From the NCBI GenBank assembly GCA_964291285.2, contig OZ219787.1:512001-576000 (forward strand): a DNA stretch of 64,000 nt. The letters run 5' to 3'. This DNA comes from Alphaproteobacteria bacterium (GTDB lineage: Bacteria > Pseudomonadota > Alphaproteobacteria > Bin95). The position numbers and the translations under genes were made by a program. Below, piece by piece: positions 1 to 64,000 of the stretch. The stretch's first letter is position 1. Every line of letters starts with the position of its first letter. Under the pieces are notes generated by a model. It was not told the origin of the DNA. It saw only the letters and a list, made by a program, of their open reading frames with translations, and searched no databases.

Positions 1-265
1 GGATTCGGGCCGGTCCCGCGAGGTCGTCGAGGCGGTATTCGCGGCGGAGCAGAGCGAGGTTGTCGTGGCGCGCGCCGGCGACGGCTATGCGGTCGCGGTC
101 GTCGGCAGCATCGAGCCTCCGCCTTATTCCGAGCAGGAGGTCGAGGCGATAAGGGAGCAGCTTTCGGCCGAAATGGTCGAGGATGTCCGGCAGCAGTTTC
201 ACGCTGCGCTGCAGGACCGGTTCGGGGTCGTGGTCAACCGCGATCTGCTCGCCCAGTTCAACTGA
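1..265 (+). CDS. 3' end of PpiD/SurA-type periplasmic folding chaperone (partial, runs off window start)
   Basis: C-terminus ..QLSAEMVEDVRQQFHAALQDRFGVVVNRDLLAQFN resembles alphaproteobacterial PpiD ends; ppiD directly upstream of trpE is a common arrangement. Confidence 0.6.
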   Translation, partial: DSGRSREVVEAVFAAEQSEVVVARAGDGYAVAVVGSIEPPPYSEQEVEAIREQLSAEMVEDVRQQFHAALQDRFGVVVNRDLLAQFN

Positions 266-289
266 CCGGACGACCGGATAGCGCCAGCC

Positions 290-1843
290 ATGCTCGAGCC
301 TGCCGACTTTCCCTCCTTCGAGGCCCGCTACCGGTCCGGCCGCGCGCAACTGGTCTGGACCACCCTGGTCGCGGACCTCGAAACGCCGGTCTCGGCGATG
401 CTCAAGCTGTCCGCCGGGCGGGCCAATTGCTTCCTGCTCGAATCGGTCGAGGGCGGCGCGATCCGCGGGCGCTACTCCTTCATCGGCCGGGATCCGGACA
501 TCGTCTGGCGCTGCCGGGGCGACAGGGCCGAAATCAACCGTGACGCGCTCGCCGACCCGGACCGGTTCGAGCCCTGCGGCAAGGGCGCCCTCGAGTCCCT
601 TCGCGACCTGGTCGAGGAGTGCCGCATCGACGACCTGCCGGAAGACCTGCCGCCGATGGCGGCCGCGCTCGTCGGATATATGGGATACGACATGGTGCGG
701 CTCATGGAGCATCTGCCGGACGAGCCGCCCGACCCCGTGGGCATTCCGGACGGGCTGTTCCTCCGCCCGACCATCATGGCGGTGTTCGACCTGATCGAGG
801 ACCGCATCTCGCTGGTGACGCCGGTCTGGGCAGAGAACGGCATGACGGCCGAGACCGCGTGGCTGCGCGCCGAAGAACGCCTGGCGGCGGCCCTGGCCGA
901 CCTCGAGGGGGCGGCCGTGGACCGGCGCGAGAGCGCACCCGCCGCACTACCCGATGCAGCGCCGCGCTCCAACATGACGCGGGAACGGTTCCACGAGGTC
1001 GTGGCGACGGCACGGGACTACATCCACGCGGGAGACGCCTTCCAGATCGTGCCGGCGCAGCGCTTCTCCATGGACTTCACGCTCCCGCCCTTCGCGCTCT
1101 ACCGCGCGCTGCGCCGCCTCAACCCCTCGCCCTTCCTGTTCCATCTCGATTTCGGCGCGTTCTCCATCGTCGGCTCCAGCCCGGAAATCCTGGTGCGGGT
1201 GCGCGACGGGCGCGTCACCATCCGGCCGCTGGCCGGAACCCGCCCCCGGGGCCGGGACCCCGCCGAAGACCGCCTCCTTGCGACCGAGTTGCTGAGCGAC
1301 CCGAAGGAGGTCGCCGAGCACCTGATGCTGCTGGACCTCGCCCGCAACGATGTCGGGCGGGTGAGCCGCATCGGCAGCGTCGAGGTCACGGAGCAGTTCG
1401 AGATCGAATACTACTCCCACGTCATGCATATCGGCTCCGAGGTGCAGGGCGACCTGGACCCGCGCTACGACGCCATCGGCGCGCTGGTCGCGGGCTTCCC
1501 GGCGGGCACCGTCTCCGGCGCGCCGAAGGTGCGCGCCATGGAAATCATCGACGAGCTCGAGCCCGAGAAGCGCGGCATCTATGCCGGCTGCATCGGCTAT
1601 TTCGCCGCGGACGGCTCGATGGACACCTGCATCGCGCTGCGCACGGCGCTGGTGAAGGACGATGTGCTCTATGTGCAGGCGGGCGTGGGCGTCGTCGCCG
1701 ACAGCGACCCGGAGACGGAGTACCGGGAAAGCTGGGACAAGGCCCGCGCGCTGATGCGCGCGGCGGAGGAGGCGGTGCGATTCGCGTCCCATGCGCGGCC
1801 TTCGGGAGCCAATCTTCCGGATTCGGCGTTGAACCCGGGCTAG
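290..1843 (+). CDS. trpE: Anthranilate synthase component I
   Basis: LLESVEGG..GRYS, NPSP, SSPEILV, PLAGTRPRG, AEHLMLLDLARND, GTVSGAPKVRAM motifs. Confidence 0.96.
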   Translation: MLEPADFPSFEARYRSGRAQLVWTTLVADLETPVSAMLKLSAGRANCFLLESVEGGAIRGRYSFIGRDPDIVWRCRGDRAEINRDALADPDRFEPCGKGALESLRDLVEECRIDDLPEDLPPMAAALVGYMGYDMVRLMEHLPDEPPDPVGIPDGLFLRPTIMAVFDLIEDRISLVTPVWAENGMTAETAWLRAEERLAAALADLEGAAVDRRESAPAALPDAAPRSNMTRERFHEVVATARDYIHAGDAFQIVPAQRFSMDFTLPPFALYRALRRLNPSPFLFHLDFGAFSIVGSSPEILVRVRDGRVTIRPLAGTRPRGRDPAEDRLLATELLSDPKEVAEHLMLLDLARNDVGRVSRIGSVEVTEQFEIEYYSHVMHIGSEVQGDLDPRYDAIGALVAGFPAGTVSGAPKVRAMEIIDELEPEKRGIYAGCIGYFAADGSMDTCIALRTALVKDDVLYVQAGVGVVADSDPETEYRESWDKARALMRAAEEAVRFASHARPSGANLPDSALNPG

Positions 1844-1891
1844 AATCGGGAGTAACCGGAGGCGGAACCGTTTCGACCCGAACGCAGGCGC

Positions 1892-3850
1892 ATGGCCAAT
1901 CTCTTCCAGCAAGCCGCAGTCGAAAGCGACTATACCGCCGAGCATGTGGAGGTACTCGAGGGCCTTGAGCCCGTCCGGCGGCGGCCCGGCATGTATATCG
2001 GCTCGACGGACGAAACCGGGCTCCATCACCTCGCCGCCGAGCTGCTCGACAACGCCATGGACGAGGCGATCGCCGGGCATGCGGACCGCATCGAGTTCTC
2101 GCTGGACGGCGAGGGCTGGGTCGAGGTCCGCGACAACGGGCGCGGCATCCCGGTGGACCCGCACCCCAAGTTCAAGGGCCGCTCGGCGCTGGAAGTCATC
2201 CTCACGACCTTGCACTCCGGCGCCAAGTTCGACGACCGGGCCTACCGGGCGGCGGGCGGCCTGCACGGCGTCGGCGTATCGGTCGTCAACGCGCTCGCCG
2301 CCGAGCTCGTGGTGGAAGTGGCGCGGGACCGCATATTGTGGCGGCAGAGCTATGCCAGGGGCGAGCCGGTCTCCAAGCTGGAGAAGGTGGGGATTTCCCG
2401 CAACCGGCGCGGCACCACGGTGCGCTTCCGGCCCGACCCCGGGATTTTCGGCAAGGCCGCCCGGTTCCGGCCCGAGCGGCTGTTCCGCATGGCGCGTTCC
2501 AAGGCCTGCCTGTTCGGCGGCGTGCGCATTCTCTGGCGCTGCGACGCCGGCCGGCTGCCTGCGCACTCCGAGGTGCCGGCGGAGGCGGAGCTGCATTTCC
2601 CGGGCGGGCTCGCGGACTTCCTCGACCTTTCGACCGGGGAGCGGCGGCGTATCGCCGACAGGGCCTTTACCGGCGCGGTGGAATTCCCGGGAGACGCCGG
2701 CAGGGTCGAATGGGCGATTGCCTGGCTCGCCGACAATGAGGGGTTTTCCCACACCTACTGCAACACCATCCCGACGCCGCTCGGCGGCAGCCATGAAGCA
2801 GGCCTGCGCCAGGCGTTGATGCGCGGCCTGCGCGCCCACGGGGAGCGCGCCGGCAACCGCAAGGCCGTCAAGGTCAATGCCGACGATGCAATGGGCGGGG
2901 CGGGCGTCATGCTGTCCGTCTTCATCCGCAACCCGCAATTCCAGGGCCAGACCAAGGAAAGGCTGGAAAGCCCGGAGACGCAGCGCCTGGTCGAGCTGAC
3001 GATCAAGGACCGCTTCGACCACTGGCTCGCCGCCGACACGGGCGCCGCCGATGCGATCGCCGCCTTCGCCGTCGAGCGCGCCGAAGACCGGCAGCGCCGG
3101 CGCGAGGAGCGCGACCGCAAGCGCAAGGCCAATGGCAGCGGGCGGGTGCGCCTGCCCGGCAAGCTCACCGATTGCTCCCGGCGCGAGCGCGACGGCACGG
3201 AGATTTTCCTGGTCGAGGGCGATTCCGCCGGCGGCTCGGCGAAGCAGGCCCGGCAGCGGGAGACGCAGGCGATCCTGCCGCTGCGCGGCAAGATCCTGAA
3301 TGTGGCGAGCGCCACGGACGACAAGCTGCGCGGCAACCGCGAGATCGCGGACCTGAAGCTCGCGCTCGGATGCGGCACCGGCGAGGACTATCTCGACGAC
3401 GAGCTGCGCTACGAGCGCGTCATCATCATGACGGACGCGGATGTGGACGGCGCGCATATCGCGTCGCTGCTGATGACCTATTTCCTGCGCGAGATGCCGG
3501 CGCTGATCGAGAAGGGCCGCCTCTACCTGGCGCGGCCGCCGCTCTACCGGCTGGGCGCGGGCGGAACGACCGCCTATGCCCGCGACGACGCCCACCGCAT
3601 CGAACTGCTGGAGTCGGTCTTCAAGGGCAAGCGCAAGGTCGAGGTCTCGCGCTTCAAGGGCCTCGGCGAAATGCCGCCGGGACAGTTGCGTGAAACCACC
3701 ATGGACCCCGACCGCCGCAGCCTGCTGCGGGTGGAGTTCGAGCCGGAGGAGTCGCTGGAAACCGTCGAGCGCCTGATGGGCCGCAACCCCCGCCACCGCC
3801 TCGCCTTCATCCAGGAAAACGCCGAATTCGCGGGCGAGCTGGACGTCTGA
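1892..3850 (+). CDS. parE: DNA topoisomerase IV subunit B
   Basis: LEGLEPVRRRPGMYIG, DNAMDE, EGDSAGGS, PLRGKILN, MTDADVDGAHI, RFKGLGEM; 652 aa without the GyrB insertion. Confidence 0.93.
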   Translation: MANLFQQAAVESDYTAEHVEVLEGLEPVRRRPGMYIGSTDETGLHHLAAELLDNAMDEAIAGHADRIEFSLDGEGWVEVRDNGRGIPVDPHPKFKGRSALEVILTTLHSGAKFDDRAYRAAGGLHGVGVSVVNALAAELVVEVARDRILWRQSYARGEPVSKLEKVGISRNRRGTTVRFRPDPGIFGKAARFRPERLFRMARSKACLFGGVRILWRCDAGRLPAHSEVPAEAELHFPGGLADFLDLSTGERRRIADRAFTGAVEFPGDAGRVEWAIAWLADNEGFSHTYCNTIPTPLGGSHEAGLRQALMRGLRAHGERAGNRKAVKVNADDAMGGAGVMLSVFIRNPQFQGQTKERLESPETQRLVELTIKDRFDHWLAADTGAADAIAAFAVERAEDRQRRREERDRKRKANGSGRVRLPGKLTDCSRRERDGTEIFLVEGDSAGGSAKQARQRETQAILPLRGKILNVASATDDKLRGNREIADLKLALGCGTGEDYLDDELRYERVIIMTDADVDGAHIASLLMTYFLREMPALIEKGRLYLARPPLYRLGAGGTTAYARDDAHRIELLESVFKGKRKVEVSRFKGLGEMPPGQLRETTMDPDRRSLLRVEFEPEESLETVERLMGRNPRHRLAFIQENAEFAGELDV

Positions 3851-3927
3851 GCGGTCTTCTGTCCTCAAAAGTTGCTTGGGAAACCCGTTTTCGCCCGTGT
3901 ATCAGAACAAACAGGAAATTGGTTCCG

Positions 3928-4497
3928 TCACTCTTGGGTTGTGTATTGACGTTTGATTCTTATTCGCCGAAGAATTTCCCTCTTTATTGCGTCTAAAGCA
4001 TAGTAAACACTCCCACCTCTAATGGTTGCAATAATCTTCTGCCCATCAATTTGAGAACGATAATTTCCATCGGGAGGGCATCGCTCACAAATGAAGTAGA
4101 TCTCACCCAACCCGTTCACAGTAACTAACTGCGCATCGCAAATCGGACAAAATGCGCAGAGGTTCGATATCTCGTTCCTGTTCCATGTCCAACGCCATCT
4201 TGCTCCATCTATCATGTCTTCCTTATATTCCAGAAATTCCGGCCCTGAATCGACACGACAAGCATTGCGTATCACAAAGAATAGCAACACAAGACCGGAT
4301 ATAGAGAAAATTACCATGATAGCAATTACGATTCCTGGAATACTGTGATCTGCCACTGCTTGCACATAAATCCAAATCATAATTCTCCAAATAAAAAATA
4401 AAAATTCTGCGAACAATTCATAAATCATGGTAAAGTATTTCAAAATTAATCCCGCAATAACTGCCCCCGATACCGCAATAATAATTCCTTTTCTCAT
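3928..4497 (-). CDS. AT-rich hypothetical membrane protein (N-terminal hydrophobic helices, C-terminal CxxC..CxxC)
   Basis: 189-aa ORF filling an AT-rich patch; hydrophobic N-terminal ~75 aa; CPIC and CERC motifs; starts 8 bp after the stop of the MmeI-like gene. Confidence 0.7.
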   Translation of the reverse strand: MRKGIIIAVSGAVIAGLILKYFTMIYELFAEFLFFIWRIMIWIYVQAVADHSIPGIVIAIMVIFSISGLVLLFFVIRNACRVDSGPEFLEYKEDMIDGARWRWTWNRNEISNLCAFCPICDAQLVTVNGLGEIYFICERCPPDGNYRSQIDGQKIIATIRGGSVYYALDAIKREILRRIRIKRQYTTQE

Positions 4498-4505
4498 GGT
4501 TGAAT

Positions 4506-6526
4506 TTATCCTCTGCGTTTCTGCTTTCTTTCCCCCCGCATTCCCGCTTCCAGCGGCGTGTGCATCTTTTCGTATAGAGCGAAGAGGTGCTCCACGCGCT
4601 CGCGTTCGGAGGCGAAGGGGGCCTTGCGGTACAGGCGGTCCACGGCGCGGTCGAGGCGGGTGTGGGCGCGGCGGAGGTTAGGGGGCATGAGGTCGGGATC
4701 GTAGAGGTCTGCGAGGGTTGCGTCCGGGTGGGCGGCGCGGGCGTCGAGGACTGCTTGGGCCAGCGGCTCCAGCTTCGACAGGTCCGCCTTGCCGGAGGCG
4801 AAGCCGGGCGGGGTCGGGAAGGTGTTGTAAACAAGGCCGATAGTATATCGGTAATCGCTCTTCAAACGTCCACCTATATGACGGACCCAAGCCATGTGCA
4901 TGGCCGAGGTAAGCAAACCGAATTGCCCAAGCGAGGTGTTTTCTTGAACACGAACGAGATTGCTGGGAATCGTCGGCGGCTTCAACCAGCCTATCGGCAC
5001 ATATTCGCGGCGTTCCGAGCTGGCTTCGGGGACAACAAGAAACGGGGTTTCGGGAATCGTCGTGAACGCGAATTCTGTCGGGAACGAGGCAAGGTCGCGA
5101 GTAGCTGGACGTTCGCTCTTCAATCGATAAGCTCGAACAGCGGCAATATGTTCCCGAACGCGGGGCAGACGAGCCAGCCGATCCGGCTTCACGTCGCGTA
5201 ACGAAAGAATCCAGCGATCACCGCCTTGGAGATATTCTCTTGCGCCGACAAAAGGCCGAAGGAAAATTCCGGCTTCCGGCTCCACAGCCAGAAGACTTTC
5301 ACGCTCTGCGGCATCGAATATTAGATTTCCGCCATCAATTGGCTGAGAGCCATAACGCAGAGGCGTGAACCCGTTTATCGGCCGACTCTCCTTCCGCACC
5401 GTAAGCTGCGGGTCGCCGAGGCCGCCGGCGTCGAACAGGTAGGGCGACAGCGCCCCGTGCCCACTTTCCTCCGGTTCGCCGTTCAGGTCGGGATAGGCGA
5501 ACAGGCGCTTTTCGGCCGGCGCGTCCTCCCGCCGGTCGAGGCCGAGGATGACGACATGCACATGCGCCTTGCCGCGCGCGTCCGAGCCCCAGGCGAAGGT
5601 GCGGTGGGCGAAGGCGATTTCCAGCTTGCAGCGGTCGAACAGGAGCGGCCATAGCTGGGCCACCTGCTCGCCCTGCGTGATCGAATTGGTGGCGACGAAG
5701 CCGATCCGCGCCCGGCCCGCGCGGGCATAATCCCCCGCCTTGAGGAACCATGCGGCGACATAATCCAGTGTGCCGCCGGACTTGCCCAAAGCCGCGATAC
5801 GGCGCACCTGCGCGCGCTGCTCCGGCGTCTGGAACTTCGCGCCGCCGAAGGGCGGATTGCCGAGCACGAACGAGCATTCGCCGGGCGGCAGCAACGCAGC
5901 CCAGTCCGTTTCCAACGCGTCGCCGTGGACGATATGCGGCGACTTCTCAAGCGGGATGCGAACGAAGGTCTGGCCGAATTCGAGACTCAGCCGGTTGTTC
6001 ATGATGTGGTCCATCATCCACAACGCGGTCTCCGCTATCCGGGCCGGGAACTCGCCAAGCTCGATGCCGTGGAACCGGTCCACATTCACCAGCGAAAGCG
6101 TGTCCGCCAGAACGTCGAACTGGCCGGTGGAATAGACCTCCTTCAGCACCTCGGTTTCGAGCTCGCGCAACTCCCGGTAGGCGATAATCAGGAAGTTGCC
6201 GCAGCCGCAGGCCGGGTCGAAAAAGCGCAGCTTTCCGAGCCGCTCCTGGAAGCGCAGCAGGCTCGGCCGACGCTGGCTGTCGCGCCGCGCCTTCAGGCGC
6301 TCGAACTCGGCCCGCAGCCCGTCCATGAACAACGGCTCGATCACCTTGAGGATGTTCTTCTCGGTGGTGTAATGCGCGCCCTGCACCCGGCGCTCCGCCG
6401 GGTCCATCACCGACTGGAAGAGCGCGCCGAAAATCGCCGGCGAGATGTTGGACCAGTCGAAGCGGCAGGCGTCCAGCAGGGCCTGGCGCATCGGCGCGTC
6501 GAAAGAGGGAATCCGGAGCGGCCCGT
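4506..6526 (-). pseudogene. MmeI-like type IIL restriction-modification enzyme, C-terminal part (m6A MTase, TRD, helical bundle), interrupted by an IS
   Basis: FDWSNISPAIFGALFQ, GAHYT, DPACGCGNF (motif I), GNPPF (motif IV), TNSITQGEQV, GGRLKSDYRY, ATLADLYDP; frame stays open up to the insertion site. Confidence 0.93.
6522..6526. repeat. Left copy of 5-bp target site duplication CCCGT (right copy 10576-10580)
   Basis: CCCGT abuts both element ends; removing the element plus one copy restores the RM reading frame. Confidence 0.93.
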
Positions 6527-6766
6527 TGTAGGTGACGGTCGTAAAAGGCGCTTATTTGCTGGCGTTGCGCGTTTTTGCGGGGCGTGATGATCGCAGTGAT
6601 TGTGGTGCGGCGGTGTTTGTGACGGGGGCCTGGGACGGAAGGAGGGCGTAGCCCGACTGGAGTCGCCGGCCCCCGTCGCGTTGATATTTTCGCCTGCCGA
6701 GGGGAGGGTGTCCTGGCGCTGTCGGCGGGGGTCGCCGGGCTGCGCGAGGGGGTAGACTGGGGCTGC

Positions 6767-6895
6767 TGAGAACGATGCGGCGCCGGCCCCGTTTGCTAGG
6801 TGGCAACGACCGGCGCCGCACCCCCCGAGCCATGCAAGGCACGGCCCGTATGCGCAGTATCGTAGGCGTTCGGGCGTGGGTCCACCCCGTTCTCA
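6767..6895 (+). ncRNA. Putative structured leader RNA or ncRNA of the IS21-like element
   Basis: Closing stem TGAGAACG (6767-6774)/CGTTCTCA (6888-6895); 11-bp stem 6776-6786/6810-6820; stem 6840-6848/6871-6878; -10-like TAGACT at 6753-6758 just upstream. Confidence 0.5.
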
Positions 6896-6907
6896 TCGGT
6901 CTTTGCG

Positions 6908-7342
6908 ATGAGGAACGCCGCCCGCCTGTTCACCTGCGCTTCGTGCCATCGCCAGGTTGTGCTGTGCCGGCGGTGCGACCACGGCAACATCTACTGCTCG
7001 CGTCCGTGCAGCGGCCGGGCGCGGCGGCGCTCGCTGCGCCTTGCCGGGCGTCGCTACCAGAACAGCCGGCGGGGCCGTCACAAGCATGCCGAACGCCAGC
7101 GGCGCTACCGCGAGCGCCGTCGCGTCCGTGCGCCTGAGGAGGGGCGCCGTGCGCAGAAAGTGACGCATCACCCTTTGACCCGTTCACCGCGCCGTCCTGT
7201 TGTGGCGGGCATGCCGGCGGGGCGCTCGGGAAGGAGGCCCTTCGGACCCGACCGTCCCGCCGGAGTGTTCCGCTGCGATCACTGCGGGCGGTTCTGCGCC
7301 CGGGCGGTCTATCCGGGCCTGCGCCCGGCGCGAAGGGAGTGA
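6908..7342 (+). CDS. Small Arg-rich Cys-cluster (putative Zn-binding) protein, IS accessory gene
   Basis: CASC-x6-CRRC-x6-CSRPC, Arg-rich middle helix, C-terminal CDHCGRFC; stop lies 1 bp before the istA ATG. Confidence 0.75.
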   Translation: MRNAARLFTCASCHRQVVLCRRCDHGNIYCSRPCSGRARRRSLRLAGRRYQNSRRGRHKHAERQRRYRERRRVRAPEEGRRAQKVTHHPLTRSPRRPVVAGMPAGRSGRRPFGPDRPAGVFRCDHCGRFCARAVYPGLRPARRE

Positions 7343-7343
7343 G

Positions 7344-8849
7344 ATGGCGATCGACCAGCAGACCCGGGCCGAGATCCTGCGGCTGTATTTTGCCGAGAAG
7401 TGGCGGATCGGCACGATCGCGCGCCAGCTCGGCGTCCACCACGGCACGGTCGAGCGCGCGGTGGCGGCCGCCGGGGCGCCCACGCCTGAGAAGCGGCGCA
7501 GATCTTCGATGATCGATCCGTTCCTGCCCTTCGTCCGCCAGACCCTGGCGGTCTGGCCGAAGTTGCCCTCCAGCCGGCTCTACCGGATGGCGGTCGAGCG
7601 CGGTTACCGGGGGTGCGAGAGCCACTTCCGGCGCATGATCGCGCCCGAGCGTCCGCGGCCGGTGGCCGAGGCCTATCTGCGCCTCAAGGCCCTGCCCGGC
7701 GAGCAGGCCCAGGTCGACTGGGCCCACTTCGGCAAGGTGAGGATCGGGCGTGCGGAGCGCCCGCTGATGGCCTTCGTGATGGTGCTCGGCCACTCGCGCC
7801 GCCTCTTCCTGCGCTTCTACCTCAACGCCGGGATGGACAACTTCCTGCGCGGCCATGTCGAGGCCTTCGAGGCTTGGCAGGGCGTGCCCCGCGAGCTCTG
7901 GTACGACAATCTGAAGAGCGTCGTGCTGGAGCGGCGCGGCGACGCCATCCGCTTCAATCCCCGGCTTCTCGACTTCGCAGGCGCCTACCGCTTCCTGCCG
8001 AAGCCGGTCGCGGTCGCCCGAGGCAACGAGAAGGGCCGCGTCGAGCGGGCCATACGCTATGTGCGCGACAGCTTCTTCGCCGCCCGCGCCTGGCGTGACC
8101 TCGACGATCTCAACGCCCAGGCCCGGGAGTGGTGCGAGGGCGTCGCCGCCGACCGCCCCTGGCCGGACGACCGCTCCCTCACCGTGAGCGAGGCCTTCGA
8201 GCGCGAGCGCGGCTCCCTGATGGCGCTGCCCGACGACCGTCCCCCCGTCGACGAGAGGGTCGAGGTCAGGATCGCCAAGACCCCCTATGCCAGGTTCGAC
8301 CTCAATGACTACAGCGTCCCGCATACCCATGTCCGGCGCACCCTCACCGTGGCCGCGACGCTGGAAGAGGTGCGCATCCTCGACGGCATGGAGGTCATCG
8401 CCCGCCATCCGCGCAGCTTCGACAAGGCGGCCCGCATCGAGAACCCCGAACACATTGAGGAGCTGGTCAGGCGCAAGCGTCACGCCCGCAGCCTGCGCGG
8501 GCAGAGCCGGCTGCTCCAGGCCGCGCCCAACAGCGAGCGCCTGATCGCCGAGGCCGCCCCCCGCGGCGCTTATATCGGCGCCACCGTCGCCGCCCTGCTG
8601 CGCCTGCTCGACCAATACGGCGCCGCCGAGCTCGAAGCCGCCATCGACGAGGCCCTCGAACGCGGCGTCCCCCATCCCAATGCCGTGCGCCTCAGCCTCA
8701 CACGGCGGCGCGAACTGCAGGACAGGCCGCCGCCGATCCCCATCGACCTGCCCAGGGACCCGCGCGTGCGCGACATCGCCGTGCGCGATCACGATCTCGG
8801 CGGATACGACGGGCTGGCCGGCTACCATGAAAAGGACAGCGAAGAATGA
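7344..8849 (+). CDS. istA: IS21 family DDE transposase IstA
   Basis: N-terminal HTH (IGTIARQLGVHHGTV), PGEQAQVDW, YDNLKS, KGRVER triad; RBS AAGGGAG before ATG 7344. Confidence 0.95.
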   Translation: MAIDQQTRAEILRLYFAEKWRIGTIARQLGVHHGTVERAVAAAGAPTPEKRRRSSMIDPFLPFVRQTLAVWPKLPSSRLYRMAVERGYRGCESHFRRMIAPERPRPVAEAYLRLKALPGEQAQVDWAHFGKVRIGRAERPLMAFVMVLGHSRRLFLRFYLNAGMDNFLRGHVEAFEAWQGVPRELWYDNLKSVVLERRGDAIRFNPRLLDFAGAYRFLPKPVAVARGNEKGRVERAIRYVRDSFFAARAWRDLDDLNAQAREWCEGVAADRPWPDDRSLTVSEAFERERGSLMALPDDRPPVDERVEVRIAKTPYARFDLNDYSVPHTHVRRTLTVAATLEEVRILDGMEVIARHPRSFDKAARIENPEHIEELVRRKRHARSLRGQSRLLQAAPNSERLIAEAAPRGAYIGATVAALLRLLDQYGAAELEAAIDEALERGVPHPNAVRLSLTRRRELQDRPPPIPIDLPRDPRVRDIAVRDHDLGGYDGLAGYHEKDSEE

Positions 8850-9640
8850 CCGACACCCTCATGAACCGCGCCCGCGCGCTGGGCCTGCACGGCCTCCTCG
8901 CCCATTGGGGCGAAGTCGCGGAGCGCGACTGGCTCGCCTCCCTGATCGCGTGGGAAGAAGATGAGAAGCGCGCCCGAAGCCTCAAACGCCGCCTCGCCGA
9001 CGCCCGCCTCGGACAGTTCAAGCCGCTCGCAGACTTCGACTGGGACTGGCCAAGGCGCTGCGACCGCATGGCCGTCGAGGACCTCATGACCCTCGACTTC
9101 CTCAAGGAGGCCGCAAACCTCGTACTGGTCGGACCCAACGGCGTCGGAAAGTCCACCATCGCCGCCAATATCGCCCACCGCGCCGTCCTCGAAGGCCACA
9201 TCGTGCGCTTCGCAACCGCCGCCAGCCTGCTCGGCGAACTCGCCGCCATCGACTCCGACACCCTGCTCCAGCGCAGGCTGCGCTTCTACGCCCGACAGCA
9301 CCTGCTGGTCATCGACGAAGTCGGATATCTCTCCTACTCCAACCGCCACGCCGACCTGCTGTTCAACATCGTCTCAAGCCGCAGCCAGCAGAACTCAACC
9401 ATAATCACCACGAACCGCCCCTTCGCCGAGTGGAGCGAGGCCTTCCCAAACGCCGCCTGCCTGGTCGCCCTCGTCGACCGGCTCGTCCACAACGCCGAGA
9501 TCGTCGCCATCGACGGCGACTCCTGGCGCCGCAAGGAAGCCGAGGAACGTCAGAAGCAGCGCAGCGCCGAACGCCGCCGCCGGCGCGGACCGAAAGCCGG
9601 GCAAAGCACTGGAAAGGCGAACCCGGTCCCGTCGCCATAG
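8846..9640 (+). CDS. istB: IS21 family AAA+ ATPase IstB
   Basis: Walker A GPNGVGKS, Walker B LLVIDE, TTNRPF, DRLVHNA; ATGA overlap with istA. Confidence 0.95.
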   Translation: MTDTLMNRARALGLHGLLAHWGEVAERDWLASLIAWEEDEKRARSLKRRLADARLGQFKPLADFDWDWPRRCDRMAVEDLMTLDFLKEAANLVLVGPNGVGKSTIAANIAHRAVLEGHIVRFATAASLLGELAAIDSDTLLQRRLRFYARQHLLVIDEVGYLSYSNRHADLLFNIVSSRSQQNSTIITTNRPFAEWSEAFPNAACLVALVDRLVHNAEIVAIDGDSWRRKEAEERQKQRSAERRRRRGPKAGQSTGKANPVPSP

Positions 9641-9642
9641 CC

Positions 9643-10515
9643 ATGCATCCCTCCCGCCCCCGCGAGCGGCGGGTGCGGGCCGAGAGCCTGCGGGGCTATC
9701 CCCTCGAACCCGTCGCCCGAGCCCTCGGCTACCGCAGCGATCCCGACAATGCCGTGCGCTGGAGACGGCCAGGATCGGTCCTCTCCATCAACCGCTTCAT
9801 GTTCTACGACCATCTGCGCGCAGAGGAGGGAGCCGGGGCTATCGAACTGGCGGTCCATGCGCTCGGATGCACCCCGCCGGACGCCATCGACTTCCTCGCC
9901 GAACTGTCCGACCTCTCAATGCCCCCAGGCGGCCGCCGGCAGGCGCCGGCCAAGGACCCCCGCTGGCCCAACCTCCGGCGATACCTCGTCGAGCGGCGCG
10001 GCCTCGCGGACGCGCTCGTCACCCTGTGCCGCGACCTCGGCCTGGTCCATGCCGACCCTCACGGCAACCCCGTGTTCGTCCGCCGAAACGCCGCCGGCGA
10101 GGCTACCGGCATCGAAACCGTCACCGCTGACCGCAAAACGACCGCGGGCGGCGGCTTCTGGATGTCCTGGGAGACCGAATGGCCACACGCCGTCATCCTG
10201 GCCGGCAACGCCCTCGACGCACTCTCCATCCTCTCCCTCCACCTCGGCCCGGTAAAACGCACCGAATGCGCCACCGTCTCCACCGGCGCCGTCGCCACCA
10301 AAGTCCCCAAATGGATCGAGGCATGGAACCCGCGCCTCATCTTCTGTGCATACGACGCCACCACAAACGGCGATCACGCCGCAAGGCGCCTCGCCCGCAA
10401 CGACACCAGAATCGTCCGGCTGCGACCCGCACTCGACAACCGGGACTGGAACGACATGCTCATCCGCGACCGAGCCGGCGAACCAATCGAAACCGATGAC
10501 CAACAGATCAACTGA
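9643..10515 (+). CDS. DUF3991/TOPRIM-like primase-related protein, IS cargo
   Basis: GAGAIELAVH, RRYLVERRGL, N.VF, DALS, AYDA, GDHAARRL, DWND motifs of plasmid primase-like TOPRIM proteins; starts 2 bp after istB stop and ends inside the element. Confidence 0.75.
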   Translation: MHPSRPRERRVRAESLRGYPLEPVARALGYRSDPDNAVRWRRPGSVLSINRFMFYDHLRAEEGAGAIELAVHALGCTPPDAIDFLAELSDLSMPPGGRRQAPAKDPRWPNLRRYLVERRGLADALVTLCRDLGLVHADPHGNPVFVRRNAAGEATGIETVTADRKTTAGGGFWMSWETEWPHAVILAGNALDALSILSLHLGPVKRTECATVSTGAVATKVPKWIEAWNPRLIFCAYDATTNGDHAARRLARNDTRIVRLRPALDNRDWNDMLIRDRAGEPIETDDQQIN

Positions 10516-10575
10516 AAAACCGCAACCGGCCGAAAAATGTCAGCGAATAGGCGCGCTCTGTAACCGTCGCTAACA

Positions 10576-11355
10576 CCCGTCGAACAGCGCGCCGTTGACA
10601 TGGGGAAAGCGCGCAAGGTCCTCGTCCAGCGCGGCGGAGCGCCCGTCTTCCGGCGTGTCGAGCACCTGGAACAGTTGCGAAAGCCAGGGGCCGAGATCGG
10701 CGCCGTCCTCGCCCGTGCGCGCCTCGATGAAGTCGAAGAAAATGTCGCGCGGCTCGAAAATGCCAGTGTCGTCCGCGAACAGGCAGAAGACGATGCGCAC
10801 GAGGAACCGCTCCAGGTCGCGGCCCCGGTAGCCGGTTTCCGCCAGCTTGTCGTGCAGCCGCCCGACCAGTTCGGCCGCCTCGATATTGGCCGGGTCCTGG
10901 TCGCGGAATGTCCGGCGCTGCACCCCCAGGATGAAGCCGAACTTCTCGACATGCGCGGGCAGGTCGGCAAGCGGAAAGGCCGCAACCTCCCGCTCGTCCA
11001 GATCGTGCAGCTCGAAGGTCTGGAAATCGCTCACCAGGATGTAGCGCGGACGCTCGCGTTCCGGCAGCGCGTCGAAATACTCCCCCGCCTGTTCGTATGC
11101 CGCTTTCAGGTCCCGCCCGGCGCTCTTCTGCTCGACGATCAGTACGCCCGGCCAGAACAGGTCGATGAAGCCGGAGCGATTGTCGAGCTTGGAGACGTGT
11201 TGCTCGTAGCGCGCAACGGTCCGCCGCCGCACTCCGAACACCCGGAAGAATGCGTTGTAGAAGCTCTGCGTCTCGCCCTTCTCGTAGGCCGCGTCCTTCC
11301 AGTCTTCGGCGAAGGCGGCGGCGCGGATGCGGACCTCGTTCCACGAAAGGCGCAT
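10576..11355 (-). pseudogene. MmeI-like type IIL restriction-modification enzyme, N-terminal part (PD-(D/E)xK nuclease and spacer)
   Basis: EKGETQSFYNAFF, FIDLFWPGVLIVEQKS nuclease motif, VSDFQTF, FCLFADDTGIF, FPHVNGALF; truncated by a stop inside the IS right end. Confidence 0.93.
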
Positions 11356-11840
11356 CAGCCCGCGCTATCCGGTTCGTTCGGGTGCCGCCGGTTCGGCATC
11401 GGCCCCGCGCGGTCGTTCGCCATGTCGTTCACCATCGGCGCTCCTTGTCCATCAATGGTAGCCGATCGGGTTCGCGTCCACAGCCTGCCGTCCCGGTGCT
11501 GTCCGGAGCAATGCCATGTTCTGATTTTTTGAAATAATTCTATGATAGATGCTTGCATTTGGAAAAATTGTGATATGATGGGTGTGAGGTAAGCGAAGTC
11601 CGCGCGGACCGCTTCCCGCCCGTGCCGGTCCGGCGCGGAACGACCCTGATTCAGCCGACAGGCGAGGTGTGCCCTGCACCTGCCTCGCGCGCGCAATCAG
11701 GCGCGCGAACCGCGCCGGCGCAATGGCGCGCCCGCCCGCGCAGGCACGGGCGGGCGCAGGATACGCGCGGATCAGGGTCCCGCCGCCGGCAGACCGGGGT
11801 CGGGGAGGACGGAACGAAACAGGAGCGAAAGGAAGGACCC

Positions 11841-11936
11841 ATGGCCAAAACGAAGAACTACCGGAAGCGGAGGAAATACCCGCACCCCATGCCCGAACAG
11901 GCCACAGGATATGCACGGCGCGCATGCAGAACATGA
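11841..11936 (+). CDS. Possible 31-aa basic small protein (MAKTKNYRKRRKYPHP...)
   Basis: Strong RBS-like AAAGGAAGGA before the ATG; no recognisable family. Confidence 0.3.
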   Translation: MAKTKNYRKRRKYPHPMPEQATGYARRACRT

Positions 11937-12001
11937 CATCTCATGACATATCGCAGGGGGTTCCGCCGGCCCCGCATGACAAAACATGACATTCCATGAC
12001 A
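11932..12001. repeat. Five CATGACA direct repeats with 10-bp phasing
   Basis: Copies start at 11932, 11942, 11975, 11985 and 11995. Confidence 0.85.
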
Positions 12002-12030
12002 GTCCCGTGGCCGTAGGTATAACGCCGCTA

Positions 12031-12678
12031 TTACCGCGCGAGCCGCGCCATGAACGCGAGCCCGGCCTGCATGCCGGCCGGGTCGATGCCGTGGCCGAGG
12101 CCGGGGCGCCCGTGGGTCTCAACCGCGAAACCGGCGCCCTCCAGCACCGCCGCCGCCTCGGCCATGGAGGCATAGGGGACCAGTTCGTCCATTTCGCCGT
12201 GGATGAGCGCCACCGGCGGCCGGCTCTGCGCTTCCCGCTCCAGCAGTTCCGGCGCCAGCAGCCGGCCGGAATAGCCGAGAATGCCCGCCAGCGGCTCCGC
12301 GCGGCGGGGCCCCGTGTGCAGGGCCAGCATGGTCCCCTGGCTGAAGCCGGCGAGGGTGAGCGCGGCCGGCGCGAGGCCGGTTTCCTCCAGCAGGTCGTCG
12401 ATGAAGCCATCGACCATCGCCGAGGCCGCGCGCAGGCCCGCCAGGCGCAATTCGTCGCCGCGCCCGTGGATGCCGAACCACTGGCGGCCGAAGGGCGCGC
12501 CCTCGCAGGGAAAGGGCGCATGCGGCGACACGAACAGCGCGTCGGGCATGGCCGGCGCCCAGGCGGGCGCGAGGCCGATCAGGTCGTCGCCGTCCGCCCC
12601 GTAGCCGTGCAGCAGCAGCACGATGCGGGCCGGGGCTGCGCCGCTGGCGGGCGGATGCCGGGGGCCGTCGAGTCGCAT
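12031..12678 (-). CDS. Phospholipase/carboxylesterase family alpha/beta hydrolase
   Basis: LLHGYGADGDDL, GFSQG nucleophile elbow, HGEMD, GLGHGI. Confidence 0.9.
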   Translation of the reverse strand: MRLDGPRHPPASGAAPARIVLLLHGYGADGDDLIGLAPAWAPAMPDALFVSPHAPFPCEGAPFGRQWFGIHGRGDELRLAGLRAASAMVDGFIDDLLEETGLAPAALTLAGFSQGTMLALHTGPRRAEPLAGILGYSGRLLAPELLEREAQSRPPVALIHGEMDELVPYASMAEAAAVLEGAGFAVETHGRPGLGHGIDPAGMQAGLAFMARLAR

Positions 12679-12720
12679 GGCGTTGACGGCTAGCCCAAAG
12701 CCGGGGTCTTGTCACCCTCC

Positions 12721-13479
12721 ATGGCTACCGTCACCCGCTTCGCCCCGAGCCCGACGGGCCGGCTGCATCTGGGCCACGCCTATGCGGCGCTGTTTGCCGC
12801 CGACCGGGCGGCGCGCGCCGGCGGGCGCTTCCTCGTCCGGATCGAGGATATCGACCGGAGCCGCTGCCGCCCGGAATTCGAGGCGGGCATACTGGAGGAC
12901 CTCGCCTGGCTCGGCCTCGAATGGGAAGAGCCGGTGCGCCGGCAGTCCGACCACATGGCCGACTACGCCCGTGCCCTTGCATTCCTAGACAGGCGCGGGT
13001 TGATCTACCCCTGCTTCTGCACCCGCCGGGAGATCGAGGCGGCGGCGACCGCGCCCCACGGCCCCGAGGGTCCGCCCTATCCCGGCACCTGCCGGGCGCT
13101 GACCGAAGCCGAGCGCGAGGGGCGCATGGCGCGGGGCGACGCCTATGCGCTCCGGCTGACGGAGGGCGACACGGTGGTCGCCCGCAAGGACATCCGCACG
13201 AGCTACCATCTCGCCGTGGTCGTGGACGACGCGCTCCAGGGCGTGACGCTGGTGACACGCGGCGAGGACCTGGCCTTCGCGGTGCCGGTCCAGAACCGCC
13301 TGCAACGGCTGCTCGGCCTGCCCGTGCCTGCCTATGAGCACCACCCGGTCCTGACCGACGGCGAGGGCCGCCGCCTCGCCAAGCGCGACCGGGCGCTGAC
13401 CTTGCAGAGCCTGCGCGAGTCGGGCGTCTCCCCCGCCGAGGTGCGGGCGCGCATCGAGCGGATGGACGGGACCTTCTGA
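12721..13479 (+). CDS. gluQ: Glutamyl-Q tRNA(Asp) synthetase
   Basis: TRFAPSPTGRLHLGH, RIEDID, YPCFCTR, YHLAVVVDD, RGEDL, RLAKR; lacks an anticodon-binding domain. Confidence 0.9.
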   Translation: MATVTRFAPSPTGRLHLGHAYAALFAADRAARAGGRFLVRIEDIDRSRCRPEFEAGILEDLAWLGLEWEEPVRRQSDHMADYARALAFLDRRGLIYPCFCTRREIEAAATAPHGPEGPPYPGTCRALTEAEREGRMARGDAYALRLTEGDTVVARKDIRTSYHLAVVVDDALQGVTLVTRGEDLAFAVPVQNRLQRLLGLPVPAYEHHPVLTDGEGRRLAKRDRALTLQSLRESGVSPAEVRARIERMDGTF

Positions 13480-13491
13480 GCGGTGTCCCGG

Positions 13492-14337
13492 CTACATCTT
13501 CGCCGCGAAGGCCTCGAAGGACCTGCCGCCTGCGCTCACGGCGTCGAAGAGCATCGAGAAGTGGTTGGCACCCGGCACGGTCACGCGCTCGACCGCGCAG
13601 CCGGCGGCCTCGGCGATGTCGGCATAGCCCGCGCTCTGCGCCCGCCAGCCGGCCGGCTCCCCGCCGCCGACGGACACGACCATCGGCACGGGCTTCGCCG
13701 GCGGATTGGCGAAGACGTCGTTGCGCGCCGCCATGGCCTCGTCGAGCCGTACCTCCTCGTTCACCGAGATGCGGCGCACGACCGGCGTTTCGTAGATGCC
13801 GCTCATGCAGTGTGCGCCGGCCATCAGCGCCGCCGAGGCCGGGTCCGCGAGCAGCATGGCGGTGAGGTGCGCGCCGGCCGAATGCCCGCCGACGAACAGT
13901 CGCGCCGGGTCGCAGCCCCACTCTTTGGCATGGACATGGACGAAGGCGAGGCAGGCGCGCATCTCGGCCACGATCTCGTCCAGGGTCACATCCGGGCAGA
14001 GCGCGTAATCGACATTGGCGACGGTCGCGCCGCGCTCGACGAAGCCGCCGACGGCGAAGCTGTGGTCCGCCTTCGAGAAGCGCCGCCAGTAGCCGCCATG
14101 GATGAACATGAACAGCGCGCCGTTCGCGCCCGAAGCCGGCCGGTGCAGGTCCAGCGCCTCGCGCGGGCCGGGGCCGTAGGCGATATCGTAGCTGCCGGGC
14201 CAGGCTTCGCGCGCCGCTTCGGCCGCCGCCAGATACTCGCCCAAGTGGGCTTCCACCGCCTCGTCGCCGACCGCAGCGCGCGGATTGAAATGCGCTTCCA
14301 GCACCGCATCGTCCGCCGAACGCCAGTCGAATGTCAC
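13492..14337 (-). CDS. Arylformamidase (kynurenine formamidase)-like alpha/beta hydrolase
   Basis: FIHGGYWR, GHSAGAHL, NHF motifs. Confidence 0.8.
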   Translation of the reverse strand: MTFDWRSADDAVLEAHFNPRAAVGDEAVEAHLGEYLAAAEAAREAWPGSYDIAYGPGPREALDLHRPASGANGALFMFIHGGYWRRFSKADHSFAVGGFVERGATVANVDYALCPDVTLDEIVAEMRACLAFVHVHAKEWGCDPARLFVGGHSAGAHLTAMLLADPASAALMAGAHCMSGIYETPVVRRISVNEEVRLDEAMAARNDVFANPPAKPVPMVVSVGGGEPAGWRAQSAGYADIAEAAGCAVERVTVPGANHFSMLFDAVSAGGRSFEAFAAKM

Positions 14338-14418
14338 TTTGCCCCTCCCGTTCCGCGCCTGTTGGCTTTACCCTTCGCCATTGTACCATGACCGCTCCCG
14401 GATACAGGGAGGCCCGCC

Positions 14419-15459
14419 ATGCCGCTCACCTGCGCTCATCTCGTCGGCAGCCTGCCCTACTCCGATGCCGACACGGTCTTCACGGAAATCGGCAGCCGGC
14501 TCGGGCGCCATCTCAGGCGGATTCCGGACGGCGAGACCGGCGAGCGGGCGCGCTGGATCTTCTGGCAGCGGGCCAAAGTTGCGACGCATCCGGCGATGGA
14601 GGTCGCGGCCGACGAGGACAAGGCGCGCATCCACCAGTGGGACGGCAAGCTGATCCGCGAATGGGAACTGTTCCGTTTCCGCGCCGGCGTCGATCCCGCG
14701 GCGGTCGAATTCGACCCCGGCTATGCGCCCGAGGCCGTCCGCTCCTACGCCCGCTTCACCGCCATGCGCGAGGCCGGGACCCTGCCGGCCGGCGTCCGCT
14801 TCCAGGTCTGCCTGCCGACGCCGATGGCGGTCGGCTACTGGTTCGTTTCGCCCTCATGCCGTCCGGAGTTCTTCGCGGCCTATGAGCGCGCCTTCAAGAC
14901 CGACCTCGCGAAGATCTGCGCCGCGATCCCGCCGGACGACCTTGCGATCCAGTGGGACGTCTGCCAGGAGGTGCTCGCCTGGGAGGGGTATTTCCCGAAC
15001 CGGCCGGCGAGCTACAAGCAGGACATCACCGGCATGCTGGCGCGCCTCGGCAACGCCGTGCCCGAGCCGGCGGAGCTCGGCTACCACCTCTGCTACGGCA
15101 CGCCGAACGACGAGCATGTGGTGATGCCGACCGACCTCGCCAACACGGTGGAGATCACCCACGGCATCCTCGCCGGGCTGGAGCGCTCCCTGCAATTCGT
15201 CCATGTCCCCGCGCCGAAACACCGTGACGACGTGGCCCATTATGCGCCGCTTGCTGTCCTCACCCTGCCGGAGGGCTGCGAGCTCTATCTCGGTCTCATC
15301 CACCACGACGACCATGACGGCGACCGGCGCCGCATCGCCGCAGCGGCCCGAGCCGTGAGCACGTTCGGCATCGCCACCGAATGCGGCTGGGGCCGCAGCG
15401 ACCCCGCTCGCGCGCCCGGCCTGCTGGACAGTCACCGCATCGCGCTGGAAGCGGAGTGA
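14419..15459 (+). CDS. Cobalamin-independent methionine synthase II/UROD-fold protein of unknown function
   Basis: HLVGSLP, RIPDGETGER, IQWD, YHLCYG, ECGWGR pattern of single-barrel MetE-like proteins. Confidence 0.7.
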   Translation: MPLTCAHLVGSLPYSDADTVFTEIGSRLGRHLRRIPDGETGERARWIFWQRAKVATHPAMEVAADEDKARIHQWDGKLIREWELFRFRAGVDPAAVEFDPGYAPEAVRSYARFTAMREAGTLPAGVRFQVCLPTPMAVGYWFVSPSCRPEFFAAYERAFKTDLAKICAAIPPDDLAIQWDVCQEVLAWEGYFPNRPASYKQDITGMLARLGNAVPEPAELGYHLCYGTPNDEHVVMPTDLANTVEITHGILAGLERSLQFVHVPAPKHRDDVAHYAPLAVLTLPEGCELYLGLIHHDDHDGDRRRIAAAARAVSTFGIATECGWGRSDPARAPGLLDSHRIALEAE

Positions 15460-15506
15460 AGCCGGTCGGAAACGAGGCTCGCAGCGCCTATCCGGACGGG
15501 AAGTTG

Positions 15507-16340
15507 CTATGAACCGTCGTTGCCGCTTCCCCGCCCGATTTCCTCCTTGAGCGCGCGGATTTCGCTGCGCAGGCCCTCCAGCTCGGTTGCGAGGAAGGAG
15601 GCTTCGGCTTCCGTCACCTGGCGGAGTGCCGCTGTCGTCTCCTCCCGGTCGGCCGTGTGCAGGGTCTGCATGGCATCGACGATGACGGCGATGAAGAGGT
15701 TCAGGACCGCGAAGCTGGTCAGCAGGATGAAGGGCACGAAGAAGGCCCAGGCCCAGTCGAAGGTCTCCATCACCGGGCGCACGATGCCCATCGACCAACT
15801 CTCCAGGGTCATGATCTGGAAGAGCGAATACATGGACGCGCCGACGCTGCCGAACCATTCCGGGAATGCCTCCCCGAACATGCGCGTCGCCATCACCGCG
15901 CCGACATAGAAGACGAGCAGCAGCAGGCTGGAGATCGAGCCGAGGCCCGGTATGGCGTGCAGCAGCGCCTCCACCACCTTGCGCATCTGCGGCACGACGG
16001 ACACCAGCCGCAGCACCCGCAGGATGCGCAGCGCCCGGAGCACCGAGAGATTGCCGGTCGCCGGGAGGAGCGTGACGGCGATGACGGCGAAGTCGAACAG
16101 GTTCCAGCCGCGCTTGAAGAAGGCCGGCCCCTGGGCCACCAGCCGGGCGGCGATCTCGACGACGAAGACCGCGACGATGGCCTGGTCGAGCCAGCCGAGC
16201 CAGGGCGAGAGCGCCTCGTTTATCGTCGCCGATGTCTCGAGGCCGAGCGTCACCGCGTTCACGACGATCAGCACCGTGACCAGGCGTTCCGTCTTCGGCG
16301 AGCACACCAGACCGTTCAACCGCTCGCGCCAGGCCGCCAT
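15507..16340 (-). CDS. Bacterial voltage-gated sodium channel (BacNav family)
   Basis: WNLFDF, S4 RALRILRVLR, selectivity filter TLESWSMG, NLFIAVIV, C-terminal coiled coil; RBS GGAGG before ATG 16340. Confidence 0.92.
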   Translation of the reverse strand: MAAWRERLNGLVCSPKTERLVTVLIVVNAVTLGLETSATINEALSPWLGWLDQAIVAVFVVEIAARLVAQGPAFFKRGWNLFDFAVIAVTLLPATGNLSVLRALRILRVLRLVSVVPQMRKVVEALLHAIPGLGSISSLLLLVFYVGAVMATRMFGEAFPEWFGSVGASMYSLFQIMTLESWSMGIVRPVMETFDWAWAFFVPFILLTSFAVLNLFIAVIVDAMQTLHTADREETTAALRQVTEAEASFLATELEGLRSEIRALKEEIGRGSGNDGS

Positions 16341-16417
16341 TTCCGCCTCCCTCACCTGAATGGCGGCCAGATAGTCAAGGCCCGCAGTCGGGCGCAAGCG
16401 GTTGCGGCGGCGGCTCC

Positions 16418-17614
16418 TTGCGGCTATCCGGCGCGCTCATGGCCGCCGTCCTGCCCGCCCTGGTCGCAACGCTCGCGATGCAGGCCATCGTCGTCATCGC
16501 CTCGCTCATCGTGCCGATCACGGTGCAGGAGAGCGCGGGCGCGGTCGGCATCGATCCGGTTATGGTCGGCTACTACACGATGGTGATGTGGCTCGGCGGC
16601 ATGGCCTCCACACTGTTCTCGGGAGGGCTGATCCGCCGCTTCGGCGCGCTGCGCGTTTGCCAGGCGAGCCTGGCATTTGCCGCGGCCGGCGCGCTGCTCA
16701 CCAGCGTGCCCAGCATCCCGGCCTTCGCAGTTGCCGGCTTCCTGATCGGCATGGCCTACGGGCCGGCCAACCCCGCCGGCTCGCACCTGCTTGCGCGGCT
16801 ATCTCCGCCCCATCTGCGCGGGCGGGTCTTTTCCGTCAAGCAAACCAGCGTGCCGGTGGGCAGCACGATCGCCGGGTTGCTGGTGTCCACCGTCGCGCTT
16901 GCCTGGGGCTGGCAGGCTGCCGGCCCCGCAGTCGCGCTGCTCTGCGTGGCGGCAATGGCCGCTGTCCAGCCCTGGCGTACGCGCCTCGACGGCGACCGGG
17001 ACCCGTCGGCGCCTGCGCTCGCGGCCCGTCCCCTGGCGGCCATCCGGCAGGTCTGGGCGCTGCCCGCGCTGCGCCGCACGATACTGGCTTCAGCAGTCTT
17101 CTCGATGGGGCAATTCTGCTTCACGGCTTTCTTCGTCGCCTTTGCGATGCGGCGCGCCGGATTCGATCTCGCCGAGGCGGGCTCGCTGTTCTCCGTCGGC
17201 TTCGTCGCCGGCATTGCGGCCCGTGTGGGCTGGGGATGGGTGGCCGACGCCACTTCCGGCCGCGCCGCGCTCGCTGCGCTCGGCGTCGCGATGGCCGCCA
17301 CGGCGCTGGCCGCAACCGCGCTCGGCCCCGACTGGCCCTGGCTCGCCGTCGCCGCGCTGTCGGCGGCATTCGGCGCAACGGCCGTCGGCTGGAACGGTGT
17401 CTATCTGGCGGAGGTCGCGCGGCTTGCTCCCGGCGGCGATGTCGGGGCGGCCACAGGCGGGGCGATGTTCTTCACGCTCGCCGGCTCCGCCTTCGGCCCG
17501 GCGCTGTTCGGGGCCGTCGCAGGGTCCCTTGGCTACGACGCCGCATTCGTGCTGATGGCGGCTGTGACAGGTGCGGCAGGGCTATGGGTGGCACTCGGAA
17601 AGGACTCCGTGTGA
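16418..17614 (+). CDS. MFS transporter
   Basis: About 12 hydrophobic segments, GGLIRRFG loop, FSVKQT.VP.G, WGWVAD; start uncertain (16418 or 16439). Confidence 0.85.
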   Translation: MRLSGALMAAVLPALVATLAMQAIVVIASLIVPITVQESAGAVGIDPVMVGYYTMVMWLGGMASTLFSGGLIRRFGALRVCQASLAFAAAGALLTSVPSIPAFAVAGFLIGMAYGPANPAGSHLLARLSPPHLRGRVFSVKQTSVPVGSTIAGLLVSTVALAWGWQAAGPAVALLCVAAMAAVQPWRTRLDGDRDPSAPALAARPLAAIRQVWALPALRRTILASAVFSMGQFCFTAFFVAFAMRRAGFDLAEAGSLFSVGFVAGIAARVGWGWVADATSGRAALAALGVAMAATALAATALGPDWPWLAVAALSAAFGATAVGWNGVYLAEVARLAPGGDVGAATGGAMFFTLAGSAFGPALFGAVAGSLGYDAAFVLMAAVTGAAGLWVALGKDSV

Positions 17615-17704
17615 TTCTCCTTGCGCACGCGGTGAACCGGCGTATTTTGTCGCGCCTCGCCGCGCGCCGCGCTGCGATCCACCTCAAGCTTCGGGGGTAC
17701 GCCT

Positions 17705-18148
17705 TTGGCCCAGACGTCTGCCGCCATTCCGGACGAGGCGGTGACCGCCCGCCTGTTTCCGCGCGAACAGCCCGCGGTCAAGGACTACTATGTCGAGCGG
17801 GACGGCCTGCGCTACGCCGGCACGCATCTGCTGGTGGACCTGTGGGGCGCGCGCGACCTCGACGACCCGGCCGCCATCGAACGCGCATTGCGCGCCTGCG
17901 CCGAAGCCTCGGGCGCGACGGTGCTCGGTTGCGACCTGCACCGCTTCCAGCCGAACGGCGTCTCCGGCGTGCTGCTGCTCGCCGAATCCCATATCTCGAT
18001 CCACACATGGCCCGAGCGCGGGTTCGCGGCGCTCGACCTGTTCATGTGCGGCGAGTGCGACCCCTATGCCGGCATCGAGGTGCTGAAGCGGGCCTTCGAG
18101 CCGGAGCAGATAACCCTGACGGAACACAAGCGGGGCATGATTCCGTGA
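17705..18148 (+). CDS. speD: S-adenosylmethionine decarboxylase proenzyme
   Basis: GTHLLVDLWG, GVSGVLLLAESHISIHTWPE (ES cleavage site), DLFMCG. Confidence 0.95.
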   Translation: MAQTSAAIPDEAVTARLFPREQPAVKDYYVERDGLRYAGTHLLVDLWGARDLDDPAAIERALRACAEASGATVLGCDLHRFQPNGVSGVLLLAESHISIHTWPERGFAALDLFMCGECDPYAGIEVLKRAFEPEQITLTEHKRGMIP

Positions 18149-18996
18149 CCGCAGGGGGCTGGTTCGAGGAAGCCATCCACGCCCACGCGACCCAGAAGCT
18201 CGAAATCACGCAGGTCCTCTACAGTTCCGATACGGACCTGCAGAAGATCGTCATCTTCGAGAACCCGACGTTCGGGCGGGTGATGACGCTCGACGACGTG
18301 GTGCAGGTCACCGAGGGCGACGAGTTCATCTATCACGAGATGATGGCGCATGTGCCGATCCTCGCGCACGGCTCGGTCCGTGATGTGCTGGTCGTCGGCG
18401 GCGGCGACGGCGGGCTCCTGGAGGAGGTGCTGAAACACCCGGTCAAGCGCGCCACCATGGTGGAGATCGACCGGAGTGTGGTGGACCTCGCCCGGCAGTA
18501 TCTGCCGTCAATCTGCAAGGGCGCGTTCGACGACCCGCGCGCGGAACTCGTCATCGCCGACGGCGCGCGTTTCGTCACCGAGACGGACAGCCGCTACGAC
18601 GTGATCCTGATCGATTCGACCGACCCCATCGGTCCCGGCGAGATCCTGTTCCAGCGCGAGTTCTATGCCGGCTGCAAGCGTTGCCTGAAGCCGGGCGGCA
18701 TACTGGTGACGCAGAACGGCGTGGCCTTCGTGCAGGGCGAGGAGCTGACCTCCTCCTGGCGTCATTTCAACGCGCTGTTCGCCGACCCCGCCGCTTATGC
18801 CGTCGCGGTGCCGACCTACATCTGGGGCTTCATGGCGCTCGGCTGGGCCAGCGACGACCCGGACCATCGCCGGAGGCCGCTGGAGGCGATCCGGGAGCGT
18901 TATGCTGCGGCCGGCCTGGACACGCGCTATTACAATCCGGAAATCCATCTCGGCGCCTTTGCGCTGCCGACCTACATGAAGGAGTTGATGCAGTGA
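18145..18996 (+). CDS. speE: Polyamine aminopropyltransferase (spermidine synthase)
   Basis: DEFIYHEMMAH, VLVVGGGDGG, VEID, DSTDPIGPG; GTGA overlap with speD. Confidence 0.93.
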   Translation: MTAGGWFEEAIHAHATQKLEITQVLYSSDTDLQKIVIFENPTFGRVMTLDDVVQVTEGDEFIYHEMMAHVPILAHGSVRDVLVVGGGDGGLLEEVLKHPVKRATMVEIDRSVVDLARQYLPSICKGAFDDPRAELVIADGARFVTETDSRYDVILIDSTDPIGPGEILFQREFYAGCKRCLKPGGILVTQNGVAFVQGEELTSSWRHFNALFADPAAYAVAVPTYIWGFMALGWASDDPDHRRRPLEAIRERYAAAGLDTRYYNPEIHLGAFALPTYMKELMQ

Positions 18997-19868
18997 CCGC
19001 CGATGCCGGGACAATGCCGATGGAAGTCGTCCCGACGGGCTTTGCGCTCGGCGCTGAGATACGCGGCATCGATGTCCGCAAGCCGGTACCGCCGGAGGCG
19101 GGCGAAGCGCTGCGCGAGGCCTGGAAACAGCATCTCGTGCTGCTGTTCCGCGGCCAGACGGGTCTGAGCGACGAGGAGCTGATCGCCTTCACCCGCGTCT
19201 TCGGGCCGCTGCAGGAGGCGCCCAACAGCGAGGTGACGGCCGGTTTCGGCTCGTTCAGCGACGTGCCCCCGGAAGTGACGATCATCTCCAATATCGAGGT
19301 GGACGGCCGTCAGATCGGCGCGCTCGGTGCGGGCGAAGCGGACTGGCACACCGACATGTCGTTCATCGAAGAGCCGCCCGCCGGCTCCTGCCTCTACGCC
19401 ATCGAGATACCGCCCGCAGGGGGCAACACCTGCTTCACCAACATGCACCGCGCACTGGACAGCGAAACGGCGAACGCGGTGAAAGACGCCCGGTGCGTCC
19501 ACGACGAGTCGCTGACCTCGACCGGCGCGCAACGACAGGGCGTGCCTGCGGTCACCGATGTACGCGCGACGCCGGGAGCGCGCCATCCCGTACTGCGAAC
19601 CCACCCCGACACAGGACGCAAGGCGCTCTTTCTCGGACGGCGGCGCAATGCCTGGCTCGTCGGCTTCGAGGTCGGGGAAAGCGAACGCCTGCTCGACCGC
19701 CTCTGGTCCCATGCAGCGGATGAAGCCCACGTCTGGGAGCACCGCTGGCGCGCGGGCGATATCGTGCTTTGGGACAACCGCGCCGTCATGCACCGGCGAG
19801 ACCCCTTCGACCCGGCGACTCGCCGCCTGATGCACCGAACACAGGTCAAGGGCGGCAGGCCTTACTGA
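18993..19868 (+). CDS. TauD/TfdA family Fe(II)/2-oxoglutarate dioxygenase
   Basis: LGAEIRGID, WHTDMSF (HxD), HPVLRTHPDTGRKAL, WDNRAVMHRR; GTGA overlap with speE. Confidence 0.9.
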   Translation: MTADAGTMPMEVVPTGFALGAEIRGIDVRKPVPPEAGEALREAWKQHLVLLFRGQTGLSDEELIAFTRVFGPLQEAPNSEVTAGFGSFSDVPPEVTIISNIEVDGRQIGALGAGEADWHTDMSFIEEPPAGSCLYAIEIPPAGGNTCFTNMHRALDSETANAVKDARCVHDESLTSTGAQRQGVPAVTDVRATPGARHPVLRTHPDTGRKALFLGRRRNAWLVGFEVGESERLLDRLWSHAADEAHVWEHRWRAGDIVLWDNRAVMHRRDPFDPATRRLMHRTQVKGGRPY

Positions 19869-19980
19869 CCGGGTTCACGCCCGTCAAAGCCGGGGCTGAA
19901 GCGGCCATAGCGACACCGGTCCGGGAAACCGGCGCAACTCGTCTTGCGCATGGGCGGCGGCGGGCCTAAGAGGGGCCGCC

Positions 19981-20898
19981 ATGCAGATATATCTGCCGGT
20001 TGCCGAACTTTCGGTCGATGTCTTTCTGTTGCTGGGGATGGGCGCCGGAGTCGGCGTGTTGTCCGGCCTGTTCGGGGTCGGCGGCGGTTTCCTGATGACG
20101 CCGCTCCTGATCTTCATCGGCATTCCGCCGCCGGTCGCGGTGGCGAGCGAGGCGAACCAGCTCGTCGCCACCTCGGTTTCCGGCGTGCTGGCCCATTGGC
20201 GGCGCGGCGCGGTCGATTTCAAGATGGGCCTCGTTCTGCTGTCGGGCGGCGTGCTGGGCTCGGCGCTTGGCGTCTGGCTGTTCAAGCTGCTGCGCGGCAT
20301 CGGCCAGATCGATCTGGCGATCTCGCTCTGCTACGTGGTGTTCCTCGGCATCGTCGGCGCACTGATGATGGCGGAGAGCCTGCGCGCGCTGCTGCGCAAG
20401 CAGAGGGGCGTGGCGCGGCGCGGCAAGCTGCACCGCCACACCTGGATCCACGGCCTGCCGCTCAAGATGCGGTTCCAGAAGTCGCGCCTCTATATCAGTG
20501 CCGTGATGCCGTTCCTGATCGGGCTGCTGGTCGGCCTGCTGGCGGCGATCATGGGCGTGGGCGGCGGCTTCATCATGGTGCCGGCGATGATCTACCTGCT
20601 CGGCATGCCGACCGCCATGGTGGCCGGCACCTCGCTGTTCCAGATCCTGTTTGTTGTCTCGACCGTCACCCTGCTCCAGTCGGCCGCCAACCAGACTGTG
20701 GATGTGATCCTGGCGCTGCTGCTGCTGGCGGGCTCGGTGGTGGGCGTCCAGGTGGGCACCCGTCTCGGTGCAAGGCTGCCGAGCGAGCAGTTCCGCGTGC
20801 TCCTGGCTGCGCTCGTGCTGGCTGTCTGCCTCAAGCTGCTTTTCGACCTTGTGACCGCGCCGGACGACCTGTTCTCGCTTCAGCCGGGCCTGCTCTGA
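19981..20898 (+). CDS. TSUP (TauE/SafE) family transporter
   Basis: MQIYLPVAE, GLFGVGGGFLMTP and a second GVGGGFIMVP repeat. Confidence 0.92.
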   Translation: MQIYLPVAELSVDVFLLLGMGAGVGVLSGLFGVGGGFLMTPLLIFIGIPPPVAVASEANQLVATSVSGVLAHWRRGAVDFKMGLVLLSGGVLGSALGVWLFKLLRGIGQIDLAISLCYVVFLGIVGALMMAESLRALLRKQRGVARRGKLHRHTWIHGLPLKMRFQKSRLYISAVMPFLIGLLVGLLAAIMGVGGGFIMVPAMIYLLGMPTAMVAGTSLFQILFVVSTVTLLQSAANQTVDVILALLLLAGSVVGVQVGTRLGARLPSEQFRVLLAALVLAVCLKLLFDLVTAPDDLFSLQPGLL

Positions 20899-21644
20899 TG
20901 CGCTTGCTGGCTACGATGGTCCTTCTCGCTGCAGCGGTGCCCGCATCGGCAGCTCAGTTCGTGGTCGATGTTTCCGAACGGACCGTTGCCATCACGGCCG
21001 GATTCACCGGGGCCGAGCTCGTTGTTTTCGGGACCGCGGCGGAAGCGCAGGGATCGGTCGGGGAAGAACGCGGCGTCATCGTGGTGATTCGAGGGCCCGA
21101 ACAGCCGACGGTGGTCCGCCGCAAGGAGCGCCATTTCGGGGTCTGGGCCAATCACGCCGGGGTGGCCTTTCCGGAAGCGCCGGCTTTCGTCTGGGTCGCT
21201 GCGAGCGAAGCCTTCGCCGACCGGCCGCTCACCGAGGTTCTGGCGAGCTACAGGATCGGACAGGACTTCCTCGCCCCCTCGCCCGCGGGCGAGGACATTG
21301 AGGCGCTGGAAGTGTTCCAGGCCGCTCTCCTGCGGCGCAAACAGGTGAACGGCCTCTACTCGGCCAAGTTCGGGCGCGTCGAATTCCTGGGGGAACATCT
21401 GTTCCGCACACGCGTCGCCTTTCCCGCCAATGTTCCCGTCGGCAGCTACCGGATCGAGGTGTTCGAGCTGCGCGGCCCCAATGTGGTGAATGTCACGGCA
21501 AGCGCGCTCCATGTCCGGAAAGCCGGCCTCGAAGCGGCCGTGTTCCGCTTCGCGCACGATTTCCCCATCCTGCACGGTCTCGTTGCCATCCTTCTGGCCT
21601 TGATGGCAGGATGGCTCGCAGGCGCCGTCGCGCGGAGAACCTGA
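20898..21644 (+). CDS. TIGR02186-like conserved alphaproteobacterial membrane protein
   Basis: Signal peptide, ITAGFTGAELVVFG, VRRKER..GVWAN, LFRT, PANVPVGSY, C-terminal TM helix; TGATG coupling to TSUP. Confidence 0.85.
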   Translation: MRLLATMVLLAAAVPASAAQFVVDVSERTVAITAGFTGAELVVFGTAAEAQGSVGEERGVIVVIRGPEQPTVVRRKERHFGVWANHAGVAFPEAPAFVWVAASEAFADRPLTEVLASYRIGQDFLAPSPAGEDIEALEVFQAALLRRKQVNGLYSAKFGRVEFLGEHLFRTRVAFPANVPVGSYRIEVFELRGPNVVNVTASALHVRKAGLEAAVFRFAHDFPILHGLVAILLALMAGWLAGAVARRT

Positions 21645-21648
21645 CTCC

Positions 21649-22134
21649 TTGACCGAGCTTCCTTCCCCCTCGACGCGGACTTTGCTCTGCGTCGTCGACG
21701 AGAGCGACGAACTGCCGGTGGCGCTGACCTTCGCCGCGCTCAGGTCCCGGCGCACGGGCAGCCATGTCGGCCTGCTGTACGTCATCGACACGCCGGCGGA
21801 TTTCCAGCACTGGTCGGCCGTCGGCGACCTCATGCGGGAGGAAGCGCGCGAGCATGCCGAGACGGTCATCCTGCAGGCGGCGGCGCGGGTCCAGCGCCTG
21901 TCGGGCCGGGTACCCTCGCTGGCGATCCGCGAAGGCGACAAGGTGGACGAGACGATACAGGCCTGCGAGGAGGACCCGTCGGTCGCCTTCCTGATCCTGG
22001 CGTCCGACACGGGCCCCAAGGGACCGGGTCCCCTGATATCCTCGCTCACGGGCAAATCGGTCGGCCGGCTTCAGGTGCCAGTGGTCATCCTGCCGGGCAA
22101 CCTCTCCGAAGACGAAATAACCCGTTTCGCCTGA
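21649..22134 (+). CDS. Universal stress protein
   Basis: LCVVDES, FQHW..VGDLMREEA, GPGPLISSL, PVVILPG. Confidence 0.88.
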   Translation: MTELPSPSTRTLLCVVDESDELPVALTFAALRSRRTGSHVGLLYVIDTPADFQHWSAVGDLMREEAREHAETVILQAAARVQRLSGRVPSLAIREGDKVDETIQACEEDPSVAFLILASDTGPKGPGPLISSLTGKSVGRLQVPVVILPGNLSEDEITRFA

Positions 22135-22161
22135 CGGAGCCGGGAGCGCGCCGCGCCATCC

Positions 22162-22220
22162 TTGACAACCCGTCGCGACAATAGTTTGTATCGTTCCCGG
22201 GGGCGGATCGATATTGTCGC
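22162..22220 (+). promoter_or_regulatory. Putative aprM promoter/operator
   Basis: TTGACA at 22162-22167; 9-bp inverted repeat GCGACAATA (22175-22183)/TATTGTCGC (22212-22220); no ideal -10 spacing. Confidence 0.35.
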
Positions 22221-22261
22221 TCAGGGCGTTTAACGGAACAGGCTGAAATCGGGGCAATCGC

Positions 22262-23047
22262 GTGTTCACCAGTAATCCCTTCGCCGCGCTTTCGGGGTCG
22301 ATCGACCCCGGTGTCATGCAGACCTATGTGGTCGTCATGATCGCCCTGGTCGTGGGCGGCACCCTGTTCGACATCTGGCACAAGGGCAGCGCCGCCTATT
22401 TCTTCCGCAGCTGGCGGAAAACGCAGGACAGGGGAACGCGCCGCGTCGGCGGCGGGGAAATGTCGGCGCTTGCCGTCCGGACCGCCCTGGCGGAGGGCCT
22501 GACGTCCGCCGAATTCGGCCCGGGGCGCCGCCGGACAGCGCACCTGCTGACGATGTACGGTTTCCTGGCCTACATCGTCACCACCGTCATCATGGTGTTC
22601 TGGTTCCCGACGCCCGCCACACCGACGCCCGCCATACTGCCGCAGCTGTGGGTCATCGGGGCCCTGCTGGTCTGCGTCGGCGGCTACTGGTTCTGGTTCT
22701 TCATCCGGGTCGATGTGGCGGCCGAGGGCCACACGCCCTTCCGGGTGGTGCGCGCCGACCTGTTCATCCTCTCGCTCCTGGCCAGCACGACGCTGGGGCT
22801 GATCTGGGCCGGCCTGCAGGCGATGGAGAGTTCGTGGACGACCGTGTTCCTGGGCCTCTACCTCATCGCCACGACAGTGCTGTTCGGGTCCGTTCCATGG
22901 TCCAAGTTCTCGCACATGTTCTACAAGCCCGCAGCGGCTCTGGAGAAACGGGTGTCGGAGGCGACCGGTTCGAGGCGCAACCTCCCGGCTCCCGCGGACA
23001 AGCCGGAAATGTTCGGCAGTGCGCGCGAAAGGCCCCGCCACTACTGA
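22262..23047 (+). CDS. aprM: Adenylylsulfate reductase membrane anchor AprM
   Basis: Multi-TM protein with HKGSA.YFF, AHLLTMYGF, GGYWFWFFIRVDV, VPWSKFSHMFYKP; directly upstream of aprB. Confidence 0.88.
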   Translation: MFTSNPFAALSGSIDPGVMQTYVVVMIALVVGGTLFDIWHKGSAAYFFRSWRKTQDRGTRRVGGGEMSALAVRTALAEGLTSAEFGPGRRRTAHLLTMYGFLAYIVTTVIMVFWFPTPATPTPAILPQLWVIGALLVCVGGYWFWFFIRVDVAAEGHTPFRVVRADLFILSLLASTTLGLIWAGLQAMESSWTTVFLGLYLIATTVLFGSVPWSKFSHMFYKPAAALEKRVSEATGSRRNLPAPADKPEMFGSARERPRHY

Positions 23048-23089
23048 TCGGCCCGTATCGGTCGTTAATGGAGGAGATAACGGAACCCG

Positions 23090-23551
23090 ATGCCGACATT
23101 CGTTTATATGACCAGTTGCGACGGCTGCGGATATTGCGTGGATATCTGCCCGTCCGACATCATGCACATCGATAAGACCACCCGGCGCGCCTACAACATC
23201 GAGCCCAACATGTGCTGGGAGTGCTACTCCTGCGTGAAGGCCTGCCCGCAGCACGCCATCGACTGCCGCGGCTACGCCGACTTCGCGCCCCTGGGCCACA
23301 GCGTCCGGGTGCTGAGGGAGGAAGAGAAGGGCGCCATTTCCTGGAAGATCAAGTTCCGGGACGGCCAGGAAAAGGATTTCGTTTCCCCGATCCGGACCGA
23401 GCCCTGGGGATCGATCAAGCCGCCGGCCGACTACGAGGCGCCCACCGCCGAAGCGATGAAATCCCAGCAACTCGCGCACGAGCCGGATGCGCTCCACATC
23501 GAGGCCCTGCCCACGCTGCAGCCGGACCGAACCAGTGAGGGAGGCCACTAG
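23090..23551 (+). CDS. aprB: Adenylylsulfate reductase beta subunit
   Basis: MPTFVYMTSCDGCGYCVDICPSD and CWECYSCVKACP 4Fe-4S motifs, RGYADFAP. Confidence 0.96.
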   Translation: MPTFVYMTSCDGCGYCVDICPSDIMHIDKTTRRAYNIEPNMCWECYSCVKACPQHAIDCRGYADFAPLGHSVRVLREEEKGAISWKIKFRDGQEKDFVSPIRTEPWGSIKPPADYEAPTAEAMKSQQLAHEPDALHIEALPTLQPDRTSEGGH

Positions 23552-25395
23552 TGAGTTTGTTCGCTCGCCGGAAAACGGTTTTCGTGGACGCGGATATCCT
23601 GGTCGTCGGCGGCGGCATGGCCGGCTGCGGGGCTACCTACGAAGCCGGCTATTGGGGGCGCGACCTGAAGGTGGTCTGCGTCGAGAAGGCGAACATCGAG
23701 CGCAGCGGCGCCGTCGCCCAGGGCCTGTATGCGATCAACTGCTACATGGGCATGCAGTGGAACGAGAACCAGCCCGAGGACCATGTCCGCTACGCCCGGA
23801 ACGACCTCATGGGCCTGGTGCGCGAGGATCTGGGCTTCGACATCGCCCGGCATGTCGACTCCACGGTGCACAAGTTCGAGGAGTGGGGCCTTCCCATCAT
23901 GAAGGACCCGGAAACCGGGCGTTATCTGCGCGAAGGCAAGTGGCAGATCATGATCCACGGCGAGAGCTACAAGCCCATCGTCGCGGAGGCCGCCCGCAAG
24001 GCCGCCACCGAAGTCTACAACCGGATCATGGTGACCCACCTGCTGACGGACTCCAAAAATCCGAACCGCGTCGCCGGCGCCGTCGGGTTCAATGTCCGCA
24101 CGGGGGATTTCTACGTCTTCCGCGCGAAGGCGGTCATCGTGTCCGCCGGCGGCGCCTCGCACATCTTCAAGCCCCGGGCGGTGGGCGAAGGCATGGGGCG
24201 CACCTGGTACGCCCCCTGGAGCAGCGCCTCGGCCTATGCGCTGCCGATCCTTGTCGGCGCCAAGATGACCCAGATGGAGAACCGGGTCGTCCTCACCCGC
24301 TTCAAGGACGGCTACGGTCCGGTCGGCGCCTATTTCCTCCACCTCAAGACGTACACCGAGAACGCCTACGGGGAGGAATACGAGTCGAAATGGTACGACC
24401 ACACCAAGGAGCTGGTCGGGGACTATATCGACCGGCATCCGGTGCCTACCTGCCTGCGCAACCACGCCTTCCTGGAGGAGGTCAAGGCCGGCGGAGGCCC
24501 GATCCGGATGGTGACGAAGGAAGCCTTCGCCGATCCTCATCTGGAGCAGGTCGGCTGGGAGAACTTCCTCGGCATGACCATCGGACAGGCGGTCGTCTGG
24601 GCGTCCCAGAACATCGACCCCAAGCACACCAATCCTGAACTGACCACGTCCGAGCCCTACGTCATGGGATCGCACGCCACCTGCTCGGGCGCCTGGGCGA
24701 GCGGACCGGAAGACTGCGCGCCGGCGGATTACCAGTGGGGATACAACCGGATGATGTCCGTCGAGGGGCTGTTCGGCGCCGGCGACACCATCGGCGGCAC
24801 CGCCCACAAGTTCTCGTCGGGGTCCTTCACGGAGGGCCGGATCGCCGGCAAGGCGGCGGTCAACTACGTCAACGACATGAAGGGCGACCGGCCCCAGGTG
24901 AGCGAGCGGGAATACGAAGACCTCAAGAGGACCGTCTTCCAGCCGCTGGAGACCTACCGGGTCGGCCGCAACGAGATCGTCGCGGGCACGGTCTCGCCGA
25001 GCTACATCCTGCCGATCCACGGCCTTCAGCGCCTCGAAAAGATCATGGACGACTATGTCGGCGGCATCAGCTCGAATTACGTCACGAACGAACCCATGCT
25101 CACCCGCGGGCTGGAACTGCTGACCATGCTGAAGGAAGACCTCGGCAGCCTCGGGGCCGAAGACCTCCACCAGCTCCAGCGGGCGTGGGAGCTTCACCAC
25201 CGGGTCCTGGCCTCGGAGTCCGTGACGCACCACACGATGTTCAGGACGGAAACCCGGTGGCCGGGATATTACTACCGGGCCGACCATCCGAAGCTGGACG
25301 ACGCCGACTGGCACTGCTTCACCCTGTCCCGCTACGACCGGGAAACCGGGGAATGGACCATGGAGAAGGCCCCCGTCCACCACATCATCGACTAG
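23551..25395 (+). CDS. aprA: Adenylylsulfate reductase alpha subunit
   Basis: GGGMAGCG, RSGAVAQGL.AIN, DLMGLVRED, WQIMIHGESYK, HKFSSGSFTEG, ETRWPGYYYR. Confidence 0.96.
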   Translation: MSLFARRKTVFVDADILVVGGGMAGCGATYEAGYWGRDLKVVCVEKANIERSGAVAQGLYAINCYMGMQWNENQPEDHVRYARNDLMGLVREDLGFDIARHVDSTVHKFEEWGLPIMKDPETGRYLREGKWQIMIHGESYKPIVAEAARKAATEVYNRIMVTHLLTDSKNPNRVAGAVGFNVRTGDFYVFRAKAVIVSAGGASHIFKPRAVGEGMGRTWYAPWSSASAYALPILVGAKMTQMENRVVLTRFKDGYGPVGAYFLHLKTYTENAYGEEYESKWYDHTKELVGDYIDRHPVPTCLRNHAFLEEVKAGGGPIRMVTKEAFADPHLEQVGWENFLGMTIGQAVVWASQNIDPKHTNPELTTSEPYVMGSHATCSGAWASGPEDCAPADYQWGYNRMMSVEGLFGAGDTIGGTAHKFSSGSFTEGRIAGKAAVNYVNDMKGDRPQVSEREYEDLKRTVFQPLETYRVGRNEIVAGTVSPSYILPIHGLQRLEKIMDDYVGGISSNYVTNEPMLTRGLELLTMLKEDLGSLGAEDLHQLQRAWELHHRVLASESVTHHTMFRTETRWPGYYYRADHPKLDDADWHCFTLSRYDRETGEWTMEKAPVHHIID

Positions 25396-25423
25396 CCCCC
25401 GTCTCCTGCCCCGGTAACGTCCC

Positions 25424-26683
25424 TTGTCGACGCTGATCGCCCCGCACGGCAATGCCGCCCTGAAGCCCCTGCTGCTGCCCCCGGAGGAGCGGGGCGAGGG
25501 TCTGCAGAGGGCGCGCACCCTGAAGAAGCTGCCGCTCTCGAGCCGCGAGGTCTCGGACCTCTTCATGCTCGCCATGGGCGCCTACACGCCGCTTGACGGG
25601 TTCATGGGCGCGGCCGACTGGCGCGGCGCGTGCCTCGACATGCGGCTGGAGAACGGGCTCTTCTGGCCGCTGCCGATCACGCTTTCCTGCGGCGAAGACT
25701 TCGCCGTCGCCGTGGGCGAAGACGTGGCGCTGACGGACGAGGGAGGGGAAATCCTCGGCGTTCTCACGGTCACCGAGAAATACGCCATCGACAAGACCCT
25801 CGAGTGCCAGGAGGTCTATCGCACTGCCGATGAGGCCCATCCGGGCGTCGCCAAGGTGATGGCGCAGGGCGCCGTCAACCTGGCGGGCCCGATGTCGGTG
25901 TTTTCCGAGGGCCACTTTCCCGAGACCTATCGCGGGCTTTACCTGCGCCCGGCCGAAACCCGGGCGCTGTTCGCCGAAAAGGGCTGGTCCACGGTCGCCG
26001 CCTTCCAGACCCGCAACCCCATGCACCGCAGCCACGAGTTTCTCGCCAAGGTCGCCATCGAGGTGTGCGACGGGCTGCTCATCCACCAGGTCCTGGGCGC
26101 GCTCAAGGAAGGCGACATTCCGGCCGAGGTCCGGGTCCGCGCCATCGACTGGCTGGTCGCCAACCACTTTGCGCAAGGCAAGGTGGTCCAGGCCGGCTAT
26201 CCGATAGAGATGCGCTATGCCGGCCCCCGGGAGGCGCTGCTGCACGCGCTGTTCCGCCAGAATTTCGGCTGCTCGCACCTGGTGGTGGGGCGCGACCATG
26301 CCGGGCTCGGCGGCTATTACGGGCCCTACGACGCACACCGCATATTCGATGGGATCGGCGCCGACAGCCTTGCCATCCGGCCGCTGAAGATCGACGACAC
26401 GTTCCATTGCTTCGACTGCGGGGGCATGGCGACCGGCAATGTGTGCTTCGCTGCCGACGATGGGACGGAACCGCCGGGCGAGGAGGAGCGCTATCGCATG
26501 GTGGCGGCGGTGGCGACGGGCAATGCCGCGGGCCGGCCCTGCGCGCAAGGGGACGGCGGCAAGCTCCGCATCTCGGGCACCCGGCTGCGCGAGATGTTCG
26601 CCGGCGGTGAGACGATCCCGCCCGAATACAGCCGCGGCGGGGTGGCCGCCATCCTCCAGGCCTATTACGACGGCGCCGCTTGA
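25424..26683 (+). CDS. sat: Sulfate adenylyltransferase (dissimilatory-type ATP sulfurylase)
   Basis: PHG, FWPLPITL, HPGV, FQTRNPMHRSHE, MRYAGPREALLHA, GRDHAG, ISGT. Confidence 0.94.
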   Translation: MSTLIAPHGNAALKPLLLPPEERGEGLQRARTLKKLPLSSREVSDLFMLAMGAYTPLDGFMGAADWRGACLDMRLENGLFWPLPITLSCGEDFAVAVGEDVALTDEGGEILGVLTVTEKYAIDKTLECQEVYRTADEAHPGVAKVMAQGAVNLAGPMSVFSEGHFPETYRGLYLRPAETRALFAEKGWSTVAAFQTRNPMHRSHEFLAKVAIEVCDGLLIHQVLGALKEGDIPAEVRVRAIDWLVANHFAQGKVVQAGYPIEMRYAGPREALLHALFRQNFGCSHLVVGRDHAGLGGYYGPYDAHRIFDGIGADSLAIRPLKIDDTFHCFDCGGMATGNVCFAADDGTEPPGEEERYRMVAAVATGNAAGRPCAQGDGGKLRISGTRLREMFAGGETIPPEYSRGGVAAILQAYYDGAA

Positions 26684-26740
26684 TTTCGCGGCGGTTCCGG
26701 TCCATCTAGGACCGCATATTGTGCCGGGAGGACGCAGCCG

Positions 26741-27292
26741 ATGTTCATTCAGACCGAACAGACCCCCAACCCCGCAACGCTGAAATTCATTCCCGGCGTG
26801 CAGGTGATGGCGCGCGGCACGGCCGATTTCCCGTCTCCGGAGGGCGCGGAACGCTCGCCGCTGGCCCAGGCGCTGTTCGACGTGCCGGGGGTCCGGGCGG
26901 TGTTTTTCGGCAGCGACTTCGTGACCGTCAGCAAGGACGATGCGCGCGACTGGCAGACGCTGAAGCCGATGATCCTCGGCGCGGTCATGGACCATTTCAT
27001 GGCCGGCCGTCCCGTCATTCTGGCCGGTGACGAGAGCGAGGCCGACGACGGCGCCGAGGACAGCGAGGTCGTCTCGCAGATCAAGGAACTGCTGGAGACG
27101 CGGGTCCGCCCGGCGGTGGCGCAGGACGGCGGCGACATCGTCTTCCGCGCGTTCGAGGACGGCGTCGTCTATCTCAGCATGCAGGGCGCCTGCGCCGGCT
27201 GCCCGAGCTCGACGGCGACGCTCAAGATGGGCGTCGAGAACATGCTGCGCCACTACATCCCGGAAGTCGAAGCGGTTTATCCCGTCCCCTGA
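26741..27292 (+). CDS. NifU/Nfu family Fe-S cluster carrier
   Basis: MFIQTEQTPNPATLKF, RPAVAQDGGDI, GACAGCPSS. Confidence 0.94.
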   Translation: MFIQTEQTPNPATLKFIPGVQVMARGTADFPSPEGAERSPLAQALFDVPGVRAVFFGSDFVTVSKDDARDWQTLKPMILGAVMDHFMAGRPVILAGDESEADDGAEDSEVVSQIKELLETRVRPAVAQDGGDIVFRAFEDGVVYLSMQGACAGCPSSTATLKMGVENMLRHYIPEVEAVYPVP

Positions 27293-27335
27293 GGACGCTC
27301 GGGGCGGGGACCCGCCGGACGACCCCGCGCATCCC

Positions 27336-27941
27336 ATGGTCGAAATCGCGCTCGATTGCGCGGCCAACGCCTGTTCCGTCGCCGTCGCACGGGGCGGAAA
27401 GCCGCTCGCAAGCCATTGGAGGAGGATGGAGCGCGGCCACGCGGAGGCGGCGCCGGTCATGCTGGAACGCGCCATGGCGGACGCCGGCGCGGCCTTTCCC
27501 GAGATTTCGCGAATTGTCGTCACGCGCGGCCCCGGCTCCTTCACCGGCATCCGCATAGCGCTGGCGGCGGCGCGCGGCCTGGCGCTCGTCACCGGAGCCG
27601 GGATTGCGGCCGTGCCGACCTTCGAGGCGCTGCGCCCGGCGGAGCCGCCGGAGGGCCGCCTCTTCGCCGTGCTGGATACCAAACGCGGCAGCCTTTACGC
27701 CGCCGACCTTTCCGGCGCCGCCGAGCCGTTCGTCACGACGGCGGAGGCCCTGCTCGCCGAGGCGCCTTTCACCGTTACCGGCGATGCAGCGGCCGCGCTT
27801 GCGGCGCTTGCGCCGGGCGCGGTCCGGGCGCTCGCGCCGGCAATGCCGGACGCCGCCCGGCTTCTGGGCAGAGTGTTGCCGACCGGCCCTGCCTCGCCGC
27901 TCTACCTCACCGCGCCGCATACGGGGCCCGTCCGGCGGTGA
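27336..27941 (+). CDS. tsaB: tRNA threonylcarbamoyladenosine biosynthesis protein TsaB
   Basis: RGHAE, GPGSFTGIRI motifs; position after nifU. Confidence 0.88.
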   Translation: MVEIALDCAANACSVAVARGGKPLASHWRRMERGHAEAAPVMLERAMADAGAAFPEISRIVVTRGPGSFTGIRIALAAARGLALVTGAGIAAVPTFEALRPAEPPEGRLFAVLDTKRGSLYAADLSGAAEPFVTTAEALLAEAPFTVTGDAAAALAALAPGAVRALAPAMPDAARLLGRVLPTGPASPLYLTAPHTGPVRR

Positions 27942-28396
27942 TCGCGGCCGACCCTTCCCACGCCGAAATCATCGCAGCCATCCACCGCGCGGCCATGCCG
28001 GAGGCTGCGTGGTCGGTGGACGCCTGGCGCAGCCTGCTCTCCGCACCCGGCGCGCGCACCCGCATCGCCATGGACGGAAGAACGGTGCCCATCGGCTTCC
28101 TGCATCTGCGCACCGCCGGCGACGAAGCGGAAGTGGTGATGATCGCGACCCACCCCTCCGCGCAGCGTCGGGGCATTGCGACAGCGCTGATCGAAGATGC
28201 CGCCGCATCTCTTGACGGTCGAACGCTGTTTCTGGAAGTAGCGGTAAGCAATGACGCCGCGCGCGCGCTCTATGCCCGCTTCGGGTTCGAGCCGGTCGGA
28301 CGCCGGCCCGGCTACTACCGCACCGCCTCGGGCCGGGAGGATGCCCTTGTCCTCCGCCTCGTCCAGGACACTGCCGGCCCCGGTCAGCGCCGGTAG
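27938..28396 (+). CDS. rimI: RimI-like GNAT acetyltransferase
   Basis: DEAEV, QRRGIA, LFLEVAVSN, ALYARFGF..VGRRPGYY; GTGA overlap with tsaB. Confidence 0.82.
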   Translation: MIAADPSHAEIIAAIHRAAMPEAAWSVDAWRSLLSAPGARTRIAMDGRTVPIGFLHLRTAGDEAEVVMIATHPSAQRRGIATALIEDAAASLDGRTLFLEVAVSNDAARALYARFGFEPVGRRPGYYRTASGREDALVLRLVQDTAGPGQRR

Positions 28397-29160
28397 TCGT
28401 CCATGCCCGCCCGCTCGAGCTGGCGCAGCAGGGCCGGCCATTCCTTGCCGACCTCGATGAAGCCGCCGCGGCCATACATCGACTTGCCCGTCGCGATCGT
28501 CTTTTCCTGGGTTGCCGGCGTGATTTCGCGGAGCGCCGCGCCGCCGGACTGGGCGTCGATCTGGTGGCGGCAGGCGGTCTCGATCCGGTACATCCACACG
28601 AACGCCTCGCCCATCGTCTCGCCGACCGTCAGCAGGCCGTGGTTGCGCAGCATCAGGATCCGCCGGTCCCCGAGGTCGCGCACGATCCGCGGCCGCTCGT
28701 CCGCGTCGGTCGCCGTGCCCTCGAAGTCGTGGTAGCCGAGCCAGCCCATGACGGTCAGCGCCTTCTGGCTGGCCGGCAACAGCCCATGGTCCTGCATCGC
28801 GACGGCGACGCCGTATCGCGAGTGCGTGTGCATGATGAAATGCAGGTGCGGCATGGCCGTGTGGATCGCGCCGTGGATGACGAAGCCGGCGAGATTGGCG
28901 CCGTGGCCGGTCTCGCTCTGCACATTGCCCTGCCGGTCCACCACGATCAGCGAGGACGCCGTGATCTCCTCGAAGAACATGCCGAACGGGTTCAGCAGGA
29001 AGGAATCCTCCGTCCCCGGCAGGCGGGCCGAAATGTGGGTGTTGTTGAGGTCCGTCCAGCCGTAGAGCGCGCACAGCCTGTAGGCCGCGGCAAGGTCGCA
29101 CCGCGCCTCCCATTCCTCGTCGCTCATGCCGACGGGCCTTCCGTCCGCGAACGTATCCAT
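28384..29160 (-). CDS. Class II aldolase/adducin family protein
   Basis: RCDLAAAYRL, HISAR, EITASSL, HTH, LRNHGLL. Confidence 0.9.
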   Translation of the reverse strand: MDTFADGRPVGMSDEEWEARCDLAAAYRLCALYGWTDLNNTHISARLPGTEDSFLLNPFGMFFEEITASSLIVVDRQGNVQSETGHGANLAGFVIHGAIHTAMPHLHFIMHTHSRYGVAVAMQDHGLLPASQKALTVMGWLGYHDFEGTATDADERPRIVRDLGDRRILMLRNHGLLTVGETMGEAFVWMYRIETACRHQIDAQSGGAALREITPATQEKTIATGKSMYGRGGFIEVGKEWPALLRQLERAGMDDYRR

Positions 29161-29235
29161 ATCCGCCGCCTCCTCGTCAGGGTCGGCGGAGCATACCCCC
29201 TGCCTCGCCTCTTCGGCAAAGTTGTCGCGAAACCG

Positions 29236-30327
29236 CTACAGGCAGCGAAGCCGGCTGTCGATGTCGGTGCGGTCGATATAGAAACCCCGCAGCCAGCGTT
29301 CCCCGGTGGACGGATCGAAGGCGTCGCGCCCGTGCAGCACCCGGCGGTTGTCGAAGGCGATCATGGTGCCCGGCTCCATCAGCGTGTGCAGCGTGAGTTC
29401 GGGCCGGCGGGTAATCGTCATCAGCCGCCGATAGGCTGCATAGTAGCGTCTCGTTGCCGCAGGATCGGCGTCGAGCCGTATCTCGTCCGCCAGGGCCGGG
29501 TTAAGGGCGATTTCGGCGAGTTCACCGTCATCGTCCAGGGCCAGGACCGGGCGGCGATGGCGCATGTCGGACACGTCGTCGATGAACCGGTAGGGCATTC
29601 TCTGCCGGCTCAGCAGGTCGAAATCCTCGGGCGCCTCGTCCCGCAAGACCCGGCCGGCGCGAAACCCGTCCACGAACAGGCTGGCGCCTCCGACAGCCCC
29701 GTTGCGCACACAATGCAGGAACTGCACGCCCGGCGGCGTTTCGAAATAGGGAAGATCGGTGTGCGGCGCGAGCGCGTGAGCTGTGTAGGCGAGGCCGTTC
29801 GGCTTGGGATGGGTATAGACCTCGAAGATGCGGCCGAAATAGGTCTCGCGGATATACGCGATGCGCTGGCCGAAGGCGACGCCGGCTTCGGGATCGTCCC
29901 CCAGTCCTTCGACCAGTGCGAGGCCGAAGCGTTTCAGGTCGATGAGGAACACCTTGAGGTCGCCGCCGGCAGCGTGGCGGGGAAGGCTTTCGGCAAGCGA
30001 GGCATCCCAGAGTTCCGGAACGATCGCCGCGGGGTCGGCCGGCTGCGGCGCGTCCGGCCTGCGGGCCTCCAGCCAGGCCATCGGCACCTGGCTGACGCCC
30101 TCGCCCTCCGGCCAGCGGAGGACCAGCATATCGTCGCTGAGTTCGACATCGTCAGGACGAATGTCAGGCGCGACGCCGGCAAGGTCGAATCGCCGCTCGC
30201 GGGTGACGGGGTCGAATGCGCCGGGTTCGTTGACGCGCATCCATATCCACGGGAAGCGCGTCGACTCACCGCCGGGCCAGCGGACCTCCAGGTCCAGTTC
30301 GTCATGCGTGATCGCGTAGGCGTTCAT
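29236..30327 (-). CDS. Gamma-butyrobetaine/trimethyllysine dioxygenase-like protein (N-terminal DUF971-like plus TauD domain)
   Basis: IRETYFG, LAYT, HTDLPY, PGVQFLHC, VDGF, FDNRRVLHGR. Confidence 0.88.
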   Translation of the reverse strand: MNAYAITHDELDLEVRWPGGESTRFPWIWMRVNEPGAFDPVTRERRFDLAGVAPDIRPDDVELSDDMLVLRWPEGEGVSQVPMAWLEARRPDAPQPADPAAIVPELWDASLAESLPRHAAGGDLKVFLIDLKRFGLALVEGLGDDPEAGVAFGQRIAYIRETYFGRIFEVYTHPKPNGLAYTAHALAPHTDLPYFETPPGVQFLHCVRNGAVGGASLFVDGFRAGRVLRDEAPEDFDLLSRQRMPYRFIDDVSDMRHRRPVLALDDDGELAEIALNPALADEIRLDADPAATRRYYAAYRRLMTITRRPELTLHTLMEPGTMIAFDNRRVLHGRDAFDPSTGERWLRGFYIDRTDIDSRLRCL

Positions 30328-30673
30328 CGTTGGACCTCCGTTCGCGCGGGCATCTTGTGGCCGGGATTTGCGATTGGCGCAGGCGGGGCGGGACAGGCTG
30401 GAGGGCGACGGGAACCGACGAGCAGCGACATGACGATCCCACCTCCCGCAACGGCCCGGCCGCCTGCTTGCGGCGCCGGTTGTCGGTGCTGGAGAAAGAA
30501 TCGTTCAGGACGGAGGGCCTTCACTTGTCGTGATGCGACCGTGCAGAAGCCCGGATGCGACTTCCGGACGGAAAAAATGCCGGAGCAGCCGGTAACGCCC
30601 TTCTTGCCGGGCCGAAACCCCGTTCTAATTCGGACTATAGTTGTCGAACCGACAAAGGTGAGGAGCGCGCGAA

Positions 30674-31087
30674 ATGAGCGAAGAGACGCCAAGCCGCCGC
30701 GACCTTCTGGAACAGACTTCGAGAATCGTGTCGGCGCACGTCTCCAACAATACGGTCGCGGTCGGCGATCTTCCCGATCTCATCCGGCAGGTTTACGGCA
30801 CCATTGCAAGCCTCGGCGAACGCCCGCAGGGACCCTCCGAACGCCCGATTCCGGCAGTTCCCATTCGCCGGTCGGTAATGCCGGACCACATTGTGTGCCT
30901 TGAAGACGGCAAGAAGCTCAAGATGCTCCGGCGCCATCTCAAGACGGCCTACAACATGACACCGGAGGAATACCGCGAACGCTGGAATCTGCCGGCCGAT
31001 TACCCGATGGTTGCGCCCAACTATGCGGCCCAACGGAGCGAACTCGCGAGGAAGATCGGCCTCGGCCGCCGCACGCCCCGCACTTGA
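30674..31087 (+). CDS. mucR: MucR/Ros family Zn-finger nucleoid-associated regulator
   Basis: IVSAHVSNN, PAVPIRRSV, CLEDGKKLKMLRRHL, YPMVAPNY. Confidence 0.95.
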   Translation: MSEETPSRRDLLEQTSRIVSAHVSNNTVAVGDLPDLIRQVYGTIASLGERPQGPSERPIPAVPIRRSVMPDHIVCLEDGKKLKMLRRHLKTAYNMTPEEYRERWNLPADYPMVAPNYAAQRSELARKIGLGRRTPRT

Positions 31088-32124
31088 TGCCGAGGCGGCG
31101 GCAGGGCCGAAGAACGCACGGCCGCACTAGGCGCGCCGCTCCGGGCGGAGTAGACTGGACCCGCTCATGGAAAGGCGCTGCTGTGGCTCTCAAGGTAAGG
31201 AAAGCGGTAAGCCGGGTGGTTCCGCGCCGGCGGGTGTCGCCGCCCGGCAAGCGCGGGCTTATCGTGCCGTTTTTCGGCCCGGCCGCACGCCGCCGGCGCG
31301 CAGCCCCCCTCGCCCAGCGCAGCCCGTTTATCGTCGAGTCCGGCGACCTCGTCGTCCGCCTGGCTCAAACGGATGCCGACATCGACGCCGCCCAGGCCCT
31401 GCGCTTCAAGGTCTTCTACGAAGAGATGACGGCGCAGCCGAGCCCGGCGATTGCGGCGGCGGCGCGCGATTTCGACCGGTTCGACCCCTATTGCGACCAT
31501 CTCATCGTTCTGGACCGCCGCCTCGGCAGCGGCTCGTCCGCCATCGTCGGCACCTACCGGCTGATGCGGCGCGATGCGGCGGCCCGCATCGGGCGCTTCT
31601 ACACCCAGGACGAGTACAATATCCGCAAGCTGCTGCGCGGTGGGCGGCAAATCCTGGAACTCGGACGTTCCTGCGTCCATCCGGACTACCGCCGCCACCA
31701 CACCATGCAGATGCTCTGGCGCGGTATCGCGCGCTATGTGATGCATTACAATGTCAAGCTGCTGTTCGGCTGCGGCAGCTTTCCCGGCGCCGATCCGGAG
31801 GCGCATGCCCTGCCGCTCTCCTACCTGCATTACGAACATCTTGCTCCCCTTGCGGTTCGCCCGAAGGCGCTTCGTTCGCGCCATGTCGAGATGCGGCGCC
31901 TTGCCCGCGAGGATATCGACGAGAGGCAGGCGCTCGCCGCCCTGCCACCGCTCATCAAGGGCTATTTGCGCCTCGGGGGCGGCGTCGGCGACGGCGCGGT
32001 GATCGATGCCGAGTTCGATACCGTCGATGTCTGCATCGTCGTCCGCCCTGACGGCGTGACCGACCGCTATCTCAGGCGCTACAGCCGCAACGGCGAAGTC
32101 ACACGGGAGGCCCTGGCTTCGTGA
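31084..32124 (+). CDS. olsB: GNAT N-acyltransferase, ornithine-lipid OlsB-like (true start probably downstream, e.g. GTG 31183)
   Basis: [52 protein letters not shown]. Confidence 0.82.
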
Positions 32125-32915
32125 TCCGGCACTCGCCGCTGCGCGCGCTCGGGCGCCTTCTGGCCTATGTCCTTTACACGCTGCCCCTGATGCCGGTGCA
32201 GGCCTTCGCCGTGCTCTTCAAACGGCCCCTCGCCGTGCGCCTGCCGCTTGCCTACCACCGGCGCTGCGCCGCGATTCTGGGATTCGACCTCAGGATGCAC
32301 GGAACGCTGAGCACCGCGCGGCCGACACTGTTCGTGTGCAACCACTCCACCTATCTCGATATCGTCACGCTGGGAGCGACGCTGCCCGCATCCTTCGTCG
32401 CGAAGTCGGAGGTCGCCGGCTGGCCCTTCTTCGGGCTGCTCGCCAAGCTGCAAAGAAGCGTGTTCGTGGACCGGCGGCCGCGCTCAACCGCCGGTCAGCG
32501 CGACGCCATGCAGATGCGGCTCGAAAGCGGCGACAACCTGATCCTCTTCCCGGAAGGCACGTCCAGCAACGGCAGCTGGGTGCTCCCTTTCAAGAGCGCC
32601 CTGTTCAGCGTTGCCGAGCGCGAGGTCGGAGGCCAGCCGCTGGTGGTGCAGCCGGTGTCAGTCGCCTATTCCGCCATAGACGGCCTGCCGACCGGACGGG
32701 CGCATATGCCGCGCATCGCCTGGTATGGCGACATGGGCATGGCGGGCCATATCTGGAACGTGCTGGGACTGGGGCGGATATCGGTGGACATCGTGTTGCA
32801 CAGCCCCACCAGCTATGCCGAGTTCGCAAACAGGCGGGACATGGCGCGCGTCTGCCACGAAGCGGTGGCCGGCGGCGTGGAGCAGGCCCTTGCCGGCCGC
32901 CTCGCAGGCGGTTGA
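32121..32915 (+). CDS. Lysophospholipid/lyso-ornithine lipid acyltransferase (PlsC/OlsA family)
   Basis: NHSTYLD, FVAKSEV, FPEGTSS; coupled to the olsB-like gene. Confidence 0.88.
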
Positions 32916-32950
32916 CGCGCCCTCGCCGAATGCTAGCTTCACGCGCATCG

Positions 32951-34306
32951 ATGCTTGAGACACCGGCAAGGCAGGCAGTGCGAAAGAAGCTGTTTGTCAA
33001 AACATACGGTTGCCAGATGAACGTTTACGACTCCGAACGGATGTCGGAAATGCTGGCGGCCGTCGGCTACGAGGCAACCCCGACCGCCGACGACGCGGAC
33101 CTCGTGGTGCTCAACACCTGCCATATCCGCGAGAAGGCCGCCGAAAAGGTCTATTCCGAGGTCGGCCGGCTGCGCGCGCTCAAGGCCCGCCGCCCGGACA
33201 TGCTGATCGCCGTCGCCGGCTGCGTCGCCCAGGCGGAGGGCGGGGAAGTGGTCCGCCGCGCGCCTGCCGTCGACATTGTCGTCGGACCGCAAGCCTATCA
33301 TCGCCTGCCGGAAATACTGGCCCGGGCCGAGCGGATGCGGGGCGGCGGACTCATAGACGTGGACTTCCGGCCTGAAGCGAAATTCGACGAGCTTCCGGCG
33401 CCCGGGCGGCCTGCGGGGCCGAGCGCCTTCCTGACGATCCAGGAAGGCTGTGACAAATTCTGCACCTTCTGCGTCGTGCCCTATACGCGAGGGGCCGAGT
33501 ATTCCCGACCGGCAGCGGCGGTGGTCGCCGAGGCGAAGGAACTCGCCAGGCGCGGCGCGCGCGAAATCGTGCTGCTTGGCCAGAATGTGAATGCATGGCG
33601 CGGCGAGGGCCGTGGCGGCCGCGACTGGACCCTGGCGCGCCTCATCCGGGCGCTGGCTGAAATCGAGGGCGTCGAGCGGCTGCGTTACACGACCTCGCAT
33701 CCCCGCGACATGACCGACGACCTGATCGAGGCGCATGGTGCGGTGCCGGCGCTGATGCCTTTCCTGCATCTCCCTGTCCAGGCCGGCTCGGACCGGGTGC
33801 TGGAGCGGATGAACCGCAAACACCGCGCTTCGGACTACAGGCGTATCGTCGAGCGGCTCCGCGCCGCCCGGCCTGACATTGCGCTCGCCTCGGACTTCAT
33901 CGTCGGGTTCCCGGGAGAGAGCGAACGCGACTTCGAACAGACACTGGGACTCGTGCGCGATGTCGGCTACGCCCAGGCCTACTCGTTCAAATTCAGCGCC
34001 CGGCCCGGAACGCCTGCAGCCGCCGACCCCCTGCAGATTCCGGAAGCGGCCAAGGGCGAACGCCTGGCCCGTCTTCAGGAGTTGCTGAACGGCCAGCAGC
34101 AGGCATTCAACCGAAACTGCGTCGGGAAACGCCTTCCCGTCCTGTTCGAGCGGCCCGGCAAACGGGACGGCCAGCTCGTCGGGCGGTCTCCCTATATGCA
34201 GGCGGTCCATGCAGAGGCGGGCGCAGCCGGAATAGGCGACCTTGCCGAGGTCGAAATCCTGGCGGCCGGCCCGAACAGCCTCTCTGGCGGGAGCCTCGCA
34301 ATTTGA
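32951..34306 (+). CDS. miaB: tRNA-2-methylthio-N6-dimethylallyladenosine synthase MiaB
   Basis: [28 protein letters not shown] radical SAM motif, C-terminal TRAM; TTGACG-16-TAGCTT promoter at 32912-32939. Confidence 0.96.
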
Positions 34307-35283
34307 GCGAAGCGCGTCTTCAGTTCGACGACAACAGCCTTCTGCCGGCCCTGTATGGCACGCACGACCGCAACCTGGCGCGCCTTGAGCAGAAATTCGG
34401 CGTGTCCATGCGCGCCCGCGGCAACGAACTGGCCATCGCCGGGCCGGAAAGCGCCGTGGCCGCGGCACGCTCTGCCATGGATCTGCTTTACGACCGCGCA
34501 AGGCGGGGGCTTGAGATCGATCCGGGCGAAGTGGACGGCGCGGCGCGGCTTGCCGAGGTCGCCGGCATTGCCAGATTGCCCGGCGCCAGCGGCGATCTGT
34601 TCGGCATCGACAGCGAAACCGTGGAGACCCGGCGGCGCCTGATCGCGCCCCGTTCCCCCAACCAGGCGCTGTATCTCAAGACGATCCGCGAGCGCGACGT
34701 GGTCTTCGGGGAAGGCCCGGCAGGTACCGGCAAGACTTATCTTGCCGTGGCAGCGGCAGTTTCCATGCAGACGGCGGCAGAGGTCGACCGCATCGTGCTG
34801 TCGCGCCCGGCGGTCGAGGCCGGCGAGCGTCTCGGCTTCCTGCCGGGCGATCTTCGCGAAAAGGTCGATCCCTATCTCCGGCCGCTCTACGATGCTCTGC
34901 ACGACATGGTCTCGGGCGACCGGGTGATGCGCCAGATCGGCAGTGGCGAGATCGAGATTGCGCCGCTCGCCTTCATGCGGGGACGCACTCTTGCCCGGTC
35001 TTTCGTCATCCTGGACGAGGCGCAGAACACGACCCCGACCCAGATGAAGATGTTCCTGACCCGTTTGGGCGAAGGCTCGCGGATGGTGGTGACGGGCGAC
35101 CTGTCCCAGGTCGATCTGCCGGGAGGGATGCGTTCGGGGCTGGCCGAGGCGCTCGATGTGCTGGAAGGGGTGGATGGTGTCGGCGTGGTGCGTTTCAACT
35201 CTCGCGATGTGGTCCGGCATCCGGTGGTAACGCGCATCGTCGATGCCTATGACACGGCTGCGAAGGCGCGCCGCGATGGATAG
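34303..35283 (+). CDS. phoH: PhoH family ATPase
   Basis: [36 protein letters not shown]. Confidence 0.93.
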
Positions 35284-35752
35284 GTGGACGGTCGAGGTTT
35301 CGCTTGGCGAGGGCGAATGGCCCGACGGCGAAGAGGCTGCTGACTGGTGTAGCCGCGCGGCATGCGCGGCGCTGGCCGGCGCCGGGCGAACGGAACCTGC
35401 GGAGCTTTCCGTTCTGCTTGGCAGCGATGCCGAGCTTCGCGCGCTGAACCGTCGCTACCGGGGCCGCGACAAACCGACAAATGTGCTCTCCTTCCCCTCC
35501 GGCACCGCGCCCTGGCCGGGCGGACCGCCGCTGCTCGGCGAGATTGCGCTGGCCGGCGAAACGGTCAGGCGCGAGGCTGTCGAGCAGCACAAGACGTTGC
35601 ACGATCATCTGTGCCATCTCGTCGTCCACGGGACATTGCATCTCCTCGGATTCGATCATGTGACGGAAGAGGCAGCCATCCGTATGGAGCGGCTGGAGGC
35701 GCGTTGCCTCGAAACCCTGTCGATAGCCGACCCCTACAGGGAACGGGGCTGA
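35276..35752 (+). CDS. ybeY: rRNA maturation RNase YbeY
   Basis: LNRRYRGRDKPTNVLSF, HGTLHLLGFDH. Confidence 0.95.
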   Translation: MDRWTVEVSLGEGEWPDGEEAADWCSRAACAALAGAGRTEPAELSVLLGSDAELRALNRRYRGRDKPTNVLSFPSGTAPWPGGPPLLGEIALAGETVRREAVEQHKTLHDHLCHLVVHGTLHLLGFDHVTEEAAIRMERLEARCLETLSIADPYRERG

Positions 35753-35758
35753 CCGGCC

Positions 35759-36628
35759 GTGGACACGACGCACCATACGCCGAACGGCAATGGCAACCGC
35801 CTGAAGGGCATCTGGCGCCGCCTTTCCAGAAGGCGCAGCAATGAAGGCTCGATCAGCGAAACCCTGTCGGACCTTGCGGCTCAGCATACCGAGGACGCAA
35901 CGCCCATCGACCCGCTCGAACGGGCCCTGCTGGAGAATACGCTCAAACTTCGCCGCATGACGATCGAGGATGTAATGGTGCCGCGGGCGGACATCATCGC
36001 CCTTTCCGCCGGTGCGCCGCTGGAGGAAGTCGTCGCGGCGGTCGAGCAATCGCGCCATTCGCGCCTGCCGGTATTCGAGAAGGACCTCGACCAGATTGTG
36101 GGCATGATTCATGTGAAGGACGTGCTGGCTCATATCGGCAAGCCGGAAACGCCCTCGCTGAAGGACCTCGCGCGCGAAGTCCTGTTCGTTTCGCCGGCGA
36201 TGCTGGTTCTGGACCTGCTGCTCGAAATGCGGCTCAAGCGCACCCATATGGCCCTGGTCGTGGACGAGTTCGGCGGGATAGACGGCCTCGCCACCATCGA
36301 GGACCTTGTCGAGGAAATCGTCGGCGATATCGAGGACGAGCACGATATCGCAGAGCCGCCGCAATTGGAGACACGGCCCGACGGCACGCTGGTCGCCGAC
36401 GCCAGGGCGACGCTGGAGGACTTCGAGGCCGCGGTCGGCGAAGTCCTGACCGACGACGAGCGCGAGGACCTCGATACCCTGGGCGGGCTGGTCTTCAACC
36501 TGGTCGGGCGAGTCCCGAGCCGGGGAGAACTGGTGTCGCATCCGTCGGGCCTGGAATTCGAAGTGCTGGACGGCGACCCGCGCCGGTTGAAGCGGCTCAG
36601 GGTGCGTAATCTGCCGGCGGTCGAATGA
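35759..36628 (+). CDS. CorC/hemolysin family CBS-domain protein
   Basis: DVMVPRADI, HSRLPV, VVDEFGG, EDLVEEIVGDIEDEHD, DTLGG. Confidence 0.92.
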   Translation: MDTTHHTPNGNGNRLKGIWRRLSRRRSNEGSISETLSDLAAQHTEDATPIDPLERALLENTLKLRRMTIEDVMVPRADIIALSAGAPLEEVVAAVEQSRHSRLPVFEKDLDQIVGMIHVKDVLAHIGKPETPSLKDLAREVLFVSPAMLVLDLLLEMRLKRTHMALVVDEFGGIDGLATIEDLVEEIVGDIEDEHDIAEPPQLETRPDGTLVADARATLEDFEAAVGEVLTDDEREDLDTLGGLVFNLVGRVPSRGELVSHPSGLEFEVLDGDPRRLKRLRVRNLPAVE

Positions 36629-38118
36629 GGACGCGGCTCGCCGGACTGGCGGGCCGGAAACGGCAACTGGCCGCAGCGGCCGCAGGCATTGGCGCCACAT
36701 TCGCCATGCCGCCTCTTGGCGCAACGCCGGCCCTGGCCGCAGGCCTTGTAGCGCTTGCATGGCTGCTTGACGGGACGGCACGGTTCAGGGATGCCTTCCT
36801 GACAGCCTTTGCCTTTGCCTTCGGATTCTTCGCTGCCGGCCTCTACTGGGTGGCCGGTTCCTTTTTCGTCGTCGGCGGCGCAACGGCGGTCGGCGGGCCG
36901 GCAGCCGTTCTGGGTCTGGCGGCGCTGCTTGCCTTCTTTCCGGCTCTCCCCGCTGCGCTGGCGCATCGCCTGACGCGGCCAGGCATCGGGCGGGCGCTGG
37001 CGCTGGCGGCCGCGCTCGGCCTCGGCGACTGGCTGCGCGGCCATTTGCTGACCGGCTTTCCCTGGAACCTGTTCGGATATTCCTGGCTGCATGTTCCGGC
37101 GGTCGAGCAGGCGGCCGCGGTCGTCGGCATCTACGGAGTCGGGCTGGCGACGCTCGCCATCTGCCTTCTTCTGTCCGTCCCCGACCGGCGGGCATGGACC
37201 GCGGCCGCGCTCGCGGTCGCAGCGATGTTCGCTTACGGAGAGCTTCGTCTCGGCCGCGCTCCTCCTGCCGAGGCTGCAAGCGGTCCGCTTCTGCGCCTCG
37301 TTCAACCCAATATCCCGCAGTCCGACAAATGGCGCCGCGAGGACGCCGCCGCCCACCTGCGGCGCCTGGTGCGCCTCGGATCGGCAGGCCCCGAGCCGGA
37401 CGCCGTGATCTGGCCCGAAACGGCGGTCGCCCGGCTGCTGCATTCCGAGTCGCCGCTTGTCGAGGCGCTGGGCAAGACCGTGGAAAGTCGCCGGGGATTG
37501 ATTTCCGGCGCGCCCTGGCGGGAGGACGGACGCTACTACAACAGCATCCTCGCAATAGACCGCGAGGGCCGTCTGCAAGGGCGCCACGACAAGGCGCATC
37601 TCGTGCCCTTCGGCGAATATGTGCCGCTGCGCAGCCTGCTCGGCGCGGCGAAGCTCACGTTCGGGCGCAAGGACTTCGCCGCGGGGCCAGGGCCGTCGAC
37701 GCTCGCCCTGCCCGGCATTCCGCCGTTCGGCGCGCTGATCTGCTTCGAGGCGATCTTTCCGGGCGAGGCGGTAGCAGCCGATGCGCGCCCGGAATGGCTG
37801 CTGAACCTGACCAACGATGCGTGGTTCGGCGAGACCGCGGGGCCGCACCAGCATTTCGAGATCGCGCGCATGCGCGCGATCGAGACCGGCCTGCCGGTCC
37901 TGCGAGTCGCCAATACGGGCATTACCGGCGCGGTGGACGGCTACGGCCGGCGGCTCGGCAGGCTCGAACTCGGCAGGACCGGCAGCCTCGACATCCCCCT
38001 GCCTCCCCCGCTTGCGGAAACGACCTACGGCCGCCTGGGCGACCTGCCGTTCTTCGCGGGCGTCCTGCTGCTTGCCGCCCTCGCCGCCTGGCGGGGCCGG
38101 GCCGGCGGCAGCCGATAG
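36625..38118 (+). CDS. lnt: Apolipoprotein N-acyltransferase
   Basis: TGFPW, QPNIPQ, WPETA, KAHLVPFGEY, ICFE, TNDAWFG, RVANTG. Confidence 0.95.
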   Translation: MRTRLAGLAGRKRQLAAAAAGIGATFAMPPLGATPALAAGLVALAWLLDGTARFRDAFLTAFAFAFGFFAAGLYWVAGSFFVVGGATAVGGPAAVLGLAALLAFFPALPAALAHRLTRPGIGRALALAAALGLGDWLRGHLLTGFPWNLFGYSWLHVPAVEQAAAVVGIYGVGLATLAICLLLSVPDRRAWTAAALAVAAMFAYGELRLGRAPPAEAASGPLLRLVQPNIPQSDKWRREDAAAHLRRLVRLGSAGPEPDAVIWPETAVARLLHSESPLVEALGKTVESRRGLISGAPWREDGRYYNSILAIDREGRLQGRHDKAHLVPFGEYVPLRSLLGAAKLTFGRKDFAAGPGPSTLALPGIPPFGALICFEAIFPGEAVAADARPEWLLNLTNDAWFGETAGPHQHFEIARMRAIETGLPVLRVANTGITGAVDGYGRRLGRLELGRTGSLDIPLPPPLAETTYGRLGDLPFFAGVLLLAALAAWRGRAGGSR

Positions 38119-38330
38119 GAGCCGCTGCGCGCCACTCTGCGCCCCCTGCGTCCCTCATCCTGAGTAGTGCCGGCCTTCGCCCTGCGAAGGTCGGCGCGTA
38201 TCGAAGGATGGCTGCCAACGGTTCGGGACGGTCCTTCGATACGCGCCCGCTAACGCGGTCGCTACTCAGGATGAGGGAATATCGTCGCCCCGGCTCGGGG
38301 GCCGGGCCGGCGGCAGCCGATAGGAGCCGC
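38093..38330. repeat. Identical 33-bp direct repeats (38093-38125, 38298-38330) flanking a 128-bp palindromic REP/RIME-like element (38151-38278)
   Basis: DR GGGGCCGGGCCGGCGGCAGCCGATAGGAGCCGC; outer IR TCCCTCATCCTGAGTAG/CTACTCAGGATGAGGGA; inner IR GGCGCGTATCGAAGGA/TCCTTCGATACGCGCC. Confidence 0.9.
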
Positions 38331-38341
38331 CGGCGCGGGCG

Positions 38342-38779
38342 CTATCGCTCGGTCCATCGCCGCTTGCGGCGGCGGCGGGCGAGGCGGCGGTCGCGCTCCA
38401 GGCCGTGGCGCTTCAGGAAGCGATGCACCGTGGACGAGCCGAACGACAGGCCCTCGGCGGCGAGCGCGTCGCACAGCCCCCGGATGGTAAGCCCCGGCCG
38501 CGCCTTCAGGATGCGGAAAATCCGCTCGCGCTCCGGCTCGATCCGGGAGACGTCGCCCCCCATCGGGTCGCGCCGCACATGGCCGCGCTCGCGAAACCGC
38601 CGGACCCAGTTGCGGACGGCGCTTTCGCTAACCCCGAAGCGCCGGGCCGCGGCGGCGGCGGCGACACCCTCCTCCAGCACCGCCGCGACCGCCCGGCCCC
38701 GCAGGTCCTCGCTGACCGGGCGGCCGCGCCGCTGCTTTCCCGAAACGCCCGCCCGACCGCTCGCCGCTTCCATCGTCAT
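38342..38779 (-). CDS. IS630-family OrfA-like HTH protein without the DDE half
   Basis: SEDLRGRAVAAV, AARRFGVSESAVRNWVRRFRERG, PMGG, LTIRGLCDAL, STVHRFLKRHGL; RBS GAGGAGG. Confidence 0.8.
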   Translation of the reverse strand: MTMEAASGRAGVSGKQRRGRPVSEDLRGRAVAAVLEEGVAAAAAARRFGVSESAVRNWVRRFRERGHVRRDPMGGDVSRIEPERERIFRILKARPGLTIRGLCDALAAEGLSFGSSTVHRFLKRHGLERDRRLARRRRKRRWTER

Positions 38780-39042
38780 CGCTCCTCCTCGCTCCGTCGG
38801 CGTTGCAACCTCGACACGACCCGCCCGCACGGAACGCCCGGCTCCTTCCGCCCGCTCCCCTACCCGACGGTCCGCCAGGCTGGATGGAACAATCCACCGC
38901 CGGCGCGCGCCTGCCGGCTGGCGGCACCCGGCAACGGATGCGCCTTTCCAGCTCCGGGTCGAATGCGGAAGCAGGGCGCCCGGATGGCGCCTCCGCCGGA
39001 CGGTCAGGTCATGGCCTCGTTCGGTCCCTCAAGGATTTGTTA

Positions 39043-39057
39043 GCACATATATAGAAC
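39043..39057. promoter_or_regulatory. Possible alphaproteobacterial LexA (SOS) box
   Basis: GCAC-ATATATA-GAAC, one mismatch to GAAC-N7-GAAC, in an AT-rich intergenic patch. Confidence 0.35.
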
Positions 39058-39227
39058 ATTGCGGGATATAGTCAAGGATAAAATAGCGATGAGTCGCCGG
39101 TTGCATCCGCCCCGCCGATGCGGCGTCAACACACTTGACCCTCCCGGCCCCGGCTTGCGACAAGGGGCCATCGACCCGCATCGTCCGGCGGGCCTGTGCG
39201 ATGACTTAGTCAGGGAGCGTCCGCCGC

Positions 39228-40412
39228 GTGCTCGAAGGCAATTATCACTTCACCAGCGAGTCGGTGTCCGAAGGCCATCCGGACAAGATTTGCGACCGGA
39301 TTTCGGACTCGATCGTGGACGCCTTCATGGCCGAGGGCCAACCGGAGCTCAATCGCTGCGGCGTCGAAACGATGGTGACGACCAACCTGATCGTAATCGG
39401 CGGCGAAGTCCGGGGTCCTGCCGCCATCACCCGCGAACGGATGAGCGAGCTCGCGCGCCAGGCCGTGCGCGAGATCGGCTACGAACAGTACACCTTCCAC
39501 TGGCGCGACAGCACCGTGCTCTGCGTGGTCCACAAGCAGTCCGAAGACATTGCAATGGGCGTTGACGGCGCCGGCAACAAGGACGAGGGCGCGGGCGACC
39601 AGGGGCTGATGTTCGGCTACGCCTGCCGCGAGACTCCGGAACTGATGCCGGCTGCAATCCAGTACAGCCACCAGATACTGCACCGGCTCGCCGAGGCCCG
39701 ACGCCGCGGCGACCTGGGCGACGATCTGGGGCCGGACAACAAGAGCCAGGTCACCCTGCTGTACGAGGACGGCCACCCGGTGCGGGCGACCTCGGTCGTG
39801 GTCTCCACACAGCACCACGAGCGGTTCGGCGAGGACCAGGAGGCGGTCAAGCGTATCGTTCGCCCCTTCGTCGAGGACGTGCTGCCGAATGGCTGGATGT
39901 GCCCCGAGGACCGGTTCTTCGTGAATCCGACCGGCAAGTTCATCACCGGCGGGCCCGACGGCGACGCCGGCCTCACCGGACGCAAGATCATCGTCGATAC
40001 CTATGGCGGCGCAGCGCCCCACGGCGGCGGCGCCTTCTCCGGCAAGGACCCGAGCAAGGTGGACCGCTCCGCGGCCTATGCGGCCCGCTATGTCGCCAAG
40101 AACGTCGTCGCGGCGGGTCTCGCGGACAAATGCATCGTGCAGGTGGCCTACGCCATCGGCGTGGCGGACCCCGTTTCCGTGCTGCTCAACACGCAGGGCA
40201 CGGGCCGGGTTCCGGACGAGAAGCTTGCAGACGCCGTGCGGGAAGCCGTCGATCTCAGCCCGCGCGGCATCCGCACGCGCCTGATGCTCAACCGCCCGAT
40301 CTACAAGCGGACCAGTTCCTACGGCCATTTCGGCCGCGAGCCGGACGCAGACGGCGGCTTCTCCTGGGAACGCACCGACCTGGCGAAGGACCTGCAGGCC
40401 GCGCTTACTTGA
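39228..40412 (+). CDS. metK: S-adenosylmethionine synthetase
   Basis: [36 protein letters not shown]. Confidence 0.97.
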
Positions 40413-41110
40413 GCCAGCCGACCGACTACCGCTTCTACGGCCGGCGGCGCGGCCGGCCTCTCAATCCCGGGCGCAAGCGGGCGCTGGAAACGGTCCTGCC
40501 GGCCTTGCGCCTTCCCGACGGGCCGCTCGACCCGGCAACGCTGTTCGGCTTCGACATCGAGGACCTGTGGTTCGAAATCGGTTTCGGGGCCGGCGAGCAT
40601 CTGGCCTGGCAGGCCGCGCGCCGCCCGCGCATCGGCTTTATCGGCGCCGAACCCTATATCAACGGCGTGGCCAGCCTGGCGGCGCGCGCCGACGCGGAAG
40701 GCATCGCCAACCTCCGCATTCATTGCGACGACGCGACCCCGGTGCTGGACAGGCTGCCCGGCAATGCGCTGGGCAGGGTGTTCATCCTGTTTCCCGACCC
40801 CTGGCCGAAGGCGCGGCACCGCCATCGGCGCCTCGTCGCGCGCCCGATGCTGGACCGGCTCGCGCGGACCATGCGGGCGGGCGCGGAACTGCGCCTGGCG
40901 ACGGACCATGAGGACTATCTCGACTGGATGCTGGAACGGCTGACGGCGCACCCCGCATTCGCCTGGATGGCGGCATCCGCCGACGACTGGCGGCAACGCC
41001 CGGCCGACTGGCCGGAAACGCGCTACGAAGCCAAGGCCCGCATGGCGGGCGTCAAATCGACCTATCTGCGTTTCGTCCGCCGCCAAGCCGTTGCGATTCC
41101 GGTTGTCTGA
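40409..41110 (+). CDS. trmB: tRNA (guanine-N7)-methyltransferase
   Basis: [34 protein letters not shown]. Confidence 0.94.
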
Positions 41111-41258
41111 GGCTATATTCCGCGCGCTTGCCTGCTTGTCGTGGATGCGGGCTGCTCATTCTTGACAGTGGGAAGCGGGTTGGGGGCTTCGGGCCGCCTT
41201 TTTCGTTGGGAGAAGACCGACGGCCGTAACGATTGCCGACAACGCCCCCGCGCAACGC

Positions 41259-41726
41259 GTGGCGGACCTCGTGGCGCCCGCCCTGGAGGGGCTGGGCTAC
41301 GACCTCGTGCGCGTCCGTTTCGTGGGCAGCACGCCGGTGCTGCAGGTCATGGTCGAGCGGCAGGACCGGGCGGGCATGACCGTGGACCACTGCGCCGAGG
41401 CGAGCCGGACGCTTTCGGCCCTGCTCGATATCGAGGACCCGATCCCGCAGGCCTATTCGCTGGAGGTGAGCTCCCCCGGTATCGACAGGCCGCTCACGCG
41501 GCCCGGCGACTTCGAGCGCTTCGCCGGTTTCGAGGCGCGAGTGGAGCTTGAGGACAGCGTTGCCGGCCAGCGCCGGTACCGCGGCCGGCTGGAAGGCCTG
41601 AACGGGGCAACGCTTCGGCTGCAAACCGACACGGGCGAGGCAGCGTTGCCGCTGGCCGCCGTCAAGTCGGCGAAACTGCTGATGACCGACGCGCTGCTTG
41701 CGGCTGCGGCCGAAGGCGCGATTTAG
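41259..41726 (+). CDS. rimP: Ribosome maturation factor RimP (start may be slightly upstream)
   Basis: LGYDLVRV, LDIEDPI, LEVSSPGIDRPL. Confidence 0.93.
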   Translation: MADLVAPALEGLGYDLVRVRFVGSTPVLQVMVERQDRAGMTVDHCAEASRTLSALLDIEDPIPQAYSLEVSSPGIDRPLTRPGDFERFAGFEARVELEDSVAGQRRYRGRLEGLNGATLRLQTDTGEAALPLAAVKSAKLLMTDALLAAAAEGAI

Positions 41727-41747
41727 GAAAGCGAGGGCAACCCCGCC

Positions 41748-43361
41748 ATGGTGAACATTCTCGGCCCCGAACTGCTGCAGATCGCGGATAGCGCGGCGCG
41801 CGAAAAAGGCATCGACCGCGACGAGGTCATCGTTGCCGTGGAACAGGCGATCCAGCGGGCGGGCCGGTCCAAATACGGCCTGGAGCACGATATCCGCGCC
41901 TCCATCGACCGGCAGACCGGGGAAATCCGGCTGGCGCGCTACCGCGAGGTGGTCGAGGACGATGCTGAAATCGAGGACGAATTCGCGCAGATGCCCCTGA
42001 CCCACGCGCAGCGCTACAACGCTTCGGCCAAAGTAGGGGACATGCTGATCGACGACCTGCCGCCGATCGATTTCGGCCGCGTCGCCGCCCAGTCCGCCAA
42101 GCAGGTGATCGTCCAGAAGGTGCGCGAGGCCGAGCGCGCCCGGCAGTACCGGGAGTTCGTCGGGCGGGTCGGCGAGATCGTCAACGGCCTGGTCAAGCGC
42201 AACGAGTTCGGCCATGTGGTCGTCGATCTCGGCCAGGCCGAGGCGGTGCTCCGCAGGGACGAGATCATTCCGCGCGAGCATCCCCGCCGCAATGAGCGGG
42301 TCCGGGCCCTGATCCACGAGGTGCGCGAAGAGACGCGCGGCCCGCAGATCTTCCTGTCGCGCACGCGCAACGAGTTCCTGGTGCGGCTGTTCGCCCAGGA
42401 GGTGCCGGAAATCTACGACGGCATAATTGAAATCCGGGCCGTGGCCCGCGACCCCGGCAGCCGCGCCAAGATCGCGGTGATTTCCAACGACCCGGGCATC
42501 GACCCCGTGGGCGCCTGCGTCGGCATGCGCGGCAGCCGCGTCCAGGCGGTGGTGAGCGAGCTCCACGGCGAAAAGATCGACATCATTCCCTGGTCCGAGG
42601 ACCCGGCGACATTCATCGTCAATGCGCTTGCCCCGGCGGAGGTGGTGAAGGTCGTGCTCGACGAGGAGGACGGGCGCATCGAGGTCGTCGTGCCTGACGA
42701 CCAGTTGAGCCAGGCGATCGGCCGGCGCGGCCAGAATGTCCGCCTGGCAAGCCAGCTTACCGGCTGGTCCATAGACATTCTCACCGAGGCCGAGGAGTCG
42801 GAGCGCCGGCAGGAGGAAATGCGGCAGCGTTCGGCGCTGTTCATCGACGCGCTCGATGTCGATGAGGTCATCGCTCAGCTGCTGGTCAACGAGGGCTTCA
42901 CGACCCTTGAGGAAGTGGCCTATGTCGGCATCGAGGACCTGATGGAGATCGAGGGCTTCGAGGAGGACATCGCGGAGGAATTACAGCGCCGCGCGCAGGA
43001 CTTCCTCGAACAGCAGGCCGCGAGGCTCGATGCCGAGCGCATCGAACTCGGCGTCGCGGACGAACTCGCGGAGCTCGACGGGCTCAACGGCCATATCGTG
43101 GTGGCGCTCGGGCATGCCGGTGTGCTGACGCTGGACGATTTCGCCGACCTTTCGAGCGACGAGCTGCGATTTATCGCAAGCCCGCTGCACGAAGGCCGCG
43201 ACCTCGATGCCATCGCGGCGCTCGAAGAGGAGACGCTCGAAGCCGGTCTTTCGGCGAGCACCCTCGATGTCGAAACGGCGGACACCATGATCATGGCGGC
43301 GCGCGCCCATTGGTTTGACGACGATCCGGCCGGCGACGAGCCGGCCGAAGACCAGTCGTGA
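41748..43361 (+). CDS. nusA: Transcription termination/antitermination factor NusA
   Basis: [45 protein letters not shown]. Confidence 0.97.
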
Positions 43362-43377
43362 GGAGGCAGGCGGGACC

Positions 43378-43986
43378 GTGGCCAGGGCGGCGACACAGGA
43401 CGACGGCGGCATGCGCCGATGCGTCGCGACACGGCAGAGCCGGCCGCGCCGGGAGCTGATCCGGTTCGTCATCGGGCCCGACGGCGGGCTTGCGCCCGAC
43501 CTCGAGGAGAAATTGCCGGGACGCGGCTATTGGGTCGGAGCCGATCCGGAGAGCCTTGAAGCGGCCCGGTGCGGGCGGGCATTCCAGCGCGCCGCAAGGC
43601 GGCCGCTTTCCGTGCCCGGCGATCTGGAGGCGCGCGTCGAGGCCGGCCTTGCGAAGCGTTGCTGCAGCCTTCTGGGGCTGGCGCGCCGTTCGGGTTTGCT
43701 TGCGGCCGGCTATGAGGGTGCATGCGACTGGCTTCGGGAGGGCCGCGGCGCGGTTCTGGTCGAGGCGCTGGACGGCGCGGAGAACGGGAGGCGGGCGCTG
43801 GCCGGCATGGCGCGGGGCCTGCCCGTCATGTCGGTTTTGACGGCCGCCGAGATGGGCGCGGCAATTGGGCGTGACTTTACGGTCCATGCGGTGCTAGGTC
43901 CGGGGCGGCTGGCGGAGCGGTTCATGCTCGAAGCCGGGCGGCTGGCCGGCTTCCGCAATGGAACGGCGGACGGGAGACAAGGATGA
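43378..43986 (+). CDS. YlxR/DUF448 plus L7Ae-like RNA-binding protein
   Basis: RRCVATR, LIRFV, LPGRG; position between nusA and infB. Confidence 0.88.
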
Positions 43987-46616
43987 CCGAAAGCGGCGAA
44001 CGCGACAGCGGCAAGCTCAGCCTTTCCCGCCCGGGTAAGCTGGAGTTGAAGAAAACGGTAGGGGCCGGAAAGGTTCGCCAGAGCTTTTCCCATGGCCGGT
44101 CAAAGCAGGTGACGGTGGAGGTCAAGCGCAAACGCACGATCATCACCGAAAAGCCGGGCAAGGAGGCCCAGCAGACGGCTGGCGGGCTCAGCACCGAAGA
44201 ACGGGCAGCGCGGGCAAGGGCGCTGCAATCCCGCCCGAAGGCGCCTTCCGCTCCTGCCCCGGCGGCCGAAGCGACGCCGGAGGCAGCTCCGCCTGCTCCT
44301 CCTCCAACGCCGCAGAGTCCGGAGGAAATCCAGGCCGAACAGCGGGCGCGTGAGCTGGCTGATCTCAAGGCCGCCAACGCGGAAGAACAGCGCAAGCAGG
44401 AAGAAATCGAAGCGCGGCGTCAGGAAGAGGAAGAAAAGAAGCGCGCTGCCGAGGAAGCCCGTCGCGATGCGGTGCGCCAGGCGGAGCCGGCGCGCGGCGA
44501 ACGGCATGGCGGCGCCTCCGCCCGCCGCCCTGCCGACGCAGGAGCCCGTCGGGCGCGTCCGGCAGGGCGCACGTCGGCCCGACCGCCCGAAGCCCCGGTT
44601 CCGCCCGTCGAGCTTCCGGGCGGGCGGCGCACCGCGGGACGGGACGAAGAAGACCGCGGCGGGCGGCGGCGCGGCGACAAAAGGCCGGCCGCGCAGCAGC
44701 GCCGGACGGAGCCTCGCCGGCGCGCCGGCAAGCTCACCATCGTCCAGGCGCTCGACGAGGAAGTCGAACAGGAGCGGCAGCGTTCGCTGGCGTCCGTGCG
44801 CCGGGCTCGTGAGCGTGAGCGCCAGCGCCAGGCGTCGGGTGAGGGGCAGCAGTTCATTCAGCGCGAAGTCATCGTGCCCGAATCCATCCTCATCAGCGAA
44901 CTGGCCAACCGGATGGCCACGCGCGCGGTCGACGTGATTCGCGTCCTGATGCAGAACGGCATCCGGGCAATGCCGTCGCAGACAATCGATGCCGATACGG
45001 CCGAACTCGTGGTGGAGGAGTTCGGGCACCGTGTCATTCGCGTCGCGGAAAGCGATGTCGAAGAGGGGCTTTCCGGTCTCCCGGATGACGAAGCCGATCT
45101 CAAGCCGCGTGCGCCGGTGGTGACCGTCATGGGCCATGTCGATCATGGCAAGACTTCGCTTCTCGACGCGCTGCGGCAGACGGATGTGGTCAGCGGCGAG
45201 GCGGGGGGCATCACCCAGCATATCGGCGCATACCGGATACGAACCCCGTCCGGCGCTGACATCACCTTCCTCGATACGCCGGGCCATGAGGCCTTCTCGG
45301 CGATGCGCGCGCGCGGTTCCCGCGCTACCGATATCGTGATCCTGGTGGTCGCTGCCGATGACAGCGTCCAGCCGCAAACAGTCGAGGCCATTGCGCACGC
45401 GAAGGCGGCGGAGGCCCCGATCATCGTCGCCATTAACAAGGTGGACCGGCCGGAAGCCGACGCGCAACGGGTCCGGAACGACCTTCTGCAGCACGAACTC
45501 GTTGCGGAGGAATTCGGCGGCGAGGTGCAAATGGTAGAGGTGTCAGCGACCCGGAAGACCGGTCTTGACGCTCTCGAAGAGGCCATTTTGCTTCAGGCTG
45601 ACGTCATGGAACTCAGGGCAAATCCGGACCGCCGGGCGAGCGGCATTGTCGTCGAGGCGCAGCTGGACCGGGGTCGCGGCGCGGTTGCGACTGTCCTGGT
45701 TCAGAACGGAACGCTCAAGGTAGGCGACATCGTTGTCGCCGGCGCGGAATGGGGCAAGGTCCGCGCCATGGTGGACGACCGGACCGGCCGGGTGAAATCG
45801 GCCGGTCCCTCGGTGCCGGTCGAAGTGCTGGGCCTGTCCGGTCCGCCCGTCGCCGGCGACGAGGTCGTCGTCGTGGACAGCGAGGGGCGCGCCCGCGAGG
45901 TCACCGAATATCGGGAGCGGCGCGACCGGGCAGCGCAGGCGGCCCCGGTCAAGCGCGGTTCGATAGACGATATTTTCAAGAGCCTCGCAGCCGGCAAGAC
46001 CGAGAAGGTGCCGCTCGTCGTGAAGGCGGATGTGCAGGGGTCGGTCGAGGCGATTGTCGGCGCGCTCGCGAAGCTCGGCAGCGACGAAGTGCAGGTCGAT
46101 GTGCTGCATAGCGGCGTGGGCGGAGTCTCGGAAAGCGATGTCACCCTCGCGCATGCGTCGGGCGGCTTCATCATCGGCTTCAATGTCCGCGCCGGGAGCC
46201 CGGCCCGCCTCGCCGCGCAGCAGAATGGCGTCGATATCCGCTACTACTCGATCATCTACGAGTTGATCGACGACATCCGGGAAGCGATGGTCGGCAAGCT
46301 GGCGCCCGAATTGCGTGAACGCCAGATCGGCCAGGCGGACATCCGGGAAGTCTTCAACATCACCCGCGTGGGCAAGGTGGCCGGTTGCCGGGTCATCGAG
46401 GGGGTGGTCCGGCGCGGCGCCGGCGTGCGGCTTCTGCGCGACAATATCGTCATCCACGAGGGCAGACTGGCGACCCTCAAGCGGTTCAAGGAAGAACAGC
46501 GGGAAGTCCGCGAAGGCTTCGAGTGCGGCATGTCGTTCGAGTCCTACCAGGACATTCAGGTCGGCGATGTCATCGAATGCTTCGAAACCGAGGAAGTGCA
46601 ACGCACGCTGCCATGA
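43983..46616 (+). CDS. infB: Translation initiation factor IF-2
   Basis: [31 protein letters not shown]. Confidence 0.97.
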
Positions 46617-46981
46617 AGCCGGACCGGAACGGGCCGCGGAGGCTTCGCATGGGCGAGACGGTCCGTCATGCGATGGCCGGCATCCTCGCCCGCGCCTCTT
46701 TTCGCGACCCGGACCTGCAGGCGCTGGACATGGTGACTGTGTCCGAGGTTGTCATGTCGCCCGACCTGAAGCAGGCGACGGCGTTCGTCTCCATGATGGG
46801 ACGCGACGATACCGACGATACGGTCGCGGCGCTCAACCGCGCCGCAGGCCGCATTCGGGGCGAACTGGGCCGCATGCTTGACGCCAAATTCACACCCCGG
46901 CTCCGGTTTCAGCGCGACCGCAGCTTTGAAGAGGCTGACCGGATTGAAGCGCTGATCCGGCGGAATCAGCATGGCTCGTAG
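46613..46981 (+). CDS. rbfA: 30S ribosome-binding factor RbfA
   Basis: [26 protein letters not shown]. Confidence 0.92.
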
Positions 46982-47900
46982 GCGCCAGAAACGACCCGAC
47001 CTCAATGGCTGGATTGTCGTGGACAAGGCCGCCGGGATGACCTCCACCGCGGTCTGCAACCGGATCAAGCGATTGAGCGGAGGCGCCAAGATCGGGCATG
47101 GCGGGGCGTTGGACCCGCTTGCGACCGGGGTGTTGCCCATCGCTCTCGGCCAGGCGACCAAGACGGTCTCCTGGGTCATGGACGGCAGCAAGGTCTATCG
47201 TTTCACTCTGCGCTGGGGCGAGGCCCGCGATACCGACGATGCCGACGGCAGTGTGACGGAAACCAGTGCGGTTCGCCCCGACGACGATGCGATCCGCGGC
47301 GCGTTGCCGGCGTTCACCGGCCGGATCATGCAGGTGCCGCCACGATATTCCGCGGTCAAGATCGGAGGAAAGCGGGCCTACAACCTGGCCCGTGCCGACC
47401 AGGAGCCTGACCTGTCGGCGCGTCCCGCCGAAGTAATCGAACTGCGCCTCGAACGCCGGCTCGACGATGACCGGACGGAATTCACGGCGGAAACCGGCAA
47501 GGGCGTTTATGTCCGCGCCATTGCGCGCGATCTTGCCGCAGCGCTCGGCACGGTCGGACATGTCTCCGCCCTCCGGCGGTTGCGTGTCGGGCCGTTTCGC
47601 GTCGAGGACGCCATTACGCTGGAAGAATTGGAATCTCTGGCCCATATAGGCCCGGAAAGTGTATTCTTGCTGCCGACGGACAGGTCGCTGGCCGACATCC
47701 CGGCTCTGTCCGTCTCGGAGCAGGAGGCCGCTGCGCTCAGGAATGGACAGGCGCTGCGGCTGTTTGGTGCGGGCGATCTTTCGCGGATCGCCGGGTTCTG
47801 TGACGGCATGACGATCCGCGCCCGGATGGGCGAGGATCTGGTCGCTGTAGCCCGGTACGAGTCCGGAACGGTTCGGCCCGTGCGAGTCGTCAATCCGTAG
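46971..47900 (+). CDS. truB: tRNA pseudouridine(55) synthase TruB
   Basis: [38 protein letters not shown]. Confidence 0.95.
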
Positions 47901-47922
47901 CTGCAAGGAACGAGAGCAACAG

Positions 47923-48192
47923 ATGTCGATTACCGCCGCAAGAAAGGCCGAACTCATCCATGAGTTCCGCACGAACAACGATGACACGGGATCGCCGGAG
48001 GTGCAGGTGGCGATCCTGACGGAACGCATCCGAAACCTGACAGAGCACCTCCAGACCCACAAGAAGGACCGCCATTCGCGCCGCGGCCTGCTGGTCATGG
48101 TCGGCCAACGCCGCGGCCTGCTGGACTATCTGCGCAGGAAGGACAACGGGCGCTATCGATCGCTGATCGAACGCCTCGGCCTGCGCCGCTGA
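47923..48192 (+). CDS. rpsO: 30S ribosomal protein S15
   Basis: [28 protein letters not shown]. Confidence 0.98.
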
Positions 48193-48283
48193 CGACGGGG
48201 ACGCCGGAAGGCCGGCGTCCGAAGGAAAACATGCAAAGGGCCGCACCATCCGGGTTGCGGCCGTGGAAAGGATTGCATCCGAT

Positions 48284-50398
48284 ATGTTCGATATCGTCCG
48301 CAAGGAAATCAACTGGGGCGGACGCCCGCTGGTCCTCGAGACCGGCCGCATCGCCCGCCAAGCCGACGCAGCCGTCATGGCAAGCCTCGGAGAAACGGCG
48401 GTGCTGTGCACTGTGGTCGCGGAGAAGAGCCCGAGAGTCGGGCTCGACTTCTTCCCGCTTACCGTCAACTATCAGGAAAAAACCTATGCTGCCGGCAAGA
48501 TTCCCGGCGGTTTCTTCAAGCGCGAGGCGCGGCCGAGCGAGAAGGAGACGCTGACATCCCGGCTAATCGACCGGCCGATCCGGCCGCTCTTCGCCAAGGG
48601 CTTTCGCAACGAAACCCAAATTGTCTGCACGGTGATGAGCCACGATCTAGAAAACGACCCTGATATCGTGGCGCTCGTCGGCACCTCTGCTGCGCTGACG
48701 CTTTCGGGTATCCCGTTTCTCGGCCCCATTGCCGGCGCCCGGGTCGGCGTCATCGACGGCGAGTTCGTCCTCAATCCCACAACGGAGCAAATGCAGTCTT
48801 CGACCCTGGACCTTGTGGTCGCGGGCACCTCTCAAGGCGTGCTCATGGTGGAGTCGGAAGCGCAGGAACTTCCCGAGCAGCAGATGCTGGATGCCGTGAT
48901 GTTCGGCCATCGGGGTTTTCTGCCGATCATCGACACCATCATCGACATGGCAGAGGAATGCGCCAAAGAGCCGTGGGATCTGCCCGATCCCGAAGCCGGG
49001 ACCGAGGAGGCGAAGGCCAAAGTCTATGAAATGGGTCGCGCGCGTCTGGCGGATGCATACGCCCTTCGCGAGAAGCAGGCCCGTCAGACGGCCATTTCGG
49101 CCGCCAAGACGGAGGCGCTCACCAAGCTGGAAGCAGCCGGCACGGACCCGGCGCTCGCCGCCCCGTTCTTCAAGGACCTTGAGCGCGACATCGTGCGCGG
49201 CGCCATTCTGGACACGAGCAAGCGGATCGACGATCGCGACCTGGAAACGGTGCGCCCCATCGACTGCCAGGTCGGCATCCTGCCTCGTCAGCACGGAAGC
49301 GCGCTGTTCACCCGTGGCGAGACGCAGGCGATCGTGGTCTCCACGCTCGGCACGTCACAGGATGAGCAGATTGTTGATGCGCTGGACGGCGAGTATCGCG
49401 AACACTTCATGCTCCATTACAACTTCCCGCCTTATTCCACCGGCGAGGCGCGGATGCTGCGCGCTCCGGGTCGGCGGGAAATCGGACACGGCAAGCTGGC
49501 CTGGCGTGCCGTCCGCCCTCTGCTGCCGAAGAAGGAGGACTTCCCCTACACCATTCGCGTCGTTTCCGAGATCACGGAATCGAACGGGTCGTCTTCAATG
49601 GCATCGGTCTGCGGCGCATCGCTGTCGCTGATGGATGCCGGTGTTCCGCTGAAGCGTCCGGTCGCCGGCATTGCGATGGGCCTCATCAAGGAAGGCGACC
49701 GGTTTGCGGTGCTCTCGGATATTCTGGGCGATGAGGACCATCTGGGCGACATGGACTTCAAGGTCGCTGGGACCGAGGCCGGCGTGACCTCGCTGCAGAT
49801 GGACATCAAGATCACCTCGATCACCGAGGACATCATGCGCACCGCGCTGGAGCAGGCGCAGCAGGGCCGGATGCATATCCTTGCGGAGATGGCCAGGGCG
49901 CTCGACACGGCCCGCGACGATGTGAGCGACTTCGCGCCGCGCATGACCACCATGTCCATCCCGCGCGACAAGATCCGCGAAGTGATCGGCTCGGGCGGCA
50001 AGGTCATCCGCGAGATCGTGGATACCACCGGCGCCAAGGTCGACATCGACGACGACGGCACGATCAAGGTTTCGTCGGTCGATCCCAGGGCTTCCGAGGC
50101 CGCAATCGAGTGGATCAAGGGCATCGTTGCCGAGCCGGAAGTCGGCGCTATCTATACCGGCAAGGTGGTCAAGATCGTCGATTTCGGAGCCTTCGTGAAC
50201 TTCCTGGGCAGCCGCGACGGGCTCGTCCATATCAGCGAGCTTGCGCCGCAGCGGGTCAAGACCGTCGGCGATGTCGTGGAACAGGGCGACGAGGTGAAGG
50301 TCAAGGTGTTGCGCGTGGACGACCGCGGCAAGGTGAGCCTCTCGATGAAGTCCGTCGACCAGGAGACCGGGGCGGACCTGACGGCAGCAGCGGACTGA
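48284..50398 (+). CDS. pnp: Polyribonucleotide nucleotidyltransferase
   Basis: [45 protein letters not shown] and S1 domains. Confidence 0.97.
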
Positions 50399-50403
50399 CG
50401 CCG

Positions 50404-51801
50404 ATGGCGGTCGTGCGCCCGGTCCTCTTCTCCGGCCGCGAGGTCTTTCCGCTCATCGAGGGCGGCAAGGGCATTGCGATCTCGAACGGGGAGAGTTCGG
50501 GCGCATGGGCCGCCTGCGGCGGCGTCGGGACATTCTCCGGCGTCAACGCCGACAGCTTCCGCGAAGACGGTTCCGCCATCGCCCAGAACTATTACGGCAA
50601 GACCCGGCGCGAGCGGCATGAGGAACTGCTCGCGCACGCCATCCGGGGCGCGATCCACCAGGCCCGCATCGCGTATGACAGCGCGGGCGGACAGGGCCGC
50701 ATACATATGAACGTGCTCTGGGAGATGGCGGGCGCAGAGCGCGTTCTGAATTCCGTCATGGAAGGCGCCAAGGGCCTGATCCACGGCATTACCTGCGGGG
50801 CCGGAATGCCGTACCGGCTGGCCGAACTCGCAGCGCGTTTCGGCGTCCACTACTACCCGATCATTTCCTCGGCCCGCGCCTTTCGCGCGCTCTGGAAGCG
50901 GGCTTACCGCAAGTTTCCGAACCTGCTTGGCGGCGTGGTCTATGAGGACCCGTGGCTGGCCGGCGGGCACAACGGCCTCTCCAACGTCGAAGACCCGAAC
51001 CGGCCGGAGGACCCCCGTCCGAGGGTCGTGCAGTTGCGCCGGCAGATGACGGAAGTCGGTCTTGCCCACGTTCCGATCATCATGGCCGGCGGCGTCTGGT
51101 GGCTGGATGAGTGGTCCCACTGGATCGAGGACCCGGACATCGCGCCGGTCGCCTTCCAGTTCGGCACCCGGCCTCTGCTGACCCAGGAAAGCCCGATCTC
51201 CGACGAGTGGAAGCACAAGCTGCTGACGCTCCGGGAAGGCGATGTTTTCCTCAACCGCTTCAGCCCGACCGGCTTCTATTCGTCGGCCGTGCGCAATGCC
51301 TTCCTGGACGAACTGCGCGAGCGCGCGGAACACCAGATCGCATTCTCGTCGGAGCCCGTCGGCGGCCACGATGTCGCATTCCCGGTCGGTCCGCGCGGGC
51401 GGGCTGTTTATGTCTCCGGCGACGACAAAGTGCGCGCCGAGGGCTGGATCGGCGCCGGCTTTTCCGAGGCCATGCGCACACCCGATTCGACCCTGGTGTT
51501 CGTGACGCCGGAGCGCCGGCGCCAGATCCTGACGGACCAGATCGAGTGCATGGGATGCCTGTCGGCCTGCCAGTTCAGCAATTGGTCGCAGAACGAGGCG
51601 GGCACGACGGGACGCAAGGCCGACCCCCGCTCCTTCTGCATCCAGAAGACGCTGCAGCAGATCAGCCACGGCGGGTCGGTCGAGGAACAGCTGATGTTCT
51701 CCGGCCACAACGCTTACCGCTTCCGGTCGGACCCCTTCTATGCGAACGGGTTCGTCCCAACCGTCAAGCAGCTGTTCGAACGAATCCTGACCGGCAGGTA
51801 G
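50404..51801 (+). CDS. Nitronate monooxygenase-family flavin oxidoreductase
   Basis: EGGKGI, TCGAGMP, EDPWLAGGHNG, AGG, FQFGT, C-terminal CMGCLSAC. Confidence 0.85.
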   Translation: MAVVRPVLFSGREVFPLIEGGKGIAISNGESSGAWAACGGVGTFSGVNADSFREDGSAIAQNYYGKTRRERHEELLAHAIRGAIHQARIAYDSAGGQGRIHMNVLWEMAGAERVLNSVMEGAKGLIHGITCGAGMPYRLAELAARFGVHYYPIISSARAFRALWKRAYRKFPNLLGGVVYEDPWLAGGHNGLSNVEDPNRPEDPRPRVVQLRRQMTEVGLAHVPIIMAGGVWWLDEWSHWIEDPDIAPVAFQFGTRPLLTQESPISDEWKHKLLTLREGDVFLNRFSPTGFYSSAVRNAFLDELRERAEHQIAFSSEPVGGHDVAFPVGPRGRAVYVSGDDKVRAEGWIGAGFSEAMRTPDSTLVFVTPERRRQILTDQIECMGCLSACQFSNWSQNEAGTTGRKADPRSFCIQKTLQQISHGGSVEEQLMFSGHNAYRFRSDPFYANGFVPTVKQLFERILTGR

Positions 51802-51812
51802 CTGCCGGGACG

Positions 51813-52595
51813 TCAGACGGCGGTCATGCCCCCGTCGATCACCAGTTCCGCACCGGTCATCCAGCCCGACTCGTCGCTCGCCAGGAACAGGCAGCCATTG
51901 GCGATGTCGCTCGGCTTGCCGAAGCGGCCCATCGGTGTCTCGTCCAGCCGGGGCCGGGCGAGGTCCGGATTGCTGTGGACGGCCTCGGTCATCGGCGTGT
52001 CGACATAGCCCGGATGGACAGAGTTCACCCGGATGCCGTCCTTCGCATATTGCGCGGCGGCGGATTTGGTGAACGTCCTGACAGCGCCCTTGGACGCATG
52101 ATAGGCGGCATTGTGGACCGAGCCGACGATGCCGTAGATCGACGAGATGTTGATGATCGAGCCGCCGCCGGCCGCCTGCATTGCCGCGATGGCATGCTTG
52201 GTGCCGAGAAAGACGCCGGTAGAGTTCACATCCATAATCCGGTTCCAGTTCGCCAGGTCCGCCGCGCCGATGCGCGGGGCCGCCGAACCGTCCGGCATCC
52301 GGCCCGAGACGCCGGCGGCATTGAGCATGATGTCGAGGCGCCCGAAACGTTCGACCACCTCCCGCACCGCTTCGCGCCACTGGTCTTCATCCGCGGTGTC
52401 GAGATGGACATAGCAGGCCGCAGCGCCCGCGGCCTCGACATCACGGACAACCAGCGGACCGAGATTGTCGTTGATATCCGCGACCGCCACGCTCGCACCA
52501 TGCTCGGCGAACAGGCGCGCGCTTGCCGCCCCGATGCCCGACGCACCGCCGGTAATCATCGCCACCTTGCCCTGAAGCCGTCTTGCCTCGGCCAT
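51813..52595 (-). CDS. SDR family oxidoreductase
   Basis: TGGASGIG, NAAG, YHASK, IRVNSVHPG. Confidence 0.93.
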   Translation of the reverse strand: MAEARRLQGKVAMITGGASGIGAASARLFAEHGASVAVADINDNLGPLVVRDVEAAGAAACYVHLDTADEDQWREAVREVVERFGRLDIMLNAAGVSGRMPDGSAAPRIGAADLANWNRIMDVNSTGVFLGTKHAIAAMQAAGGGSIINISSIYGIVGSVHNAAYHASKGAVRTFTKSAAAQYAKDGIRVNSVHPGYVDTPMTEAVHSNPDLARPRLDETPMGRFGKPSDIANGCLFLASDESGWMTGAELVIDGGMTAV

Positions 52596-52633
52596 CGGCC
52601 GCCCTCCCCTGCCGGATTCGTTCTGCAACTACC

Positions 52634-53515
52634 TTATGCCTCGACGGCGTCCGCGAAAATACGAACGGACTCGCTGAGCGGCCTCGACCGGTCCCAGGTC
52701 TCTTTCGTCTCTTCGGCAAGCGGCGTCCGGGCCAGCAGCCGGAACAGGTCCTCCGCGCCCCGGTGGAACCCGGTCGTCATGCCGAGGCTCTCGAAGAACG
52801 CGGCTATCTCCACCATCTCCGGGTGGAAGCGGTGGGCGTCCGCAGGCAGCAGGCCGATGCGGTCCTCCATGCGCGACAGCACCTCCGGCTGGCTGAAGGC
52901 AAGTTCCGCGCGCAGTTCTTCGGAGAGGCCGGCGCGCTCCGCGGCTGTCAATACGGCCGCCTGGAGTGCCCAGTATCCCTTGTTGAGGGCGGAATAGAGC
53001 ATCTTCTGCGCCGAAGCTCTACCGACCTCGGGACCGAGCGGACGAACGATTATCCTTTCCGAAGTCAGTACTTCCATGACTGTCGCCGGCGCCCCGGAGA
53101 CATAGAACCGCGTCGGCTTTCCCCCCTTGGGAGACGGGCCGACAATGCCGCCGTCCACGAAGCGCTCAGCCGGAAACCCGGCCGCGATGCGCCGCACGGT
53201 TTCCGGCGCAACGGCATTCATGTCGGCGAAGACCGGCCCATCCGCGCCGATCCGCCCCGCCAGTTCCGCCGCAAAGCCCTCTGCGGCGGCCGGCGGCATG
53301 ATCGACAGCACAAGGTCCGATTCCGCCGCCACGGCATCGAGCGAACCCAAATCCTCGAAGCCGGCGGCTTCCGCGAGTGCGCGCGTCCTGTCGCTCCGCC
53401 CGGAAAGGTCCGTGACGACGCGGAGCCCGCTGCATTCCCGCAAGGCCCGCCCGACGCCATGCCCCATATCGCCGGGGCTGAGTATGCCGACTGTCTTCAA
53501 GGTCGCATGCTGCAT
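52634..53515 (-). CDS. NAD(P)-dependent oxidoreductase (6PGD/HIBADH-like, DUF1932)
   Basis: GILSPGDMG, DMNAVAP, DGGIVG, ASAQKMLYS..NKG, EMVEIA. Confidence 0.85.
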   Translation of the reverse strand: MQHATLKTVGILSPGDMGHGVGRALRECSGLRVVTDLSGRSDRTRALAEAAGFEDLGSLDAVAAESDLVLSIMPPAAAEGFAAELAGRIGADGPVFADMNAVAPETVRRIAAGFPAERFVDGGIVGPSPKGGKPTRFYVSGAPATVMEVLTSERIIVRPLGPEVGRASAQKMLYSALNKGYWALQAAVLTAAERAGLSEELRAELAFSQPEVLSRMEDRIGLLPADAHRFHPEMVEIAAFFESLGMTTGFHRGAEDLFRLLARTPLAEETKETWDRSRPLSESVRIFADAVEA

Positions 53516-53580
53516 CCGGCTCTTCCCTCCCGCTCCCCGCTCCGGCAAGTTTAGGGGGAAGCGAGAGGAGGGGCACCCCC

Positions 53581-55203
53581 ATGAAGGCCGTCGAAGCGAT
53601 TTCGGAAATCCTGAAGCGCGAAGGCATCGAAACCATCATCGGCTACCCAGTGAACCATGTGCTCGAATATGCCGCGCATCTTGATATCCGCCCGATTATC
53701 GTTCGTCAGGAACGGGTCGGCCTGCACATGGCGGACGCGATCTCGCGACTGACCTCCGGCGGCACGATCGGCGTCTTCGCCATGCAGCACGGTCCCGGTT
53801 CGGAGAACGCCTATGGCGGCATCGCCCAGGCCTACGGCGAGTCGGTCCCGCTGCTGGTGATGCCGATGGGCTATCCGCGCCGGATTGCGCATATCCATCC
53901 GAACTTCAACTCGACCCAGGCGATGAAGCCCATCGCCAAATCGACGGAGCCGATCACCTCGGTCGGCGAAATCGCCAATGTGATGCGCCGCGCCTTCACC
54001 CGCCTGCGCAATGGGCGCGGCGGTCCGGTGGTGGTGGAAGTGCCCGCCGACCTCATGAATGAGGAGCTGGAGGGCGACCTTTCCTATGAGCCCGTGCTCT
54101 CGACGCGCAGCGGGCCGGACCCCGATGCCGTGGCAAAAGCCGCAGAGATGCTCATGGCGGCGGAGAGGCCGGTCCTCTATGCCGGCCAGGGCGTGCATTA
54201 CGCCAGGGCATGGCCGCAGCTGAAGGCGCTGGCGGAGCATCTGGCGATTCCGGTCTGCACCAGCCTCGAAGGCAAGAGCGCCTTCCCGGAGGACCATCCG
54301 CTCAGCCTCGGCACCGGCGGCCTCGCCATGCCGCGCCCGGTGCGCAGCTTCCTGGACGGGGCAGACCTGATCTTCGGCATCGGGTGCAGCTTCACCGAGA
54401 CCAATTTCGGCGTCTCCATGCCGAAGGGAAAAACCGTCATCCACGCCACGCTCGATCCGATGGACCTGAACAAGGACGTGCCGGCCGCTCTCGGCCTTGT
54501 GGGCGATGCGGAACTCACTCTCAATGCGCTGCTGGCGGCGCTCGAGGGAGAGCCGATACGCGATTCCGGTCCCGTTGCAGCGGAGATCGCGGCCGGCATG
54601 GAAAGCTGGCTCGCCGAATGGGCGGCGAAGCGGGAGAGCGACGAGGCGCCGCTCAATCCCTATCGTGTGCTTGCCGAACTGGAACGCGCGGTGGACAAGA
54701 AAAACGTCGTCATCACCCACGATGCCGGCAGCCCGCGCGACCAGCTCTCACCGTTCTGGAAGGCAACCGAACCGCTGTCCTATATCGGTTGGGGCAAGAC
54801 GACGCAGCTCGGCTACGGGCTCGGCCTCGCCATGGGCGCCAAGCTCGCCTGCCCGGAAAAGCTCTGCATCAATGTGTGGGGCGATGCCGCCATCGGCTTC
54901 ACGGGCATGGACTTCGAGACGGCCGTGCGCGAGCGCATCCCGATCCTCTCCATACTGCTGAACAACTTCTCGATGGCGATCGAGCTCAAGGTCATGCCGG
55001 TCTCGACGGAGAAGTTCCGCTCGACGGACATTTCCGGCGACTACGCCGCCATGGCCCGGGCCTTCGGCGCCTATGGGGAGCGGGTCACCGATCCGGGCGA
55101 AATCCAGGCCGCCATCGCCCGGGGTATCGCGGCGACCGAGGCAGGCCAGCCGGCCCTGCTGGAGTTCATCACCTGCAAGGAGGTCGAGGTCTCCCGGCAG
55201 TAG
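53581..55203 (+). CDS. Thiamine pyrophosphate-requiring enzyme (acetolactate synthase-like family), substrate unknown
   Basis: RQER, HGPG, GDAAIG..NN TPP-binding motif. Confidence 0.88.
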   Translation: MKAVEAISEILKREGIETIIGYPVNHVLEYAAHLDIRPIIVRQERVGLHMADAISRLTSGGTIGVFAMQHGPGSENAYGGIAQAYGESVPLLVMPMGYPRRIAHIHPNFNSTQAMKPIAKSTEPITSVGEIANVMRRAFTRLRNGRGGPVVVEVPADLMNEELEGDLSYEPVLSTRSGPDPDAVAKAAEMLMAAERPVLYAGQGVHYARAWPQLKALAEHLAIPVCTSLEGKSAFPEDHPLSLGTGGLAMPRPVRSFLDGADLIFGIGCSFTETNFGVSMPKGKTVIHATLDPMDLNKDVPAALGLVGDAELTLNALLAALEGEPIRDSGPVAAEIAAGMESWLAEWAAKRESDEAPLNPYRVLAELERAVDKKNVVITHDAGSPRDQLSPFWKATEPLSYIGWGKTTQLGYGLGLAMGAKLACPEKLCINVWGDAAIGFTGMDFETAVRERIPILSILLNNFSMAIELKVMPVSTEKFRSTDISGDYAAMARAFGAYGERVTDPGEIQAAIARGIAATEAGQPALLEFITCKEVEVSRQ

Positions 55204-55224
55204 GCAGGCGGCGACCCGCGCCGG

Positions 55225-56565
55225 TCAGCGCATCGTCACGAATTCTTCGGCGGCGGTCGGGTGGATGCCGACCGTCGCGTCGAACTGGGCCTTGGTCGCG
55301 CCCATCTTGATGGCGATGCCGAGGCCCTGCGCGATCTCCGGCGCGTCCGCGCCCACCATATGCGCGCCGAGAACGCGCCCGCTTTCCGGCTGGACCACGA
55401 GCTTCATCAGGGAGAACTCGTCGCGGCCGGTCAACGTGTGTTTCAGCGGGCGGAAGCGGCTCTTGTAGATGTCCACCTCGCCGCATTGTGCGCGCGCCTC
55501 GGCCTCGGTGAGGCCGGCGGTGCCGATGGGCGGCTGGCTGAACACGGCGGTGGGCACATTGGCGTGATCGGCCTGCCAGGGCCTGTTGCCGAACACCGTA
55601 TCGGAGAACGCGTGTCCCTCGCGTATCGCGACGGGTGTGAGTGCAAGCCGGTCGGTTACATCGCCGATAGCGTAGATGTTTCCGACCGAGCTCCGGGACC
55701 CCGCATCGACAACAACGGCCCCCTTGCGGTCCATCTCGACGCCTGCGGCTTCGAGGCCCAGCCCTGCCGTGTTCGGATTGCGGCCGGTTGCGAACATGAC
55801 AAGATCGGCTTCGACGGTCCTGCCCGTATCGGTTGCGACGCGGTAACCCTCGTTCGTCTTCTCGATGGCGGTCGGATTGGTCCGGTTGACGATCTCGACG
55901 CCGTCCGCCCGCATCTGCTCGCCGAGCTCGATGCGGATGTCGTCGTCGAAGCCGTTCAACAGATGCTCGGCCCGGATCATCTCGACGGTTTCGACGCCGA
56001 GGCCGTGAAAAATCCCGGCGAACTCGACCGCGATATAGCCGCCGCCAACGATCAGAATCCGGTCGGGCCGACTCGTCAATTCCAGCGCTTCGTTGGATGA
56101 AATAGCGTGCTCGATTCCCGGAATGCCGGGCATCCAGGGCCAGCCTCCGACCGCAATCAATACCTTGTCGGCGGTAACCCTGCGCCCGCCCAGCCGGATC
56201 GTATGCGCGTCCTCCAGCACGCCGCGTTCCTCTACCAATTCGACGCCCGCGCCCGAAAGCAGGGAAAGGTAAACGCCGTTCAGGCGGTCGATCTCCCGGT
56301 TCTTGTTGTCGATCAGGCGGGACCAGTCGAATTCGTTCGCGGCCGGCCCCCAGCCATAGGCGCAGGCATCCTCGAAATCGCGGGCGAAATGCGAGGCGTA
56401 AACCAGCAGCTTTTTCGGGATGCAGCCCCGGATGACGCACGTGCCGCCGACACGGCTCTGCTCGCAAATGCCCACCCGCGCGCCGTGCCCGGCCGCAATG
56501 CGCGCCGCGCGCACGCCGCCCGAGCCGGCCCCAATGACAAACAGGTCATAGTCGTAACGCGCCAT
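55225..56565 (-). CDS. gor: Glutathione-disulfide reductase
   Basis: GAGSGG, GGTCVIRGCIPKK, GGGYIA, HPTAAEEF. Confidence 0.94.
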   Translation of the reverse strand: MARYDYDLFVIGAGSGGVRAARIAAGHGARVGICEQSRVGGTCVIRGCIPKKLLVYASHFARDFEDACAYGWGPAANEFDWSRLIDNKNREIDRLNGVYLSLLSGAGVELVEERGVLEDAHTIRLGGRRVTADKVLIAVGGWPWMPGIPGIEHAISSNEALELTSRPDRILIVGGGYIAVEFAGIFHGLGVETVEMIRAEHLLNGFDDDIRIELGEQMRADGVEIVNRTNPTAIEKTNEGYRVATDTGRTVEADLVMFATGRNPNTAGLGLEAAGVEMDRKGAVVVDAGSRSSVGNIYAIGDVTDRLALTPVAIREGHAFSDTVFGNRPWQADHANVPTAVFSQPPIGTAGLTEAEARAQCGEVDIYKSRFRPLKHTLTGRDEFSLMKLVVQPESGRVLGAHMVGADAPEIAQGLGIAIKMGATKAQFDATVGIHPTAAEEFVTMR

Positions 56566-56576
56566 CCGGCCTGGCC

Positions 56577-57248
56577 TCACTCCATGAAACGGGCGGAATT
56601 GCCCCTGCCGACAATCACATCGTCGGCCATGTCGATGAATAGCCCGTGCTCCACGACACCGGGCATCGTGTCGAGCTGCGCCGCAAGCGCGGACGCATCG
56701 GCGATGGCTCCGAAACGGCAATCCAGGATGCTGTTGCCTTCATCGGTGACGAAAGGCCGCCCGACCCCGCCGCGCAGTTCCACGCAAGCGCCGAGTTCCA
56801 GCATCCGCCGCCGCACCTGCTCGCGGGCGAACGGCACCACTTCCACAGGCAGCGCGAAGGCGCCAAGCCGCGCTACCGTCTTCCCGGAATCAACGATAAT
56901 CACAAAGCGGTCAGCCGCGCTCGCGACGATCTTCTCTCGCAGCAGCGCGCCGCCGCCGCCCTTGATGCAACGCTTCTGCAGGTCCACTTCGTCCGCGCCG
57001 TCTACGGCCAGATGGACGCGCTCTACCTCGTTGAGACCGGCGAGCGGAATGCCTTCCGTCCGCGCGAGCGCCGCGCTGACTTCGGACGTCGGCACGCCGC
57101 GCACCGCCAGCCCTTCCCGGACCCGCCGGCCCAGCAGGCGGATTGCATGAGCGGCGGTGCTGCCGGTTCCGAGCCCGACCGTCATGCCGGCGTGCACCAG
57201 ATCGACGGCGCGGGCCGCTGCCAGCCGTTTCTCCTCTTCCGCACTCAA
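56577..57248 (-). CDS. rpiA: Ribose-5-phosphate isomerase A
   Basis: GLGTGST, DGADE, KGGGGALLREK, PGVVEHGLF. Confidence 0.96.
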   Translation of the reverse strand: MSAEEEKRLAAARAVDLVHAGMTVGLGTGSTAAHAIRLLGRRVREGLAVRGVPTSEVSAALARTEGIPLAGLNEVERVHLAVDGADEVDLQKRCIKGGGGALLREKIVASAADRFVIIVDSGKTVARLGAFALPVEVVPFAREQVRRRMLELGACVELRGGVGRPFVTDEGNSILDCRFGAIADASALAAQLDTMPGVVEHGLFIDMADDVIVGRGNSARFME

Positions 57249-57251
57249 GGC

Positions 57252-58703
57252 TCAGCCGACGGCCATGCACAGATATTTGACTTCCAGGTAGTCCTCGATG
57301 CCGTAATGCGAGCCCTCGCGCCCAATGCCCGATTCCTTGACGCCGCCGAAAGGCGCCTCGGCCGTCGAGATGATCCCGGTGTTGACGCCGACAATGCCGT
57401 ATTCCAGGCCCTCGGAAACACGCCATGCCGTGCCGAGGTCGCGGGTGTAGAAATAGGCCGCCAGGCCGAACTCGGTGTCGTTGGCCATGGCTATCGCCTC
57501 TTCCTCTTCCTCGAACCGGAAGAGCGGTGCCAGCGGCCCGAAAGTCTCCTCGCGCGCGACTTTCATGCCGGGCGTCACATCCGCCAGCACGGTCGGCTTG
57601 AAATAGGTGCCGCCGAGCTCGTGCCGGCCGCCACCGACCACGACCCGCGCACCCTTGGCGAGCGCGTCCTCGATATGCTCCTCGACCTTCTCGACCGCGC
57701 TCATGTCGATCAGCGGCCCCTGCACCACGCCCTCCTGCATCCCGTTGCCGACGGACATGCCGGAAACCGCCTGGCTCAGCCTCGCCGCGAAATCCTCATA
57801 GACGCCCGACTGGACGAGGAGCCGGTTCGCGCAAACGCAGGTCTGGCCCATATTGCGGTATTTGGAGGCGATGGCGCCTTCCACCGCCGCATCCAAGTCG
57901 GCGTCGTTGAAGACGATGAAGGGGGCGTTGCCGCCGAGTTCCAGCGAAATCTTCTTGATGGTGCTCGCGCATTGCGCCATCAGCACCTTGCCGATCTCGG
58001 TCGAGCCGGTGAAGGAAAGCTTGCGCACGATCGGGCTTGTCGTCATCTCGGCGCCAATGGCCCCCGATGCGCCGGTAACGACGCTGAAAACGCCCTTCGG
58101 AATACCGGCCCGTTCGCCGAGTTCGGCAAGCGCCAATGCCGAGAATGGCGTCGCCGAGGCCGGCTTCAACACCATCGGACAGCCGGCGGCAAGCGCAGGA
58201 CCGGCCTTGCGGGTAATCATCGCATTCGGGAAGTTCCACGGCGTGATTGCCGCACAGACGCCAACGGGCTGCTTGATCGCCAGAATGCGCTTGTCCGGCT
58301 GGTGCTGCGGGATGGTGTCGCCGTAAACGCGCCGGCCTTCCTCGGCAAACCAGTCGATAAAGGAGGCGCCGTAAACGATCTCGCCCCGCGACTCGGCGAG
58401 CGGCTTGCCCTGCTCGGCGGTCATGAGCACGGCCAGGTCTTCCTGGTTCTCCATCATCAGGTCGTGCCAGCGGCGCAGGATGGCGGTCCGCTCCTTCGCG
58501 GTCTTCGCCCGCCATGCTGGCCAGGCGCGCTCCGCAGCCTCGATGGCGCGCCGGGTCTCCACCGCGCCCATTTTCGGCACCCTGCCCAGCTCCTCGCCCG
58601 TGGCCGGGTTCGTGACCGGAACGGTGTCGCCGCTGTCGGCATCGCACCAAGCGCCGTCGATATAGCACTGCTGACGCAGCAGGGACGGGTCTTTGAGCTT
58701 CAT
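57252..58703 (-). CDS. gabD: NAD(P)-dependent succinate-semialdehyde dehydrogenase
   Basis: ITPWNFPNAM, SFTGST, LELGGNAP, GQTCVCANR, EETFGP. Confidence 0.9.
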   Translation of the reverse strand: MKLKDPSLLRQQCYIDGAWCDADSGDTVPVTNPATGEELGRVPKMGAVETRRAIEAAERAWPAWRAKTAKERTAILRRWHDLMMENQEDLAVLMTAEQGKPLAESRGEIVYGASFIDWFAEEGRRVYGDTIPQHQPDKRILAIKQPVGVCAAITPWNFPNAMITRKAGPALAAGCPMVLKPASATPFSALALAELGERAGIPKGVFSVVTGASGAIGAEMTTSPIVRKLSFTGSTEIGKVLMAQCASTIKKISLELGGNAPFIVFNDADLDAAVEGAIASKYRNMGQTCVCANRLLVQSGVYEDFAARLSQAVSGMSVGNGMQEGVVQGPLIDMSAVEKVEEHIEDALAKGARVVVGGGRHELGGTYFKPTVLADVTPGMKVAREETFGPLAPLFRFEEEEEAIAMANDTEFGLAAYFYTRDLGTAWRVSEGLEYGIVGVNTGIISTAEAPFGGVKESGIGREGSHYGIEDYLEVKYLCMAVG

Positions 58704-58755
58704 GGCAAACCTTTCTGCCCCGGCGGATTGCCGGCGGCCGGGCGACAGGGTGCGG

Positions 58756-59478
58756 CTAGGGTTCGAGCGGCGCCCACTGGGCGTCCACCAGTTGCTCCAC
58801 TGCCGGGAAACGGTGCTTGTAGTCCATCGTGCCGCTGCCCGAAATCCAGTATCCTAGATAAACGACATCCAGCTCCATCGCCCGGGCAATGTCTATCAGG
58901 CGCAGGATCATATGGGTGCCGAGGCTGCGGCGCGCCTCGTCGGTATCGAAAAAGCTGTAAACCGCGGAAAGGCCGTCCTCCAGCCAGTCGGCCAGGCACG
59001 CGGCAAGCAAACGGCCGGCCTCGTCCCGGATTTCCAGAATGAAGCTGGAAACGGGCGTCTCCTCCACCATGCAGCGAAAATCGGCAAAGGTCATCGCCGC
59101 CATCTTGCTGGCCGCGTGCCGGTCCTCCTGGTAGCGGCGGAAGAGCGAGTACTGTTCGGCCGTGCCGATTGCGGGCTGCAGGCTGTCCCGGAGGTCGCGG
59201 TTCCGCCGGCGAACCCGGCGGAGCGAGCGCGTGTCCCGATAATCGGAAACGGCGATGCGAACCGGCACGCAAGCGGAGCAGCTCTTGCAGGCAGGGCGGT
59301 AGGCATAGCCGTAGCTTCGACGGAAACCGGCGCGCGAAAGATCGGTGTAAAGGGAACCGGCCTCGGGGTCCGCGAGCTCGATAACCAGCTTGCATTCGAG
59401 CTGTTCCGGCAAATAGGGACAGGCGCCCGGCGTGGTGGCGTGAAAGAGTTTCGGGCGTCTGGCCTTGCCGAGGTCCAT
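58756..59478 (-). CDS. bpt: ATE1-like aspartate/glutamate leucyltransferase (Bpt)
   Basis: CPYLP, GFRRS, YRPACKSCSAC, GLSAVYSFFD, SLGT, YLGYWI, MDYK. Confidence 0.88.
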   Translation of the reverse strand: MDLGKARRPKLFHATTPGACPYLPEQLECKLVIELADPEAGSLYTDLSRAGFRRSYGYAYRPACKSCSACVPVRIAVSDYRDTRSLRRVRRRNRDLRDSLQPAIGTAEQYSLFRRYQEDRHAASKMAAMTFADFRCMVEETPVSSFILEIRDEAGRLLAACLADWLEDGLSAVYSFFDTDEARRSLGTHMILRLIDIARAMELDVVYLGYWISGSGTMDYKHRFPAVEQLVDAQWAPLEP

Positions 59479-59582
59479 GAGCGGTTCCGACGAACTGCGT
59501 TGGCTGAAATATAAACCGCTGCAGCGCCGGGACAACCGGTTATACTTGCAGAGTTGTCCCACCAGCGAGACAGGTTGCCGCG

Positions 59583-60239
59583 ATGTTTTTCAGCCTGATG
59601 AAGAAGGTCCAGGTGGTCACCCCGGACCGGGCGCTGCCGGATCGCGACCGTGTCATGCCGGTGCCCCCCCAGCATTTCGTCAATGGCGTCACCATGACGC
59701 CGCCCTTCCCGGAAGGCATGGAGCGGGCGCTTTTCGGGCTCGGCTGCTTCTGGGGCGCCGAGCGCAAGTTCTGGGAAACGCCCGGCGTGTGGACCACTGC
59801 CGTCGGCTATGCGGGCGGCTACACGGCCAATCCGACCTATGAGGATGTCTGCACCGGCCGCACCGGGCACAATGAAGTCGTCCTGGTCGTGTTCGACCCG
59901 GCGCGCGTTTCCTATGGTGTGCTGCTCAAGGTCTTCTGGGAGACGCACGACCCGACCCAGGGCATGCGCCAGGGCAACGATATCGGCACGCAATACCGCT
60001 CCGGCATCTATACCTACAGCGAGGCGCAGCGGCAGATGGCAGAAGCGTCCAAAGCCCGCTTCGCCGAGGCGCTGAGGCAGGCGGGCTACGGCGCCATCAC
60101 CACCGAAATCGTGGATGCGCCGCCCTTCTACTACGCCGAGGATATCCACCAGCAATATCTGGCCAAGGTGCCATACGGATATTGCGGGCTCGGAGGCACC
60201 GGCGTCTCTTGTCCGGTCGGCGTGGCGGCGGCGGAATAG
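59583..60239 (+). CDS. msrA: Peptide-methionine (S)-S-oxide reductase
   Basis: [33 protein letters not shown]. Confidence 0.96.
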
Positions 60240-60251
60240 GCGCGCAGGTCG

Positions 60252-61121
60252 TCAGCCCATCGCCTTTCTGAAGCGCCGGAGCGCCTCCAGGTGCTCCGCG
60301 GGCGTATCCAGGCCGGAATACATCGTGCGCACGGTGACATGGCTGACGCCCAGCGTTTCCCAGCGCGAAAGCTCGCCTGCCGCGTCTTCCGGCGTCCGCT
60401 CGCCGATATGGATCGTCCCGTCGATGCCGAGCGCGGCAGGATCGCGCCCGGCTTTTTCGGCTGCGCCCCGCGCCAGCGCAATCTGGCGAGCCATCTCGTT
60501 GCCGGGCGGCACCCGCGGATTGGCGAACCAGCCGTCGCCGAGACGCCCGGCGCGTTCGATCGCCGGGTCCTGGAACGCCCCGATCCAGACCGGAATCGGG
60601 CGCTGAGTCGGCAGCGGATTGATGCCGGCGTCCCGGTGCTCGTGCCATTCGCCGGAGAAGCTGCCGGAGGGCTCGGTCCAGAGCTGGCGCAGGCACGCAA
60701 TCTGTTCCTCCATCCGCCGGGCGCGGTTGCGGAAGGACTGTCCCAGGACCTCGAATTCCATGGCGTTCCAGCCGATGCCGACGCCGAGGCGCAGACGGCC
60801 GCCGGACAGGAGGTCTATTTCCGCCGCCTGCTTGGCGACCAGGGCCGTTTGCCGCTGCGGGAGGATGAGAATCGCGGTTGCAAGCTCGAGCCGTTCGGTC
60901 GCGCAGGCCAAGAAACCGAACAGGGTCAAGGGCTCGTGGAACATGTTGTCGAGCGTGTAATAGGCCCGCCAGTCCTCCGCGCCGTTGGAGACCTCCTGCA
61001 TCACATGGTCGATGCAGGTGAGATGGTCGTAGCCGAGCGCCTCCACCTCCTGCGCGAACCCGCGGATAGCTCCCGGGTCCGTCCCGATTTCCGTCGTCGG
61101 AAATGCCACGCCGATCTTCAT
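60252..61121 (-). CDS. LLM-class (luciferase-like, probable F420-dependent) oxidoreductase
   Basis: DHV, HEPLTLFGFLA, ILPQRQTALVAKQAA, SGGRLRLGVGIGWN. Confidence 0.85.
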   Translation of the reverse strand: MKIGVAFPTTEIGTDPGAIRGFAQEVEALGYDHLTCIDHVMQEVSNGAEDWRAYYTLDNMFHEPLTLFGFLACATERLELATAILILPQRQTALVAKQAAEIDLLSGGRLRLGVGIGWNAMEFEVLGQSFRNRARRMEEQIACLRQLWTEPSGSFSGEWHEHRDAGINPLPTQRPIPVWIGAFQDPAIERAGRLGDGWFANPRVPPGNEMARQIALARGAAEKAGRDPAALGIDGTIHIGERTPEDAAGELSRWETLGVSHVTVRTMYSGLDTPAEHLEALRRFRKAMG

Positions 61122-61138
61122 GCCGTTTTCCCTCTCCC

Positions 61139-61603
61139 CTACCCAATCTGCCGTTCGGCGCGCGGCTCCGTCCCGTCGCCGTGGAGCTTGTGCGCCCGTG
61201 CCTCAAAGGCGAGCGCCATCCGCTTCGCAGCCTCGTGGAAGAAGCGGCTCGCCAAGCCCCGCAGCAGCGCCGAACGGAAGTCACAGTCGATGCTGAAATC
61301 TATCGTGGTCCCGCCCTCGGCGGGCATGAAGCGCCAATGCGTCGCCATGTGCGAAAGGGGCCCGTGCGCATAGGCGACGTCGATGCGTTCCGGCGGCGTC
61401 AGCGAGACGCGGGAGGTGAAGCTCTCGCGAAAGGGCCCGAAGCGCACCCGGAGGTCGGCGACGACAAGCGCGCCCTCCCGCCGGCGGATGCGCGCCCCGG
61501 CGCACCAGGGAATGAACTCGGGATAACGCCCGATATCCGCGACAAGGGCGAACATCTGATCCGGCGAATAGGGCACGAACCGCTGTTCGCGGTGGCTCGG
61601 CAT
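61139..61603 (-). CDS. COQ10/RatA START-domain protein
   Basis: MFALVADIGRYPEFIPWC, ESFTSRV, GPLSHM, AFEARA; TGATG coupling to lipA. Confidence 0.9.
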   Translation of the reverse strand: MPSHREQRFVPYSPDQMFALVADIGRYPEFIPWCAGARIRRREGALVVADLRVRFGPFRESFTSRVSLTPPERIDVAYAHGPLSHMATHWRFMPAEGGTTIDFSIDCDFRSALLRGLASRFFHEAAKRMALAFEARAHKLHGDGTEPRAERQIG

Positions 61604-62574
61604 CAGCCGCGCGCGGCCTTCAGCTTCGCGAAATCGCTGTCGGCATGGTAGGAGGACCGCGTCAAAGGCGACGCCGAAACCAGCAGAAAGCCTTTCGCCT
61701 TCGCCATCGTCGTATAGGCCTCGAACTCCTCGGGCGTCACGAAGCGGTCCACCCGGTGGTGCTTCGGCGTCGGCTGGAGATACTGGCCGATGGTAAGGAA
61801 ATCGACATCGGCGCAGCGCAGGTCGTCCATCACCTGCGCAACCTGTTCGCGGGTTTCGCCGAGGCCGACCATCATTCCGGACTTTGTGAACAGGGTGGGG
61901 TCCAGCTCCTTGGCGCGCTCCAGCAGCCGGACGCTGTGATAGTAGCGCGCGCCCGGCCTGACGGCGCTGTAGAGGCCCGGCACAGTTTCGAGATTGTGGT
62001 TGAAGACATCCGGCTTCGCCGCGACCACGGTCTCCAGCGCGCCCGGCTTCCTGAGGAAATCGGGCGTGAGCAGCTCCACGGTCGTGCCGGACGCATAGGT
62101 GCGGATCCACCCGACCGTCTCGGCGAAATGAGCGGCGCCGCCATCATCAAGGTCGTCGCGGTCCACGGAGGTGATGACCACATGCGCGAGGCCGAGCTTC
62201 GCCACCGCCTTGCCCACATTCTCGGGCTCGCCTCGGTCGAGCGCGCCGGGCCTGCCGGTCGCGACATTGCAGAAGGCACAGGCGCGGGTGCAGATCTCGC
62301 CCATGATCATCATGGTCGCGTGGCGCTCGGCCCAGCACTCGCCGATATTCGGGCAGCCGGCTTCCTCGCAGACCGTCACGAGACCGTGTTCGCGCACGAT
62401 GCGGCGCGTTTCGGCAAAGGCCTTCGAGGTCGGCGCCCTGACGCGAATCCAGGGCGGCTTGCGCGGGCTCGGATTGTCCGGGCGCAGGCGCTTTTCCGGA
62501 TGCCGGAAGGGCCGCCCGGCGCCGCCGGTCCCCGAGCGGGCCTCCCGCCGGTCAGAAATGGATGGCGCGTCCAT
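61603..62574 (-). CDS. lipA: Lipoyl synthase
   Basis: [33 protein letters not shown]. Confidence 0.97.
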
Positions 62575-63943
62575 AAGCGTCCAGCACCGATTCGTGCATC
62601 GCCTCGGAAAGGGTCGGATGGGGAAAGACGGTATGCATCAGTTCCGCTTCCGTCGCCTCCAGATTGCGGGCGATGGCATATCCCTGGATGAGTTCCGTCA
62701 CCTCGGCGCCGATCATATGCGCCCCCAGCAACTCGCCCGTCGCCGCGTCGAACACGGTCTTGATGAGGCCCTCGGGCTCACCGAGCGCAATCGCCTTGCC
62801 GTTGCCGACATAGGGGAACCGCCCGACGCGGACCTCGTAACCGGCTTCCTTCGCAGCCGGCTCAGTATAGCCGATGCTGGCAACCTGCGGGCGGCAATAG
62901 GTGCAGCCCGGAATCGCGCCCTTGTCGAGCGGATGTAGCCCCTCCAGCCCGGCGATCTTCTCGACGCAGAGCACGCCCTCATGGCTGGCCTTGTGGGCGA
63001 GCCAGGGCGGGCCCACAAGGTCGCCGATGGCATAGACGCCGGGCTCACCGGTCCGCAGCCATTCATCGACGACAACATGGCCGGCCTCCACCCGGACACC
63101 CGTGCCTTCCAGGCCGAGGTCCTCGACATTGCCCGTTATGCCTACCGCCAGAATCGTCCTCTCGGCGTTCACGGTCACGGTTTCGCCCTCGGCGGTCCGC
63201 ACCTGGGCCGTGCCGTCCGAGAGCTCCATCACCTGCGCGCCCGTCATCAGGGTCATCCCCTGCTTGTGGAACGCCTTCAGCGCGAACTCGGAAATCTCCG
63301 GGTCTTCCACCGGAAGGATGCGGTCCACCAGCTCCACGACCGTCACCGGCACGCCCAGATTGCGGTAGAAGCTCGCGAACTCGATACCGATGGCGCCCGA
63401 GCCGACCACCAGCAGGCTCTCCGGCACAGCGTCGGGCACCATCGCCTCCTTGTAGCTCCAGACCGTCCTGCCGTCCGGCTCCAGGTTCGGCAGGGACCGC
63501 GCGCGCGCGCCGGCCGCAAGGATGATGTGGGGTGCAGCAAGCGCATCGACCTCCTGCCCGTCCTTCCCGACGGCGACGCGCCCGCTGCCCGCCAGCCGGC
63601 CCGCGCCGTCGATGACGGTCACCTTGTTCTTCCTCAGCAGGTGGGCGACGCCGCGCGACAACTGCCCGGCGACCTTCCGGGAGCGCTTCACGATCCGGCC
63701 GAGGTCGAAGGAAACATCGTCCGCGCTGAAGCCGTAGTCGCCGAGATTGTGCAGCAGGTGGTTGATCTCGGAGCTGCGCAGGAGGGCCTTGGTCGGGATG
63801 CAACCCCAATTGAGGCAGATACCGCCCAGATGCTCGCGCTCGACCAGCGCCGCGTTCATGCCGAGCTGCGCGGCGCGAATCGCCGCGACATAGCCGCCCG
63901 GTCCGCCGCCGACGACGACGAGATCGAATTGTTTGTCGGCCAT
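62552..63943 (-). CDS. lpdA: Dihydrolipoamide dehydrogenase
   Basis: [31 protein letters not shown]. Confidence 0.96.
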
Positions 63944-63961
63944 TGCCTTACTCCGGGCGGG

Positions 63962-64000
63962 CTACAGCAACATGGCGGCCGGACACTCGACCAGCGCCTT
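63962..64000 (-). CDS. 3' end of pyruvate dehydrogenase E2 (partial)
   Basis: Reverse strand reads KALVECPAAMLL*, a typical E2 C-terminus, directly upstream of lpdA. Confidence 0.6.
   Translation of the reverse strand, partial: KALVECPAAMLL

Follow-up and report, generated by a model that had tools for sequence, protein, structure and literature searches.

What does the structured stretch at the head of an IS21-family transposition operon do? Elements of the IS21 family occur widely, mobilize resistance and catabolic genes, and provide the structural model for AAA+-assisted transposition. In the literature searched, taken at the level of abstracts, no RNA-level control of such (IstA/IstB) elements is described, nor an IS21-associated leader RNA or the first gene, here called ORF1, that follows it. 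One such element lies in the window analyzed here, a 64,000-nt stretch of an Alphaproteobacteria bacterium contig (OZ219787.1), and an initial annotation made from the letters alone flagged a multi-stem RNA ahead of its first ORF, to be read either as a cis-regulatory leader or as a scaffold or guide RNA. Judged by comparison with relatives, the flagged sequence does fold into an RNA that is conserved widely at the operon start, and 6761-6917 (+) is probably the 5' leader of the operon mRNA, where it would switch translation of ORF1 and, via coupling, of IstA between two states.

Genetic context of the leader

The leader is carried by a 4049-bp element (Table 1) that divides the MmeI domains of its host gene between 10570-11355(-) and 4506-6491(-). 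The ends of the element start TGTAGGTGACGGT and TGTTAGCGACGGT. IS21 elements generate target duplications of 4-8 bp; the present element has terminal inverted repeats, an exact 5-bp duplication at 14 of the 22 full-length copies in this genome, and genes for IstA and then the helper ATPase IstB in the order expected of the family. The 22 copies (18 uninterrupted and 4 interrupted) share at least 99.7% identity, and 24 left and 25 right ends were counted in the genome as a whole. The order leader-ORF1-istA-istB is kept in distant loci, where nine of nine tested ORFs carried IstA or IstB domains, and it recurs in two plasmids that were retrieved via istA/istB DNA alone; in the window, the distant loci and the plasmids alike, the leader stands directly 5' of the Cys/Arg-rich ORF. 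The passenger ORF has neither room nor counterpart in L166, the sole distant locus checked for it.

Table 1. Coordinates of the element, its genes and the features of its leader.
Feature	Position	Strand	Remarks
IS21-family element, 4049 bp, carrying the leader	6527-10575	+	Within MmeI-type restriction-modification gene
Imperfect palindrome with T-rich tail, terminator-like	6621-6677	+	Fold of 6612-6700
-10-like hexamer TAGACT	6753-6758	+	Sense promoter; conserved -35 TGACA absent in window
P1, 5' strand (anti-sequestor)	6761-6774	+	Pair counts; mimic of start-codon region
P2, long hairpin	6776-6820	+	11 perfect bp (6776-6786/6810-6820) plus apical stem
P3, hairpin	6830-6844	+	6 bp including one A.C; variable 3-nt loop
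P4, hairpin	6845-6874	+	Loop region carries near-invariant AGTAT (6856-6860)
Unpaired junction motif GGTCCAC	6879-6885	+	Conserved; TCCAG in distant relatives
P1, 3' strand	6888-6901	+	Common to P1 and the AUG-sequestering hairpin
Alternative hairpin burying AUG 6908	6888-6917	+	6888-6898 with 6906-6917; G6913 bulged; loop 6899-6905
Putative antisense RNA (P3 and P2 complements)	6761-6849	-	Predicted from folding and A.C excess
Putative antisense promoter	6856-6884	-	TGGACC (complement of 6879-6884), 17 nt, GATACT (complement of 6856-6861)
ORF1, 144-aa Cys-/Arg-rich protein	6908-7342	+	Stop (7340-7342) 1 nt before istA ATG (7344)
istA, IS21-family transposase	7344-8849	+	NF033546, 244 bits (cut-off 160)
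istB, helper AAA+ ATPase	8846-9640	+	NF038214, 208 bits (cut-off 200)
DUF3991/Toprim-like passenger ORF	9643-10515	+	PF13154, 28 bits; Toprim_2, 19.3 bits, below cut-off

The conserved first gene, which was brought to attention by the leader analysis, is predicted to encode a zinc-ribbon/Arg-rich protein without a family name. ORF1 matched no Pfam or NCBIfam family, and its search of the Atlas returned unnamed clusters only. For the protein, 150 relatives were listed; its alignment has invariant Cys columns, and the predicted structure (pLDDT 71.5) contains an Arg-rich helical segment; Foldseek of this structure against PDB gave nothing better than E 1.6 (YacG) and no RNA-binding relative. ORF1 is missing from the gene tables consulted for two reference plasmids.

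Structure of the leader in the window

Most of the pairings read from the letters alone were found again. The 8-bp closing stem consists of TGAGAACG (6767-6774) and its exact complement CGTTCTCA (6888-6895), the perfect 11-bp hairpin forms the base of P2, the letters of the internal segment (6849-6870) agree, and the ATG at 6908 does lie 12 nt past 6895 with no GGAG-type RBS between. The proposed second stem (6840-6848 with 6871-6878) exists with a 1-nt bulge, but the comparative data divide it differently, placing 6839-6844 in P3 (with 6830-6835) and assigning 6845-6848 with 6871-6874 to outer P4. The fold supported by these data is a four-way junction of helices P1-P4 (Table 1). In the alignment of 49 metagenomic leaders, the A, T, A and T of the P4 loop motif are invariant, and the spacing from this loop to the junction motif is 19 nt in 71 of the 79 leaders where both motifs were found.

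Folding better than shuffled sequences, which the initial annotation expected of a true RNA, was observed, and modestly so: 6753-6907 (+) folded at -74.7 kcal/mol (z -2.21; 4 of 200 shuffles as good), its minus strand did equally (z -2.33), and 6761-6925 gave z -1.24. The decisive evidence is comparative.

A coding function for the leader was rejected: TAG at 6863-6865 closes the frame upstream of the ATG, relatives differ by indels, of 1 nt and 13 nt for example, whose lengths break the triplet frame, and where some homologues have been annotated with N-terminal extensions, these use different frames. A hammerhead-like core noticed by eye at CUGAGAA was likewise discarded, as it misfits the motif, is absent from distant relatives and has no Rfam match.

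Conservation and covariation of the leader

A covariance model, R1, was built from 49 distant metagenomic leaders only, with the window and its close relatives left out; the ORF1 proteins of the training loci are ~45% identical to that of the window. R1 matched the window at 6751-6922 (+) over its full length (model positions 1-170; 57.2 bits, E 2.3e-17), and it matched 42 of 46 non-training sources, again upstream of ORF1. Overall, the leader was found directly upstream of ORF1 in 91 of the 95 sources examined, a co-occurrence that is partly built in, the loci having been mostly retrieved via ORF1 (as the best 80 of at least 352 ORF1 relatives in genome contigs and the best 80 of at least 483 in metagenome contigs). 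No R1 match was found in 150 genomes drawn evenly from the phylum, and viral contigs held one true leader with ORF1 (L207); two further matches to a 19-mer, in viral L208 and L209, have unrelated sequence around them, lack a relative of ORF1 nearby and were taken as chance. Rfam 15, which the initial annotation had named as a check, gave no match at E<=1 against 6000-11500 of the window and none at the leader of 7 diverse loci, the sole match there being snR39 (E 0.046), elsewhere in L188. By these comparisons, the leader is a new structured RNA family, absent from Rfam 15.

Within its own genome, R1 returned 24 matches, all at listed copies or fragments of the element, and 19 of the 24 scored identically. 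These copies bear on the suggestion that the RNA is a guide or scaffold in transposition, for instance in RNA-assisted target choice like that of the IS110 bridge RNA. What speaks for such a role is position, the structured RNA lying ahead of the recombination genes in a left end that is non-coding; however, near-identical leaders stand at 22 unrelated insertion sites, and these have no target motif in common, with 0.51 bit as the highest value at any position. The proposal that loops would match the flanking targets fared no better, since complementarity of site and leader was 7.00 against 6.85 for shuffled sites (14 reconstructed sites), and the loops that do vary are either short (3 nt in P3) or dispensable, as a deletion of the P2 apex in L106 shows. 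Considering also that the 5-bp duplications are those of ordinary DDE transposition, we give a guide function next to no probability.

Covariation was assessed in two alignments. In the MAFFT alignment A3, 81.6% of cells were paired, compared with 29.7-42.5% when the partner was slid, and double changes occurred in 23 of 40 pairs, a number reached by none of 500 shuffles. Alignment A5 was fitted to the model and its pair counts lean toward the structure for that reason; it showed 83.3% of cells paired and double changes in 34 of 40 pairs, including 10 of 13 in P2, 5 of 6 in P3 and 11 of 11 in P4. Of the 95 sources, 84 entered A5 to give 83 distinct rows, and those left out had no match (L018, L087, L103, L176), were partial, truncated or short (L111, L112, L114, L164, L177, L187) or, in the case of L016, had a match that duplicates L090; duplicated loci had been removed beforehand. 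The expected covariation among homologues was thus borne out across the 83 distinct leaders but was weak in the window's own group of 26, where double changes occurred in 6 of 42 pairs and 68 of 500 shuffles reached that number, because the sequence is so conserved there (mean column identity 79%). RNAalifold, run on the raw MAFFT alignment, reported P1 and P3 only, plus a spurious short helix; since it missed P2 and P4, both were drawn by hand and tested by pair counts.

Strong primary conservation of this kind could also arise at the DNA level, from sites for IstA or a host factor, or from a minus-strand ssDNA hairpin or cruciform. P2 is a near-perfect palindrome, and a minus-strand hairpin tolerant of G.T would fit the A.C excess described below. 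Against this stand compensatory changes in four helices, including a long-range helix with strands 120 nt apart, which duplex sites would not need, and the motif is without a copy at the right end of the element; moreover, DDE transposition of the IS21 type is not known to involve single-stranded hairpins. The probability of a DNA-level explanation appears very slight.

A start-codon hairpin in competition with P1

The alternative hairpin that would bury the start codon (Table 1), which went unnoticed in the initial annotation, folds locally at -13.5 kcal/mol. In the distant group it is 92.4% paired with double changes in 5 of 11 pairs, and in the window group it is 89.2% paired with zero covariation. 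Column 159 of the alignment covaries with two partners, column 21 in P1 and column 179 in the sequestor, and in 35 of 49 rows of the distant group 6 of the first 7 bases in the 5' arm of P1 are identical to the start region. P1 and the AUG hairpin are mutually exclusive helices, and both are maintained by compensatory changes. In the window, the two states are near isoenergetic, at -77.2 and -77.7 kcal/mol (0.5 kcal/mol apart).

In the first state, the four-way junction closed by P1 (6761-6774 with 6888-6901) and containing P2-P4 would leave AUG 6908 free, and in the second, pairing of 6888-6898 with 6906-6917 would bury it. A buried AUG would lower translation of ORF1 and, by coupling across the junction of the two genes (stop 7340-7342, ATG 7344), translation of istA as well. 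The fold would thereby regulate translation, and transposase output is probably set by the leader. The cis-regulatory half of the original proposal has gained from this analysis, given the placement of the RNA, which has a conserved promoter-like motif on one side and the first ORF on the other, the covariation, the matches at non-training loci, and an expression platform in which P1 opposes an AUG-sequestering hairpin.

Mutually exclusive helices used as an expression platform are also a feature of riboswitches, and the multi-helix junction with its conserved unpaired nucleotides could be an aptamer for a small molecule or ion that ties transposase synthesis to the state of the cell. However, the downstream genes serve transposition rather than metabolism or transport, no known riboswitch family matched, nothing points to a ligand, and long perfect helices such as P2 are unusual in aptamers, all of which make a riboswitch decidedly improbable.

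Binding of the leader RNA by the ORF1 protein is possible. The junction could be a platform for the protein encoded directly downstream, in the manner of ribosomal-protein leaders, such that binding would shift the balance of P1 and sequestor and autoregulate ORF1 and istA. The constant position of the leader 5' of ORF1 (91 of 95 sources, and two plasmids found independently of ORF1), the invariant Cys columns and Arg-rich helical segment of the protein, and the preservation of the unpaired P4 loop and junction TCCA as sequence, as a protein site would be, all fit such binding. Nevertheless, the co-occurrence owes something to ORF1-based retrieval, the fold search yielded no RNA-binding relative (YacG, E 1.6), and binding would not account for the surplus of A.C in P2 and P3; we regard the platform as a less likely reading that still has some weight.

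Transcription signals on the plus strand

The -10-like TAGACT of the initial annotation is present as claimed. Among relatives, the motif TGACN-N16-18-TANNNN ends 3-8 nt (mode 6) before the first base of P1 in 70 of 82 unique leaders, a promoter-like placement from which the transcript would start at P1; the window is one of the 12 leaders without the full motif. A sigma-70 consensus scan returned no promoter on either strand. Further upstream, the intrinsic-terminator scan gave a sole terminator-like site at 6547-6566, and 6612-6700 folded at -49.4 kcal/mol (z -3.88; 1 of 200 shuffles as good). The imperfect palindrome within the latter looks like a terminator, which would keep transcripts begun outside the element from reading into it.

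Strand asymmetry and a putative antisense RNA

The non-Watson-Crick cells of the helices are unevenly distributed between A.C and G.U. P2 contained 111 A.C and 1 G.U (54 and 1 when counted as parsimony events) and P3 contained 39 and 9, whereas P1 (21 A.C, 37 G.U) and P4 (59 and 89) leaned the opposite way. For P2 the minus strand is favored by 7.1 kcal/mol, and it is the stabler strand in 81 of 83 leaders. The plus strand is favored for P4 in 24 of the 26 leaders of the window group and for the sequestor in 57 of 83 leaders. The minus strand at about 6761-6852 folded at -54.1 kcal/mol (z -3.93; 0 of 200 shuffles as good), compared with -41.0 (z -1.37) for the plus strand over the same interval (6761-6849). 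The better folding of the minus strand is partly due to composition, since the plus strand is C-rich (C 2280, G 1729); shuffled means were -28.7 for minus and -23.7 for plus, with z of -3.55 and -2.80, respectively. Considering the A.C excess in P2 together with the better minus-strand folding of P2 and P3, an antisense partner is suggested.

Such an antisense RNA would be a minus-strand transcript of the interval from the P4 loop to P1. In its putative promoter, the P4-loop and junction motifs read on the minus strand as -10 and -35 hexamers spaced 17 nt apart; of the 79 leaders with both motifs, 57 have GATACT as the -10, and the -35 position is TGGATT in 36 and TGGACC in 15. The proposed -35 has 3-4 of 6 consensus matches, and the promoter falls below the scan threshold. 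No U-tract terminator was seen on the minus strand downstream of P2. The antisense RNA would pair with the leader's 5' half, thereby preventing P1 and favoring the buried state, and its inhibition would be copy-number-dependent, like that by RNA-OUT for IS10. As the agent that flips the switch, an antisense RNA is the trigger we favor, if at somewhat less than an even chance.

The same asymmetry could mean that the functional RNA is the minus-strand transcript only, an antisense or outward small RNA of which the plus-strand fold is largely a mirror image. P2 and P3 carry the wobble signature of the minus strand and are more stable there, and promoter-like hexamers are present. On the other hand, P1, P4 and the AUG hairpin lean to the plus strand, in that G.U outnumbers A.C in P1 and P4, P4 and the sequestor are stabler on that strand, and the AUG hairpin covaries with codon positions, which is meaningful in mRNA only. 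Moreover, the leader is necessarily part of the operon mRNA anyway, and a role confined to the minus strand is quite unlikely. The two-state leader could also be read by more than one partner, with the junction as sensor of the ORF1 protein or a cellular ligand and the cis-encoded antisense RNA as a further input. This three-part RNA/RNA/protein circuit, which we consider rather unlikely, would, if true, set transposition frequency across a whole IS21 subfamily.

Comparison with known systems

In IS10/Tn10, transposase translation is under antisense control by the RNA-IN/RNA-OUT pair. Like IS10, the present element has its control module at the transposase-proximal end, with facing sense and antisense promoters (putative here), and the predicted antisense would form a stable stem-loop and inhibit in a copy-number-dependent manner; the antisense strand does carry a stable stem-loop, composition being part of the cause. 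Unlike IS10, where the antisense RNA covers the ribosome-binding site or AUG, the predicted overlap here (about 6765-6849) ends 58 nt upstream of AUG 6908. The action would accordingly be indirect, with P1 blocked and the AUG buried by an intramolecular hairpin as a result, and the sense leader is a 135-nt four-way junction rather than the short unstructured 5' end of IS10, to which it has no sequence relation. In IS200, a 5' UTR stem-loop occludes the ribosome-binding site, and there, as proposed here, a cis hairpin in the leader of an IS mRNA sequesters the translation start. The present sequestor differs in competing with a long-range helix that closes a conserved domain, which would make it bistable, and the transposase belongs to a different family (DDE IstA/IstB).

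The repZ/repA leaders of IncI-alpha and IncB plasmids, which are controlled by Inc antisense RNA, offer a parallel for the proposed mode of action in that an antisense RNA on an upstream stem-loop blocks a long-range interaction required for downstream translation. They control plasmid replication, however, and act through a pseudoknot activator instead of a contest between P1 and a sequestor; there is no homology. The IS110 bridge RNA is a structured RNA encoded in the non-coding end 5' of the recombinase gene (PMC11208158; bioRxiv 10.64898/2026.10.21.760802). The present leader is likewise a structured RNA in a non-coding end upstream of an IS recombination gene, but it has no programmable loops matching target or donor, it overlaps the translation start of the next ORF, and it belongs to an element that moves by means of a DDE transposase assisted by an AAA+ protein.

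The leader represents a new RNA family with a testable two-state mechanism and an unusual strand asymmetry that hints at an antisense partner. Cultured carriers are available in the plasmids of Aromatoleum aromaticum EbN1 and Alicycliphilus denitrificans BC.

A structured leader precedes ORF1

The candidate multi-stem RNA at window positions 6753-6907 lies within a 4049-bp mobile element (window 6527-10575), directly before ORF1, the first gene of this IS21-family element. The initial annotation's observation is real, and all of the sequence features it listed are present: the closing stem (6767-6774 with 6888-6895) and the 11-bp hairpin (6776-6786 with 6810-6820) are exact, and the second stem exists, although it requires a bulge and the comparative data divide its bases otherwise. 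Folding of the single sequence beat its shuffles by a modest margin (plus strand z -2.21, minus strand z -2.33), which was not enough to settle whether the RNA is real. At the DNA level, 6748-6910 is kept at 83-92% identity in same-genus genomes and is retained even where the 220 nt from the left end to 6748 are replaced by different sequence. A coding function for the leader was rejected: the ORF1 frame is closed by a TAG (6863-6865), the lengths of indels between relatives, such as 1 nt and 13 nt, are not divisible by 3, and longer gene calls on some homologues use differing leader frames.

A search for ORF1 relatives gave 150 at E<=0.001 among 672 candidates. Loci were fetched through ORF1 alignments in two sets, 80 of at least 352 confirmed on genome contigs (alphaproteobacterial MAGs for the most part, besides some Dehalococcoidia and one Gemmatimonadota) and 80 of at least 483 confirmed on metagenome contigs, the latter making up a distant ORF1 group; the leader was recognisably homologous in both. 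A search of Rfam 15 gave no hit at E<=1 in the region, and none at the leader of seven diverse loci; no description of the leader RNA or ORF1 was found in the literature searched.

Features of the leader, the element and the interrupted gene (window coordinates)
Feature	Position	Strand	Remark
P1	6761-6774 with 6888-6901	+	8-bp stem of the initial annotation is its inner part
P2	6776-6820	+	
P3	6830-6844	+	
P4	6845-6874	+	near-invariant AGTAT (6856-6860) at loop
Conserved unpaired GGTCCAC	6879-6885	+	
ORF1	6908-7342	+	144 aa, Cys- and Arg-rich, no Pfam/NCBIfam family
istA	7344-8849	+	NF033546, 244 bits
istB	8846-9640	+	NF038214, 208 bits
DUF3991/Toprim-like ORF	about 9643-10515	+	DUF3991 28 bits; Toprim_2 sub-threshold
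MmeI-type gene, N-terminal domains	10570-11355	-	domain matches
MmeI-type gene, methyltransferase, TRD and C-terminal domains	4506-6491	-	domain matches

Covariation defines a new RNA family

The leader represents a new family of structured RNA whose two-state design is clear. Forty-nine distant leaders were aligned with MAFFT (alignment A3), from which RNAalifold alone recovered just P1 and P3; a four-helix structure was drawn by eye on A3 and then tested by pair counts. This structure paired 81.6% of cells, compared with 29.7-42.5% when the partners were slid, and both-sided changes occurred in 23 of 40 pairs. For four of five measures none of 500 shuffles reached the observed values; for the fifth (further pair types), 177 of 500 did so. 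A covariance model trained on A3 alone matched window 6751-6922 (+) over the full model length (57.2 bits, E 2.3e-17), and the next-best plus-strand match in the 64-kb window scored 9.5 bits. Since the window and its close relatives were outside the training set, this match is an independent test. The model matched 91 of 95 sources, and 42 of 46 among the non-training sequences; those missed were L103, whose upstream sequence differs, L176, and the pair L018 and L087, in which part of the leader has been replaced or deleted.

When 83 distinct leaders were fitted to the model, an alignment biased towards the model's structure, 83.3% of cells paired and 34 of 40 pairs showed double changes. In the window's own group (26 leaders), 89.2% of cells paired, covariation was weak (6 of 42 pairs, equalled in 68 of 500 shuffles) and the leader sequence was nearly fixed. 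It is therefore the distant group, together with the comparison between groups, that supplies the covariation.

The ORF1 start region is a possible second partner of the P1 3' strand

The start-codon region offers the 3' strand of P1 an alternative partner; this pairing would form a hairpin, the sequestor, that buries the ORF1 AUG. In the window this hairpin joins 6888-6898 to 6906-6917 with G6913 bulged (-13.5 kcal/mol locally), and in the distant group it is 92.4% paired, with double changes in 5 of 11 pairs. Covariation links the shared strand to each of its two partners, as at column 159, which co-changes with column 21 (P1) and column 179 (sequestor). The P1 5' arm mimics the start region (GCCGUUG vs GCCGAUG; 6 of 7 positions identical in 35 of 49 rows), and the states forced over 6761-6935 in the window came to -77.2 kcal/mol for P1 vs -77.7 kcal/mol for the sequestor. 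The reading of this RNA as a cis-regulatory leader is thus supported. As just 1 nt separates the ORF1 stop (7340-7342) from the istA ATG (7344), coupling to transposase synthesis is plausible. The trigger of the switch may be an antisense RNA, the ORF1 protein or a ligand.

The ORF1 protein is a possible RNA-binding autoregulator. Its predicted model (pLDDT 71.5) begins with beta strands that carry Cys in pairs, continues with two long helices of basic character (32-52, 54-81) and has a small beta unit with Cys at the C-terminus. Its best structural relative in the PDB was the YacG zinc finger (E 1.6, not significant), and the Atlas returned unnamed clusters only. RNA-guided targeting, also raised at the outset, was rejected: no motif is common to the 22 insertion sites (<=0.51 bit per position across the 14 that were reconstructed), and their match to the leader did not exceed that of shuffled sites (7.00 vs 6.85 nt).

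Putative sense promoter and antisense RNA

Of 82 unique leaders, 70 carry a promoter-like motif of the form TGACN-N16-18-TANNNN whose end lies 3-8 nt (mode 6) upstream of where P1 begins, a placement from which the transcript would start with the P1 5' arm. A consensus scan reported no promoter at the leader. The window leader keeps the -10 (TAGACT) and is among the 12 leaders missing the -35. In the sub-lineage that it forms with L032 and L035, an 11-nt difference at 6730-6752 has removed the conserved -35 TGACA, and this is nonetheless the lineage with >20 element copies.

An unexpected result was the strand asymmetry of the helices. Among non-Watson-Crick paired cells, A.C/C.A outnumbered G.U/U.G by 111 to 1 in P2 and 39 to 9 in P3, while the counts were 21 to 37 in P1 and 59 to 89 in P4. 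Parsimony events (FastTree, 83 leaders), rough since the tree was made from the same alignment, were 54 vs 1, 23 vs 8, 14 vs 24 and 39 vs 55 for P2, P3, P1 and P4, respectively. A plus-strand A.C pair corresponds to G.U on the minus strand. The P2 region was 7.1 kcal/mol stabler on the minus strand (81 of 83 leaders); the plus strand gave the stabler P4 in 24 of the 26 leaders of the window's group and the stabler sequestor in 57 of 83 leaders. Window 6761-6852 folded at -54.1 kcal/mol on the minus strand (z -3.93, 0 of 200 shuffles as good) vs -41.0 kcal/mol on the plus strand (z -1.37, 27 of 200), a difference for which composition accounts in part, the plus strand being C-rich and shuffled minus strands likewise folding better. 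Among the 42 sequences tested, every second row of the 83 leaders, 36 still had the better z-score on the minus strand (-3.55 vs -2.80).

On the minus strand the two best-conserved unpaired motifs read TGGACC or TGGATT, 17 nt, then GATACT (57 of 79), with the spacing fixed in 71 of 79 leaders. From the asymmetry together with these promoter-like motifs we propose an antisense RNA. A start about 7 nt past the GATACT box would yield exactly P3 and P2 without P4, a predicted extent that coincides with the point at which strand preference changes. Such an RNA would hybridise to the leader's 5' half and prevent P1, so that the AUG would stay buried. A search for a U-tract terminator of this putative RNA found none.

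Range of the leader and its mobile element

The model matched 24 places in the window's own genome, each at an element copy or fragment found by BLAST, and nothing among 150 evenly sampled genomes of the phylum. In distant loci istA and istB follow the leader and ORF1, with the expected domains in 9 of 9 tested ORFs. Two plasmids found solely by istA/istB DNA similarity, NC_014911.1 (Alicycliphilus denitrificans BC) and NC_006823.1 (Aromatoleum aromaticum EbN1), each carry a leader match of 50.3 bits and, after it, an ORF1 relative of 143 aa. This ORF (L210:1855-2286 in NC_014911.1; corresponding position in L211, NC_006823.1) overlaps the istA start, and is missing for both plasmids from the PLSDB gene table, which is known to be incomplete.

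BLAST of 6300-10800 found 18 uninterrupted and 4 interrupted full-length copies in the genome (>=99.7% identity), plus fragments; the interrupted copies (4184-5961 bp) contain other insertions. A search with both ends gave 24 left and 25 right ends, and an exact 5-bp target duplication was seen in 14 of 22 copies under the boundaries that we chose. The window copy interrupts an MmeI-type (type IIL) restriction-modification gene, and this defence gene, being cut in two, is probably inactive. By its DUF3991/Toprim_2 matches the fourth ORF appears to resemble plasmid primase-like proteins; L166, the sole distant locus checked for it, has no room for this gene.

Between the left end and the promoter lies an imperfect palindrome of 53-60 nt with a T-rich tail (6621-6677, +; z -3.88); it could act as a terminator of read-in transcription or could be a small repeat element. 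It also occurs solo at about 8 separate places in the same genome (~85% identity) and at 11 in another (G015), and in a sister lineage its position is taken by a different palindrome. Two solo 71-nt right ends of the element in the window's own genome (C1:197580-197650 and C2:438669-438739) have identical flanks, and the region around them may be duplicated on the two replicons.
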